64,000 bases of DNA from Oopsacas minuta. Taxonomy: Eukaryota; Animalia; Porifera. How positions within the stretch are numbered: the first letter of the stretch is position 1; every line of letters starts with the position of its first letter. A program made the position numbers and the translations under genes. Below the pieces are notes generated by a model. It searched no databases. It saw nothing but the letters and a program-made list of their open reading frames with translations, and was not told where the DNA came from. Location: contig JAKMXF010000327.1 of the NCBI GenBank assembly GCA_024704765.1, forward strand, positions 141,360 through 205,359, in the 5' to 3' direction. Of this stretch, positions 1 to 64,000 are shown in pieces.

Positions 1-1005
1 CCACTAATCTTCGATCTTATATCTCAGATAGATCCGGAATAACTCTTTGATGAAACTGTAAGTTTTCTGTATTCAAGTGTGTGTGAATTTACAGAATACT
101 CCTAGATGTTTCCTAATATTATATGGGATAATATATACCGTATTTCCCTGAATAATCTAAAACTAATTGTGTGTAGCAACACTCCCAAACTACGTTTTTT
201 TCCATTGTACAACCGAGTTTAGAATTAGAAGAACCAACCATGTATTAAGAAAGGGTCTATTGGAAATTGTAATGCCATTCATTATAATTACACACAATTA
301 GGTATTTTTCCAGTTTTCAAATTCAATATATATTACAATTGAAATCGTGTTATTTTAACACAGATTATTTTTGTCTTATTTGTGCTTTTTTTTGTCTTCA
401 AGTCGGTTTATAAATTGTTTATTCAAATTCTCATATAAATAATCTGATTTTTCAAACCAATATTTACATAAATCAGCTCCCTACACTGGTTTTTCAATTG
501 ATATTACTCCAGTTGATACAAACTCCAGATAAGGCGAACAAATTTTGAGCGTACGTTTGTGTTCTTATTAACGAGGTTCTACTGTTTGTAACTTTTATTT
601 ATGGAATTTACATTATGTAATATCTTTATCAAAGTTGTTAAATGTAAATTGTGCGTTTGATTGGAGAGTAACTAAAGAGCAAACAAAGTACTCTATCTAA
701 ATAAAACCTGAGAATGTTTGAAGTAATAAATTCATTCAGAGCTTGTCGGGGTTGTATTCGCCTATGGATCGTGTAGAACCACGTAGATAGTTAGGTTAGG
801 TAAACCGTTTCCAGAAGATGGTTCTTATTTTGGAGATGCTCTGATAACCGGTGTATTCTTATGAGCGTTACCCACTAGTATTAATATTATTTATACTTTA
901 TGATTTAAATTATGATTTTTTGTTTTAAAGAATTCCGAACTAAGAATTTTTGGGAAAAATCGGCTAAAAGTTGATTTGATTTAAAAATTCTTCTCATTAG
1001 GGAAA

Positions 1006-1117
1006 CTGTTATATTATGTTAGAAGGACTATAGCTGTTATATTATGTTAGAAGGACTATAGCTGTTATATTATGTTAGAAGGACTATAGCTGTTATATTA
1101 TGTTAGAAGGACTATAG
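1006..1117. repeat. 28-bp minisatellite, 4 perfect copies
   Basis: CTGTTATATTATGTTAGAAGGACTATAG x4, directly abutting with no spacers. Confidence 0.97.
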
Positions 1118-3129
1118 CGTTGAATCTTTATTTTAGCTATTTTCTTTGAGAAGAAATTAAAGCATGGATTTGTAATACAATTTTAGCTACGATAATTACC
1201 TAAAACTGTTCTTTTCGTGTTAACTTCATGGATTTAACATTAAATATTAAAGTAAGAATGCAAAGTTAAGTGAGATTCGGTTGAAATCTGTGAAACTCAC
1301 TTCAGATCTCTGAGACTTGACAACTTTCTGGATCAACTTCTTCAATTGATCAATTCACTCTTAAATAGTTACTTTTATCTTGATAGTGAATTATATATTC
1401 CCAAATTGTCATCACATTATTAGAATTAAATTTAGTTCGATGATTCTTTAGAAATAGATTTCTATTAGTGCCATTTTTATGTGTAGTGTATTTGATGAAT
1501 TTCAGAACTGATTTCATCATTATCAGTGTCTTTCTTGTAATGCTCGACTGGCTTCTGATCCAATCAGTATACTAAACCAATTGTATGTATCTTGCATTAT
1601 ACAAGTAGACAACTACTATGTATAAACTAATTTTTCGAAATATAATACTAGTTTATAGCCGCTAGGGCATTTGTTTTGGTTATCTAGAAATATAATTATA
1701 CATATTTAATTCTTCCCTAAATCCCAGCTATTCTAGCTACCCGTGTATTGATACAAATTTTTATCTAATTTACATAAAATTATCCACAATTTCTTTAGCC
1801 ATTTTTAGACAGTGAATTTATACCCCTCACTGAATATAGAATGGATTCAATCAATCGATTTAGTCATCAGTTCATCCCTCTAATTACCAATTATTCCACC
1901 TTCACATTTATGAATGAGATCAATTTATATTCTGGAATTCGTGGTCAAATTCTTTAGTTCAAAGAGATCACTGATTTATACCTTCTGTCGAAGAAGACAA
2001 AACTGTTTGTGGCGTATGTCATTTGCTTTGAATGGCATTCTGACAATAATATTCTTTGTCTTTCAATGCTACTGAATTTGGATTGAAATTAAAAAATTAC
2101 ACCAAGTGATTCATTACGATCTATTATATGAAACCAATGCATTTGATAGATGTGAATTATTCAACATTGAGAAATTTCAAGAGTCATCTAGATTTATATA
2201 AATTGGTAAGAACTGTAGGTACTACTATTATCAAGTATCACATTAGTATAGTTTTGGTATTATTCTACTTTACATAATATTCTGATTTTATTTCGTGCCT
2301 GCTCGTTTTCCTCTGGCGCCTCTATTGTTCATTCTTTATTTTTTAGTTGGTGCCTAATTTCAGTTCCGAGCCGTCTTACTTTCACTGAATTCCATTATTT
2401 GTTTAGGCAAATACACATTTGAACTATATAATTATTAGGGGCTCTTTCATCAAATGGCTCAGAGAATACCTTCTCCATCCAACTTAGGTCAGTTCATATA
2501 TTATTTATTATATTTAATCATATTTACAAATATACCATTCGAATATCTTTATTGATTTCAGTACAATTACGCACTTTGATTTCATTGTACAAATAATCTA
2601 GTTTATCGGATGTGAAGACATCAACCAGAATATTAATTTGTTTTATTATTCTAAAATGGAGGGAAAATCATTTCAGTTTAGTTTTTGTTTGTAAGATTCT
2701 TTTCTAACAAATCATTCAATATATTTACTGCGAAATTATTTATTTTTCCTTTATTTATAATTACTTTTCAATCTACAATGAATATGAAAACATGTCATCT
2801 CGATTTATTTGTTATACTGACCCAAATTGTCCATGGTTAGCATTCACCTGCGGCCTTCTAAACCTAAATCATACACAACAAATCTTTTACTTTGATTTGA
2901 GATAGTCTAATTGTTTGTTTCATTTTCTGAGCATATAATTGCTACCTGTCCCGATTTAGTGTGACGTCTCTCATTATTTAACATTTGCTGTGTGAAGCTC
3001 TTCAGTTATGTATTGCTACCTTTGTAATTGGGTTCGCTGAAATCGAATATAGCTGAATTTTCGTCGCCGGACCATTAGCATGATAGACTATTGCAAATGT
3101 TTTGATTATTTCTCTTCATTTATGAAGGA

Positions 3130-3540
3130 AACATATATTTTATTCTGAAATATCGCTAGAAGATAAAATTATGAGCTAATGCCCCTTACGTAGACTATCA
3201 CATCACGATTTTCTGGCTAGTAATTATGTCAATACTTGTGAGGAATCGATGAGATATTAAATAGGTATATCCGCATCCCCTCGCAAGACTTTTCCCCATC
3301 TCATTAGAGTCGGCATAAAGTACTTTTTGAAAGGCAATTCTATTGGGACGAGATCGGAGTTATTTTACAAATTTTTATGTTATGGAGGTTCTAGTGCACA
3401 CGAAACCTCCCACAACATAAATATTTGTAAAACAGACTCGGATCTCATCCCAATAGAATTGTCTTTCAATAAATAAGATAATACAGAACCTTATTACAGG
3501 CGACGGAAAATCCAGCAATGAAAATTCCTTCAACGGCTGA
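3130..3540. mobile_element. Interspersed repeat with an internal ~140-bp hairpin; related copies at ~10050-10200 and, inverted, ~18150-18600
   Basis: Inverted arms of ~60 bp at 3328-3468 (TGAAAGGCAATTCTATTGGGACGAGATCGGAGT / ACTCGGATCTCATCCCAATAGAATTGTCTTTCA). 3140-3280 matches the reverse complement of 18365-18570. Confidence 0.75.
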
Positions 3541-3712
3541 AATCAATGGTTTCGTTATGTGACTTGAGTCACAATTTATTGATAATGTAATTAAATATTT
3601 ACATATAATGCTTCATAATTAATTGAATGCGAGTAGTACATTACAATACCTTTTAGTACCAACCTATATGGGAAATTTTGCTAATATTAGTACTTGAATT
3701 CACAACATACTA

Positions 3713-3900
3713 CAGTGGAACCTCCTCAATCTGAACACGGTGATACTAATTAATTAACTGATAAGATGAACAAATAATTGCACATTCCAGGTCCTTACGA
3801 TGGATATCCAATTGGTGTTAACCTCCGGTCAATATGAACTCCGGATAAGGCGAACAAATTTGCTCGTCCGTTGGTGTTTGTATTAATGAGGTTCTACCCG
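3713..3900. mobile_element. Tc1/pogo-type MITE; partial related copy at ~505-583
   Basis: TA-flanked imperfect TIRs CAGTGGAACCTC / GAGGTTCTACCCG; internal CTCCGGATAAGGCGAACAAATTT shared with 524-546. Confidence 0.7.
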
Positions 3901-5892
3901 TATATAGCATTTAATTAATTAATATTTACTCAAAATTTGCAAGGTAGAGCTAATTGGTATCCATTTTAATTGGTATCCATTTTAACTGGCCTATTGGTCG
4001 ATAAAAATTTCCATAATTGTGAAATTTTAGAGGTCTTATTCAGTCAATACTTTACGGTAATCATTTTGTTTATGGTTAACTGATTATATGCTCTATAATT
4101 ATCCTCACGAAATATTACTTTTACACACTTAGATTTCAAGATTCACTTGTTTGCATTTATTGAAATTCGCCTTGAATAGAATAAATTACCATAAAACGAA
4201 TATATTCTATTATTATAGGGGACAGATCAAAATGTGAATTAAACGTCTTGCAGACGTTTTAACCCGAAATCATTCTATATAAAATGTAGAATAACGAGAG
4301 ATTGACAAAAATACAAAGCACTCATATACATCTATACAAAGAATTCACAAACTATTTGATATAACTGTTATCTCCTTCTGGAGCGTAAAATAAACTTTGA
4401 TGATATATACATATGACTAAACAGGTACGGCACATGAAATTGTTACGGCATTTCCATATATATGTCTTGAATTTGAAATAGAATGTATGATACTTGTTGG
4501 TTCAACGAGTAAGATACATTCAATGAAGATGCCAGAAGATTCGTACTGTAATTCCCTGACATGTCGTTCTGATTCCGCTGGCCCTGCTAAATATTTAAGT
4601 TGAAGTTGAAAGAATATTTCTTCAATTTACAGAGTATCTAATAATTAGATTTACATATTTATCTAACAGTGTAACTGCCTGAACAAACTTGTACCACTCA
4701 AAGTAGTTTCGATTATTTCTCCAGTCCAACAGATGTGTTGTATTTTAAAGTATTATGTATTCTTTATATATTATCGGTATTTCTGATCTATCAAATTTCA
4801 TTTTTCCATTTATCCAATTGAGATTTGTTTTCACTAACAATTTATCGCACTATTCATTTGAATTTATTTTTATCAGATAGTAAGATAGTATTTACTTTTT
4901 TCACTCAATTTATTTTCGCTATGTCTAAGAGCTCTGATGTTATTCTTATCTGTTAATTCTTGTGGCGCATATTCCTAAAATCGTAATTAATTAAATCGTA
5001 TTTCCACCTGCTCATATTTCTTATGGATGATATGTTATCTAATAATAAGATTCGACAGCCTGATACTACTTTAGAGTTGCTTTTTCTACGATTACGTCTA
5101 GGAATTCTGCTGAGAATGCTGCCTCAACACAAATGATCTTTTTTTAACTTGGCTTATTTATCTCTACGTTATCTAATAGACAAAATAAGACACAATTTAT
5201 TATCGCATTACAAATTGGTGAAATCTGTTAGATCTACATTATCAATACTTTCATCCAAAGAACAATCTGTATCCTTCAAATTGTAGTAATAATTACGAAT
5301 TAATTTCCCCTGCAATAAAGAATTTAGGTAATTCATCAGATTCTAACTATTTAAATGAGTTAACAAAATCAACTAAATGTAGAGTAATAGTATTATTTTT
5401 AGATGTATTCAATGTGAATATAAACCAGATTTACATTGTAGTGGTGACAATACAATATATTATTATTGATTCATAATTATCTCCTTTTTCTATTATTCAT
5501 GGAGATGACTAGCTACAATGAAATAAGATTACTAGGTAATTTTCATTTACTTTGACCTCCCATTATTTGGATTAACAAATATTTAACTACATGGTTTCGA
5601 TCTTTTTTGGTTTCTGTCCATAAGTACATAACGCTTATGACGTTCTGGATTTGAATTTTCATTAGTGTTGCTCTCGTAACGTGAAATTGGATCTAAAAGA
5701 TATCATCAGTTCAATGTCGATGCACGTTAAGCGTTATTTTTTTATTTGTCAACACTTAATCTAGGAAATACAATTTATTACCATAGGATCTCCTATTGAT
5801 AAACAGCCTTCTAGACGTTATATTTGCGATTTGAAATCGTTAACGATTCCAATCAAATGGACCTGACGGCTAAGGTGTGCCATATTTTTGTA

Positions 5893-6066
5893 CAGTATAC
5901 TCTCGTTATAACAAAGTGCTCGGGACCTCGGTTTCATTTCGTACAAGCGGTATTTGGTTGTAAGCGGAGTAAAACCAATTGCTTTCAAGCTATAGAGAGG
6001 GGAAAGATCACTTCGTTATAATGAGAGTTTCGTAACATCCGATCTGGTCATAACGGGAGTTTACTG
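5893..6066. mobile_element. pogo/Tigger-type MITE
   Basis: TA|CAGTATACTCTCGTTATAAC ... CATAACGGGAGTTTACTG|TA: imperfect TIRs with TA duplication. Confidence 0.8.
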
Positions 6067-7469
6067 TATTTAGAAATCAGAAACTGTCGAAATATGTTAA
6101 TGAAATGAACAAACAGAGGGGTTTTAGCATCAACCTTTTAGGGTGCTGGCTCAAGTTCACACTGCTAGTCTGATTATTTTTATTGCACTACTTTTGGCTT
6201 TAGGGCTGCTCTATGCTTGAACAAATAAGCATAGCAATTTAATTATTGGCTAAAAGTTCATATGGAATGTCTTTTTAAATTTTTAATTGGTCATGATGAA
6301 CCAGTAATTGTAATTTGTTCAATATATAGATTACACTATTAACATAATGACATCAATTAGACAAGCGTAGATCATGCCTACGTATGCTATGTATTATCAT
6401 TACTACACAAATTGTAAAATGTATATGCGTAGCTGTATCTAGAATTGCATAGTGCAAACTGTGACATAGTATAATATTTATACTCTATTTTAACAACCTG
6501 AAAAAATAGAAATAGTATAGTAATTCTATTGAATGGACCACATTTCATATACTTCATTCATCGTCACACCTAGTAAGTCTTAATATACATTATCAATAAT
6601 ATTATGTCATTTACTCGTTATCACAGATTATCTATTTAGCTTTTGCCTTGTACATATGTGTGATCATTATCAAGCCTAATTGGGAATTGTACTTGACCAG
6701 TAGAAATTACTTATTTGATTGGTATTCATTCATTTCCAATCGATAGTTAAATTTGTGCTTACATTACATAGAAACTACGCTACTTTTCAATGAGCCATGA
6801 GTAAATACGGCGGACTCGTTCAAAGAAACTGTTATACGAAACTCCGGAAATACGTTTTCTACTCGGAATAAGTCCTAATAACCAAATGATATGCAATTAA
6901 TCTTAATTATTAACTGCAGGGAAGACACTACGTGTTAGCCCGGACCTAGATAAGCCCTTGGACTAGAGGACGTAGGGCGGACATCATTCATCGTCCACGC
7001 CATTAGGGCATCTCCTTATTGTTGCTGGAGTAAATTTGCATTTGAAATATAATCCCATAGCATTAATATACTGTTAATAGCATCAGTAAACTATGAAATC
7101 TGCCAACCCTGGACACGATAGATTGTTTTACATTTGTTTGTGACAGCGATAAAGAATTGGTTACTCATGCACAATTAGATCATTGAATGTAATCTTCAAT
7201 TATGGCATTTGAATTTGATTTATCTATATTTTCATTATTATGTGATCTTTCTTGTTGTTAGTATACTCCTGTTCATGCCTTTAATAACAGGCTGACCATA
7301 TGTCCTATTTTATCGGACTGCCCTCTTTATTGCTGCCTGTCATTTTTTTTCTATTCTGTCCTTATATTTGCTTGTTGTCCTTTATAAAGGTTCTCAAACC
7401 GAGACGAACACTCAATAATTCGTATGCCTTTCTCGCATTAGAGCCTAGAATCTGCTTAACAAGTATATG

Positions 7470-7545
7470 CAGTAAAACTCGGATAAGACATACCCTCTCG
7501 GGAATCAAAGATTTGTACGTACTAATTACTAGCCGAATTCTACTG
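7470..7545. mobile_element. Mini pogo-type MITE (76 bp)
   Basis: CAGTAAAACTCGGATAAG ... TAGCCGAATTCTACTG|TA; the same family end occurs at ~25785. Confidence 0.65.
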
Positions 7546-7594
7546 TAAATTCTTTGCAGAGAATTTCAGACAATTCAGAGCGTAAAAATGTTTC

Positions 7595-7684
7595 ATATGA
7601 TATATGATATATGATATATGATATATGATATATGATGTTTGATGTTTGATGTTTGATGTTTGATGTTTGATGTTTGATGTTTGA
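7595..7684. repeat. Compound 7-mer microsatellite (TGATATA)n switching to (TGATGTT)n
   Basis: About 6 units of TGATATA followed in phase by about 7 units of TGATGTT. Confidence 0.95.
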
Positions 7685-8746
7685 TTCATATTTTATGTGA
7701 ATTTTACTGAAATTTCGTCACAATTTGACCAATAGTATCTGTGATTATTTAATATCCAATTTTGTTGGTATTATCTTTACGTAATTCTAGAACATCCCAG
7801 TTGATATTTGATATCTATCTGACGATAGATAATTGTTACAATAGGGTTATTTCATACATTTTCTTAAAATAATACCTCTATTAATAAAGCAAAATATTGA
7901 TAGTTATATAAGATGACCAGAAGTGCTTTCGCAAAAAACCCTTCTAGTCATCCTATATAGTCCAGGTTACCTGGACTGGCTGGACAGAATCCTAGAAAAA
8001 CTGGATATCCCATTTGAGAATTTATGTCGGTATTTCTGTAAGCTATGTAATAGTAACAATTATGAATACATGTATTGTTAACGTACTATATGTTGTGAAG
8101 CAATCTAACCAAAACCCCGCCAAAATGATGAAAATTGAATCACGCGTTTTACCTAGGTGAAGAAACTGGACACAGCCAAAATTGACCACAAAAACCTGCA
8201 CTGTCTAGGGAAAATGAACTATTGTCACCCTATAGCTATAGTAATTGTATAGTCTATAAATGAAAATTAATTATCATTCAATGTCCTTTTTTTAAGAATG
8301 AGGAGATGGTCACTCTGCTTTAAATTACTACTCTTCTCTTCATGATGGTAAACAATTATAAAGTATTCACTTCTATCAATTCCTATTAGTTTTTATTACT
8401 TTGATAATACAATACTATCATAAAGCTAGTATTCAATTAATGACCCTTCTGCTGATTACATTTTCACACTTATTTGTTAAATTAACTTTAATAAAGCGGA
8501 CTTTTGCGTCATTAATGCAATAATGAAGTCTGATGGGTTCATTTCGCTCCTATGTGTGAACCATTAGGCCATGTAGATATTGCCTAAACACTATTTATTA
8601 ACTATTATTCAGTTTAACTAGGTAAAGCTAGAAATGTTTGGTCATTATTTTCACAGTTAAATTTCATAATGCAACAAATCTCAAAAGGTAAGAATATTCA
8701 TTGTATGTTGAAATATTGATTAATTAAAAACACTAAAATCATATAT

Positions 8747-8973
8747 CCAGTATTTCTCTGAATAAGCGCCGGGGGCTAAAAACGCTCCAAATTTTGTGAA
8801 TTATTGCCACCCTCTAGAAGATTCTTTGTTGAAATTTCCGCTACATTTGGCCATGCAACAAATTGGGGAACTAATTTCCCTAATCTTTTATATTTTCAAA
8901 AATTGAAATATAATTAAGCCAAAAATTCCCATGAAAATCACAACCGCTTTGGCACTTATTCAGAGCAATACGG
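8747..8973. mobile_element. pogo-type MITE (TACCGTA-type ends)
   Basis: CCAGTATTTCTCTGAATAAGCGCC ... GGCACTTATTCAGAGCAATACGG|TA; a similar end is at ~137-160. Confidence 0.65.
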
Positions 8974-10609
8974 TATTTACCATATATTTACTGGCATTTA
9001 ATCCTCTTACTCAATTTTCACGATTAACTCCTATCCATTTTGTACAAGTACATTACTAATGATTTTTGATACTACTCCTCTTTGAATATGTGAAGTGTCA
9101 AAAAGTTGTTATGCACTGATTTCAATTATCTTTCAGTCCTGTTTTATATTAACAAATTTAGTTGCTATTATGAAAGTTTTTTAATGAACAGGGCATATGG
9201 CCGCTATGAAACAGTTATACTAACATTGTAATTTCTCGCATTATGAAGTCTGTGTTTCATGAACGTAATTTTTAGCCTCATAGATGTTCGTTATAAGTGT
9301 ACCTAACTCTCTATAATCGTATATGTTGCAGTCAAAGTGAGTTTCCTGTCAAAACCTGTTTTGATTGAACAGGTTTTGACAGGAGGTGGTTACAAGTTGA
9401 GATAACTAGTGTTAGCTAAAATTATTTTATTTTAGTAATTTTGTATATCCGTATATAAATGCTACTACAAAACATATCACCCCAGGATGATTAGCGCTCC
9501 TCCTCGTACCCTCTGGCTACTTCTCAGACGTTAGGTATATGAAATTAAGGTAGAGGATTTGAAATATTTGAAGATCAAATTTATTTTGTTATTGTTGAAG
9601 AGCTGATTTCGTGACTTTTCCAAACTGTTGTTTACCATTTCCATTGAATTGTAATGAAGCATTCAACCTCACTGATAATCCTTCTTGATGTAATGATTAT
9701 CCTTTAATTAATAAGTTGCATTAGTGAGCAAACAATTTTAGAATCCAGAATTCATGATTTCCATAATTGATATTAATCAGATGGTTCAAATCAAACAACC
9801 CTGAGTTTATCCATATGAATTGTTTCTTTATCGGTTTCGGTATCCTTCTTACGAGCGAGTATAGCAAGAGAGGAATTTTAACCTTTGTAATATATGTCCA
9901 ATCAATTTGACAGGGATAAATTAGCTTGTAAGTATATTCTGTATTCTAATCATAGGATACTATACACTTAGTATTGAGAGTGGTAATTTGAATTTCACTG
10001 AATATAATATGAATTATTAATAAATTAATTATATTCTAATAAAATAATGTACTCTATATCCGCATCCCGAGCTAGTGCTAATAGAACCTATACCCAACAC
10101 CAAAATAGTAAAAAAGCCCCTGATCCCTTCTCAATGAATTTTTCTTTTAATGAATAAGTTTATATGGAATCTAATTACAGGCAACGAAAGTTCCGACAAC
10201 GCCTACTGACATATCTTTCTATCGAGTACAATTCTCTGTATTGCACATTTTGGCAGCAAATGAAATTCGATTTGATTCCGAAACTATTTAGATTATGTAG
10301 TGACTAGCGATTGTATTCCGATGCTAGTAATCATACAAGGGTGCATTTTAAAAGATCATCTCAGAAGGCCTTCACCAATTTATGCTCATCCTCTTCATCT
10401 GAAATATGTCTAGTTGTGTCTATGATCATATACGTATATCGGTCGCTTCTTGGTTGTAGATAAATTCCTCAGTTAGATTTCAAATTCATAATCGTATTGA
10501 ATTTTGGTGTACGTAGGACTGTAGGAAGTAAACCATACCTAGATTGTACATCTTAATTTTACCAATAGAACAAGAGTCTCAGAATACAGTCGCAAAATTC
10601 AGAATCTGT

Positions 10610-11180
10610 GCACTTGTTTTTAGCTTTAAATTCTGAGATGTGGCTAATTTAGATCCAGCATACTCTATTACCTCAGTATAGCCGTTGAAAGTAGGAATCT
10701 GCTACGAATTTGTAATTTGTTTACTTTGTGTACCTAAAAGTAAACTAATATTCACAATATGTTGTTTACAATACCATATTCGGACTCAGCATACTCAATT
10801 ACCCCAGGATAGTCGTTGAATATATGATTCTATCTCAATTTTGAAATTTGTTTACTTTATATTCATAAAACAACAATAATTTAACATATAAGAAACTTGA
10901 AAAAGCGACAATTTCAAAATTGCATACCTTAAATCCTTTCCTTGACGACAAACAAACAAACAAACAAACAACAATTGAGATTGAATAATATAAATATTTA
11001 GTCAAGTTTTATTTAATTCTACTTACTTCCTTGGGTTGAACACGATGAATACTACATAATAATCATCCGATATCTCGTATTCGAGAAATTCAATTTCAAA
11101 ATTGCATACCATAAATCTATTCTTGAAAACTGACAACAAATATATAAACAAACAACATTTGAGATTTAATCATATAGATG
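10610..11180 (+). mobile_element. 5'-truncated copy of a Helitron-like non-autonomous family, with duplicated 3' module
   Basis: Two ~135-bp internal subrepeats (AGCATACT..TTACC..GATAG(C/T)CGTTGAA), then CAATTTCAAAATTGCATACC...(CAAA)n...GAGATT twice; same modules as 12802-13396. Confidence 0.5.
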
Positions 11181-11287
11181 CGAAAAAGGTATAACAACAA
11201 GCAAGCAAGCAAGCAAATATACTGAATTATGTGAACTAATCTATTAAAAACGTAATAATTGTGGTTTTAATTTTGTATTCTTATTAG

Positions 11288-14200
11288 ACGCAAACGCTAT
11301 CCACCAGCCTGCCATTCCAAGTCAGGATAGTTCGTTTAGCGTTCGACCTCAACAGAGTATCGTTAGTCCTGAGTTGCCCCCTCATTCCTCTCCTGTGTTC
11401 TCTGTTGTGCAAATGGAAGATATATTGTCAGAGGATATCAAACCAAAAGAACTTACATCCTCATCCACTCAAGAAAAGGTTGCTGTTAGCCTACTGGATT
11501 CTGAGCTCTGGAACGAATTCTCTCAGGCGCAGAACGAAATGATAATTACAAAAGTTGGAAGGTATTATTTTAATAATTATAACGCTCTACATTTATATGG
11601 AATCTTAAACACTTGGGGATGTGCTTCTAGTTTTCATTTGCTACAGTTTGATACCTTGTGCTTAATCATAGGATATTGTTATTAGAATTTTTCCACCTCT
11701 TAGAAACCTTTTTCCGGTTATCAAGATCAAGGTAGAGCGTCTCAATCCCGACGAAATATATAAAGTCGAGCTGGACATTTGCTCGGTAGATGATTGCCGC
11801 TACAAATATCACGAGAATGAATGGGTTGTTGCTGGCAAAGCAGAGCCGCTTGTTCCTTCGAGTTCATACGTCCACCCCGACACCCCCTCAAAAGGATCGG
11901 AGATAATGAAGCAGCCTCTTTCCTTCCGGAAAGTTAAGATCACAAACAGTAATGACCAAAAAGAAGGATATGTAAGTTTTATATTACTTTGAGTAGAGAG
12001 AAATTTGTTGACAATATTTATGCCTAATTCGATTAATTATTCTTACCATATGATTATGTTAATCTCGTATATATCCCTGACTATGTTATTCAGAATCCTC
12101 ACACAAGCAATTAGATGCACTCCTACATTTTCAGTCTTTGTATGTGTTATGTAAATACGCCTCATCCTATGTTGCAAATATGACTGCCATACAGTTACTC
12201 ATTTCTAGTATGATTCCATATGCAACCTGCTGTTGTAATCTTATCCTAGGGAGATTAATTACTGACAGAACAATAGAGCAAGTCACCATTATACCATATT
12301 TCTTAACTAATAAGAATGTTAACTTAGTTACTGTATGTTCAAACAGCGCTTCGTGGATTAATTCTATGCTAGCTTTCAGTAATATTGAGTTACCAAGCGA
12401 TTCTTAATATATTAATTAATTAAACATTAATTCAGTTCATCAATCAAGTCTCTTTGATGATCTAATTGATGGGTTATGCCAAATAGTTAACTTCAATGAT
12501 TACATAAATTCACGGGTTACAAGTATAGAAATTGATTAATTGAATAGCACCTACACCTGAGGGATTTTATTATGCTTTGTATGGTAACAGTTAATTTACT
12601 GTTATCATTCCGTGTGAAGCAAGCTAAGGAATAAGTGAGTGTGTCATGAGGGCCTAAGGGGCGAAATCTTGTTTATAAAACGACCTTGACAGTATTAAAA
12701 ACGCGACTTTGTTGTATGCAACAACAACAACAATCCTTTTACACCACATAAAAAGCTTGTAAATGTTATTCAGCTAGATCACGTAATTATATAATTAATT
12801 ATACGAGCATTTGGCTCGTCGCTTCGGCGCATTGCGCTTCGAGGTATCCATTATTCTCCAAATTGAGGGCCCCTTTGAGTATTATAATATATAGATATAT
12901 TTAGAACAATGTAATTCACAAATATACGTATATGACATATAAATTATTGAAATATTTTGTATAATCAGCCCCTCTGTAGCCGTTAAGATGAAGTAACTAT
13001 GTGAATTTTGAGATTTCGCTAATTTGTTTATTTTATATTCTTAAAAACAACAATATATGTATATATGAGAACCTTGAAAATACAAAATTCGGATTCTGCG
13101 TACTTAGTTACCCCTGGATAGCCGTTTAGATCAAGCCTGTACGTATATTTTGAGGTTTGGCTAATTTGTTTACTTTATATTCATAAAAACAACAATAAAT
13201 TTACATATGATTAATCCAAAAATGTGACAATCGGGTTCAGCATGTTCGATATATTTAATGAATTTTTATTGAATTCTATTTACTTCTTTGATAAACACGA
13301 TAAATACATAGTTATGCGACAGTTTCAAAATTGCATACCTTAAATCCTTTTCCTTGACAACGGACAAACAAACAAACAACAATTGAGATTTGATTATCCC
13401 CTATACCCGTGGGGGCAAACCTCAGCGTATTCAATTTTAGCTAGATTTGGGACAAATACATGTATTTATCTCTATGATGAAATAAATCTTTGGGTTCCTC
13501 AATGAAAAACAGTCGTTGGAGGAAGTGGCTATACATATTTACTAAAATATCTCTAGTTAAAGGACATTTGAATTGAATTTATAAATGGGGTTGGGGAGTT
13601 ATCAGATCCGCCTACCCACTTATAGACGTTCCTCTTTATTCATCATTCTATATTTACAGATAACTTTAAATTCAATGCACAAGTATGTACCACGGGTGAC
13701 AATATCTATAAAGCATATGGGCACTTTTCAAGTTGTAGAATCCGTGAATTTCAATGAAACGATGTTTTATGCTGTCACAGCTTATCAGAATCAAAAGGTA
13801 ATTATTTTGTTATTATTTATTCTTCTCCTTTTAACCATTCTCTTTGCACCCTGTACAGTATTACCTCGAATAATCGCCTTGAGTTTATGGCGCATTTTAT
13901 AACGCAGCACCATGGTAGCAAGTGAGGTGTCCGTAAAATGATTCATGACATGTGACTATAATGTACTCAGCAAGAGATTATTATTGGACATAGACCAAGG
14001 TAATATTTGAGGGAATACGGTATATAATTCTATTACAAGTTCTCGAATGGTTATACATACATAACTTACAAATACTTTATAGGTAACTCAATTGAAAATC
14101 AAATATAACCCTTTTGCAAAAGGATTCCGCGGCAGCGAGTTATCATCTTATCCCAGATCAAGGTATGTTTAGTACATTTGGTTTAAGTATGTACGAAGAA

Positions 14201-17200
14201 TGTATTACATATTTATTCAGATACCGACAAATGTTCCTAACACTAGTTTCACCACTAGACCAACTGGACCAATTGCTTCTTCTACTCCCATACCTTAGTA
14301 GTTAGGCTGATATTCTTCAGTTTGGCATCTAGTTCAAATTGGATATTACATTGAAAAATTCCATTAGAATTAGTAGAATGATCTCTGGACCTATTATTGA
14401 TAGGATCATGGCTCTAGCAACCCCACTATATCCTACACCTTTGTAGGTGTAATTGCGCAAATTAGAATATAAATTGGATTCTAAAAAGCATGAACTGTTT
14501 GAACAATTCTCTCAATTGGATGCCTATTTTTCTGGAGCCCATTTAGTTATACATTATGAACACAACCAAATTTCACAATTTACATGGTAACTGTAATAAA
14601 CTGAGGCATGTATATGGAATATGATATCAAATGATAATTTAATACAAACCAGGGGCGTAACTAGCATTGAGACAGAGGAGGTAATTGCCTCGTTGCATCG
14701 CTTTCTCACCCTTTTGCCTGATCCTCTTATTGTTAAGGATATTTTAAAGATGCAAATATTCATCCTTGCCTCTCGCTCTGAGATTTATAGTTAACCTCAG
14801 CAAGCTAACGTACCCTAATATATCTACTACAGTCTACAGAATCCTGGGGAGTTACTGTGATTCAATACATTTCATATTAATGTAGTTAACTTTGATCAAC
14901 AACGATCCAGAGCTGGTCACGTGGTCATAAATCGCTAGTGCCACCACTTCATCATGGACTATCATAATATTGTTGTGAATCTTGCGATTTTCGAAGTGCT
15001 ACTCTAGGGATCCGAATAAACGAGGGGGGAATATATAGGGAGTTTGGAATCTCCAAAGTATAGAATTAATTTGAATAACTATCACCCATTAACTTACCAC
15101 GATAGCATAATCTAAAATAGATGTACTGATATTCCATAGAAACTAGATAAATCATGAAATCAACAAGCAAAATGATGTGATTAATTAAAGTCAATGTTCG
15201 AAATTTAATAAACGGGGGGAAGCGGGCATTTATTCTGACCCCTAGAGTAATTATCGCGGACAACCAATCAACTACTATGAATCAGTTGTTACGTAAGGTA
15301 CCTTAGATTAAAGCAATCTAGTTTGCAAAGCTCGCTTGATCTTTTTTTCTTTAGTCTGATAAAGTATGATATTTCAATGGGAATTTACATTAAGTTATAT
15401 AATAAGATCCGGGTTCTTACAATGTGCTGAGAAGGACTCACAATATAAATTAATAATTAATTTATTTACCATATATGTACCCTAAGCACTTCTTTATTCA
15501 TACTAAGTATTGTTAAGGTAATCTCCATCATTAAGCAGCTGATGCCCCCGAGCACCTGGAACCAATTATCCTCTAATTAACTGTTCCGTTATATTTGGAA
15601 ACTATTAGAGCACTAATTAAAATACAAACGAATCACTATTAGTAATGTCTCTATCTGTGATGTTAATTGTTAGAACCTAATTAATCTATTATATAATATA
15701 AATCTATCTCCTTGATGGCTAATAAGAACAAATTCTTTTATTTTAAACATAATTATTTATATTTGTAATGCCTAAATTTTATGGACATACTTTTCTTTCC
15801 TCACGACTCATGGAAATTAGTTGCTTCTCTATCCGAAAAGACCATCAATCATGCATTCGAGGCATGAACTGTAGATGTTCTATACACTAAGGCAATGATA
15901 GCTCATGGAATTTTGGATCAGGGTATCAAAATGGCACACTTTTACCGACTAAATGTATTAATGAAATTTAACTACACACATAATCTATATCTGCCAAAAT
16001 TTTCAGGACCAAATGACGTCACCAGATTGCTTACTAGACAATTTTATTACCAAAAATGTACCTTGGAAGCCCTGTAAAGTGTGTATTACATCTACGATTT
16101 CCAATTTTACCAATGGAATTCAGGATATTTTCATACAAATATCAAAAAATTGTCATGATGAAGTTTCTGATGAAGTTATTTCGTCCTGAAATCTTTGCAG
16201 ATATAGATTATGTGTATAGTTCAATATCACTAATACATTTAGTCAGTTAAAAGTGTGTCATTTTGATACTCTAGGAAATAATAGGATTCCATATATAAAT
16301 TCATTGCTATATATCCCTGTCCTGATCCAAAAATTCAATGGACTATCATTGCCTTAGTGTATAGAATGCTATGAGTTGTGTTATTTTGGGGGCAGGCTCC
16401 CCACCTCTTTCTTTGACAAAAACACTACTGACCATTAACTTGGTGTACAGTTGAGCTCGGATAAGTAGCAGCCGCCAATTTTGTGAAATATTAAGATTCA
16501 AAGAAGGTTACAAGGGAATCTTCCTCCTTTATACATTATGTGCTATAATAATACCTCAATGAGTTTGATTTGGGTCGTCGAAATTATTACGCCAGGACAT
16601 GTAGCATATTTTTCGAAGTACGGCCTACAAAACTTTTAACAAATTGTTATTCTAAATGCGTGTAATACATTGATTTTTGTTTTATATTGTCCGAAATAGA
16701 GGGACTTTTTCCTCGAAGGCAACTTGGGAATTTCCGCGTTACACCCTAAACCTAAATGGTTTCCGGGTGGTGTAGCTAGCCTTGGAATACTACTGACACA
16801 CGGGTGGTGCAAAATTAGGGCGGCATTGGTGCGACATTACCTGGCGCAACGTAAAAACAGGTGGCAGAAATACACCATAATAGGTAGTATATGCAAAGAC
16901 ATTTCGTATGTTAATAATCTAATATTCATTCACTATTATCTATCTCTTTTAGTGTTTTTTACAGTCGATTTGGACAATTCAATAGACAAGCCATCAGTTT
17001 CAACCCTATTGACCCTAATCGCAGTACTTATCTTGCAAATCCTTCATTGAGTCCGCCCACTCTTCAAAGCTCCCCTTACATTTCTTCATCGCCCAAACCT
17101 TACATGCAGCTGCAGCCTGACACACCAGGTGAGGCGATTTATTTTATGATATACTACTATCCATTTCCCTGTTTATATATTTAATTACTTACAATTCCTT

Positions 17201-20200
17201 TTACATTTTCGCTAGATAACATACGTTCTATTTGTGCCATTCCAATTTCATTGATGAGAACAATTTGTGTCATGAAAAGCTTAGCAAATGTCAATTATCG
17301 CAAAAACTTATTATAGAATTATTCAGAATTACATCCATAGTTGTGGATGTTACATACGTGTTTAGTTTTCATCTTTTTGACAGTTTTATGGCATTCTAAC
17401 ATGACCTTCTTTCACATTTGTAGTAGCGTTTTTATTCAAATTTTGATAAAAACACTTAAACTAGTTATTCTATATCCTATTTACATTCTATGGGATCGAT
17501 TTAATATACTTTCGAAACGGAAATCTAACACCATTTAGATAATGAACTCCTCCTTCAATTCTACCACATTTCGCATATGTATTTTTATTTACGTAATTCG
17601 TATATTTGCTTTTTCTCTATGTATCTACATAGTACGCACTAACAGCTTACCCGGGGTGATTATTAATTTCATGCTCCGTTAAGAGGGATCTTCCGATCTT
17701 TCAAACACGTTAATCTTTTTATAGTCAGATTTACGGGTATATTCCACGAGTTTTTTAAATTTTTCCCTAACTTACTGTATATTAACAGGGGTCTATTTAT
17801 GCAATGTAGGCAGTTATAATTTTGGACCCCTCAAGGTCCAAACTTATGGAGTTACTATTCGAAGAAATACGATATTTATCATCTGACCTTGACTTTCACT
17901 TAATTTTCTACATTTTTCGCTTAATACGTTGCTCTAATTTAGATACACCTAAATATTGTTATTTCGGAATATTCTTACTAATATGGGTCCCTATTTATAA
18001 ACAATAAGATGAAATATTATCTTCTATGTTACAAATCTTAGAATACTTAATGGCCTAAGACATTATAATTTCTCATGAGATATTGCGTTGAAGGTGTTAA
18101 ATGCTGATCATCTAAATGAAAGAATATTTGGATACCATTCGTGTTACCATTGTTGGAATTTTCCTCGCCTGTGATTAGTATCGGTGTATACTTCTTCTTT
18201 GAAGACAATTCCATTAGGACGAGATCGGAATCTTTTTACAGATTTTTTATGTTGTGGAAAGTTTCATTTGTACTAGTTAATTAAAAACATTCTATTGGAA
18301 GGGGATCAAGGTCTTTTTATTACAAATTTCAATATTGGGGAGGTTTTTTTTGTACTAGCTGCGGATGCGGATATACCTATTTAATATCTCATTGATTCCT
18401 CACCCGTATTGACATAATTATTAGCTCTAAAATAGTGATATGATAGTATACTTTAGGGCATTAGTTCTCAACCTTTTTCTTACGCGGACCTCTTTGGTCC
18501 ATTTTATTGGGTCCGTGGACCCAGGTTGAGAACCACTGCTTGATGGGAATAGCTCATAATTTAACTTCTAGTTTTAGCATAAATATATGTTGTCTTCAAT
18601 AATTCAATAGTAATATCAATATTGCAATAGTTTCTCATGTAATAGTCCCGTGACCAAATTTCTGGGCTACGAAAATTCGGATATTTCGTTTTAGCAGGGA
18701 CGTCACCAGGATTTTTCACCTATGAGGGGCACGAAGTTTCCAAGGGTCAGGACGATGGGCAAGGTGTTTCACGGGTTCAGTAGGATCATGTCCAGTGGCG
18801 GATCAATAAATTTTTAGTTGGTTAGTACCATCCAGCTGGGCAGTTGCGTTGTGTGGCTTTGATATATGGGGGGCACGATTTCAATCTGGTTGTCAACAAG
18901 TTCTAGATGTTTCCTACCAGCTTGAATTCGTGCACCCCAGATTTCAAAGCCTATGGGCGCTGTAAACAATCAGTAAGGTCCAAGAGCCAAACAATTGAAA
19001 GAAATAACGTATGGTATGCAATTGTCCCAGTAAGTTATTTTTTCTGGTCGAGTAATGCTGTGTAGCTCGGAGAATATTTGGGGGGGGCCCGAGTCACATA
19101 TGCACGACGCTACTACAGCTGGGGCTCTTGGGTGCTCTAGGCCTTCCAGTCGTGACGGGGCGTAGCCCTTGGACAATAAGCTATAATAGCTACTACATGA
19201 ATTACGTTTGTACTGCCACGTAGGTTTGAATCTTGAAACAACTTCTCAGTTATATTTAGGAATAAATAGTGAAATCTTTAAACAAACAACGAGAAGTTAT
19301 CAATAATTATTAAACCAATGGAGGCTTCGAACGGAAAATCGTATGATAAACCTTGATATTATAACTTGTATGGTAATTTCTACTTTTACTGTACAGACTA
19401 TACTTTAGTGTAGTGGCCCAGTATTGAAATGGATGGCTATATTTTTTTAACAACTGAAGGGATGCTGGCCCGTTACGCTGAACGGCCTGGGGAAAACACT
19501 GCATTTTCTCAGGGTATAAACACAAAAATATTACCTAGTTCTGCAGATCAATACAAGCTATATCCCTTATTTATGGGTTAGATTAAATAATATTGAGGGT
19601 AAGATGCGAACGAAACGAGCCGAAATTTTCCAGTTTGCAATTTAAACCAAGGGCCCGGTGGAATGCCTAGGGCACGAATTTATCAGGGGCATGCCCCGAA
19701 GCAAGGGTTTACCAGGGGGACATTGCCCTCCTATGCCCTCCCCTTGGCGACGCCTCTGCGTTTTAGCCCAAATATCTATTGGAAAATATATATATGACAC
19801 TGTTAAATACATAACACGGTTGACACTCCCTTGTGAGTTTGACTTGTATATTTACTTTTACTTTTTCCCTCAGATAGTCAATATTTCTACAGCACAGATG
19901 TTCAGCAGCCTTGTATTCCAGTAACCATTAGAGGTCCTTATTATGGATCTCTGAACCAACCTCAACCCATTAGTTACACTACTCAATGGCCTGCTAGTGG
20001 TTTGGTTGCAACTCCTCAGCCTCAGACTTTTACCAATCCTTCCACAGAGTCATCTAGCAGAGGGTTTGAGAGTCCGCAGGTATTTACTCTTAGCTATTAA
20101 ACACAATCTCACTATCTATATATTAATTGCAATTAATCGGGTATGCTAAAATTTTCATGATTACGCGGATGGACCAGGGATTCCATTCTGGGAAACTACG

Positions 20201-20584
20201 GCGCTCATCAGCTAAAAGTGATTGATTCTAAAAATTCCTTGTAAAAGTTCAGTGGGCTCATTCATATACTTTTCAATCAACTCTCACGAAGCCTCAGAAA
20301 TTTTGCTAACGGGCCGCACTTGCACACATGTGATTTAAATCATAAATGTATTTGTTACTCTATACCCCCAAATCACAACAAATATTCACAATAAGTTGTT
20401 GACATTATCAAAATTGGAATCAACGTACTCCATTACCCTATAAAACAGTTGAAACCAAGTTTCTAGGACTATTTAGAAATTTGTTACTTTATATTCATAA
20501 TGAGAACATTAATTTAAAAATATGAGAACTTGAAAATGCCAAATTCGGATTTAGCGTTCATAAATCATTTCCTTGACAACCAAC

Positions 20585-20642
<58 letters not shown>

Positions 20643-20995
20643 TGACTGACAGACAGACAGACAGACAGACAGACTGACAGACAAAATTGCAATTTAATAC
20701 CCAAACTATCATCGTTTTTCAAACCTCAAGTCTTGAAATAACCCATTTATTAATCGTTATACTCAAATAGAATCTTCCAAGCAGTGTAACTGGTGTGTTA
20801 GCTCCCTCACTAATGCCAGTGTTAGCACAACAACCTAACCAACAGACTCAATCACTCCAATTAATTCAGCAAACTCCCCAATGCTTCCCTCTTACTATCC
20901 AGCAGCCAGTTGAATCTACAAACCAGAACACGCAACCTCAATCATACACAAGTTCTACATGCACAGCCTCAACGAGTCATGGACAGGCTTACTAG
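11288..20995 (+). CDS. T-box transcription factor, multi-exon; 5' exon(s) not located, class unassigned
   Basis: Phase-compatible GT-AG exons: 11288-11561, 11704-11971, 13660-13797, 14083-14162, 16965-17128, 19874-20079, 20771-20995 (TAG). The spliced T-domain reads LWNEFSQAQNEMIITKVGRNLFP...RYKYHENEWVVAGKAEP...YVHPDTP...KVKITN...ITLNSMHKYVPR...[30 protein letters not shown], followed by a P/S/T/Q-rich C-terminus. Confidence 0.93.
12802..13396 (+). mobile_element. Helitron/Helentron-like non-autonomous element (classification tentative)
   Basis: Starts A|TACGAGCATTTGGCTCGT (ACGAGC/GCTCGT hairpin), has internal tandem subrepeats and a (CAAA)n tract near the 3' end; no TIR or TSD seen. Near-identical 5' end at 26963. 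Confidence 0.5.
15919..16273. mobile_element. MITE with ~40-bp TIRs in the T-box intron
   Basis: GTATCAAAATGGCACACTTTTACCGACTAAATGTATTA (15923-) versus TAATACATTTAGTCAGTTAAAAGTGTGTCATTTTGATAC (-16269). TSD not evident. Confidence 0.8.
18459..18538. mobile_element. hAT-Charlie-type 80-bp MITE inserted into an older repeat
   Basis: CATTAGTTCTCAACC ... GGTTGAGAACCACTG; flanking 8-mers CTTTAGGG / CTTGATGG (6 of 8 match). The uninterrupted host is seen at ~3165-3200. Confidence 0.7.
20440..20700 (+). mobile_element. 3' fragment of the Helitron-like family with a (CAGA)n microsatellite at 20586-20683
   Basis: TTTGTTACTTTATATTCATAA...TTTCCTTGACAAC followed by about 24 CAGA/CTGA units. Confidence 0.65.
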
Positions 20996-22881
20996 TATTG
21001 CAGCTTCAGTAATATATGCACAGCAGCTGTTGTTCCTAGCTCAGTTTAGTATTATTATGTGATTTATCCACTAACGTTAGCTAGCTATATTCATGCATGC
21101 AGGAGCACTGCATTATATTTTTATCTGTCCCATTTATACTGTATTTTTATTTATTTGAAGAATGTTTTTGTAGTGCAGTTACATTTGTACAATCACCACT
21201 TGGTTATGAGTTGCTTGCACATATTTGCATTATTGTTTAAGTGGCATATAGAGAATTAGATATTATCATTTACCTTATTATATAGGAAATTTATACGATT
21301 TGGGCTAAAGATTTAACATTTAATTCATATGTCAAAGCTGCCAACCGAACAGAGATTCCCTGTACAGATTTTTCCCATTTTGGTTCTGTACAGGTGTGAT
21401 GGATTTAATACATTTGTACAGGCATTTTTGTCGTTGAGACGAACTCACTGATAGTGAGTCTAATAAATACCTAAACATGTGCATTTGTTGTGTAAATTAC
21501 AGTTCTTTTTCAAGCTTACAGTGATTCCTTATACAGAAAACATTGGATTTAACAACACCCATTTAGTCAGTCCCAAAAGGTCAGTTTATGGCAAGAAAGT
21601 GAAAATAAGTTATAAGCGAGTTGTCTTTACTATGCGTCAACCATATATAATATGATTATAACATGCTATGGATTCTGCACTAACCACATAATCAGGGATG
21701 TCAGATTTGTCTTAGTGGTTTTAACCAAGTTTTTCCCATTGTCCTGTCCCAAACCTGTTCCAGACGGACAAACCCCCACCAAGGTATCTTTTACGGTGAA
21801 GTAACTATGTCTGGAGTGTTCCAACCCATTCTTAGCTATGCTGGAATTATGTACATTTAGTGCAAATAAGGTTATTCTATATTATTATTATTGTGATTTC
21901 AAGGTCAAATATATTTCAATACTTAACTTCCATAAGGCATCAAAGAATGATATGGTTTAACATATTAATGCTTACTAGAAATATATTTCGACACATTCCT
22001 TAAATTCGTTAGCAAATAATGGTTGATAATTTGTTGGTCTACAATTATGCAATATATTTATTCGGGCCAAAATGCACCGAATCTGTTCCATCTGGCTGCA
22101 TATCCCTAGTCCAGTTACCGTCAGGCCTTATATAGAGTAAGATATGGTATTTGGTTTTCACGCGCGCGGAGTACGCATCTTTAGGGTTACACAATAATTT
22201 AGTTGTACGGGTTTACTTCACAAATTTATTCTTATATCTGGAATCTTTTCCAGTTCTAATGAGTATAGGGTTGCCACTTGCCAAGCGTCCGGTTTTCGAG
22301 CAATCTGTCAGGCGTACGGTTTGGGTTTTCTAATGTCCGGTTTTTAGAATATCCAAGTTTGGGAAATATTTTATGAACAGTGCTACGTATTTGTTATGTC
22401 TCTTTTCTTTTAAGAGTTCATTTCGGATTACCCTTTCCTTGGGTGGTAACCACCTTACCTTGATTCATACTATAGAACATCAATTATCCGAACATGATGC
22501 GACCGAGGGAATAACTGAAATTATACTGCATTATATGCCAGATTCGACTGATAATTAACAAAGTACATTAGTTTTAGGGTGAGGCTATTGACATCGACCG
22601 GTCGGTGTCACTTCGTTATTTTTATATATTAGTCTGTATTACTGATTAAAGTGATTACGTCCCTAAATATGGTGAAATAGTTTTCTCAGGTATATTATCA
22701 TATTTCACACCATATCCCCAGTATATATCAGGCAGTAGCAAGTAGATTTTGATTGGTTAGGTTGATCCATACTTAAATATGATACTACCAAAGTTAGTCC
22801 GTTTGACTAATACTATTTGTATTAGCAGTCCAAATGTTGATTCGGATGAAACCTGACGAACCTGACTCTCCTACTGTCATG

Positions 22882-23437
22882 CATATAATCATATAATCAT
22901 ATAATCATATAATCATATAATCATATAATTAATCATATAATCATATAATTAATCATATAATCATATAATCAATCATATAATCGTATAATCGTATAATCAT
23001 ATAATCATATAATCAATCATATAATCATATAATCATATAATCAATCATATAATCATATAATCATATAATCAATCATATAATCATATAATCAATCATATAA
23101 TCATATAATCAATCATATAATCGTATAATCGTATAATCATATAATCATATAATCATATAATCAATCATATAATCATATAATCATATAATCATATAATCAA
23201 TCATATAATCATATAATCATATAATCAATCATATAATCATATAATCATATAATCAATCATATAATCATATAATCATATAATCATATAATCATATCATATA
23301 ATCAATCATATAATCATATAATCAATCATATAATCATATAATCATATAATCAATCATATAATCATATAATCATATAATCATATCATATAATCATATAATC
23401 ATATCATATAATCAATCATATAATCATATAATCATAT
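22882..23437. repeat. ~555-bp satellite of an 8-mer (ATAATCAT) with 12-mer, 5-mer and ATAATCGT variants
   Basis: Continuous TCATATAA units with interspersed AATC insertions; a TCGTATAATCGTA variant at 22981 and 23121. Confidence 0.97.
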
Positions 23438-23559
23438 ATTTACTACTTCCAAAAGTATCATTTCACCTGAAATCTAATAAACAAGTATATTATAACGAAA
23501 ATATAGAAACTTAGTAGTAGTGAGATGGCTGCTGTTGCTTTTTGCTAATAGTATTTCGA

Positions 23560-24350
23560 TTCTAGGTGAAGTCTTTGAAAGAGCCACAATCATATCGTGC
23601 CCGACATTTAGTCTGTCCCTCGCGTTAGTCTTCATTGTTAAAAGTGCTGATAATCCCGATTGACAGAACTATGTCGTGACATACGGGACTAGCACTTGAA
23701 AAGCTACACTAATTTGGCACCAAAATTCGTTTAACTCATCGGTTCAAAATCAGTGCTTAGTTTCTGATTTTGACGCAATCAAGAAGCTCGTCTTTTGCTC
23801 GATCGTTTTCACTCATTTGTTCGAGAAAGAGAACGGACACCTCACCCAAGCGCTCAATTTTAGGTGATCAGTCTCAGAATAGCCTTAGAACTTATGTTGC
23901 AGAGTTCCCAGATGTGTAATAATATTTGCACGAAACATTGATCCTGCAAGATGGGACAAACCAGAAGTAAGTTCATCTAAAGGAGTGAGATGTTCAAAAA
24001 ATTCGATATTCCGAATATATCTGCAAGGTATGTTAGAGAAAGCTCAAAGTTTGTGTCAATGAAATCATGAAGCAAATGAGAGTCTTTTTCATGCAAAAAT
24101 ATCTTAATTAACTCCCTAAGTTCAAAGATCCATGTTAGGACTCTCCTCTGGTAAGCCAGCGTACTTCTGTATGAAAGAGGAGGATACTATGCTCAGCATT
24201 TATTTATTCCCACAGTACTTTGAACACTGTCATCTTGCTCTGATATAGTTCACAACATTGAAGACAATATTCAAAACTTCCTCTAGACTGGCAGGAAGTG
24301 ATTTTGATGCTAGAGCATGTTTATGAAGGGAACAGTGACTGGATATTACA
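23560..24350 (-). mobile_element. Degenerate hAT (Buster/Charlie, ZBED5-like) transposase fragment
   Basis: Minus-strand frames give SHCSLHKHALASKSLPASLEEVLNIVFNVVNYIRAR, LLFHTEVRWLTRG and LVPYVTT*FCQSGLSALLTMKTNARDRLNVGHDMIVALSKTSPRI; multiple stops and frameshifts. Confidence 0.85.
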
Positions 24351-25204
24351 ATTGGACTTTATTTTTAACGAGAGCTGTAATTCCTGATTATTTTCCTATA
24401 ATACTAAATTTAATCACAGCAATCAGGAAAATATGACCAAATTAACGAAGGGGGACTCTAAATATTAAATGTCCATACATAAAACACCGTTGAATCTAGA
24501 TGAGCCATAACTTTCTAACCAATGGAATTGAAAGCTAATATTTGATAAATTCCTCAGCCATATAGGGTAAGGTTTGGGTAAAATATTAGGACTCTATAAT
24601 CTTGACTTATAATTTAATTAATAAATTTATATAATCTCATTCAATAACTAGACAATTCACTTTCTTTTAATCTAATCAGATTTGACAGATAAATCACCGC
24701 CCATTTGATGTTGCACACAGGTTTATACTGTCTTGTCCTTTCGTTGTGGTATTTTTCCCAGATATGGCCGAATACAAATATAGCGTCTTCCATAGCGTAG
24801 ATGATTTATCGTGGATATTCATCTTCATTAGCATTCATAGTTTTTCGTTAAGTACCCCTTGGTTATCTGAGCACCTTCGTCTTTGAATAAAAAGTTTGGT
24901 GTTCTGAGCTCTAAATTGTACTTTTATTTATGAAATGCACAGCTTGAGGATATACGAAATGTGTATTTTTATATTGGAATATTTGATATTTATGCTAATA
25001 TGGGGCTAAAATCACCACATCATTCAGAAAATTAGTACTTATGTAATCTGCAGCTCCATTCTAGTCTCAGAGGAATTTGGACAATTTCACAAACTAATTT
25101 GTTTCCTGCTGTTAGGATAATCCAGGGTCTACTGTACTACTGTTATTAGAATATACTAGTTGATGTGTCAGGTTTTGGCCTTGGATTTATTGTCAGTCAG
25201 AGAA

Positions 25205-25552
25205 TTCGGGATCTACCTGGAACAAATCTTGCTAGATTTCATCTCATCAACTAGCATAGCGTGAGCTGCTCCCATTCACATCCCAACTCGCATTGCTTTC
25301 TCTTCCACCAATCGCTCAATTTCAAGGATATTTGCACTACTTGTGGTGTCTGATTTGGGCTACCGCTTAGGAAGTCATCTTCCTTATACCCTCACGAAAA
25401 CGCTTTGCCCAGTATTTAACTTAACTTTGGGATATGAAGTGCTGTTATCTTTATAAACAACCTGGAGGTCAGCAAAAATATCACTTAGAGAAAGCCCGAG
25501 TAATGTACGGATTTTTATATAGGCCATTTGCTCAAGTTTGAAATCAGTTTCC
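25205..25552 (-). mobile_element. Mariner transposase relic (N-terminal HTH region)
   Basis: METDFKLEQMAYIKIRTLLGLSLSDIFADLQVVYKD...WAKRFREG, similar to the N-terminus of the 45363-46696 mariner; frameshifted. Confidence 0.8.
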
Positions 25553-26962
25553 ATTATCAAGGAATAGAAAGATAGTCAAATAGTGTGATCACAGCTAAAA
25601 GAATACATAAATAAATTAGCGATATTAACTTAGTAGCATTTGATAGACAATTATTATGGCTAAGTAAAATGCAATTTTGTTAGAGAGTACCTTAGATACA
25701 ATTATAGGTACTAGGTTCTAAATTGACTCTAAAATTCTCGAACGCTGTTATACACTACGACTTGAAGTTACCCATTGTTAAATATAGAAGAACTCGGATA
25801 AGACGAACCCTCTCGTGAAACAAAAAGGTGGAATTCTTCGTCTAATCATGGTGTCATTTCACCAACCTACTCCCGATTTCTCTCAAACTTGGTGAGTAGA
25901 GAGTTGTAACCAAGTCCTTATATCGTGTAATATAAAAATTTTCTATTAAGTATTTTCAAATTATGACATCACAAAATTTGACATTTTCATCATTATACAA
26001 ATTTTTACAGATCTATATTTTTAACTGACATATTACAAATTTCTAGGATTTCTCAGTTAGAACTTTAACATTCCAATTTTGCACTATAGATAGTTTAAAT
26101 GTGTAGATTTTTAATTGATTTAGTATTAATTCTATTTAAGTTCATTCTACCACTTATATTTGGAACTGAAACTAAATCATGCTATGTAATCGGAAATATG
26201 ACTAACTCTAGGGGAATGTTGGGAATAAAAAATTATTGGGTTTAATATATACCTCATTAGATTCTTGCAATATGTCAATAACATTCCATGATTCCCCTCT
26301 GATATATCAAGAATTCTATATCACAAACTCAATTTACAGTTAGAAATTTGGAAATATATTTTCCCTAATTATCCCAAATAGAATAATTCGACTATCAAAA
26401 ACTAAATTCGCCGATACTCCCTATGGGTGAACTCTTCATACTTTTACCACCAGCAATTTGATGGGGTCACGTGACCATATTTTTGGAGATATATTTCGCC
26501 TAACAACTCAGTAATGTACAAAAATTCCATTCTCAAATTTGTCCAGACCCCATCGTTCCAGGCGACTATACATACCTTCGCACAATTTGGTAACTACGAT
26601 AGGCTAGAATTGAGGCCAACAATACAATGGCAAAATTAGTTTTTGATGGTCAAATTTTTCTTTTTTGGATAGTTAAGGAAAAAATATTTCCAATTTTGCT
26701 AACTGTAAAATTTAGTTAGTAATATAGAATTCTTGATATCTCGGAGGGCAATCATGGGAAGTTCTTGATATCTTCAACATATTGCAAGAGTCTAATTAGG
26801 TGTAAATTTTAACCGATAAATTTCATTCCCCAACATTCCCCTCGAGTTATGTCATATTTCCGATTACATAGCATGATTTAGTTTCAGTTCCAAATATAAG
26901 TGGTAGAATGAACTTAAATAGAATTAATACTAAATCAATTAAAATCTACACATTTTAAACTA

Positions 26963-29150
26963 TACGAGCCTTTGGCTCATTGCATTGCGCCTCGAGGTAT
27001 CCATTATTCTCAAAATGGACGGCCCCCCCTTGGAGTATTATAATATAGATATATTTAGAAGAATGTAATCCACAAATATACATATATGGGGTATATATTT
27101 TTGAATTCTTTTGTAAGATCAACTCGACTCGCTTTGTAGCCGTTTTTAGAGCAAGCCTGTATGTATATTTTAAGATTTCCGAATTTATATACTATATATT
27201 CATAAAAACAACAATAAATTTACACATTATTCTAAAGGTGTGAAAATCGGATTCTGCATGTTTGATATGGAAGTCCGACATTTCGCTCCACTTTTGATTG
27301 GCCAATTTTTGTTAATAATTTAACAGGTTTTACATGCTAAATAATTGAACTAATTTCTTGTCTGAATTCGTTGGTTAATTCTAACTTAAATTAAACAAGC
27401 TTTGCATAATTTGCTAAATAGATTAACTAAGTAGCTTGTATAGATTCATTTAGATTGTGGTCGAAAATATACATAGTTTATTATTAGAGGATGACATATA
27501 TAATTACGTAGTAGTTATTACAAACTGGTATAGCTTCCAAAGCAGTTGACTAGATCTTATTGCATTTGTTTCAATCAATTTTAGCGTCCTGGCGGATTCA
27601 GTGGGTGCCAAAACCTGTTTTTCGGAGCCCGCTTCTTTGTCCGGTTGAATTCCAAATTTCCAATAAACATTAACATTAATTTATTTCAGAATTACAGACA
27701 TCCCATAATTCCGACTTCCAGCCATTTTTAGTACCAAATTATATTGATAACCCCGAAATTACGGCCATTCACCTGAGTCCAAGGGTGACCGTAATTCAGA
27801 TGTTCTACTGTATATATATGCGTGTGTGTGTGTGTGTGTTCACTTGAAATTACTTCCTTGTCCATACCTTTGGACATTGGAGGAGTTAATACCAGATTTG
27901 GCATGTATACTCGCATGAGATCTAGATGTGCACGGTTATCGAAGTGCTGTGCAGCCGCCCTGTGTTGTTTATCCCCTGTTGACTAAAAGCATTGTTTATT
28001 GATTATATATGTATACCGCCCACTGGCACCACATACGATGCAACAAAGCTGCGTCTTGTAATGTGTGCTTTATTTATGTTCGCGGTATTTATATAAACGA
28101 GCGAGTTTCGCTTGCGGTTTACGATCACGCTATTAGGGGAAACCAGGCCTGACTAAGCCAATGTACAGATGGTCCATTAGAAATGTTTTAAGTTTATATT
28201 TCATTGCTTTTGTCGAGATTACTGAGCCAAAGCTCTTTATAAATCCTAGTTTCCCAGTTTAAATACGACTACTTGTATTATTAATAAGTAACTTGCCAAG
28301 AAATATAATTAATTAATTAAACCTTTATCTAATAACGAACAGAAGACTAAACAAAACAAATAGACGAAGTTCCATACAAGTGTAGACACCATCTCAGCCT
28401 GAGAACGGATGTTAATCTTCCATATTATCTAGCCCTCTAAATTTGATTTGAGATAATACTTTAGATTAACATGTCAATCCGCTCCCAGACTGAAATGATG
28501 AGCTACACCCTGCAAGAACTCCATCTTAGTACGATTTGGTGAATAATATTCTCCAGCTAGAGACTTCAACGCTTGTTCACTCTGTTGGGACCTCCTCCGC
28601 TTGGTTGGTGGCTTCCCAGCAAGGTAGTTAGTCTGCCGCACCTCCACTAGGCCCTGCTCACGCTTGAGGACTAGGAGGAACTTCCACCATCAATGGAATT
28701 AATTAATACGTATGCATTTCTGATATAAATTCGTTCCTTTACTATTAATCATCTTACCTCACTTTGCTAACACCGAACTTCTATGTTTAGGTTTACGATA
28801 TCTATACTGTCACATTAGATTCTTCTGAAATCATTCATCCCAAATTAATCTATTATATTTGCAATATTATTTAGCCATGTAAAACCTGTTAAATTATTAA
28901 CAAAAATTGGTCAATCAAAAGTGGAGCGAAATTTCGTGGAACGAAATGTCGGTATCCGGTTCGATATATTTAGTGAAGTTTTATTGAATTCTAATTACTT
29001 CCTTGATAAACACGATAAATACATAGTTATGCGACAATTTCAAAATTGCATACTGTCAATCCTTTCCTTGACAACGTACAAACAAACAGACAGACAGACA
29101 GACAGACAGACGGACAGAACGTCTCACATAAAGATTTAATAATATAGAAA
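26963..29150 (+). mobile_element. Helitron-like family copy interrupted by a MULE
   Basis: 5' end A|TACGAGCCTTTGGCTC; matches 12802-13396 up to 27268 and resumes at 28959 through (CAGA)n and GATTTAATAATATAG. Confidence 0.6.
27269..28958 (-). mobile_element. Non-autonomous Mutator-like element (MULE) with a transposase C-terminal fragment
   Basis: TIRs of ~75-90 bp (CCGACATTTCGCTCCACTTTTGATTGGCCAATTTTTGTTAATAATTTAACAGG); 9-bp TSD GTTTGATAT (27260-27268) / GTTCGATAT (28959-28967). 28474-28686(-) reads WKFLLVLKREQGLVEVRQTNYLAGKPPTKRRR...KMEFLQGVAHHF. Confidence 0.85.
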
Positions 29151-29939
29151 TGGTCCAAAAAGGAAATGTTAACATTCAAACTGAGAAAACCCTAGCAATT
29201 TGAAATATGTCAGTCAAAATATAGATTTGTAAATTTTATAAAATGACGAAAATGGTAATTTTGTGACATTATAATTAGTATAGTATATATCTGAAATTTT
29301 TGATATTACACGATATAAAGACTTAGTTACTACTCTCTACTCACCAAGTTTGAGAGAAATCGGAGTAGGTTGGTGAAATGATACCATGATTAGACGAAGA
29401 ATTCCACAAATAGTACTTCTTATCCGATGATATCACTATAAATTAGTATAAGAAATGGTAGTCAGTATATTGAAGAAAAGTACGTACTCACCGACTTCTC
29501 TAATACCGTCAAAGTCTATAGTTACTCTGGTTGTGTGATTTCTGCGAAGCAATAATTCTAGGTATGCAGCTTAGTACCGAAGGGGAAAGCATAACAACCG
29601 AGAAACGAATGTTGTATGGGCGACCCAAGTAATTAGGTACATACAAATAGATAATGAATCGTAGAAATGAAAGAATAAATAATTGTTTATGTACACAAGT
29701 TATACAGATGTAATGAGCGATTAAAGATTAGAATTGAAGAGTAAATACATAATATTAGAATGACTACACAATAAGATAGAAATCTATAACTAGCTATTAT
29801 TTATTAGCCGAATTATCCAATATCTAGAGGAAGCTAAAGGTAATGCAAGGAACCACAAAATAACATAACATTACAAGTAATGAACCAGTATATTTGTCCT
29901 TATGATGTAAATCTGTTGTAATGACTAGTTTGATGATGT

Positions 29940-32042
29940 TCAATAGAGGATAGGTTTGAACTTACACTGTTGAAAACAGAAAGAACTAATTTTTTTCATA
30001 AATTTAGTTAACTCTCTCTTACCGATATTCCTTACTACTGCAGGAGGTACCCATCCACCTGGATGTACGTCAGCAGTATATATCATCTTACAATTAATAT
30101 CGTCACGTGTGAGACTACGTACTTGATCCTCATTAACAAGTTTGTTGGAGAAAGTTTGACAAGTAAGAGATATATTAATACGCATGCGGATGAATTTACT
30201 CACTTCCTTTGCTTCATGGTGATCAACTGAGAAGTTAATGACGAAATAAGTGTCTCCCAGTGAGTTTTCAGGAAGCACTACGTTACTCAGCTTACACATA
30301 TTGGAACAGAAAATAGTTTGGCGCTGTGTGGACGGCCAGATTCGTTTATGAGTATGTTTGTAAATAGTCGTCCATGGATCAAGTTCTTCTAGAGTTTGCA
30401 TCGATTCTATGGTATTCTCCCATGATAGTCTAGTCTCTTTGTGGAAAAATATGTGAGTTAATTCGCGAGCAGATATACCTCTTGCTATGTATGTAGCACG
30501 CATTGGGTCTAAAACAATACTATTCTCTTCTAACTCACGACGATAAACCTTCATATCTCCGTCATCATGTACTAATGACCAGAGGTTATTAGCATCTTCC
30601 ACTCTCTCAAAAGCATAACTCGAGTAGCTACATACCTTCTCACGAACCTGTTCGGACAAACGATGCTTTGATGGGGAGATATCAAGAGGAACCTCATCAC
30701 TATCTGGTATAGGTTCTTCATTAGAGGAGATTTCGATTATGAGATTTTCTACACTCTTATTGTCTAGTGCCTGTGCAGCTATTGCTGTGTTGGTCTCTAG
30801 TGCATCAAAGAACTCTTCTTCAGATGTGGGGAGGCGCCACTTCCCATGAGATTTCTCACTGTCACTATCAGAGCTATCTTCCATACGATTTAAGGTCGGA
30901 TGAGGTGAATGGGCTGTTAATGTCATAAGAACGGCTTCTGCGGTAGCTTCAGCTTGTTTCCTTTTCTCCACTTCCTGTTCGATTCTCTGTCGCATTTTCT
31001 CTTCCCTTACTCGAATTGAGTCCATAGATTGAGATACAGCAGTGAGTAGAGCCGTTGTAGTAGCTTTGAAGGTGACTGTTTCTTCTCTCAGTTGCCTCAA
31101 TACTGAGGCAATATCTTCTTCAGGTGTTATCAGCTGATTCAGAACAGAACCAGATCGAGATCGGATAATTCTGGAAGTAGTACCTTCAATTCCTTGCTTT
31201 ATCGTGATAGTATCACTTTCTGTACGCCTATGTCCGCGAGTGGATAGTACATCACGGGTATTTTCTATCAATGAAAATTTTGGATATGAATGAACTGATG
31301 TAAGTTTAGCTTGGTTGTCAGAGTCATATTCAGACAATTGAGTATTATCTAGTGAAAGATTACTCGTATTCCTATCTTCTCTGTTTTCTCTGTTTAATTC
31401 TTCAGAAGATGTTACGTTTCTTTCTTGTAGAGGGGGGGAATGGCACGAGTAAGATTCACATTCTCGTAACAATATATTCAGGAACCTCTGAATAGTTTCC
31501 AATTGTTTAGTCGTAACATCTCTGTATGTTTCTAACTCCTGGAAACGCTCCTTCATTGTACTAACGCTCTTACGAGAACAAATTGAATTGGTAGATATTT
31601 GAGAATTGAGTGAGAGAATAGAGCCATGTCTTCGCATGCTACTAGTTTCTGATGTATATCCACTCTCGTTTTGATGAATCTTAGATTGCTCTAAAGCATC
31701 TAACCATATTTGCTTCTCATCTACACTATCAGCTCGGAAATAAAATGCATAGTTACCCAATTTCACGTCAAAGCGAAGTTCGTCATATTCATGTACTGAA
31801 ACTACCGCTTGAAGGAGAGAAATAGAGCCCCGGCAACCTATGTTTGTATCTTCTTCAGATTTGAAGTAAGACAAAGTTCCGTCCGAAAGTATAACGTAAC
31901 GGCTTTGCCAACCTTGAAGATAATTAGTCCATTTGCGGAGAACTCCACGTTTGTCAGCTGCACGTGGAATTGTCAGAGTCTCAGAGAGTTCTTCGTCATC
32001 GCTAAGAGTCATCAGTTGTTCAGAACTTAAACTAACAGACAT
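29940..32042 (-). CDS. CERT1: Ceramide transfer protein (CERT/COL4A3BP), intronless, 700 aa
   Basis: N-terminal PH domain (GVLRKWTNYLQGWQSRYVIL), serine-repeat motif (RRHGSILSLNSQISTNS), coiled coil, FFAT motif (EEEFFDALE) and C-terminal START domain (WSLVHDDGDMKVYRRE...HKRIWPSTQR...VHPGGWVP). Confidence 0.96.
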   Translation of the reverse strand: MSVSLSSEQLMTLSDDEELSETLTIPRAADKRGVLRKWTNYLQGWQSRYVILSDGTLSYFKSEEDTNIGCRGSISLLQAVVSVHEYDELRFDVKLGNYAFYFRADSVDEKQIWLDALEQSKIHQNESGYTSETSSMRRHGSILSLNSQISTNSICSRKSVSTMKERFQELETYRDVTTKQLETIQRFLNILLRECESYSCHSPPLQERNVTSSEELNRENREDRNTSNLSLDNTQLSEYDSDNQAKLTSVHSYPKFSLIENTRDVLSTRGHRRTESDTITIKQGIEGTTSRIIRSRSGSVLNQLITPEEDIASVLRQLREETVTFKATTTALLTAVSQSMDSIRVREEKMRQRIEQEVEKRKQAEATAEAVLMTLTAHSPHPTLNRMEDSSDSDSEKSHGKWRLPTSEEEFFDALETNTAIAAQALDNKSVENLIIEISSNEEPIPDSDEVPLDISPSKHRLSEQVREKVCSYSSYAFERVEDANNLWSLVHDDGDMKVYRRELEENSIVLDPMRATYIARGISARELTHIFFHKETRLSWENTIESMQTLEELDPWTTIYKHTHKRIWPSTQRQTIFCSNMCKLSNVVLPENSLGDTYFVINFSVDHHEAKEVSKFIRMRINISLTCQTFSNKLVNEDQVRSLTRDDINCKMIYTADVHPGGWVPPAVVRNIGKRELTKFMKKISSFCFQQCKFKPILY

Positions 32043-32307
32043 AGCTTGTAAAAAAGTAAATAAATTAGATTTCTAGAAATTCACTTAGTTATGTATCAAT
32101 AATATGTACATATATTGGGTACCTTTTCCGGGATGTGACAGTGCCTAAAATATGGGACGTAACACTATGGTAATCTCCCAAATACGCCACACAAAGTGTA
32201 TAACTCTATGTTTCAAGTATAGTGTGCTATCCCTACTATCCCGGAATCTTAGAGCTAGAACGTGAAATATTCTGACTTCTGAGGCCGGTGTAAGCGTGAG
32301 AAAGGTT

Positions 32308-33433
32308 CAGGCTTTCCGTGGATATGGATATCCATAGGATATTCAATGATAGGGATGCTGTTATAATTAAATTAACAATATTACTAAGTACACTTACTAG
32401 TGTTGTTCAGTAGCGGCTCTAGCATGGGGTTAGATGGGGCTAGCGCCCCATCAATTAGCCCCATCAGCTAAGCTGGTGTATTACATGTAACTAACCAGCA
32501 CCACACGATTATTATTTCATACCGTATGAATATCAAATTATGAAATTATTTGATTTCCCAATTGAGAATCGATTATGATGGAAAATTAGTTATTATCGGT
32601 AAGATCGGTGAAGTCTTGTAGGTAGCTAATTATTGTAATGTCAGCAATTGTTGTGTCACGAATAGTGCCAGATTTCATATAAAGTTTGAATTCTTTCGAG
32701 ATCTATGTTGGTGAAAGGTAACCAATTACTATACAATTATGATGCAATTCTTGCTACTGCTATTCATCCCTTTCGCTCGTGAATTCTGGTGTTGCTAGCC
32801 AAAAGGCCAAAGGCTACTACTCTTGGTATAGAGCTCCAAGAATTCAGAGACACCCGGGTACCAATGAAGGATCCAACTCAGTTTTGGCGGTACAGTGTCT
32901 TAACACGTCTGCGCACCTGTGCAAAGATAATTTTCTCGGCACCAATATCTTCTGCAGCCGTGGAGAGGTTGTTCAGCCAGGCCGGCAACTTTCTTTCAAA
33001 AATGAGAAAGAGAATGTCACCGACGGTCATGAAGAAATTAGTATACATCAGATACCAGAAAATGTACATCACAATAATCAAGAAGCTGAGAATTGTAATC
33101 GAGCCAAAGGAAGTTGCGATGGTCATCAACAGTGAGTCCATGTCCCTGTCAGTTGAAGACGATAATGATATCGAAGAGTTTATGAATGACAGTTTATATA
33201 ATATCTAGAGCTTCAGTATATAACATTTAGTATATGAATAGATTTCCATTAGTAATCTACATCTACATAGCGGTTACCTGTACATAATAGTCACCACTAG
33301 CCTTGAATGGCCGTTATAGACAAGATGTTCTAGGTATTTGAAATATTCATGGATATCCTGGTTGTTGGATATCCACGCAAAAATGACATGGATATGGATA
33401 TGGATGGGATTTTTCTCATCCACGGCAAGCCTG
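32308..33433 (+). mobile_element. Non-autonomous hAT element with dimerisation-domain ORF (32789-33208)
   Basis: 16-bp TIRs CAGGCTTTCCGTGGAT / ATCCACGGCAAGCCTG (1 mismatch), GGATAT(CC) subterminal repeats, and the motif SAPISSAAVERLFSQAG...RKRMSP. No matching TSD. Confidence 0.85.
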
Positions 33434-33567
33434 CTGTATTGCCTCAGCTCGTAAAAGTTTGCGGTATTAATTTACAAATTTACCTGCCAGGATACAAGCG
33501 ATTTGGCTATTGATCCCAACTGGTCGGTGTCAATAGCCTTACACCGCAAATAATTATTTTAATGATA

Positions 33568-35551
33568 CACAAGCCAACAAAAAATATTTTCGTTTCTGTT
33601 GCCTAAGATTTTAGATTGAATTTAGACTATATTTGCTGTGCTATTTGCTGTGCTGAGTTCGAAAATGACATCAGCTTTGCTGGATTGGCTCTTGATTTTA
33701 GTCCACATTTATGTTTATATTGTTAGTTACCTTTCCAAATGTATATTTAATTTAATCAATACTTTTATAATTATAACTATCTAGTATATTCTAACTCTAT
33801 GGCATCGTCAAGAAGAAAATGTTCTAATGATCCTAATACATTCTGTTACATATGTGGTGAATATATGTTGAAAGATCAAAGAAGAGGTATCTCAAACTTT
33901 GTACCAAAGGCATACTTTACTTACTTTGAGGTAAAGCTTGGAGACCAAAACAGCTCTTCATTACCTGATAAATTCAATCAGGAAGAGCTCAATGATCTAA
34001 TCAGGAACCTCAACCTGTCTAAAGAGTGTTCAGAAATTTTGCATCCAGGCTCAACGAGAAGAATATTCTTAGCCCTGGAACTAAGATAACATATTATCGC
34101 CATAGAGAAGAAGGATTATTTTATTACTTTAACCAACAAGAAGGCCTCGTCTTCTGCAATGACATTGGAGGACTTCTCCTGGAAATGGAAGTACCACAAT
34201 ATAGACCAGAAGATTGGCGTCTATTCATTGATAGTTCTAAGAGAAGCTTGAAGAGCGTTTTATTGCATAATGGAAATAAATATGCATCTATTCCAATTGG
34301 ACATTCAACAAAGCTTAAGGAGGAGTAGAAAATATTTAAATGGTATTGCAAAAATTGAAATATCATTAATGCCAGTGGTTGATATGTGTTGATCTCAAGA
34401 TGGTAAACTTTCTACTTGGCCAACAAGGTGGATACAATAAGTACTCTTGTTTTATATGTTTATGGGACAGCAGAGCCCGCAAAGATCATTGGGTAAATAA
34501 AGTGTGGCCCTTGAGAACTGATCTATGAGTTGGAGAAGCAAACATTCTGTATGAACCATTGGTTCCTAGAGAAAAAGCATTCTTCCAGCCCTCCACATCA
34601 AGTTGGGTTTAATAAAGCAGTAGTAACATCTCTAGATAAAGACGGCCCCTGTTTCAAGTACATTTGCAGATCATTCCCAGCAATGAGCAATGAAAAACTG
34701 AAAACAGGGATCTTTGATGGTCCTCAGATCCGCAGTCTCATAAGAAACACTGGTTTCGTCCAATCCATGACTAATTTAGAATCTTCTGCGAGGTGTGCAT
34801 TTGTTTTGGTAGTCAATAACTTCTTGGGTAATAATAAAGCTAACAACTACATAGATTTGGTCAATGACATGCTCTACAAATTAAAATATTTAGATGTTAA
34901 CATGAGCATCAAGGTTCACTATCTATTTAGCCACCTGGATCGTTTCCCTGAAACCTTGGGGATTTAAGTGAGGAACAGGGGGAAAGGTTTCATAGGACAT
35001 CAAGGTCATTGAAGAAAGATATCAAGGCAGGTGGGAAACCCACATGATGGCAGATTACTGTTGGAGCCTCCAGCGAGATTGCCCTCTGATATCCCATAAC
35101 AGAAATCAAATAAGACAATTTTTAGATGTTCTTCAATAAACAAGTTTAGTATTCTTTTTAATATTATTACTTTTAACCGATTAATGGTGTTGACAATGAT
35201 CAATGTATTTCATACAGAGTAGTTATAATGATAAAATTATACTTCCCAAATTTTCGGATTTGCTGTTAATAATTACATTCAAAAACTACAAATTTCAATA
35301 ATTCAAATTTTACACTTGGAAGCATAAAAAGTTGAAAGTCACCACTGAAACACCACGCCACTATTAATGTGAAGAAATTTATGTGTAGTATATCTTCAAT
35401 ATTTTTATACTTATCACGCCAAATTTAACATTAGTTATCGCAAAAACTAGAGCCAATTCGGATAAGCCGATGCCATTTTCAGATTCCCCGAGGTAAATAA
35501 CAATTGAGACGGATCTAACATCTTAGGCAACAAATTGTTTGTTGACCAGTG
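33568..35551 (+). mobile_element. Degenerate Chapaev3-like (CMC superfamily) DNA transposon
   Basis: Ends CACAAGCCAACAAA...TGTTGCCTAAGAT / ATCTTAGGCAACAAA...GTTGACCAGTG. Fragmented transposase: CSNDPNTFCYICG, WRLFIDSSKRSLKSVLLHNGNKYASIPIGHS, GIFDGPQIR, MSIKVHYLFSHLDRFP, RYQGRW. Family assignment is from motif recall. Confidence 0.75.
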
Positions 35552-35799
35552 TGATGAATAATTTGAAGATAATATTTAATGAATCTACTATTAAGACGCA
35601 ATTAATTTGTATGTCCACTCTTCAATGTTCCTATTCCAAAATCATAAACCTTTTCGAGCTAAATTATCCCTCGTTTGGTGATAGGAATGATATCTGAAAT
35701 TGAAGCTTGGTCACCTTCAACAGATAATGTAGCAGTGAAATGTGTCTAAAGAATTTTGTTACTTTCGGCATAGAGTCCCAGTCAGTGGGGGTGAGTTGA

Positions 35800-37247
35800 C
35801 ATTATGTAGGGATTCTTAGTTGAGCATCATCCTCGGCGGCTCTAATGGCGAGTTTTAGTTCCAAAGCCCTTTCAAACATCAAGTAGTCACTATTCCATCT
35901 GGTTTCCACACAAAGAATCAAAGATTTTTCAGGAAATCCCAATTCCTGCTGGATTTTTCTAATAATAGAATTTGATTTTGGTTTGCGGAGCTTTTTATCA
36001 GTTTTTTGAGGCGTTGTCTCATCAGCTTCACACCACATTGTTCCAATTCCGCATGTTGCACAATAAGATGGAGGATGTGACACATGAAACTAACTGACTG
36101 TTGATTTGCAATTTCAGAGCCTTTCACTAAGTTAGCTGCATTGTTTCTAACAAAGCAATGAATATTTTGCAGGCACCAACTTTTTAGAATTTCTGATAAA
36201 ACCATAGCGATACTTTCTCGGGTATGTGCGCTGCCGTAGAGCATACATCGTAGGATAGCTATCTTCCCCTGCTAATTAACATTAATATAGTGTGTGTTAT
36301 AGCTAATGAAAGATCGTTGTCTTCTGCTATGCCAAATATCTGTTGTTATCGAGTATATTGTGGCATCATTTTCCTGGAGCGACTGTTTTATCTTGTAATG
36401 CACTTATCTGTACAAGTTCGGGATCAGTTTTTGTCCAATAGTTTTGCCTGATGGAATATTAAATGTTTTATTTAAATGTGAAATCATATTAAGGAATTGA
36501 TCATTGCTTAAGGTTGAAGATGGCAATAAACCGTCACACTGCCACTTATCAATAGTTATTCACCCAAAATCTGTTAAGGCCTTTCTGAATTCCACATAAT
36601 GGAACGCTCTTTCGTTTCTGGTAGCGTCAATTATATCGTAGAGAGTAAGTACACCTCTTTTATGCTCTTTTTCAACTATCTTAGCTTGTTTGTCGCTTCA
36701 CCCGCAGCTCGCTCATCTCTGGCTCTACCATAGTCTCCTTTATGCCAATTCTGTAAATGGATCCAAAAGCAGTAGCCCATAAGTCTATTCTCTCAGCTCC
36801 ATCTTTCTTCTACGAACCTTGCTATTTTTGCAGCCGTCAGAATTTGGAAATAATTATCTTTTGAAAATTGGAAAGTGATTTTGCAAAACAGCATTGATAA
36901 TGTAGTATTGTACAACTATATCTTCCCATTCTTCGCCCCGTGGATCAAGCAAACTCCCCTATCTGTGGTAGAGCCCCGAGGGAAACATCTTGTCTATTGT
37001 AAGGATAGTCATTTAATTTACTGCAATCCCGGTTTTAGTCCCGGCCTCGGTCGATCACTAATGTCACAGTTTTGAACTTGCAGCCGCGTAATCAAGAATG
37101 ACATTCGTAGAGTATTAAGTGAAACCTTAAAATGACGAACAAGAGAGAACTAATGGCACCTCTCCAAATAAAGAGTAGAACTAATGCCAACGCTCCAAAT
37201 TCGCACTAATGATAACTCTCCAAATCCGTACTAATGCAGCGCCCCTG
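35800..37247 (-). mobile_element. Truncated, degenerate hAT (Ac-like) transposon, 5' end retained
   Basis: Minus-strand SITTDIW, FVRNNAANL, MCHIL and CVETRWNSDYLMFER. The terminus CAGGGGCGCTGCATTAG (minus strand) ends at 37247, with 3-4 CTAATG...CTCCAAAT subterminal repeats (37150-37240). Confidence 0.8.
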
Positions 37248-37699
37248 TCGGTGAATAGCTATAGTTTCGTAGGCTGTGTGTTGCAGTGTATATGAACTTT
37301 TGGTGTACATACACTTTATGAATTATAGTTGCTACAAGTGTGTATATGGTGTAGTGTATATGCAAGAATACAGTATTGATTTTTGTTGTGCATTGTGTAT
37401 ACGATAATTAACGAATATTCGGCTGAAGGTTGAATATTTTTAATACCATGGTTTGATATCGTGTTTCCTGAAGTGACAAGCATTCTTTTGATTCACTGCC
37501 TTACATTTTACTCAACAGTCATCTTCTGAAATCAGATCACTTCTGTTTGTTATATAGATACAAATTCCTCGCTGTGGTGACGTGGGCGTTCAAGTAGAGA
37601 AGAGGGAAATGGAACAACTATTTGGTGCCCGACATGTGATATTAAAATGAGAAATAAAAATGAGAAATGAAGAATTCGATACACCAAAAACTGGCATTA

Positions 37700-38390
37700 A
37701 ATGAATGTCATCAAACATATGCCATTTTCAAGCTGTGTTAATCGAACACGAATGTAGCTTCGATTCCAAATTAACAGGGTTGTTTTTTCACACAAAATAT
37801 AGAAATTTTGTAATGATAAAGTTGTCACGTTACTGAGGTATATTAGATGCCATGGATGACACATATTCGGTCAAATCCTCTAGTAACTCGATAGTCGCTA
37901 GAGTTATTATCCAATCACTTCAGCCACTATGTCTACAAACCCAACTAGCCATGCCCTTGTGATACATCTTGATACGATTTCTCTAACCAGTGTCGTGAAT
38001 ATGCCCATATTTGGTCATTATCAAGATTCCACCATATTGCTTCAAGATATCGTATGAAAATATATTACAAGAGTATTGGAAGTTTGGTATATTGTACATA
38101 TTAGCTTGAGTGATTTGTCAATAGCTCTAGCGACTATCAAGTTACAAGTGGATATTGCCAAAACATGTGCCATCCATTGTACCTAAGATAACACAGTAAC
38201 ATGGCAACATATAATTACAAAAATTTCATATTTTTTGTATAAACATCCTTAGATCGCTTAATAATAATTCTGGAATCGAAGACACACTAGTGATCGTTTA
38301 TCAGTTCTATGAATGGGGAGATTTTAACAACATATTGCCCTGTAATCCAAACAGATTAAGTTATTTCAAACTGAGAATAGTTGGATGACA
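37700..38390. mobile_element. Foldback-like MITE with long imperfect inverted arms; same family as the host at 51880-52326 plus 59791-59862
   Basis: 37810-37900 is the reverse complement of 38120-38210. 37790-38100 aligns with 52040-52326, and 38078-38160 with 59782-59861. Confidence 0.75.
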
Positions 38391-39604
38391 GGACTGATTA
38401 TTATTAATTAATAGTACATTTATTCGAGCCAGCTGTACCAACTTTATATTATCGAGAAAATACAATCGCAAGTCAAATTTAATTGACTCGAAGTAATCCA
38501 TAGTCCATTAGATTCTATACCGTGAACAGGCTATAATTCCGTAGGTTGTGACATACCCATATATCTTCTTAGAAAATGGCAGAGCAGAGTTGTAACTACA
38601 AATGCCATAAGGGCAGATCATGTTTCAACAATAATACCACAAGCGTCAGCCTTACACAGTCATAAATGTAACTACAGTGAGTATTGCTTATAAGAAGATC
38701 GGTTATAAGTACATATCGGATATAAGAACAAATTTTTGTGTTACTCAAGAATTATAAGCATTATACTACTGTTACCTATAAATATTATATTATTCTTTTA
38801 AGTGATGTGATATACGTAGTCCAAATTTCTTCACTTATAAATAATAATATTTGCTTCCTCTATTTTGAATACTAATATTTTAACAACTAAATATGAGATT
38901 GATTGCATGATTACAATTGCAACTGATCAATTATAATCAGATGTTATATCATCATCTGGAACACAGGAATTTGCAATACGCGTAGTTAATAATTCACACC
39001 AATTGACATTAAAAGTAAACAATACTGTGTATACACGCTTGTAGGCAGTGTTACCAAATCAAGAACCAAGTTCTTAGATTTTGGCTTTGGCGAGAACTTT
39101 GACTTAGGGTATGAATACAGCAATATCCCTGAACTTTGAAATTAACTTTTTGCATGAACTTGGATGAAAATTCATATAAAAACATAGCGTCAATGAATAT
39201 TTTTGGTAGATTTTGCAATAACTTGACATTTACAGGTCTTTGACATGAATAAAGCATGAACTGTGTGGCATGGATATAGCAGATACATTACAAGAACTGT
39301 TGAGTTTGTGGCAAGTATATGGCATGAACTTTTCAACTTAGTGGCAACAACATGGCATGAACTATTCAATTCTGTGACAAGAACTCTGAGTGCACTTCAT
39401 CTGACAACACTGCTTGTAACTAATATACTTCGTAAAGTGTATATACACCATTGTACATACATGTACACTGATGCCAGACCTTTATCAGGTGATATCCCCA
39501 TGTTCTTAGTACATGTTGTTAGTACATTGGTGCGGGAAATTTGATCTATACAAACTTAGGGTGTACGGGTTACTAAATTTTCAGAAATGTGGGTTTTGAG
39601 CATG

Positions 39605-39810
39605 GTTATATATCAATACAAATCCCTTATATATAGCTCAGCTATACTATAGTACAGTTTTTGTGTATTAGCTTTCCTATCTTCAAGGAAACGTCATTTT
39701 TAGGATTAATGAAAGTCACCTTTTGGAATGAGGGTATGTGCTCTTTGCATTACAAAAAACTGTACTATACTAGCTCAGCTATATAAAAGGAATCTCATAT
39801 CAATAATAGA
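39605..39810. mobile_element. Hairpin MITE, ~55-bp arms
   Basis: TATATAGCTCAGCTATACTATAGTACAGTTTTTTGT versus ACAAAAAACTGTACTATACTAGCTCAGCTATATA. Confidence 0.65.
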
Positions 39811-40249
39811 ATATTCGGGTAAAATGCACCAGTTTCTTACTATCGGCGATTATAGAATTGCCTTCAAAATATATCCACTTCCTTTTATCCCTGGTCAAAA
39901 GTAGTGAACAGCCTTATCTTTAATATATTGAGGTAACATCAAAGTAATAAACCTCATGAACAGTTTTAAATACGTATTATACTTACACAACCATGGATGT
40001 GACATCCATGCCAGTTTATGAGTGTAACCTATGCTCACTTATCGTTAATTATCATCAAGTACGGAATTATAAACAACACACTTATCTTGATTCCTAACAA
40101 GAGTAAACCAAACCACAAATATTTTTTGGAGCGAATGATTCAATGAAATTATTATTTGACCCCCCTGGATATATCTACCAAATGGGAAAATCAAATATTG
40201 GTGTACGAGCGACGAATGTCCGAACGACGAAGTACCCGGTAACCGGAAG

Positions 40250-40478
40250 CATACTTGCCAACCCTCCCGTGTTCCATGGATTATCCCAGGATTTCACGTA
40301 GCATTAAGAGGAAATTTCAAAAACCCGGGAAATTCATCTTAGTTTTGCACTATTTCTGGATATTTTGGGGGGGATCGGGGGGAATCGGGGGAATAACGTG
40401 AAATCTCGGGAACATTTTGAAAATCCAGAGATTGTGAATAAAAATGGCTTGATATTTGTAAAAGGGTTGGCAAGTATG
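40250..40478. mobile_element. 229-bp MITE with 16-bp TIRs and a 6-bp target-site duplication
   Basis: CATACTTGCCAACCCT / AGGGTTGGCAAGTATG, flanked by CGGAAG at 40244-40249 and 40479-40484. A lone related end is at 42039-42052. Confidence 0.85.
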
Positions 40479-40698
40479 CGGAAGGGTATACCCTCCTGTT
40501 CTATAACTAAACCAGCTTTGGAGGTTTGTATATATGTAGAATACAAATAGCATTTCAAATGGTGATGTATTATCTGACTTTTTAACATTTTTCTATTCCC
40601 AACTATTCCTTTCTCTATATTTGTTAAACCTCTTGATTCAAACAAATAATCATATTCTCTAAAGTAATTTCAATCTATCTAATTCTAAAATTTCGTAA

Positions 40699-41121
40699 TT
40701 AAGATACACTAGGAGCATTAGAAGCAATCCTAGGCCATAATTCTGCACATTCTTTGGCTACGGGGCCTACGACTGTAGTCCCCTTCATTTCTCCTTTATT
40801 ATTCACTATAACCCCAGCGTTATCTTCGAAGTAGATAAATGTACCATCTGGTCGCCGATACGGTTTCCTCTGTCTAACCACAACAGCTAGCCATAGCTTT
40901 TTCCTCAATTCTGGTTTGCCTTTCTTCACCGTAGCCCAGACCAGATCACCTACTGAAGCGGAGGGTAATCTATTCAGCCTTCCTTTTATCCCTTTTATGG
41001 CAATAATATGTAAATTCTTTGCTCCAGTATTATCAGCACAATTCACAACAGCCCCAACTGGAAGTGCGTGTGAAATTCGAAACTTGGTAGAAGAAGCGCC
41101 CTTCCTTGCTCTTTTAGACAT
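40699..41121 (-). CDS. RPL23: 60S ribosomal protein L23 (uL14), intronless, 140 aa, divergent
   Basis: MSKR...[23 protein letters not shown]...KGRLNRLP...[13 protein letters not shown]...[18 protein letters not shown]...[18 protein letters not shown]; full length with no stops. Confidence 0.96.
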
Positions 41122-42599
41122 TATCTAATTAACTTTATAAAAGTAAATATTGTATAAAGTCGAGACAATCAACAGTAATTATGTCGAAATTCAATGGCTT
41201 AAGTTGGGTTCGATAGAGAGATTTAAGATTAGTGGTTCTAATATGGAGTGCCGGTTCACCAGAATTGGAATCGGGCCCACGTCCATTTTTCAGGATCCGA
41301 GCCTCGCCAAATCCAACGATGTACAACCCGAACCAGATTCTAACTCAGCACTTTATTGGGAGTTTGCAAATTTTAACAGGAAAAAATTAAAATAGATACA
41401 CCATATAAGAATACTGTTGGGACCGAAAAGATTTATTCGCTATCTTAAGTGATGTATATTCACAGGCAGAACTGGTCAGGCATGTAAGGAAATCCCTAGC
41501 ACTATTTTTGGTTGGCCTGTACGACTCAAAGGGCAGGCCTGATATTCATATATTCTGCTGCGTACATATCGGGTCAAATACTCTCAAAAGTATGTAATTA
41601 TAACCCAGCTACTGTAAGCACAAAATGGCTTTGATTACTTTGATTACTTCACGCAGTTGCAAGTGTAAAACTAAGTAGCATGACGGTTTTAGAAATTGAA
41701 AATATTTGGCACTGTGTAATACAAGCAAGTATAAAATATGTAGCACATAAATGCACAAACACACCACATTGACATACACAATTGCAAAAATCTCTGAAAA
41801 CAGAGGGGTGGGGGGCTACAAGCACCCAGCGCTCCCCGATTCCTACCCCCTGTTCTCAAATAAGTTGAATATACGTGCTCTTTGAACGTAGTATACGTTT
41901 GGAAGGTAGTTGTAAGGTTGGAGCATAGCCTGTTAGATGAATGAACGGACTTTTTAATTTACGGAATTTCAAATTGGAATTATTGTAAAAATGAGTACTG
42001 AGTAGGGTGAAAACAATATTGTATACTTCTGAAAATGTCATACTTGCCAACCGATAACGTTCTCGGGATCCCTGAATTATCCTCTGATGTGACATGATAG
42101 CCATAAAAGGGACCAGCCAAGAAAAGGACATTTTACATAACCAAACTATTAGTGAAACATACTGTATTTCGCTGGATATGCGCAGGGTATTCTCCTGCAC
42201 GAAATATATAAGCGCCCGAGGGCTCATTCAGAAAAATAGGGTTAAGTGTTAATATAACAGTGCATGAAATTGACTGGTGTGGATTGAAAACTTCAGATTA
42301 AATGGAGTTGGTTACAGTCCCAGTTTCGTTACAAAAATGACTACTCTTTTTATGGTCATTTTGTTACAGCCTCTGTAACAAAATGAACTACCTTACTATA
42401 GGAAATTAACGCGAATTGGAGCTGAACATTTTCGAATACATGAAATTAACGCGATTTTGAGGGAGAACATTTTCAAATACCTTATTTTATACGAATAAAT
42501 ATTACGAAATAATTCAATTTTCTAAACATAAAAAGAAATAATTCCTAAACAAATAATATGTCTTTGTAAGGGTCTAGATCATGGAACTCCATATCTCTC

Positions 42600-43982
42600 T
42601 TTCTGGAATTCGTGATTGCTGAAGCAATCCCTGAATGTGGCCAACCAGCTTTGATAATTTCTATCCCTTTCTCGGAGTTGAAGAAAGTGAAAAGTTCACC
42701 CATCAATCTGCCATGTTCGGCTTCAATGTTGATAGTTTGAAGTCAACATCGATGGTAGTAATGTCTTTATCAGGCTCCTGAAGCATGGCAGCAGTAATCG
42801 TTTCGGTAAAGTAATTACTGAATACCTTCTTCTCAAAATGATTAAAAGACCTATTCGTTGAGAGGTCCAGGGTCTGGAGTAAATGAGTTAAGTTTTCGGA
42901 GTTATGGCTGTGATTGCATTTAATTCCTCTAGAGTTTTGCATGTACCATCAGTTCCTTGCGCTTTAAACGCATCCCAGATTAATAAGAATTTATGATCTC
43001 TTCCAAGACCAAGTTCTTCCTTAGTTCGATCGCATATGGTTTTAGTACTTTCATTAATAGGGATCTCGTTTCCTTTTCATTGCTCCAATGCTTTTCATTA
43101 TAACTTAGAAGAAATCCTTCGGGAAAGGGAACGACGGGGAGAGATCTTGCTGTTTATCCATGATAAATTAGCTGAAATGGTAACATTTTACCACTTTGCG
43201 TTTCAGCCAGGGTTATCGTCATGCCTCTCTTATCGTTAGATCCTTTCTTTGCTACTTGTTTGGAATTTGTTCCCGCCATAGTAAAATTGCCAGTAGACAC
43301 AAATTTTGACGGTGTCTGATCTAGATTTTTAATGAGTTCATCGGGAATATTATGCAGAGCGACTGGCGTTACAATTTCGTTGGAAATTTGGTCTCTCACT
43401 TCATTTCAAAGGGCTCTCGTCACTATAGGCCTAGATGTTGTCACCATACGTCTGGACATATTCATGCGAGCATACAGAGATTGTATCCAACCGTTCGTAA
43501 TTTTAAAGTCCAGGTAACCTTCATATCTACCTAAGTTGCTTTTGATGATACCCATAAGCACCTCATGAACGGAATGTCGATCAACAGTTCCTCCAGCGAT
43601 GCGAAGATTCGTAATGAAGGTTCTGAGTATCGTATCTAAATGTTCATCTAATAACAATGGTCTCCCTCTTTTCGATGAAATTTGTATTAAGTCTGTAGGT
43701 GATTTTCTCTTCAATCCAGCACGAAATTTCGACAACCAACCTCGCAAGGTACTTTCTGTCAAGTTATGAGAAATATTTCTTGTATTGCTGTATAGCATTT
43801 GTTGTAATCCGTATTTTGTCTTTTTCTGTATAGCTACGTTTCTTTTTTTCCCCTGGCACGATGAGCTGCTCAATTACTTTACCATCTTCAGCAGAAGGAA
43901 TCACAAGTTCATGTGAATCACCTCCTATATTATCATCGTTTCCTTCCTTCGAAAAATAGGCTAAGATCGACTTTTCAGCCAT
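42600..43982 (-). pseudogene. pogo-type transposase (HTH-CENPB + DDE_1), disrupted
   Basis: ORF pieces 43764-43982, 43406-43873, 43154-43399 and 42703-42942: KRGRPLLL, ITNGWIQSLYARMNMSRR, NLDQTPSKFV, DKRGMTITLAETQSGKMLPFQLIYHG. Confidence 0.85.
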
Positions 43983-44155
43983 TCAAATTGGTAGTATACT
44001 ATTATAGAAACTTGATTAAGTATCCTAACTTGTTTGAACGCGGCAACAAATTTGGGCCTATCGAGATCGTGAGAAATATTTATGAATATGAATAATGGAA
44101 TATATTCCTAATAAATAAACCAATTTATTATAGTCCTACAACAAAGATACGTAGC

Positions 44156-44716
44156 CTATTCTACGAAACAGCTGTCACTGTCATTGTCACTTTCAAAGGA
44201 AGCTTCTAGATAAAGAGTTTCACTTTCCGAAGAGCATTCGTCAACATCTTTTTCATTAAGTATTTCTTGTAAAATATATTTCGTAGAATCAACATATTCC
44301 GTGTAATTATCTTCAAGAAATCCTCCAGCGAATACCTTCTCCTTTAAGAAGTTTAGTGCTTCAGCTCTGCTCCATCGGAATGGAATAGAAATAGGTATTT
44401 CCAGACCACCTTGCAAAAGCGGAGAACTTCTAGGCTTCACACAAGATATTATTCCCGAAATACAAGCTCCATTTTTTAGTGCTTACCAAAAATAACGATT
44501 CATCACTCTTGGAATATGCCTAACTGTCGTTATAGACAACTTCCCAGCTAATTTTGTTTGTCCAGCCACTGCGAAATTATCATAAATATTATTACTCTCC
44601 TGTTTGAAAACAATGTCTTGTCCCAAAATAGGTTTCCAGTCCACTTAATAGACATGGTATCCTCTCAAACCAGTCACGCATCGGAAAACATGTAAATTGG
44701 GAGTTTTCCCATCCAT
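44156..44716 (-). pseudogene. HIRAN-domain ORF inside the pogo element (186 aa; two in-frame TAA)
   Basis: ATG at 44716 is in frame with track ORF 44156-44440: MDGKTPNLHVFRCVTGLRGYHVY*VDWKPILGQDIVFKQESNNIYDNFAVAG...TVRHIPRVMNRYFW*ALKNGACISG...PLLQGGLEIP. Stops at 44645-44647 and 44483-44485. Confidence 0.75.
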
Positions 44717-44829
44717 TGTATAAATTTGCTAAATAGTATAAATAACAGGAAGTTAACGTCATGGAAATTAACGCTAATTGGAGCATCCGCGTTAATTTCA
44801 TGGAGCGTTAATTTCCTATAGTAAGGTAA

Positions 44830-44959
44830 TCTATTAAATTCAATTTGTTTAAAAAGTGGCACTATAAATTGGAGGCATTATGAAAAGTTAGGTTTAATCC
44901 AATGCACATAGTGCCTCCAATTAATAGTGCCACTTTTTAAACAAATTAAATTTAATAGA
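44830..44959. repeat. 130-bp near-perfect hairpin (53-bp arms), probably a MITE
   Basis: TCTATTAAATTCAATTTGTTTAAAAAGTGGCACTATAAATTGGAGGCATTATG versus CATAGTGCCTCCAATTAATAGTGCCACTTTTTAAACAAATTAAATTTAATAGA (3 mismatches). Confidence 0.9.
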
Positions 44960-45362
44960 ATAAGCTGTCGGCACAGGTTGCAATTATGTTCTGTTTCCTC
45001 GCTCTGCTCGGATTTAAAATCCACCAAACAATTTATTTACAAATTAATATGATCATCCAGCCATTATAATGTTCAATTTGTTTGCAGTAATTATCAGTTG
45101 ACTAAATAATATTAATAGAAGAATATTGGAGGAATATCATCGGTACAAATTCAAGAGTGTCAAATTCGTAATCAGCGTATTGAATTACACCCCTTTTGCT
45201 GTTTAGAATAATCTTCTACAATTATTCAAAGGTTACGTAATCGGGCAAATACATGTCTTTTAAATTATCCATCGTTAATTTGAAAAATATTATATTCATA
45301 AATATTATCGAAATAATTAAAGCTACCGGTAAATTTAGATATTCAATGAATGCATATTACTA

Positions 45363-46696
45363 CGGGCGTTCAATAAGTAGTCGTTATCACATTGTAATTC
45401 TAAATTTTTCTAGCACAATTGTGTAATCAGTGATGGAGTTTCTCAAAGTATTCCCCTTCGTGCTGTAAAACCAATTTCAGCCTTTTTATCCAATCGAAAA
45501 ATACTTTTTTGTAGTCTTCGGTTGGTACACCTTTCATATACTGGAAAATCGCCGATCCTATCTGAGCTCGACTCTCGAATTTCCTACCTGATAGATGTTT
45601 CTTTAGCTTTGGAAACAACCAAAAGTCACAGGGAGCTAGATCTGGCGAGTAGGGAGGGTGATCTAGCTCCACAATTTTCATAGCTTTTAACTTTTCTCTA
45701 ACCAGCTTTGTCTTGTGCGGTCGGGCGTTATCATGCAATATTCGCAATCCACGAGTTCCAGTCCTTGGCCGTCGATTTTTGGTAGAATTTTTCAACCTCT
45801 GTTAGACACTCATTGGTGTAGAAGGAGCCTGTTATTGTTTGGTATTTGGGGACACAAATCTGGCACACTGGACCATTAGAATCAAAAAATATACAGTACA
45901 TAACCTTCGGGTCCCGAAAGTCATGTCGAGGGATCATTGGTGGGTCCTGTCCTTTTGCCACCCATACTTTGTTTGCTTCTTTTGATAAAGGCTCAGAATA
46001 ACGTACCCAAGTTTCGTCACCTGTTACTATCTCAAATAACCTTCTGGAGTCAGTTCGATCAAACTCAGAGAGCAATTTAGTAGCGCATTGGACCCTCTTT
46101 GCTTTCTGGGCCTGAGTTAGTAAATGCGGCACCCATCGAGCACATATCTTTCGGAATTTCATATTATCATGTACAATAGCTTGAGCAGTTCCCGTTGAGA
46201 TACCAACCGCATCAGCTATCTCCACAAGCGTGATATGAGGGTCTTCTTCAAGTAACGCGGATACCTCAAGGATATTTTTGTCATTGGTGCTGGAAACTGG
46301 TCTCCCTATTCTTGCCCCATCTTCAATGGACACTCTACCTTCACGAAAGCGTCTAGCCCAATCAACAACAGTGGAATATGGAAGTGCTGTATCCTTATAA
46401 ACTTCCTCTAAATCTTTGTGGACATCTGTTGGTGAAACCTTGAGCAGTGTTCTGATCTTCACATATGCTCTCTGCTCAATTTTGAAATCTGTACTTTTTG
46501 AAGCCATTAAAAATGTTACTATAATAAACTGTCAAAATGTAAATAGGTACAATATTTCAACGAGACATCAGAATCAAAAAAGCTCTGCATTATTGAATTC
46601 ACAATGGATGGATTGTTATTAGAAAATTCAGTTTGATCTAGGTCGAAATATTCCGACTTACAAAATTTGGAATAACGACTACTTATTGAACGCACG
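45363..46696 (-). mobile_element. Mariner (DD34D) element, full length, one frameshift
   Basis: 25-bp TIRs CGGGCGTTCAATAAGTAGTCGTTAT (1 mismatch) and TA TSD. The transposase is split into 45731-46507 and 45427-45795 by one extra A in an A5 run (~45776-45780); WVPH, TGDETW, HDNARPH and YSPDLAPCDF are present. Confidence 0.95.
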
Positions 46697-47154
46697 TATT
46701 ATATACAGTACTAGAAGTACCAATTGTGTACCTAATAAATATTTAATACTTAAACTGACCCGAGGCACTAAGCTGTTGCGCAGCGTCCTAGCAAGCGAAG
46801 CGCGCTAGTATAATATTAAAACGCAATTAATCTGTAAGTTTATATGTTTGTATAATTTCGATATTATTGAGAAATTCATAATTCTCGAAGCACAAAGTGC
46901 CCAGATATCTAACCAAAATGCCACGTATCACCTCCAGTATTACCCCAGAGGGCCATTAAGAAATTTGGATGGTCCTTGGATAATCAAATAATTAAATTTC
47001 CGGAAAATTAGCCTTGAGGTAATTATTGCCGAGTATATCCCGTAGATATACTCGTTCGATGGGGTATACTCGGAAAAGCACTGACAAATGCAACTGTTTC
47101 ATACATACGCAAAACAAGTGACAATGCTCAAGGATACTTCCACCCATAGCATTC

Positions 47155-47228
47155 TATATGTTATGGGCAATATGAGAAATTGGGCATTATGCATAATGCC
47201 CAATTTCTCATATTGCCCATAACATATA
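47155..47228. repeat. Perfect 74-bp palindrome with no spacer
   Basis: TATATGTTATGGGCAATATGAGAAATTGGGCATTATG followed immediately by its exact reverse complement. Confidence 0.97.
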
Positions 47229-50200
47229 CATTTTGATAATAATTTGATTTTTAATTCTATTTTACATAAAAATGCATGACCTTGTATATTATCTTTCCAT
47301 AGACAAGAAGTTTAAAAATAGCTTGATGAACCAAAAGAAGGTAATAAAATTCTAACACAAAGAAAATAAAAAATTATGGATTTTAAGAAGCAAAGGCCCA
47401 ATTATCGGGTCTTTAGGTAAAATCGGACAGGGGCCGATTTCAATTCAAATTTCCTTGGAAAACATCGCAGTGACTTCTTCTCAGCATTTCTATTAACCAA
47501 ATACTGCCGCGAAAATGTGTGACATTATGACTTCAAAAAGGTGCTAAAATCTCGTTTTTGGTGCGGAATTGGTCGAAACGAAGGTTAAAATTAGTGTTCC
47601 TTTTCATTACGAGCTTAATTTCTAACCGTAATCGGTTAATTGGGACACATTTTATTTAGAATTTCTACCCAAAGCGAAGTAATAATACAAAAAATTCGGT
47701 TAATCGGGAACTCCTCTCAATTGGGACAAATACTCTGGAACGAAGGTGTCCCAATTAATCCGAGTTGACTGTATATAAATAGGAGGAAGATACAGTTGAC
47801 CACCGTTAATTCGAACTTTCGTTAAATTGAACAATATTTTACCTTCGAAACTCTCGCATTAATTGCATATAAAATCCGTGCATAAGATCCATCCTAGATA
47901 CATAATCCGAACACCAATGTAACTTTCATTCTATGTGTATATAAATTGTTTCAGTTATCTTTTTGATATACTGATCTTGATTACTTTTGTTTTCACTTAA
48001 ACATAATCAATTTAACCATATTTGACTTTACCCTCATTGTTGTTAATATTAGAGAAAGAGATAGATTCAGGGATTCAAAAACCTAATCCAGGTGAAAATG
48101 GCCCGGGATCCCGGGATTGGTACCCCTAGTCATTCGATATGGTTATGACAAAATTTGAGATTGGAATATTACCATATTCCTGAGACATTCCTCTGTTGCG
48201 AGGAAAATTATTCCAAACATATTCGAGTGACCACTCAAACGGCGAGAATCTTTCACAGTAAGTTGTATAATACGTGTCTAAAGTATAATAGATATTAAAC
48301 ATATAATACGTTGTACGTGACATATTTAAAAGTATTAGACGTCTAGGCTAATTTCGAAATAGGAGATTTTACTTTTTGTTTGACTTGGATAAGTCATATT
48401 ATTATCAAATATTATACAAATTGGTCAACTATGCTTAGATTTCTCATTAACAATTCGAGAACTACTGTTTGATGCAAAATATATTTGTAGGAATCAGCCA
48501 AATAGAAGTTACGTCACCAAAGAGTGCCGACTGAAGGTATAATACCTAATAAGTCTTCATTGAAATACGTATTAAACAACATAGCTTTCACTGATTACGA
48601 ATATCGACACCAAAATTCGTTCGATTCAAATTGAATGAGTTATATCCATTAAAACACTTCAAAATGTATCCAAAGAGGCTCACAATACTGAGTGTTGCAT
48701 CACACCCCTTGAACTTCGATCAAGTGGCTCCCCTTCCAAAAGGTTCAAGCTCACCCTAGTGTAACTTTGTATCAAATTTGTTGTTTTGACCCCACTTGTC
48801 ACGGTTTCTGGGCTAACAAGCCTGACTAGGATAACATCAGGGACGAATGCTGGGGCGTAGGAGTAGGTGGGGCCTGGCATAGCCCCAGCAAATTTTATTG
48901 CAGTTTAGCATTGGGAGACTCCCTTAAGTATGGTCAGGGGCGTACCGAGGTGGGCCAAGAGGCGGTCGCCCCGGGCGTCACTCTTGTGGTGCTACACTTT
49001 ATATTCATTTTTCTTACGTTTATTTACGTTTACAATTAATTGGACGCCTTTATATAATATTTTGTAGTCAGTACACCCTCGGTTATCCGAAACATTCGTC
49101 ATCAACATTCAATTTTGGTTTTCGGATAACTGAACTAGTGTATTTTCCGATTTGAAATTCACAGCTCAAGGATATGTGAAAATCATTATTTGTAATTTGG
49201 AATATTTGACTGCATATCTATAATTATATGGGCCTAAATGTTTATACCATTCGAAAACCTAGTACTAAAGTGGTATAAGCTCCCTGTTGAGATAAATTAA
49301 AACAATACAGTAAAACAAGTACGACTATACATCTATTACTAAATATGATGTGATTTTCACCTTTTGCTTTTCTAATATCACATAATTAGAAACTGCTCGA
49401 TAGTTCATTGGGAAAAATTTCAATTACAGATACCTCTCAATATTCCAAATGTTAGAACGTCATCATCCGATCAAACGCAAATTCATCAGCAATTATTTCA
49501 TCATCACTACTGTACAAAAATGAATTTTTTACAATTTCTTAATTATTGAGAAATTTATATACTCTGTTTAATAGCCTACGAAAGATAAGGCATGTAGAAT
49601 GTTTCTTATTGCTTGTACACCCAGAGTTATTCTTGTACAAGCTACGCACGCGCCTCCAGCTGTTGATCATAGGTTTTACGCCCTTCGATGTAGAGTTGAC
49701 TGGGACGAGTTGATATGAACGAGTAGACAAGGTACAAGTTGACAATTGGGACGAATTGATTTATTACGAGTTGAAATAGGTACGTGTTGACTGGCAATCA
49801 GTCCTGGAGGCGACATATTAGTCTTTTCAAAAGGTGTTAGTGTATGTATTTCTTTTCTATCGACTAGTAACTAATCGGGAATATCCACTGAAAAAGAATT
49901 TGGGAGGCTATTGCCCTCAGGAATATGTCATTTTGTGCAGGTGACCGTTATGGAAGGCCGTAAAGCAGGTTAGAATGTATATATATTGTCAATGAAAAAG
50001 TTTAGGCACTGGCTAAAGTGCCAGCAAAGGTAATACAGAATTTCCACTCCCAAAACTACAGCCCTGTATCCAAATAATGTAGAATCACACACACCCGCAG
50101 GGGTGTCGGAAGCTTGTATTTCATGGGGGTATTTAATGATATGAATGCATGAATAATAACACTCAATTTAGTAATTCGAAATCTTACACATGTCCACAAG

Positions 50201-51058
50201 GGATAATTGCCGATGTCTCTTGCGATTGTTACTACCAGAGGAACAAGCCATAATTTCAAATTATTCGTAGAGTTGAAAAAGCCACACAAACAAATTAAAT
50301 TCTGCCTAGAAAATGAAAATATAAACTGCATTATATTCATTGCTTATGTACTACTAGTGTAGTTGGTAATCAGCAGCCATGAAACAAATGGAAATTACTT
50401 TTAACAAACTTTGTTGTTAGTAGTAAATTTTACTATACATCTGAGCGGCCAAATATACAACTAGATAATATGAGGATATAACTCCACCAGGCTTCAACCA
50501 ATGACTGGATGTGTGAGGTTTCTGTTGAAAATACTTCCCAACTGGCAACAATATTATAATATGAAAATAACTATACACAAACTATGAAGGGGTGATAATA
50601 CGCACAAGGGGATAAGCCCCCAGCGTAGTTGGTTATTGATTATTTTCGAAAAAGTATCAAGAATGCCGAACCGGGGTGTAAACTATTGTACTTTATATCC
50701 CTCCTAAATTGGCAGAATTTTCTAATAAATTCGAAAATAATTTAATACTCCTCACAATTATAGGGGATTATCGCCCTGTCTAAATCATGGGGGGATGAGT
50801 ACCCCCATCCCCCACACTTCCGACGCCTCTGCACACCCACCCTAGGCACTATATTGTGTAAATCTCATTCCAACAACTCAAGGTCCACTGCCAAATTTTA
50901 ATAATTTGAACAAAAAATTTAGATTATTCGTATTTAACCTCGAAATGAGAGATTGATTTCTAGCAGATTTGTAGTATGTTGACAATTATGTATTGAATAA
51001 TAATTTATTATAATTTAATCAACAGTTTAAATAAGTGATGCCATAACTTAAAGGATAT

Positions 51059-51613
51059 CTAGTTGTGGGTGAGTTGGGCCACATAATCACTTTCACAAGA
51101 GACATATAACGAAGAAGATTCGTATAATAACTGTAATTGAAGTGAAGGGTTAGAAGTAAATGCAGATTTGTAGAGGTAAAAATGAGCGAAGTAGGTAAAA
51201 GTGAAATAGTCAATCACTAAATAGCATTGCTGTGTTGAGAAAAGAGCCGTTGAAAAGGGAATATGAGTGAAGGAATGTCGAGTCAATAAATTTTGAAATA
51301 GCAGTCTAGCTTCTGTAATGTTATCATACGCAGTAAATACACAACATGCGTGAATACGCATAAGAATAGAAACCAGAACAGATATTTGATGAGTTGAATA
51401 GCCTATATCATCAAAATATTCAATAGAGTAAACGCACAAATCCATCAGAATTCGAGATTGTGTACTGTCTGATTTATCAAGAATGGAATATTTGGTAGAA
51501 AATAGATCAAGTAAATCCGTTTCCTCCTTCAAGTTCAAGTCAATCTGATGATTAAGTTGAATAATTTCAAAAATATCACCAGAACTAAGAGTACTAGTTT
51601 CCCATACCAACAT
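51059..51613 (-). CDS. CFAP119: CFAP119/CCDC189-like flagellar central-pair C1a-32 family protein, intronless, 184 aa
   Basis: Motif string IHACCVFTAYDNITEARLLFQNLLTRHSFTHIPFSTALFSTQQ...IDYFTFTYFAHFYLYKSAFT...LQLQLLY matches the recalled family pattern (H.....PFS..LF...Q....DY...TYF.H..LYK..FT). Confidence 0.7.
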   Translation of the reverse strand: MLVWETSTLSSGDIFEIIQLNHQIDLNLKEETDLLDLFSTKYSILDKSDSTQSRILMDLCVYSIEYFDDIGYSTHQISVLVSILMRIHACCVFTAYDNITEARLLFQNLLTRHSFTHIPFSTALFSTQQCYLVIDYFTFTYFAHFYLYKSAFTSNPSLQLQLLYESSSLYVSCESDYVAQLTHN

Positions 51614-51879
51614 ATCAAGTCCAGGATTCGAAGTAATAGAAAATTAGTATAGAATTACCTATTACAAATACTATTACTTTTCAAATGTAATCGTTATTAC
51701 AATTACCATTACACACAGTCTACGAAAATAAAGCCTATTCACGGTATTCAAACATGGAGTATTTCAAGTCTATTAAATTTGACATATAATTTAAATTTTT
51801 ATTGATAAAACAAAATCTGTTCATTTGGCTCGAATAAATGTATTTTTATTGATAGTTAATAATTTACAGAAGCCATATT

Positions 51880-52326
51880 ATCCAACTATTATCAGTTTGA
51901 AATAACGTCATCTGTTTGGTTAAGAGGGCAATTTTTTGTTCAAATGAACCATTTGTAAAAGCCCTGATAAACGATCACTTGTGCGTCTTCGAGTCCAGAA
52001 TAAATATCAAGTGATCTAAGGTTGTTTATGCATAAAATATAAATTTTCTAATTATAAAGTTGTCACGTTATTGAGTTATACTAGATACCCTGGGTGGCAC
52101 ATTTTGGACTATATCCACTTTTAACTCGATTGTCGCGAGAGTTTTAGTCAAACCAACCAATATAATATATACACAATTTCCCATACCCTTGTAATGCATG
52201 TGGATATGATTTCGTTAATCGGTGTGACGCAATCCTGAATATGCCCATATTTCGTCATGATTAAGATTACGCAATACTACTTCATGATATCTTCTGAAAT
52301 AAAATACAAGGATCTGGGAAGTTGGG
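51880..52326. mobile_element. Left part of a foldback MITE that hosts the NOF-type MULE; continues at 59791-59862
   Basis: Aligns with the 37700-38390 family, and the alignment resumes immediately after the second TSD copy at 59790. Confidence 0.75.
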
Positions 52327-52930
52327 ACGAGTGTTATCTTAGCAGCCGATTCAAATCCCCACTCAAACACCTTTTTCTCAAAAAGTATGAGTTCTATTTT
52401 GAAAAGAACCATATCAGTGTCAAGAAGAAAGTTGGTACATTTCATATCATCACTCATAATCGCCAAATTTTGCATGATGAGTAAGCAATTTTGCATTACA
52501 TTTTGGTCGAGGTTTTTTATTAATATCTCCTGAAATAATTGTGATAATAACTTATCATTTTAATCATTTTTACATCTCACTTGGTACATTGTGTATATCC
52601 AATTTGAAACTAATATAATTATTTTTGAAAAAGTTATGAACGCCCGGATTTTACATAGGAATTACATATACGATCAGTTTGTACTATCAATAATGAAGTA
52701 TGTATGACATTACAGTGTACGTAAATTTTGATGAGTATTTAGTATCATTTACAATTCTATAGTTCCAATTCTATTGTGGTTTTAGATAATAATTAGAAGA
52801 TATTTGAAATATAATAAATAACACAACACCATTGTCATGACAGTTATCATACATTATACAAAACATTACTTTTTGAATAGAAAAGAGTAAACAAATCGAA
52901 AAGTATTACAAGATACTAATTAACCAGATA

Positions 52931-54266
52931 CAGGGGCATTCAATATATACTAATCATCCTATATTTTTAATGTAATAGCAGTTCTAAGCTTGTATTTCTC
53001 AGTGCAATTATATAGAACCATATTTCAACTTTCTAACAAAACTTAGAGAGAGTTGATCACTTAATTATTTCCTAAGTTTCAGTTATTTTTAGAAACCTAC
53101 ATGTTCTCCTTTACATTTTTCATGGGTCCTTGTCCAAATTTTTCGGAACTTGAACAACGAACGTACATCAAATTTCGCACCATTCTCGAAATCTCTCCAA
53201 AGTCTATTCATGACGAGTTGGCAACGATATGTGGAGAAGATACTTTATCGTATTCAACTGTCAGAAGGTGGGTGAGCCAATTTAGGGAAGGTAGGACCTC
53301 TGTCCAAGACGCCCCTCGTCCTGGAGCACCAAAACTGGCGACCAACAATGACAAATTGAGTGAAGTAAAGGAATATGTCGCGTCTTTTCCGCATTCTTCG
53401 GTTGAGGAGGTAGCTAACTATGTTGGCATTTCAACGGGAAGTGCACACATAATTCTGAAGGCGGATTTAGAACTGAGGAAGGTCCAAGTGCGATGGGTAC
53501 CACATTGCTTAACTTTTCCACAAAAGGCCGCGAGACTCCAAATGGCTAAGGAAAACCTTGAAATTTATGAAGGAAGTGACCCTAGGCGGTTATTAGAGAT
53601 AGTAACAGGAGATGAAACATGGATACAATTCAAACCACTGATCAGAAAGCAAGATGGCACGGTATGGCTAAAGAAGGGAGAGGTTCCTCCAGCTGTTTGT
53701 GTGTCCGACTTCCGTGACCCGAAGGTCTTGTACTGCATATTTTTCGATGGCCCAGGTCCTGTAGCCCAAATCCCTGTTCCAAAAGGTCAGACACTCACAG
53801 GACAATTTTACGCAGATGTGGTGTTGCCTGAGGTCGAAAAACATTATCTTAAGCGTCGTCCAAAGACCGGAACTCGTGGTCTCAAAATTTTCCACGATGA
53901 TGCTAAACCGCATAAATCTTTGGCTGTAAGGCAAAAAATTAAAGATATGGGTATGCACGAAGTTCCACATCCACCTTACTCCCCTGATATAGCCCCATGT
54001 GACTTCTGGCTGTTTAGAAAACTCAAAGATAACGTCTCCGGATGCGAATTTGAGGATCGGCTCAGCCTCAGTCGGGCAATTTACAGATGCCTTGAAGTCA
54101 TTCCCAAGGATGAGTACAGAAAGACAGTTGAAAATTGGATTAAAAGGCTAAATTCAGTTGTAGCGTATAAAGGAGACTACTTTGAACATTCATAGCAAAA
54201 ACTACCAACTTTACACAAGTATTTATAGTTTTAGATGGTATGATTAGTATTTATTGAATGCCCCTG
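52931..54266 (+). mobile_element. Mariner (DD34D) element, full length, nested inside the NOF-type MULE
   Basis: 27-bp TIRs CAGGGGCATTCAATA(T/A)ATACTAATCAT (1 mismatch) and TA TSD at 52929-52930 and 54267-54268. Confidence 0.96.
53101..54195 (+). CDS. Mariner transposase, uninterrupted ORF (364 aa; true start may be the second Met, 53122)
   Basis: EQRTYIKF, WVPH, TGDETW, HDDAKPH and YSPDIAPCDF; 34 residues between the 2nd and 3rd Asp. Confidence 0.93.
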   Translation: MFSFTFFMGPCPNFSELEQRTYIKFRTILEISPKSIHDELATICGEDTLSYSTVRRWVSQFREGRTSVQDAPRPGAPKLATNNDKLSEVKEYVASFPHSSVEEVANYVGISTGSAHIILKADLELRKVQVRWVPHCLTFPQKAARLQMAKENLEIYEGSDPRRLLEIVTGDETWIQFKPLIRKQDGTVWLKKGEVPPAVCVSDFRDPKVLYCIFFDGPGPVAQIPVPKGQTLTGQFYADVVLPEVEKHYLKRRPKTGTRGLKIFHDDAKPHKSLAVRQKIKDMGMHEVPHPPYSPDIAPCDFWLFRKLKDNVSGCEFEDRLSLSRAIYRCLEVIPKDEYRKTVENWIKRLNSVVAYKGDYFEHS

Positions 54267-55058
54267 TATTATAGTTTGTCTGTCTATCTTTTCTGTATTG
54301 AACTGATTGATGAACTAATGAGAAATACTGATCGAATTTCCCTTGTCTATTAGAACAGGCTAAACCTAAAACAGGTGGTACTATTTATGCAAAATCTTTA
54401 CAGCTATATAAGGAAGATTAACAAATGTCTTGATCAGATAAGATTTGAAGAGACGATCAACACTTCGATTTGTAATTATCAATGCCAGAATGGTAAGAGA
54501 ATCGAGAGTTAACTCCAGGACATGGGTCTCCAAATGAATGCTCCAAAAATAGATAATAACTTCTTTCTGATTCAAATTTGTACAAATTATAAAATAAATG
54601 TTAGTAAGAGAGATTTGCAGATATAATTCATAGATTGATTAAGATAATTGTAAGGATAAGAATATAGATTTTCATGTTCATTGTTTACTTTACTATGAAT
54701 ATATCTCCCAGAACTTTACATATTGGTGTTGTGTTAGTTGCCAAATCCTGCGTAATATAATCCAGCTTTTAAACGTATCTTGGTTAGAGGAAAGGTCATA
54801 AAATAGTTCCATATAATCCAACTGTCGATACATATACGTATATACATACATTTGTGATTTTTGTCGCAATCAATTTACATATTTAGATGAGATCTCACAA
54901 AATATTCAAGATTCATTTATACAAAATATTTATTGATAGAATTACTCACAAAATATTCAAGTTCCATTTATACAAAATATTTATTGTTTCACTAATAATT
55001 TTGTTGGTAAATATATAATTTTCGCTGCCATAAATTGAAACCAATGATTGGGTTGCTT

Positions 55059-58000
55059 TTAATAATAAATTAGAGATAGTATGGGCTGGTAATGATTACT
55101 TAAATTCTGAATATATAAACCATTTGAAGTTGGCTCCTTTAATAATTGATCAAAACTTGATCCATTACCTGAAAACCCAGCCCAACGAGTTCCAGGAGCC
55201 CAAAAACACCCAAATATCTATATTAAATAACAACGAAGTTGCAAATACCTCTAAGTCAGTAGCCCATTTCCCAACCATATTCATCCCTATTTTATTTACC
55301 CAATCCTGAATATTCCTAAAATTACTTTGAGTATAAACATACTTAGTATACAAAAACGCATTACAACTCGCACTTAATTTACCAACCATGTTTTCAACGA
55401 TAATTTCCCGTAATTCTTATGATAGGGTTTACTACCTGTTATTAGATAAGAAATTGTAGAAAAATAACAGTTTCCATCACCTGATATTGTTTCTGTTGTT
55501 CCGGGATTATATACATATAATCCTTCACCATTATCAATTAAATTATCTAAAGAATAGACAATCTGATTACTATAATGTAGTTTCCATTTCTTACAGGTAG
55601 CAATTTGCCATTCAACGTGTGGTGGACGAAAGCTTGGTATAATATATCGTATTATACTTGACTCTACCAATTCTTCATCAGTAATTATTGACGCAGTCTT
55701 AATTTCTGGTGATTTGCAAATCATACGTAAAGTAGACAACTTCTGACGCTTAATAGGGATTAATTTATCTTTTACGATAGTTTTATCTCTATTAAATTGA
55801 GGAAATTCATATGTTTTCGACTTCAAATAGCCACAATGCTGTTTCTTTTTCCTGGACCATTCTTCATTACATTTTTCTTCTGAAATATCTCTTATTCGCT
55901 TACGACCTTTAAAAAATTTATCAGCTCTGGGATGAAAAGTAAAATTGAAAGCGGAAATTCTACTAGTTATACCGGGATATAATACTCTAATGAAATCTCC
56001 AGGCCTCAAATTTGATTTCGAATTCAAAATATCTAATTTAACTATACGCATCCAGTTCTCTACAATGGCGTTACTATAATACGAATAATTATTTCCAACT
56101 GAAAGACTGTGGGGGCCTAATATAATACCACTCCATAATGGCAGAATAGGTAAGTAGTAAGTTAAAATATATTCTATAAGGCTAGGATAATAGCAAGGAT
56201 TCGAATCAAATGTTTTGGTGTGATTATTGTTGATAGCATTTTCACATTGTTTACTTATATATGCAAAATGTTTACCAAAGGGAGATCTGTCTCTTAGGGT
56301 CTTACCGTCCTTAATATCGATGGGATCATTATCACAATCCTCATCATATAAACTTTCATTTGTATCATCTAAATCAGAATAACTGTCACTAATATAATAC
56401 TCTAATGTCTTAATATTGCTTAATACATGTTCATTCATATATTTACTCTTAAACACATAACACAAGGAAGTAAACACACAACTTATTTGAGTAATATTAG
56501 TACAACGCACCAGATATCCAAAGGAATACAAAAACAACTTTCTCACTTCTTTTTTTAACTTAAATTTCCTATTAATGTGAAAGCCAATACCATGCATTAT
56601 ATGGGCAGAACATAAATGGAGAATCAATTTTAATTCTAGTTCCTGATTGGCAGAATTTGTATCTACTCTATTCCAACATTTATCAAGATATGTATCGATG
56701 TCACATTTAAGAAAAGCATTACACACACTATGAATTAACGCCCAGCTGAAATCTATCTCAACTTGTCCTATGTTAATATTATAACCTAATATTTTCTTTG
56801 TATCAAGATACCATTTGTGTAGAAAATAACTAATCTCAGCGCTAGTATGACCAGAACTGATCATCTCTGCCAGAGGTACGGGACTGGTAGAACAAGTTGG
56901 ATGTTGTGCTGTGAGAGCATAATAAAATACTTTGTGCTGGGAAGGTTCAATCTTTCGAATGATTGAGCCAGTAGCATCTAAGTGAAGAATTATGCTTTTA
57001 TCTTTAAAACATTTTAATATTTTAATTTGGTCTTCAGTATATAAATGAATAATAAAGGGGTTATGTCCTAATGACTGAATGTACCCTCTAACATTACTAC
57101 CCACTATAACATTCCGATAATACTGTTGTAAACTAATCAATTCACTCCAATTATCATTAGAGAACCTCTGTAAACTTGACAATCAAATTTTGCCTTCCTT
57201 AATACAGCAGCGCTTTTAATTTTATTTAGATTGCCGAAATTAAGCCTAAATTTCTATTTTCTGTAGACTCGAATTGGTTATAGAAATATTTACTTACAGA
57301 TGTGTTTGCTATTTGTGTTGCTACTTTTAACCTAATAGAATTACACAATTTTCTTGCGTAAACAATATTATTATCTAAATGTTCATCAGATAAAATACCA
57401 GAAACTATGTAATTCACGATAATACAATCATTAGTGTGACTTTCGAGAGGATTCTTATTAATAATGAATGTAAAAGTAAAACAATTGCGAAATTTACACT
57501 CTGCATTTGCTCTAAAAAAACAAATGTTCAGTTTTCTACTTTTAGATTTGTTTATTTTGTGGTATTTAAAACAAAGTACACAATGAAATATTCCTTCCAA
57601 TTTGGAATTAAATAAGTTAGTCCAATCTTTTGAAAGTATAACACGATCACCCACGATTCTAGTAATATTTTCCCATTCTATAAAGTTAAGTAAAAAGCTA
57701 CCCGTACTTTGTTCCATAGTGCTGGATTCGTCAATGATTACCTCATTCAGAATATCACCATCACCTAGGGTTGGGACAAGTAACACATGATTAACGTTAT
57801 ATTTATCGATGACAACACTAGTTTCTGAGTGACCAATATCAAGTGCAAGTTTAGATAACATGTTTGGATGTGAATCAACTAACAACGGAATTTTTGAAGA
57901 GTTAACCGTGCCTAGTTTTTCTGATAGAGTTGAATGAAATGAAAATATTAGATCCATATTTTCTCGAATTGATAAAGCAAAGTTAAGAAATTCCTCGAGT

Positions 58001-58866
58001 TGTGCAACTGTGATAATGAGATAAGCACTTCCAAACAAATCCAAAATTCGACAGTTGATGTTGCCAACTAATATCCATGCTTCTAATAAGCAACTATCTC
58101 TCTTAACAAGCCTGAAGTTTCTTAGGTGCTCATATAAAAACTCATTAAATTTTTTGAACTCCTCATAGATTATCCCATTAATGAGCATGAATTCGCCACT
58201 AATGCGAGGACATTCTGACCCTAAAAATTTCAGTGCGTCTAACCATAGAAGATTATCACAATCAATGTACGTCCAAAAGAGGGTATCGGTGACCTCAGTC
58301 TGAGGAGGAGAAGAAGACAGGGTACTCTTCAAACTATATAGTTCAGGTTGTTCGCAACCAGATGCCAATAAGCCTAATAATTTGCTATTTGACACTTCCC
58401 GCTCCAAGCTATCTACACTAAAATCTGTGTCTAATTGACTACTACTAATATTACTAGGATCTAAACTATTAACATAAATACTATCTGAATCTAACCTGGT
58501 GCTAACGTGTTCTACAGCCAACTGGAATATATCAGTACCGGAATCGCTATTCAACTTACGGCTATTACCTTCCATACTTTGTTTTATATGATACTGAAAA
58601 TGATTGCGATTTAGTTTCCATTTTAAGTAGAGAGGAGCACGAGTGTTTGGCTTATTCTTATTGAATATGAGAATGGATAACTTTCCCCATACTGACTTCG
58701 CCCTTCGCTTGTCTCCGTTATCCAAGGCTGCCTTAAGTTTATCAAATCATTCTAGCCCAGTTGGGTAATTGCAGTTACAAATTGTTCCAGAGATGTCATG
58801 GTTGGAAGTAAGAACACAATCTATGCCAAAAAGAACGACTAATATTCTGGCACATTTTGCATATAA
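55059..58866 (-). pseudogene. NOF-like MULE transposase with C-terminal OTU-like cysteine protease domain (~1270 codons when reconstructed)
   Basis: LHLDATG, EIDFSWAL, LCSAH and IVENW (D-D-CxxH-E), then ISGDGNCYF...WATDLEVFATSLLFNIDIWVF...LYIQNLSNHYQPI. Disrupted by TGA at 58747-58749 and four 1-bp indels (~57240, ~57181, ~55414, ~55175); allowing for these gives 3810 nt, a multiple of 3. Confidence 0.82.
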
Positions 58867-59862
58867 CTACAGTTAACTCTCCTTATATCGGAAACAAGGA
58901 ACCGCAATAATCACTTCTATATACGCGGATTTCAATATAACCGATGACATTTATGTTTTTTAACGATTTGTGACTATATTTGTATAATCTCAGACTTCGA
59001 TATAGCGAGGATTTCTAATTATCCATGTTCGATATACCGGGAGTTGACTGTGTAACATTACAAAATTAATTAAGAAAGATACTCACATGATTGAAATGAA
59101 ATGAATTTAGTAGGACGGTTCTGTGAGGAAAATTTGTGGAAGAAATGAAGTTGAAATAAAATAAAGTTGAAGAATATCAAAAGTATTAAGGTTGTGAAAA
59201 ACGAAATAAATCAATTACAGTGTTACAAATGCTTGTTGATTGATATTACATTCTTAATTTAATACTAAGTTCAAAAATCTAAACTGACATAACTGGTCCT
59301 AATAATTGAGAAGGAATACATTTGACCTCAAGAATTTAGTCATCATAAGTAAATTTACACTAAGAATATTCAAGTAATCAATACATAGCTACAAAGCATA
59401 CAAATCATCAAGCAAAAACTGGTCGTCTATGTAATTCCTATGTAAAGTTCGGGCGTTCATAACTATTTCAAAAATAATTATTTTAATTTCAAATTGGATA
59501 TACACAATGTACCAAGTGAGATGTAAAAATGATTAAAATGATAAGTTATTATCACAATTATTTCAGGAGATATTAATAAAAAACCTCGACCAAAATGTAA
59601 TGCAAAATTGCTTACTCATCATGCAAAATTTGGCGATTATGAGTGATGATATGAAATGTACCAACTTTCTTCTTGACACTGATATGGTTCTTTTCAAAAT
59701 AGAACTCATACTTTTTGAGAAAAAGGTGTTTGAGTGGGGATTTGAATCGGCTGCTGAATCGGCTGCTAAGATAACACTCGTGAAGTTGGGGTATAGAACC
59801 TATTTGTTGGAGTGTTTTGACCATAATTCTAGGGACAATAGAGTTATAAGTGGATATTGCCC

Positions 59863-61581
59863 TAACGGAGTGCATGCATTTGTTAGAATTTCTACAGTTT
59901 GCACTTGTTAGAATGAGTTTTTCATATGTTTGCACTTGTTAGAATGGTTTTTTCGTATGTTTACATTTGTTAGAATGAGTTTTTCATATGTTTGTACTTG
60001 TTAGAAAGATGTTTGCATTTTAGAATGGGGCTTCTTACTAAATGAATATGAATGAGTTTAATAGACTGAAACACACCAATAACTTGAATTAGAATTAATT
60101 AATAAATATTTGAAATGTGTCCTCAATATCTGAGCGACACATAGGCCACGGCTGGCCTAGATCATTAATCCTCTGGCTGCATCTAGTACAACAACAAGCG
60201 TGCCTGCAAGGCATGAATATCCAAGTGGCTGTACAATTACCCAAACAAACAATGCATTTGTTTTCTTCTGTAGGCCCTTCATCTGCGGATTCGTTGTCCG
60301 AAAATTCGCTATCGCTCGAGGTCAGAGTGCAGTGAGAATATGAATTTCCAATAGTGTGGCTGATAGCTTCCAGGAACTGCCAAGGATTGTAATCTCCGTT
60401 ACTTAACTTTTGCTTCAAAGTACACCTACGTTCAAAGTTCATTAAATTATTCCTTTTGGGGGGCCTACTAATTTATTTGTCTTGGCACAAACGACCAACA
60501 TCATTGTCCACATCCTGAATTATGCTGTTTAGACTCAAATAAAACTCTATATCCTAGGATGACTTGTACGTATATTTGACTTGAGTTCTGAAGGGTAACT
60601 TTCGGAACCAGGTCGAAAGTGAGAAATATTTTGCGAAATGCTTTCCAGTATAGCTTGATATAGCTGTTGGTTTTTTCCGATCAATAAGCAGTGTATCGCA
60701 GGTAGAGTGTGCCTTCCCACTGAAATGAAAATAGTCCACAACTGATAAAATTGAATGGGTACAGTAAAGAATGTTCCATCGTATTGTATGTTGGTAATTT
60801 GTGATAAAAAATCTTTCATCGGCTCTGAAAAGAATACCACACCAAGTCCATTGCCAACAGAAACGCTAAATTTGTAATACTTCCCGAAGTTTGTAGTTGT
60901 TATCACTAAATTCCAAAGCTGTCTGAGAGATCTTAGGTTCTAGAGTTTTTCTCGCTCGAAACATGGTTGATTCGCAATCGGAAAAAGATATTTCACATCC
61001 CCGTGGATCATCTCTTGTCACATCATCAAAAACCTCCTGGAGATTCCTTTGCGAGTTTCTTGCAACTATCCTACATTTTGTTTTGAGAGCGAATAATTCC
61101 GGTTTTACGCCTCACAGTCATGATTATGCGAATTTATGGGAGTAAACAGATCTCTTTCACGATTGACTTTACATCTTCCTTTGCAACCACCTCTGAATAA
61201 AGCACACCTTAGGTAAACAAAATTGACATTTGATTTAGAAAGAATGTATTTGTTTCCATCTGACGTAGTGAAAACCTTTCCAACAGTACGTTTGTATTCC
61301 TCCAATGTATATTCCATCAAATTAATTAGTTGTACGTAAATATATACCAGAGACAAAAAAGGTTATTAAATACGATTCAGATGGGAAACTTGTTTGGTTC
61401 CTCCAGAAAGATCAAATTCAGTGACAAACAACAATATTTTAGGCTGATTTGATGAAGGCGTTGGAGTTGTGCATTCAACACTACATCATGAATGAACCAT
61501 TCTAACAAATGCAAACATATGAAAAACTCATTCTAACAAGTGCAAACTGTAGAAATTCTAACAAATGCTGCCCTCCATTTA
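59863..61581 (-). mobile_element. Degenerate MULE: FLYWCH-like N-terminus, MULE core, C-terminal RING finger
   Basis: Inverted ends built from ~30-bp CA(C/T)TTGTTAGAAT subrepeats (59876-60028; 61497-61568). ORF pieces: 61105-61356 (YLRC...CKGRC...HNH), 60547-60906 (YDGTFFTVPIQFYQLWTI) and 60095-60442 (CIVC...FMPCRHACCCTRC...WPMCR). No TSD found. Confidence 0.8.
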
Positions 61582-61984
61582 CCGTACATTACTATATCCC
61601 TAGTCCAAAATTCGATATTCATGGTAGCCCTGATATAAAGAAGGCTATGGCCATTGTTATTGTGGATTGAAATAAGTTTATGTACAATCAATACACCAGG
61701 TAAGGTTTTATCAGACAGCAACGCTCGTGTTGAATATTGGTTTAGGATAGTTGAGCATAGCATATATACTTCTGAAACAAGAATGAGATCCGTTGATTTC
61801 ATCAAGTCAATGAATCTAAATATTTGAAGATAGAATTGCAGTGTATAATTTGCTTTTGTGCCTTTTGTAAATAATTAGAAAGAAAAGAAAATGAAATGAA
61901 GAAAATTGTAGGGATGAATGCTCTAAAATGAAAAAGACCAATTTAGCTATAGTAAACCTTCCGATGTAAATATTCTAAAGGCAT

Positions 61985-63700
61985 TTGAAAGAACTTGTTT
62001 CAGAGGAATTAATAACGGTCCTATCGAAAGAGAGGCTAGAGAGAAATCAAATAAATGAGACTACTAACAGTAATCCTTCAGTAGTATCTAGAGAATATAT
62101 ACCCATATTGGATAAAGGAGAGCCCTCAATTACGATTTTGATTCGAATGATGGAGTTTCACTCTCAGTTGATCTAAATGAGTCTGGTTTTCAACATTGTG
62201 TTACTCATGAATCTCAAAAAGATGATAAACTAATTCAAAAATCCCTACATAAGGGTAGCAATATTGCTTCTTTCAAGACAACGCATAACATTGTAGAATC
62301 AGAATTATTGAATTCAAGCAAACTTCCGCCACGTCCCGCAGAGAATAACTTTGCTGCTCCAAGCTTGACATACGTTGACTCAAGAGGATATTGCCAACCG
62401 TTTGAATTCGTTTATGCTAACAAAGGGTGGATATGGCAGGAGAATTAATCTTGTCAAAGGGGATATGTTCTTTTCGTAGTTTAATTAAAGAAATAGGTTG
62501 GAATCATTTCTGGAATCCTCACTCTCTGAACGAATATGTAACAAAAGTAGAAGACGATAATCTTCTCCATCAACTATTTACGGATGGCTTTGTGTTTATG
62601 AGAGGTTCATAGATTTCCTCAGTATTGAAATACTTGCTTTTCCCCATCAGAGCACACAATGAAAGCTGTTGCTGCTATTTGGTGTAATCTAAAGGAGAGC
62701 CTAAACGAAGATAGACATATAAGAAACAAAACAACTATAGTAATTAGCCGGGAAAGTATGCCAATATCATTTTCTATTCTTCAAAAGTGGCGTTCACACC
62801 GTGAAACTGTAATCGTGAAGACGATATTTCTTGAAGTTACGACTAATGTTGTTTTACTAAATGAAAGGTATTTGTTGATCTCCGATATTGCCTGATTGTA
62901 AAAATTATATTAGCTAATACCCAACGTTCTGGAATTATCGAAGGAATGTTGATTAAGAGGTGTTGAATGCAAAATCCGATGTAATACTGATAACAGTCAT
63001 GTCATGTCATATCATGTCATTTCTGTTCAAAATCACAATACAGGGTATAAATAGGCTGCCATGATATTTCTTCAAGATGACATTTATCATTTTCTTTGCC
63101 AATATGTAACTCTATTACTCCGGTCTTTGCCACTTTTTGGGCCGGAAAGAGATTTACCCGACAGTGGAGTATTCCGAACATGGCGTTCTAACTCTCTTCC
63201 TTGGAAAACTATTTGTCATTGTTTGCCTTCTGGTTTACTACTTTACGACATAGTTGATCAGACTAGCTGCTGCCCACTCAGTATCGTAAGGGTGCATCCA
63301 CACTACAGCCTTGCGATACTGAGTATGTATAATCCTTCTATGCAAGAATCAATAAGTCAATTCATGTGTCATGAACCTAACACAGGTGAGGGATACAATA
63401 GACATCACATATCATACCGCCACATCTCCTCAGTATTTACTGAGTTAGCTAAATGTCAACCTAATAGTGATGAAGCTACAATGTCGATGAAATCGATATT
63501 CCCAAATCGATGGACCCAGTTTCATTGAGTGAGGATGTTGATAAGTTATCTTCCTGCTGTATCAATAACAGTTGCCTTACATACTCTGATAGATAAGATC
63601 ATTCGTCGAAATGATATCGCTGGAGAATTATACAATTGGTGAAGAAATACAAGTCGTGACTGAAAATTCCAATATTCGGGATATCAAATCACCTGATACT
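61985..63700 (+). pseudogene. Degraded, apparently intronless coding region, product unidentified
   Basis: Successive protein-like + frames: 61985-62176, an unlisted ~100-codon frame at ~62115-62447 (DGVSLSVDLNESG...PFEFVYANKG), 62427-62612, and 63061-63528. The last reads on past its TGA (QFH*VRMLISYLPAVSITVALHTLIDKIIRR). Confidence 0.4.
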
Positions 63701-64000
63701 TCTGATTATACGTACAAGTATTGCAGTCCTTGAGGAATAATTTCCCTATAAGTCAAAATATTCTCGTAATTGCAATGGTAAGAGTATTTTTACGAATCAA
63801 TATTAAGAATACTATTTTATCTGAACATTTGAATTCCTAATCGGGGAATCGTCATTTCACGGCAGCACCGGATTTAGGAGTGTTCGGAGTGTGCGGCTGA
63901 ACAGGGCTCCACATTTAGGGGGCCCCACAACTCAAAGTCATTAATTTTATATACACTGTAACTCTACTTTATTCACTATAAATCTTATGCTAGAAATAAT

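Follow-up and report, generated by a model that had tools for sequence, protein, structure and literature searches.

A 64,000-nucleotide stretch of DNA from the glass sponge Oopsacas minuta (the window) contains a 7.5-kb DNA transposon, at positions 52327-59781, whose transposase ends in an OTU cysteine protease domain. Structural and sequence features support placement of the element in the NOF/Rehavkus-like branch of the Mutator (MULE) superfamily. It is likely a multi-copy cut-and-paste element in which an OTU isopeptidase, tethered to the C-terminus of the transposase, would aid transposition. The pairing of a MULE with an OTU domain is new as far as the papers searched show, whereas OTU domains in Ginger1 and Helitrons and Ulp1 domains in MULEs are already known.

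Termini, target site duplications and copies

The element is bounded by terminal inverted repeats (TIRs) of 359 bp (left) and 371 bp (right) that are at least 97% identical by self-comparison and alignment, in keeping with the ~355 bp given in an earlier note on this DNA. The inverted-repeat arms at 52341-52685 and 59411-59755 (345 nt, 97% complementary) are extended by alignment to the termini at 52327 and 59781. The outer ~290 bp of the two TIRs are identical save for the copy number of a 12-bp unit, AGCAGCCGATTC, which is present twice in the right TIR and once in the left. The flanking target site duplication (TSD), GAAGTTGGG, matches at 9 of 9 positions, as previously claimed, and the probability of such a match by chance at fixed positions is ~4e-6. 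The earlier description of the element as complete holds for its structure and not for its gene, which as assembled is broken by a stop codon and frame breaks (Table 1).

The 3′ non-coding part of the element is interrupted by a nested 1.34-kb mariner-type transposon, with a match to Pfam HTH_48 above threshold and weak matches to Transposase_1/DDE_3. The mariner is no part of the family's structure and is missing from a second O. minuta insertion (L005), which has its own 9-bp TSD (8/9). A copy in another assembly (L006) is flanked by the TSD ATAAAGATA (9/9) and has the terminus ACGAGTGTTATC, as in the window element. The element is thus mobile, as three independent insertions attest, and contigs from independent sequencing runs include many variant copies.

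Table 1. Features of the element, in coordinates of the window
Feature	Positions	Strand	Basis or remark
Left TSD copy, GAAGTTGGG	52318-52326	.	Direct reading; same as 59782-59790
Left TIR, on the gene's 3′ side; starts ACGAGTGTTATCTTAGCAGCCGATTC, one AGCAGCCGATTC unit	52327-52685	.	Terminal motif kept in L005 and L006
Nested mariner-type transposon	52930-54267	+	~35-bp TIRs, TA duplication, 364-aa ORF at 53101-54195
24-bp x 3.4 tandem repeat, directly 3′ of the stop codon	54897-54981	.	
Transposase-OTU gene, ~1,248 codons	55059-58799	-	Collinear with the intact 1,100-aa P0244; as assembled, interrupted by a stop codon and five small deletions
OTU cysteine-protease domain, in three frame pieces	55062-55562	-	Motifs and profile of intact relatives
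Lesion 6: 2-bp frame break within the OTU domain	55195-55198	-	
Lesion 5: 1-bp frame break within the OTU domain	55416-55417	-	
RNase H-like DDE core with helical insertion domain	55893-57182	-	Confident model, fold matches, conserved residues
Lesions 3 and 4: two 1-bp frame breaks flanking the 22-codon bridge of the two large ORFs	57180-57246	-	
Cys/His-rich conserved region upstream of the core	57259-57738	-	Residues 337-496 of the 506-aa piece; E 1e-8 to 1e-28 against many relatives, same position
N-terminus: ATG 58797-58799 and SVWG...LY..W motif	58600-58799	-	Motif common to the N-termini of P0019, P0022, P0058, P0123 and P0244
Lesions 1 and 2: TAG stop at 58752-58754 and 1-bp frame break near 58743	58743-58754	-	
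Right TIR, on the gene's 5′ side; two AGCAGCCGATTC units	59411-59781	.	
Right TSD copy	59782-59790	.	Same as left copy

The transposase-OTU reading frame

The gene, which runs from its ATG to a stop codon at 55061-55059, is recovered as a series of minus-strand ORF pieces, in the same order as in intact relatives, at 58746-57229 (506 aa), a bridge at 57253-57140, 57182-55377 (602 aa), 55416-55168 (83 aa) and 55217-55062 (52 aa). The earlier proposal of one reconstructable reading frame stands, with its length revised from ~1270 to ~1,248 codons, and all of the motifs listed at that time are present (LDATG, EIDFSWA, LCSAH and VENW in the core; GDGNC, WATDLEVFA and NHY in the tail). In order, the product consists of the N-terminal motif, a Cys/His-rich region, the DDE core with CxxH and a helical insertion domain, a linker of ~120 residues that is poorly conserved and modelled with low confidence, and the C-terminal OTU domain.

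The Cys/His-rich region is probably the DNA-binding domain; Pfam gave no assignment for it, and an Atlas search gave only meaningless matches at 0.74. Pfam likewise detected no PHD finger in the 506-aa N-terminal piece, and a PHD finger is present in the relatives P0009, P0012, P0019 and P0215. The gap that separates the two large ORFs was also examined as a possible intron. This reading was rejected, since the gap is explained by the 22-codon bridge in the third frame, by two 1-bp differences from read contigs and by the equal spacing in P0175. A search for RNA runs returned no run shown to be RNA.

Fusion of core and OTU domain, as opposed to a separate gene, is evident from the single uninterrupted ORFs in P0163, P0175, P0233 and P0244/P0245, whose lengths reach 1,100 aa.

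The transposase core and its superfamily

The AlphaFold model of the 602-aa core has a pLDDT above 90 over most of residues 10-425. The conserved residues of the DDE and CxxH motifs lie at 56976-56978 (D69), 56751-56753 (D144), 56601-56612 (C191/H194) and 56058-56060 (E375); among 45 relatives D144, C191, H194 and E375 are invariant and D69 is nearly so. The best structural match in Swiss-Prot is P16320, the 120.7 kDa protein of the Drosophila NOF-FB element (E 4.3e-20), which by structural ranking makes the NOF protein the closest characterised protein to the window transposase. The next matches, from 3.5e-6, are K. lactis ALPHA3, FHY3, FAR1, FRS and ZSWIM1/3/9, which are MULE-derived, and IS256-family transposases, and in a structural search of the PDB the IS256-family transposase of ISCth4 ranks first. 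These fold matches bear out the Mutator superfamily and NOF-type assignment made in the earlier note.

HMMER recovered 2,021 relatives of the transposase. The Pfam MULE model PF10551 matched neither the window pieces nor seven relatives scanned in full, and was absent from the precomputed Pfam domains of 54 relatives. Pfam returned nothing for the transposase from the window ORFs, and phmmer found no match among PDB sequences. The element is therefore assigned to the superfamily by its fold, motifs, TSD and TIRs: the TSD falls within 8-11 bp, the TIRs are long, and the DDE core has CxxH between the second D and the E. An Atlas feature search led to MULE clusters with scores of 0.81-0.86, which served as a lead only. 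The NOF/Rehavkus-like branch is a large one with a wide distribution in Metazoa, and its genes are annotated as 'hypothetical' or 'OTU domain-containing protein' because Pfam's MULE model misses the branch.

The OTU domain

The window copy keeps both catalytic residues of the OTU domain, with GDGNC at 55467-55481 (catalytic Cys 55467-55469) and NHY at 55089-55097 (catalytic His 55092-55094); DGNC is invariant and the His is kept in all full-length family members. Since the domain is split by frame breaks, its 83-aa piece alone scores 13.3 bits against Pfam OTU (PF02338), under the threshold of 23.3. Read through with X at two breaks, the window domain matches positions 8-161 of 172 in a profile built from intact relatives alone (E 1.2e-66). 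The intact relatives themselves score 28.6, 38.9 and 40.6 bits against Pfam OTU (gathering score 23.3).

Fold prediction was made on a relative, P0231, in place of the window copy, to whose OTU pieces it is 60-67% identical. The model has a pTM of 0.79, and 50 of its 50 top PDB matches are OTU domains (among them OTUD3, OTUD1, nairovirus vOTUs, OTUD5 and A20), with target TM-scores mostly of 0.5-0.7; the chains of A20 and Cezanne, which are longer, score lower, at ~0.3. The suggestion that the C-terminus is OTU-like is upheld by these results, as is the outcome foreseen for a check of the last ~200 aa, with the profile match coming from the window read-through and the fold from the relative. 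Searches with the OTU part for other transposon or host OTU domains returned family members only.

An interchangeable C-terminal protease position

The MULE-OTU pairing is one case of a wider exchange of Ulp1, UCH and OTU domains at the C-terminal position. The C-termini of 41 relatives include 14 with Ulp1, three with UCH and two with OTU, and a local profile detects Ulp1 in 29 of 231 sequences. Ulp1 is the commonest C-terminal domain among relatives, others having USP/UCH (a clam and a sea anemone carry UCH) or OTU in the same position. In the tree of transposase cores the OTU clade has 100% support and adjoins a Ulp1 clade, with a pair of rotifer OTU sequences elsewhere, so that OTU occurs in two separate lineages: the clade of the window element and a rotifer. 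The family has been seen in sponge, rotifer, mollusc, cnidarian, echinoderm, barnacle and fish.

Synonymous sites are saturated between family members (pS at least 0.75), for which reason pN and pS are compared without dN/dS; pN is 0.15-0.46, and for the same pairs of sequences the pN of the OTU domain equals that of the core. This pattern shows that the OTU domain is under purifying selection as strong as that acting on the transposase core.

Proposed role of the OTU domain

Reports of ubiquitin and SUMO proteases carried by transposons (Ulp1 in MULEs, OTU in Ginger1 and Helitrons) go back to 2006-2010; to our knowledge their function has never been tested. The transposase would bind the long TIRs, cut with a 9-bp stagger and reinsert the element. 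The tethered OTU domain may strip ubiquitin, or a modifier resembling it, either from the transposase or from repair proteins and chromatin where the element leaves and inserts. Transposition would then escape being aborted by degradation, silencing or repair signals of the host that depend on ubiquitin. Because Ulp1 or USP/UCH takes this position in sister lineages, the selected trait is probably a deconjugating enzyme at the transposase C-terminus, rather than OTU as such.

A stronger reading, which we regard as a tentative one with the balance somewhat against it, is that, in a single transposase lineage found in animals from sponges to fish, three unrelated deconjugating folds (Ulp1, USP/UCH and OTU) have been repeatedly recruited to one C-terminal position and maintained by selection, in which case removal of ubiquitin or ubiquitin-like marks would be an obligatory step in NOF-type Mutator transposition. 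Were this so, the step would most plausibly serve as a counter-defence, shielding the transposase from silencing or degradation that depends on ubiquitin or SUMO, and the family would provide a natural swap series for finding the shared substrate.

Alternative interpretations

Six sites in the window copy are either disabling lesions or faults of the assembly. The letters missing from it were sought in Logan contigs of sequencing runs, from which rare variants are dropped. At 58752 every read contig has another letter, which restores a Tyr codon, and ~40% have an extra letter behind 58743; one additional letter is present at 57245 and one at 57180. At lesion 5 an additional letter is found in all covering contigs of runs X2, X3 and X5, and at lesion 6 two additional letters are found in most contigs, with L001 and L006 also unbroken here. 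Five of the six lesions are 1-2-bp deletions, contigs from the same sample carry the missing letters at each break, and in run X2 all covering contigs have the extra letters at four of the five breaks (the exception being near 58743). The assembly was made from corrected PacBio reads polished with Pilon, and an element intact in the animal, with all six lesions as errors of such an assembly in a repeat, would accommodate these observations. We consider this unlikely, if a serious contender, as one lesion is a substitution that makes a stop and the window copy also departs from all contigs at many other single letters, a difference expected if the contigs show the family majority and drop the locus's own variant. 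The broken state of the copy also counts against the locus being a domesticated host gene, that is, a ZSWIM/FHY3-like transposase derivative joined to a host OTU in place of a mobile element. Annotation of copies as 'hypothetical protein' or 'OTU domain-containing protein' would suit such a gene; long TIRs with a perfect TSD, several insertions with differing TSDs and many diverged copies in read data do not, and this interpretation, already disfavoured, has next to no chance of being correct. Scarcely better placed, and likewise already disfavoured, is the proposal that the element passively picked up the OTU segment as a piece of a host gene, in the manner of Pack-MULEs, and has no use for it. 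Capture of host fragments is known in MULEs (PMC6446971), but here the OTU domain is in frame and in the same C-terminal place across subfamilies whose cores are 35-67% identical, its catalytic residues are retained, its pN is far under pS and equal to that of the core, and sister lineages hold other protease folds in the same slot.

A more substantial, though still improbable, alternative is that the OTU domain is a self-processing protease that cuts the ~1,250-aa product, for example in the linker, and frees the mature transposase, with deubiquitination secondary or absent. Papain-like or OTU proteases of some RNA viruses provide a model for such processing. The weak conservation and low-confidence modelling of the ~120 residues between core and OTU would fit a cleaved segment, and a shared cleavage role for the three enzymes is conceivable because Ulp1, UCH and OTU all cut after a C-terminal Gly-Gly-like tail. 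The top structural matches, on the other side, are all deubiquitinases or deISGylases. Typical substrates of OTU enzymes are ubiquitin and ISG15, and Ulp1, with a different fold, acts on SUMO.

Comparison with known elements

Between NOF (P16320, Drosophila melanogaster FB-NOF) and the window core, 587 columns align with 18% identity, and both have the DDE plus CxxH layout; because identity is low, the two belong to the same branch and not to the same family. The window TIRs are plain 360-bp repeats, whereas FB ends are subrepeat arrays. An FB-like feature is found in a relative, L007, in the form of foldback-like arms of at least 725 nt with ~187-bp subrepeats; for an intact L007 copy the right terminus (ACGAGTG...) was found and the left was not, and for this reason L007 is not called a complete autonomous element. 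In RepeatMasker/Dfam, elements of this type form the class 'MULE-NOF'. FB elements have been assigned to the Mutator superfamily (PMC4079207), and Rehavkus was grouped with MULEs by Yuan and Wessler, as cited in PMC6446971. Table 1 of PMC6446971 gives Rehavkus a 9-bp TSD, one ORF and TIRs that reach 400 bp, and by this description the window element, with its 9-bp TSD, long TIRs and single ORF, is alike. A PHD finger, a feature of the Rehavkus transposase, is present at the N-terminus of many relatives and was not detected in the window protein. A minisatellite precedes the 3′ TIR of Rehavkus, whereas the window element has only the 24-bp x 3.4 repeat, which is too short for a minisatellite of the Rehavkus type. 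Rehavkus was described in a 2019 review as rare and limited to insects and annelids (PMC6446971), whereas the family of the window element ranges from sponge to fish.

A literature search for MULE, MuDR or Mutator-like elements with OTU, with Repbase Reports and Dfam outside its scope, found only the Ginger paper (PMC2836005), in which no OTU is given for MULEs. Neither of two MULE surveys (2019 and 2026) refers to OTU, Ulp1 or a protease, and nor does a DDE survey. The present element supplies the missing pairing, in an early-branching animal, together with intact natural proteins of 1,100 aa and closely related transposases that differ mainly in the deconjugating enzyme they carry. Because of these intact proteins and the near-matched set, the need of a transposase for a deubiquitinase becomes directly testable; a yeast transposition assay is established for the MULE Muta1 (PMC5499845).

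Publications of 2010 and before had already described Ulp1 on MULEs, and OTU on transposons of other superfamilies (PMC2836005), which confirms that MULEs with Ulp1 are known, as the earlier note had stated. The Ulp1-carrying MULEs (KAONASHI/KI-MULEs of Arabidopsis; MuDR-type elements of Hydra and lancelet) also bear a cysteine isopeptidase (PMC2836005), but theirs is Ulp1 and that of the window element is OTU, another fold. Ginger1 and animal Helitrons resemble the window element in having a C-terminal OTU on a transposon protein. Searches with the OTU part, which recovered family members alone, gave no sequence link to the Ginger1 and Helitron OTUs. The cores differ, that of Ginger1 being a Gypsy-integrase-type DDE with a GPY/F motif and that of Helitrons Rep/helicase, whereas the window core is MULE/IS256-like. 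Membership in Ginger1 was rejected on the grounds of this core, the lack of any integrase Pfam match in the window ORFs and the 9-bp TSD. The Ginger1 transposase carries OTU or Ulp1 and never both (PMC2836005), and this either-or pattern is common to Ginger1 and the family of the window element.

Element ends and mobility

The element is bounded by terminal inverted repeats (TIRs) in which a repeat finder located arms that are 97% identical, and direct reading of the ends extends them outward to tips that both begin with ACGAGTGTTATCTTAGCAGCCGATTC. Alignment of the two TIRs revealed that their outer ~290 bp differ in one respect only: a 12-bp unit occurs as a single copy in the left TIR and as two copies in the right. 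The sequence GAAGTTGGG flanks the element on both sides as a perfect 9-bp target site duplication (TSD), and the statements of the earlier note on long TIRs and a 9-bp TSD are thus both correct. A second O. minuta copy, L005 (contig JAKMXF010000346.1), is 86-92% identical to the window element at the DNA level, ends in TIRs of the same type, and carries its own 9-bp duplication (AGTTGCATT/AGTTACATT, 8/9 positions matching). L006, a copy in another assembly (ERZ25766962) that is ~67-70% identical to the window element, starts and finishes with the same ACGAGTGTTATC and has ATAAAGATA on either flank (9/9). The family is mobile and integrates with a 9-bp stagger.

A few bases in from the TIR tips, several copies carry the 12-bp unit as a tandem pair (its sequence is AGCAGCCGATTC in the window and ATCAGCGGATTC in L006), but the left TIR of the window has only one; the unit is a candidate site at which the transposase may bind. 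The protein encoded by L005 is 94% identical to that of the window over core residues 1-357 and only ~56-76% identical from there through the OTU domain, a shift that suggests recombination between subfamilies. L003 and L004, short contigs of ERZ26869290, each bear two family copies head to head (one such pair is P0163, plus strand, and P0160, minus strand). This palindromic layout is either genuine or an artefact of long-read assembly. ORFs of 93-107 aa within both TIRs mirror each other as a product of the repeat itself, and show no sign of being genes.

Coordinates of the element, its gene, and neighbouring or related features
Feature	Sequence	Position	Strand	Remarks
Element	window	52327-59781		
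TSD	window	52318-52326, 59782-59790		9 bp
TIR arms (repeat finder)	window	52341-52685, 59411-59755		345 nt
12-bp unit	window	52340-52351, 59743-59767		
12-bp unit	L006	3990-4013, 9782-9805		
TIR ORFs	window	52215-52496, 59600-59935		
Start codon	window	58799	minus	ATG
Stop codon	window	58752-58754	minus	TAG
Gene piece	window	58746-57229	minus	506 aa
Bridge	window	57253-57140	minus	22 codons, third frame
Gene piece	window	57182-55377	minus	602 aa
Gene piece	window	55416-55168	minus	83 aa
Gene piece	window	55217-55062	minus	52 aa
Catalytic Cys	window	55467-55469	minus	
Catalytic His	window	55092-55094	minus	
Nested mariner	window	52930-54267		1.34 kb, between left TIR and gene 3′ end; ~35-bp TIRs (91%), TA flanks
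Inverted repeat pair	window	52103-52155, 59813-59865		53 nt, 79%
Tandem array	window	59897-60014		31 bp x 3.8
RING-finger ORF	window	60095-60442	minus	115 aa
Core-OTU protein region	L005	9617-11634		
RAG1-RNase-H-like and THAP9/P-element-like genes	L006	10554-11996, 12801-15252		
Inverted arms	L007	2883-3855, 7248-7972		
Canonical Pfam-MULE gene	L007	246-1559		

The transposase core

Neither of the two large ORFs matched a Pfam profile. With the 602-aa piece as query, an exhaustive HMMER search retrieved 2,021 relatives at E <= 0.001, many of them 800-1,500 aa long, with named sources that include Mytilus, Holothuria, Brachionus, several fishes, Amphibalanus, Mercenaria, and Actinia. Across 45 aligned relatives, D144, C191, H194, P348, N371, and E375 are invariant and D69 nearly so; the DATG, DFSWA, CxxH, and E motifs initially read from the window correspond to a D...D...CxxH...E layout conserved across these proteins. 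In the AlphaFold model, which is confident over the core (most of residues 10-265 and 300-425 exceed pLDDT 90), the sheet is RNase H-like and a helical insertion precedes the E. The top reviewed match of the model in the AlphaFold database is P16320, the 120.7 kDa protein of the Drosophila NOF-FB element (E 4.3e-20), which leads the next match by fourteen orders of magnitude. It is followed by K. lactis ALPHA3, FHY3, FAR1, FRS proteins, and ZSWIM1/3/9, all of them MULE-derived, and then by IS256-family transposases. Solved structures gave weak matches throughout, with the IS256-family ISCth4 transposase first, then RAG1, P element, Hermes, and Transib. The fold matches, the 9-bp TSD, and the long TIRs together support the assignment to NOF-type Mutator elements made in the earlier note.

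Rehavkus elements, a sister set with a 9-bp TSD, TIRs of up to 400 bp, and a PHD finger, have been grouped with MULEs (PMC6446971). In comparison with Rehavkus as described there, an N-terminal PHD is found in several relatives of the window protein but not in the window protein itself. At L007, the locus of an intact 1,100-aa relative, the gene lies between inverted arms of at least 725 nt composed of ~187-bp tandem subrepeats, a foldback-like arrangement that recalls FB elements. The right terminus of this locus begins ACGAGTG, a search for the left terminus found none, and a canonical Pfam-MULE gene adjoins the relative.

The OTU domain is part of the transposase

The OTU domain of the window is split over three frames, which accounts for a best Pfam score of 13.3 bits against a threshold of 23.3. 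Cluster look-ups revealed that core, linker, and OTU form a single ORF in intact relatives: P0163 (769 aa) and P0160, P0175 (923 aa, including the upstream conserved region), P0233 (1,018 aa), and P0244 and P0245 (1,100 aa). In P0244 the OTU domain takes up roughly residues 930-1100. The last two proteins lie on different large contigs, are 99.6% identical to each other, and possess all four modules, namely the N-terminal motif, the upstream Cys/His-rich region, the DDE core, and the C-terminal OTU. The family thus carries two enzymes in one conserved polypeptide, and the OTU domain is not a separate gene, as the proposed fusion had implied.

Pfam OTU scores of relatives reach 28.6, 38.9, and 40.6 bits, and the three window pieces are collinear with the relatives in alignment. 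Joined with X at the two breaks, they match a profile built from intact relatives only with an E of 1.2e-66 (positions 8-161 of 172). The closest intact OTU, P0231, is 60-67% identical to the window pieces, and its predicted fold (pTM 0.79) has OTU deubiquitinases or deISGylases as all of its top 50 PDB matches. Every complete member retains the His of NH[YF], DGNC with its catalytic Cys shows no variation, and the window has kept both residues. These results bear out the initial identification of the domain.

Comparisons between subfamilies show saturation at synonymous sites (pS 0.75-0.85), with non-synonymous differences that range from 0.15 to 0.46. For the same pairs, pN of the OTU domain and of the catalytic core is 0.24 vs 0.25 and 0.44 vs 0.42. 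Selection acts on both enzymes. The OTU domain and the core are equally constrained, and the former is therefore not a passively carried fragment.

State of the window copy

The gene spans ~1,248 codons from its ATG to the final stop, with a short upstream stretch that resembles the N-terminus of P0123, a protein relative, and is closed by the TAG. There are six lesions: besides this stop, deletions of 1-2 bp lie near 58743, 57245, 57180, 55416, and 55196. They were compared with contigs from four public runs over 55000-58800; such contigs drop rare variants. The family has multiple copies: summed word depths run from hundreds to thousands, with at most nine variant contigs per site. Contigs have extra letters at all five frame breaks; almost every covering contig does so near 55416 and 55196, roughly half or more do so at 57245 and 57180, and ~40% do so behind 58743. 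At position 58752 every contig has the letter giving Tyr rather than a stop, and the prevalent family sequence is open at all six lesion sites. Because rare variants are dropped from the contigs and the assembly derives from corrected PacBio reads with Pilon polishing (PMC10280926), the window copy may be either truly dead or partly misassembled.

Alternative C-terminal domains and possible function

Among the C-terminal remainders of 41 relatives, Pfam identified Ulp1 in 14, PHD in 5, USP/UCH in 3 (including clam and sea anemone), and OTU in 2, both from Brachionus calyciflorus and named 'OTU domain-containing protein' in UniProt; by a local iterated profile, 29 of 231 sequences carry Ulp1. 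In a quick maximum-likelihood tree of 112 cores (midpoint root), the 18-row clade that holds the window has 100% support and otherwise consists of ENA assembly sequences; all of its rows whose tail is long enough have an OTU. A Ulp1 clade (barnacle and others) adjoins it. The rotifer OTU pair belongs to another well-supported group, also beside a Ulp1 clade, and rotifer and sponge OTU domains are only ~20% identical. These separate placements and the low identity imply that OTU was gained in this transposase lineage, or exchanged with Ulp1, at least twice, a minimum estimate rather than a count since support is SH-aLRT only and many rows are truncated gene models.

Comparable associations are known from other elements. 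The Ginger1 transposase has a C-terminal OTU or Ulp1, never both, OTU occurs in animal Helitrons, Ulp1 in MULEs of Hydra, lancelet, and plants, and a C19 ubiquitin hydrolase on an IS5-like transposase, and Bao, Kapitonov and Jurka proposed that the ubiquitin pathway acts in transposition or repair (PMC2836005). The pairing of OTU with a MULE was not found in the literature searched, Repbase and Dfam lying outside that search. Our data support a NOF-branch MULE with an OTU where Ulp1 is usual. The OTU domain would be an active isopeptidase tethered to the transposase, and might strip ubiquitin, or a modifier resembling it, either in cis or at the site of transposition. We consider this general reading, classification included, to be probable, and would have far less confidence in any specific substrate. 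The main rival, a self-processing role of the OTU domain, appears unlikely. The value of the finding lies mainly in the natural series of Ulp1/UCH/OTU swaps and in the intact proteins available for testing.

Genomic surroundings

The window lies on contig JAKMXF010000327.1 of assembly GCA_024704765.1, which belongs to Oopsacas minuta, a hexactinellid glass sponge (PMC10542158) whose genome is 15.4% DNA transposons, with 1,296 'MULE-MuDR' fragments making up 0.93% (PMC10280926). The mariner nested in the element has an uninterrupted ORF of 364 aa with Mos1-type HTH and partial DDE matches, and is possibly still coding; L005 is contiguous across the insertion point, so the mariner was inserted later. 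An inverted repeat pair brackets the element, and its arms would be ~190 bp apart without it, pointing to insertion into a small palindromic, MITE-like sequence. A tandem array lies immediately to the right, followed by an ORF with a C3HC4 RING finger at its end that was not matched by tblastn with the NOF-type core. At L006, the neighbouring RAG1-RNase-H-like and THAP9/P-element-like genes mark a transposon-rich region.
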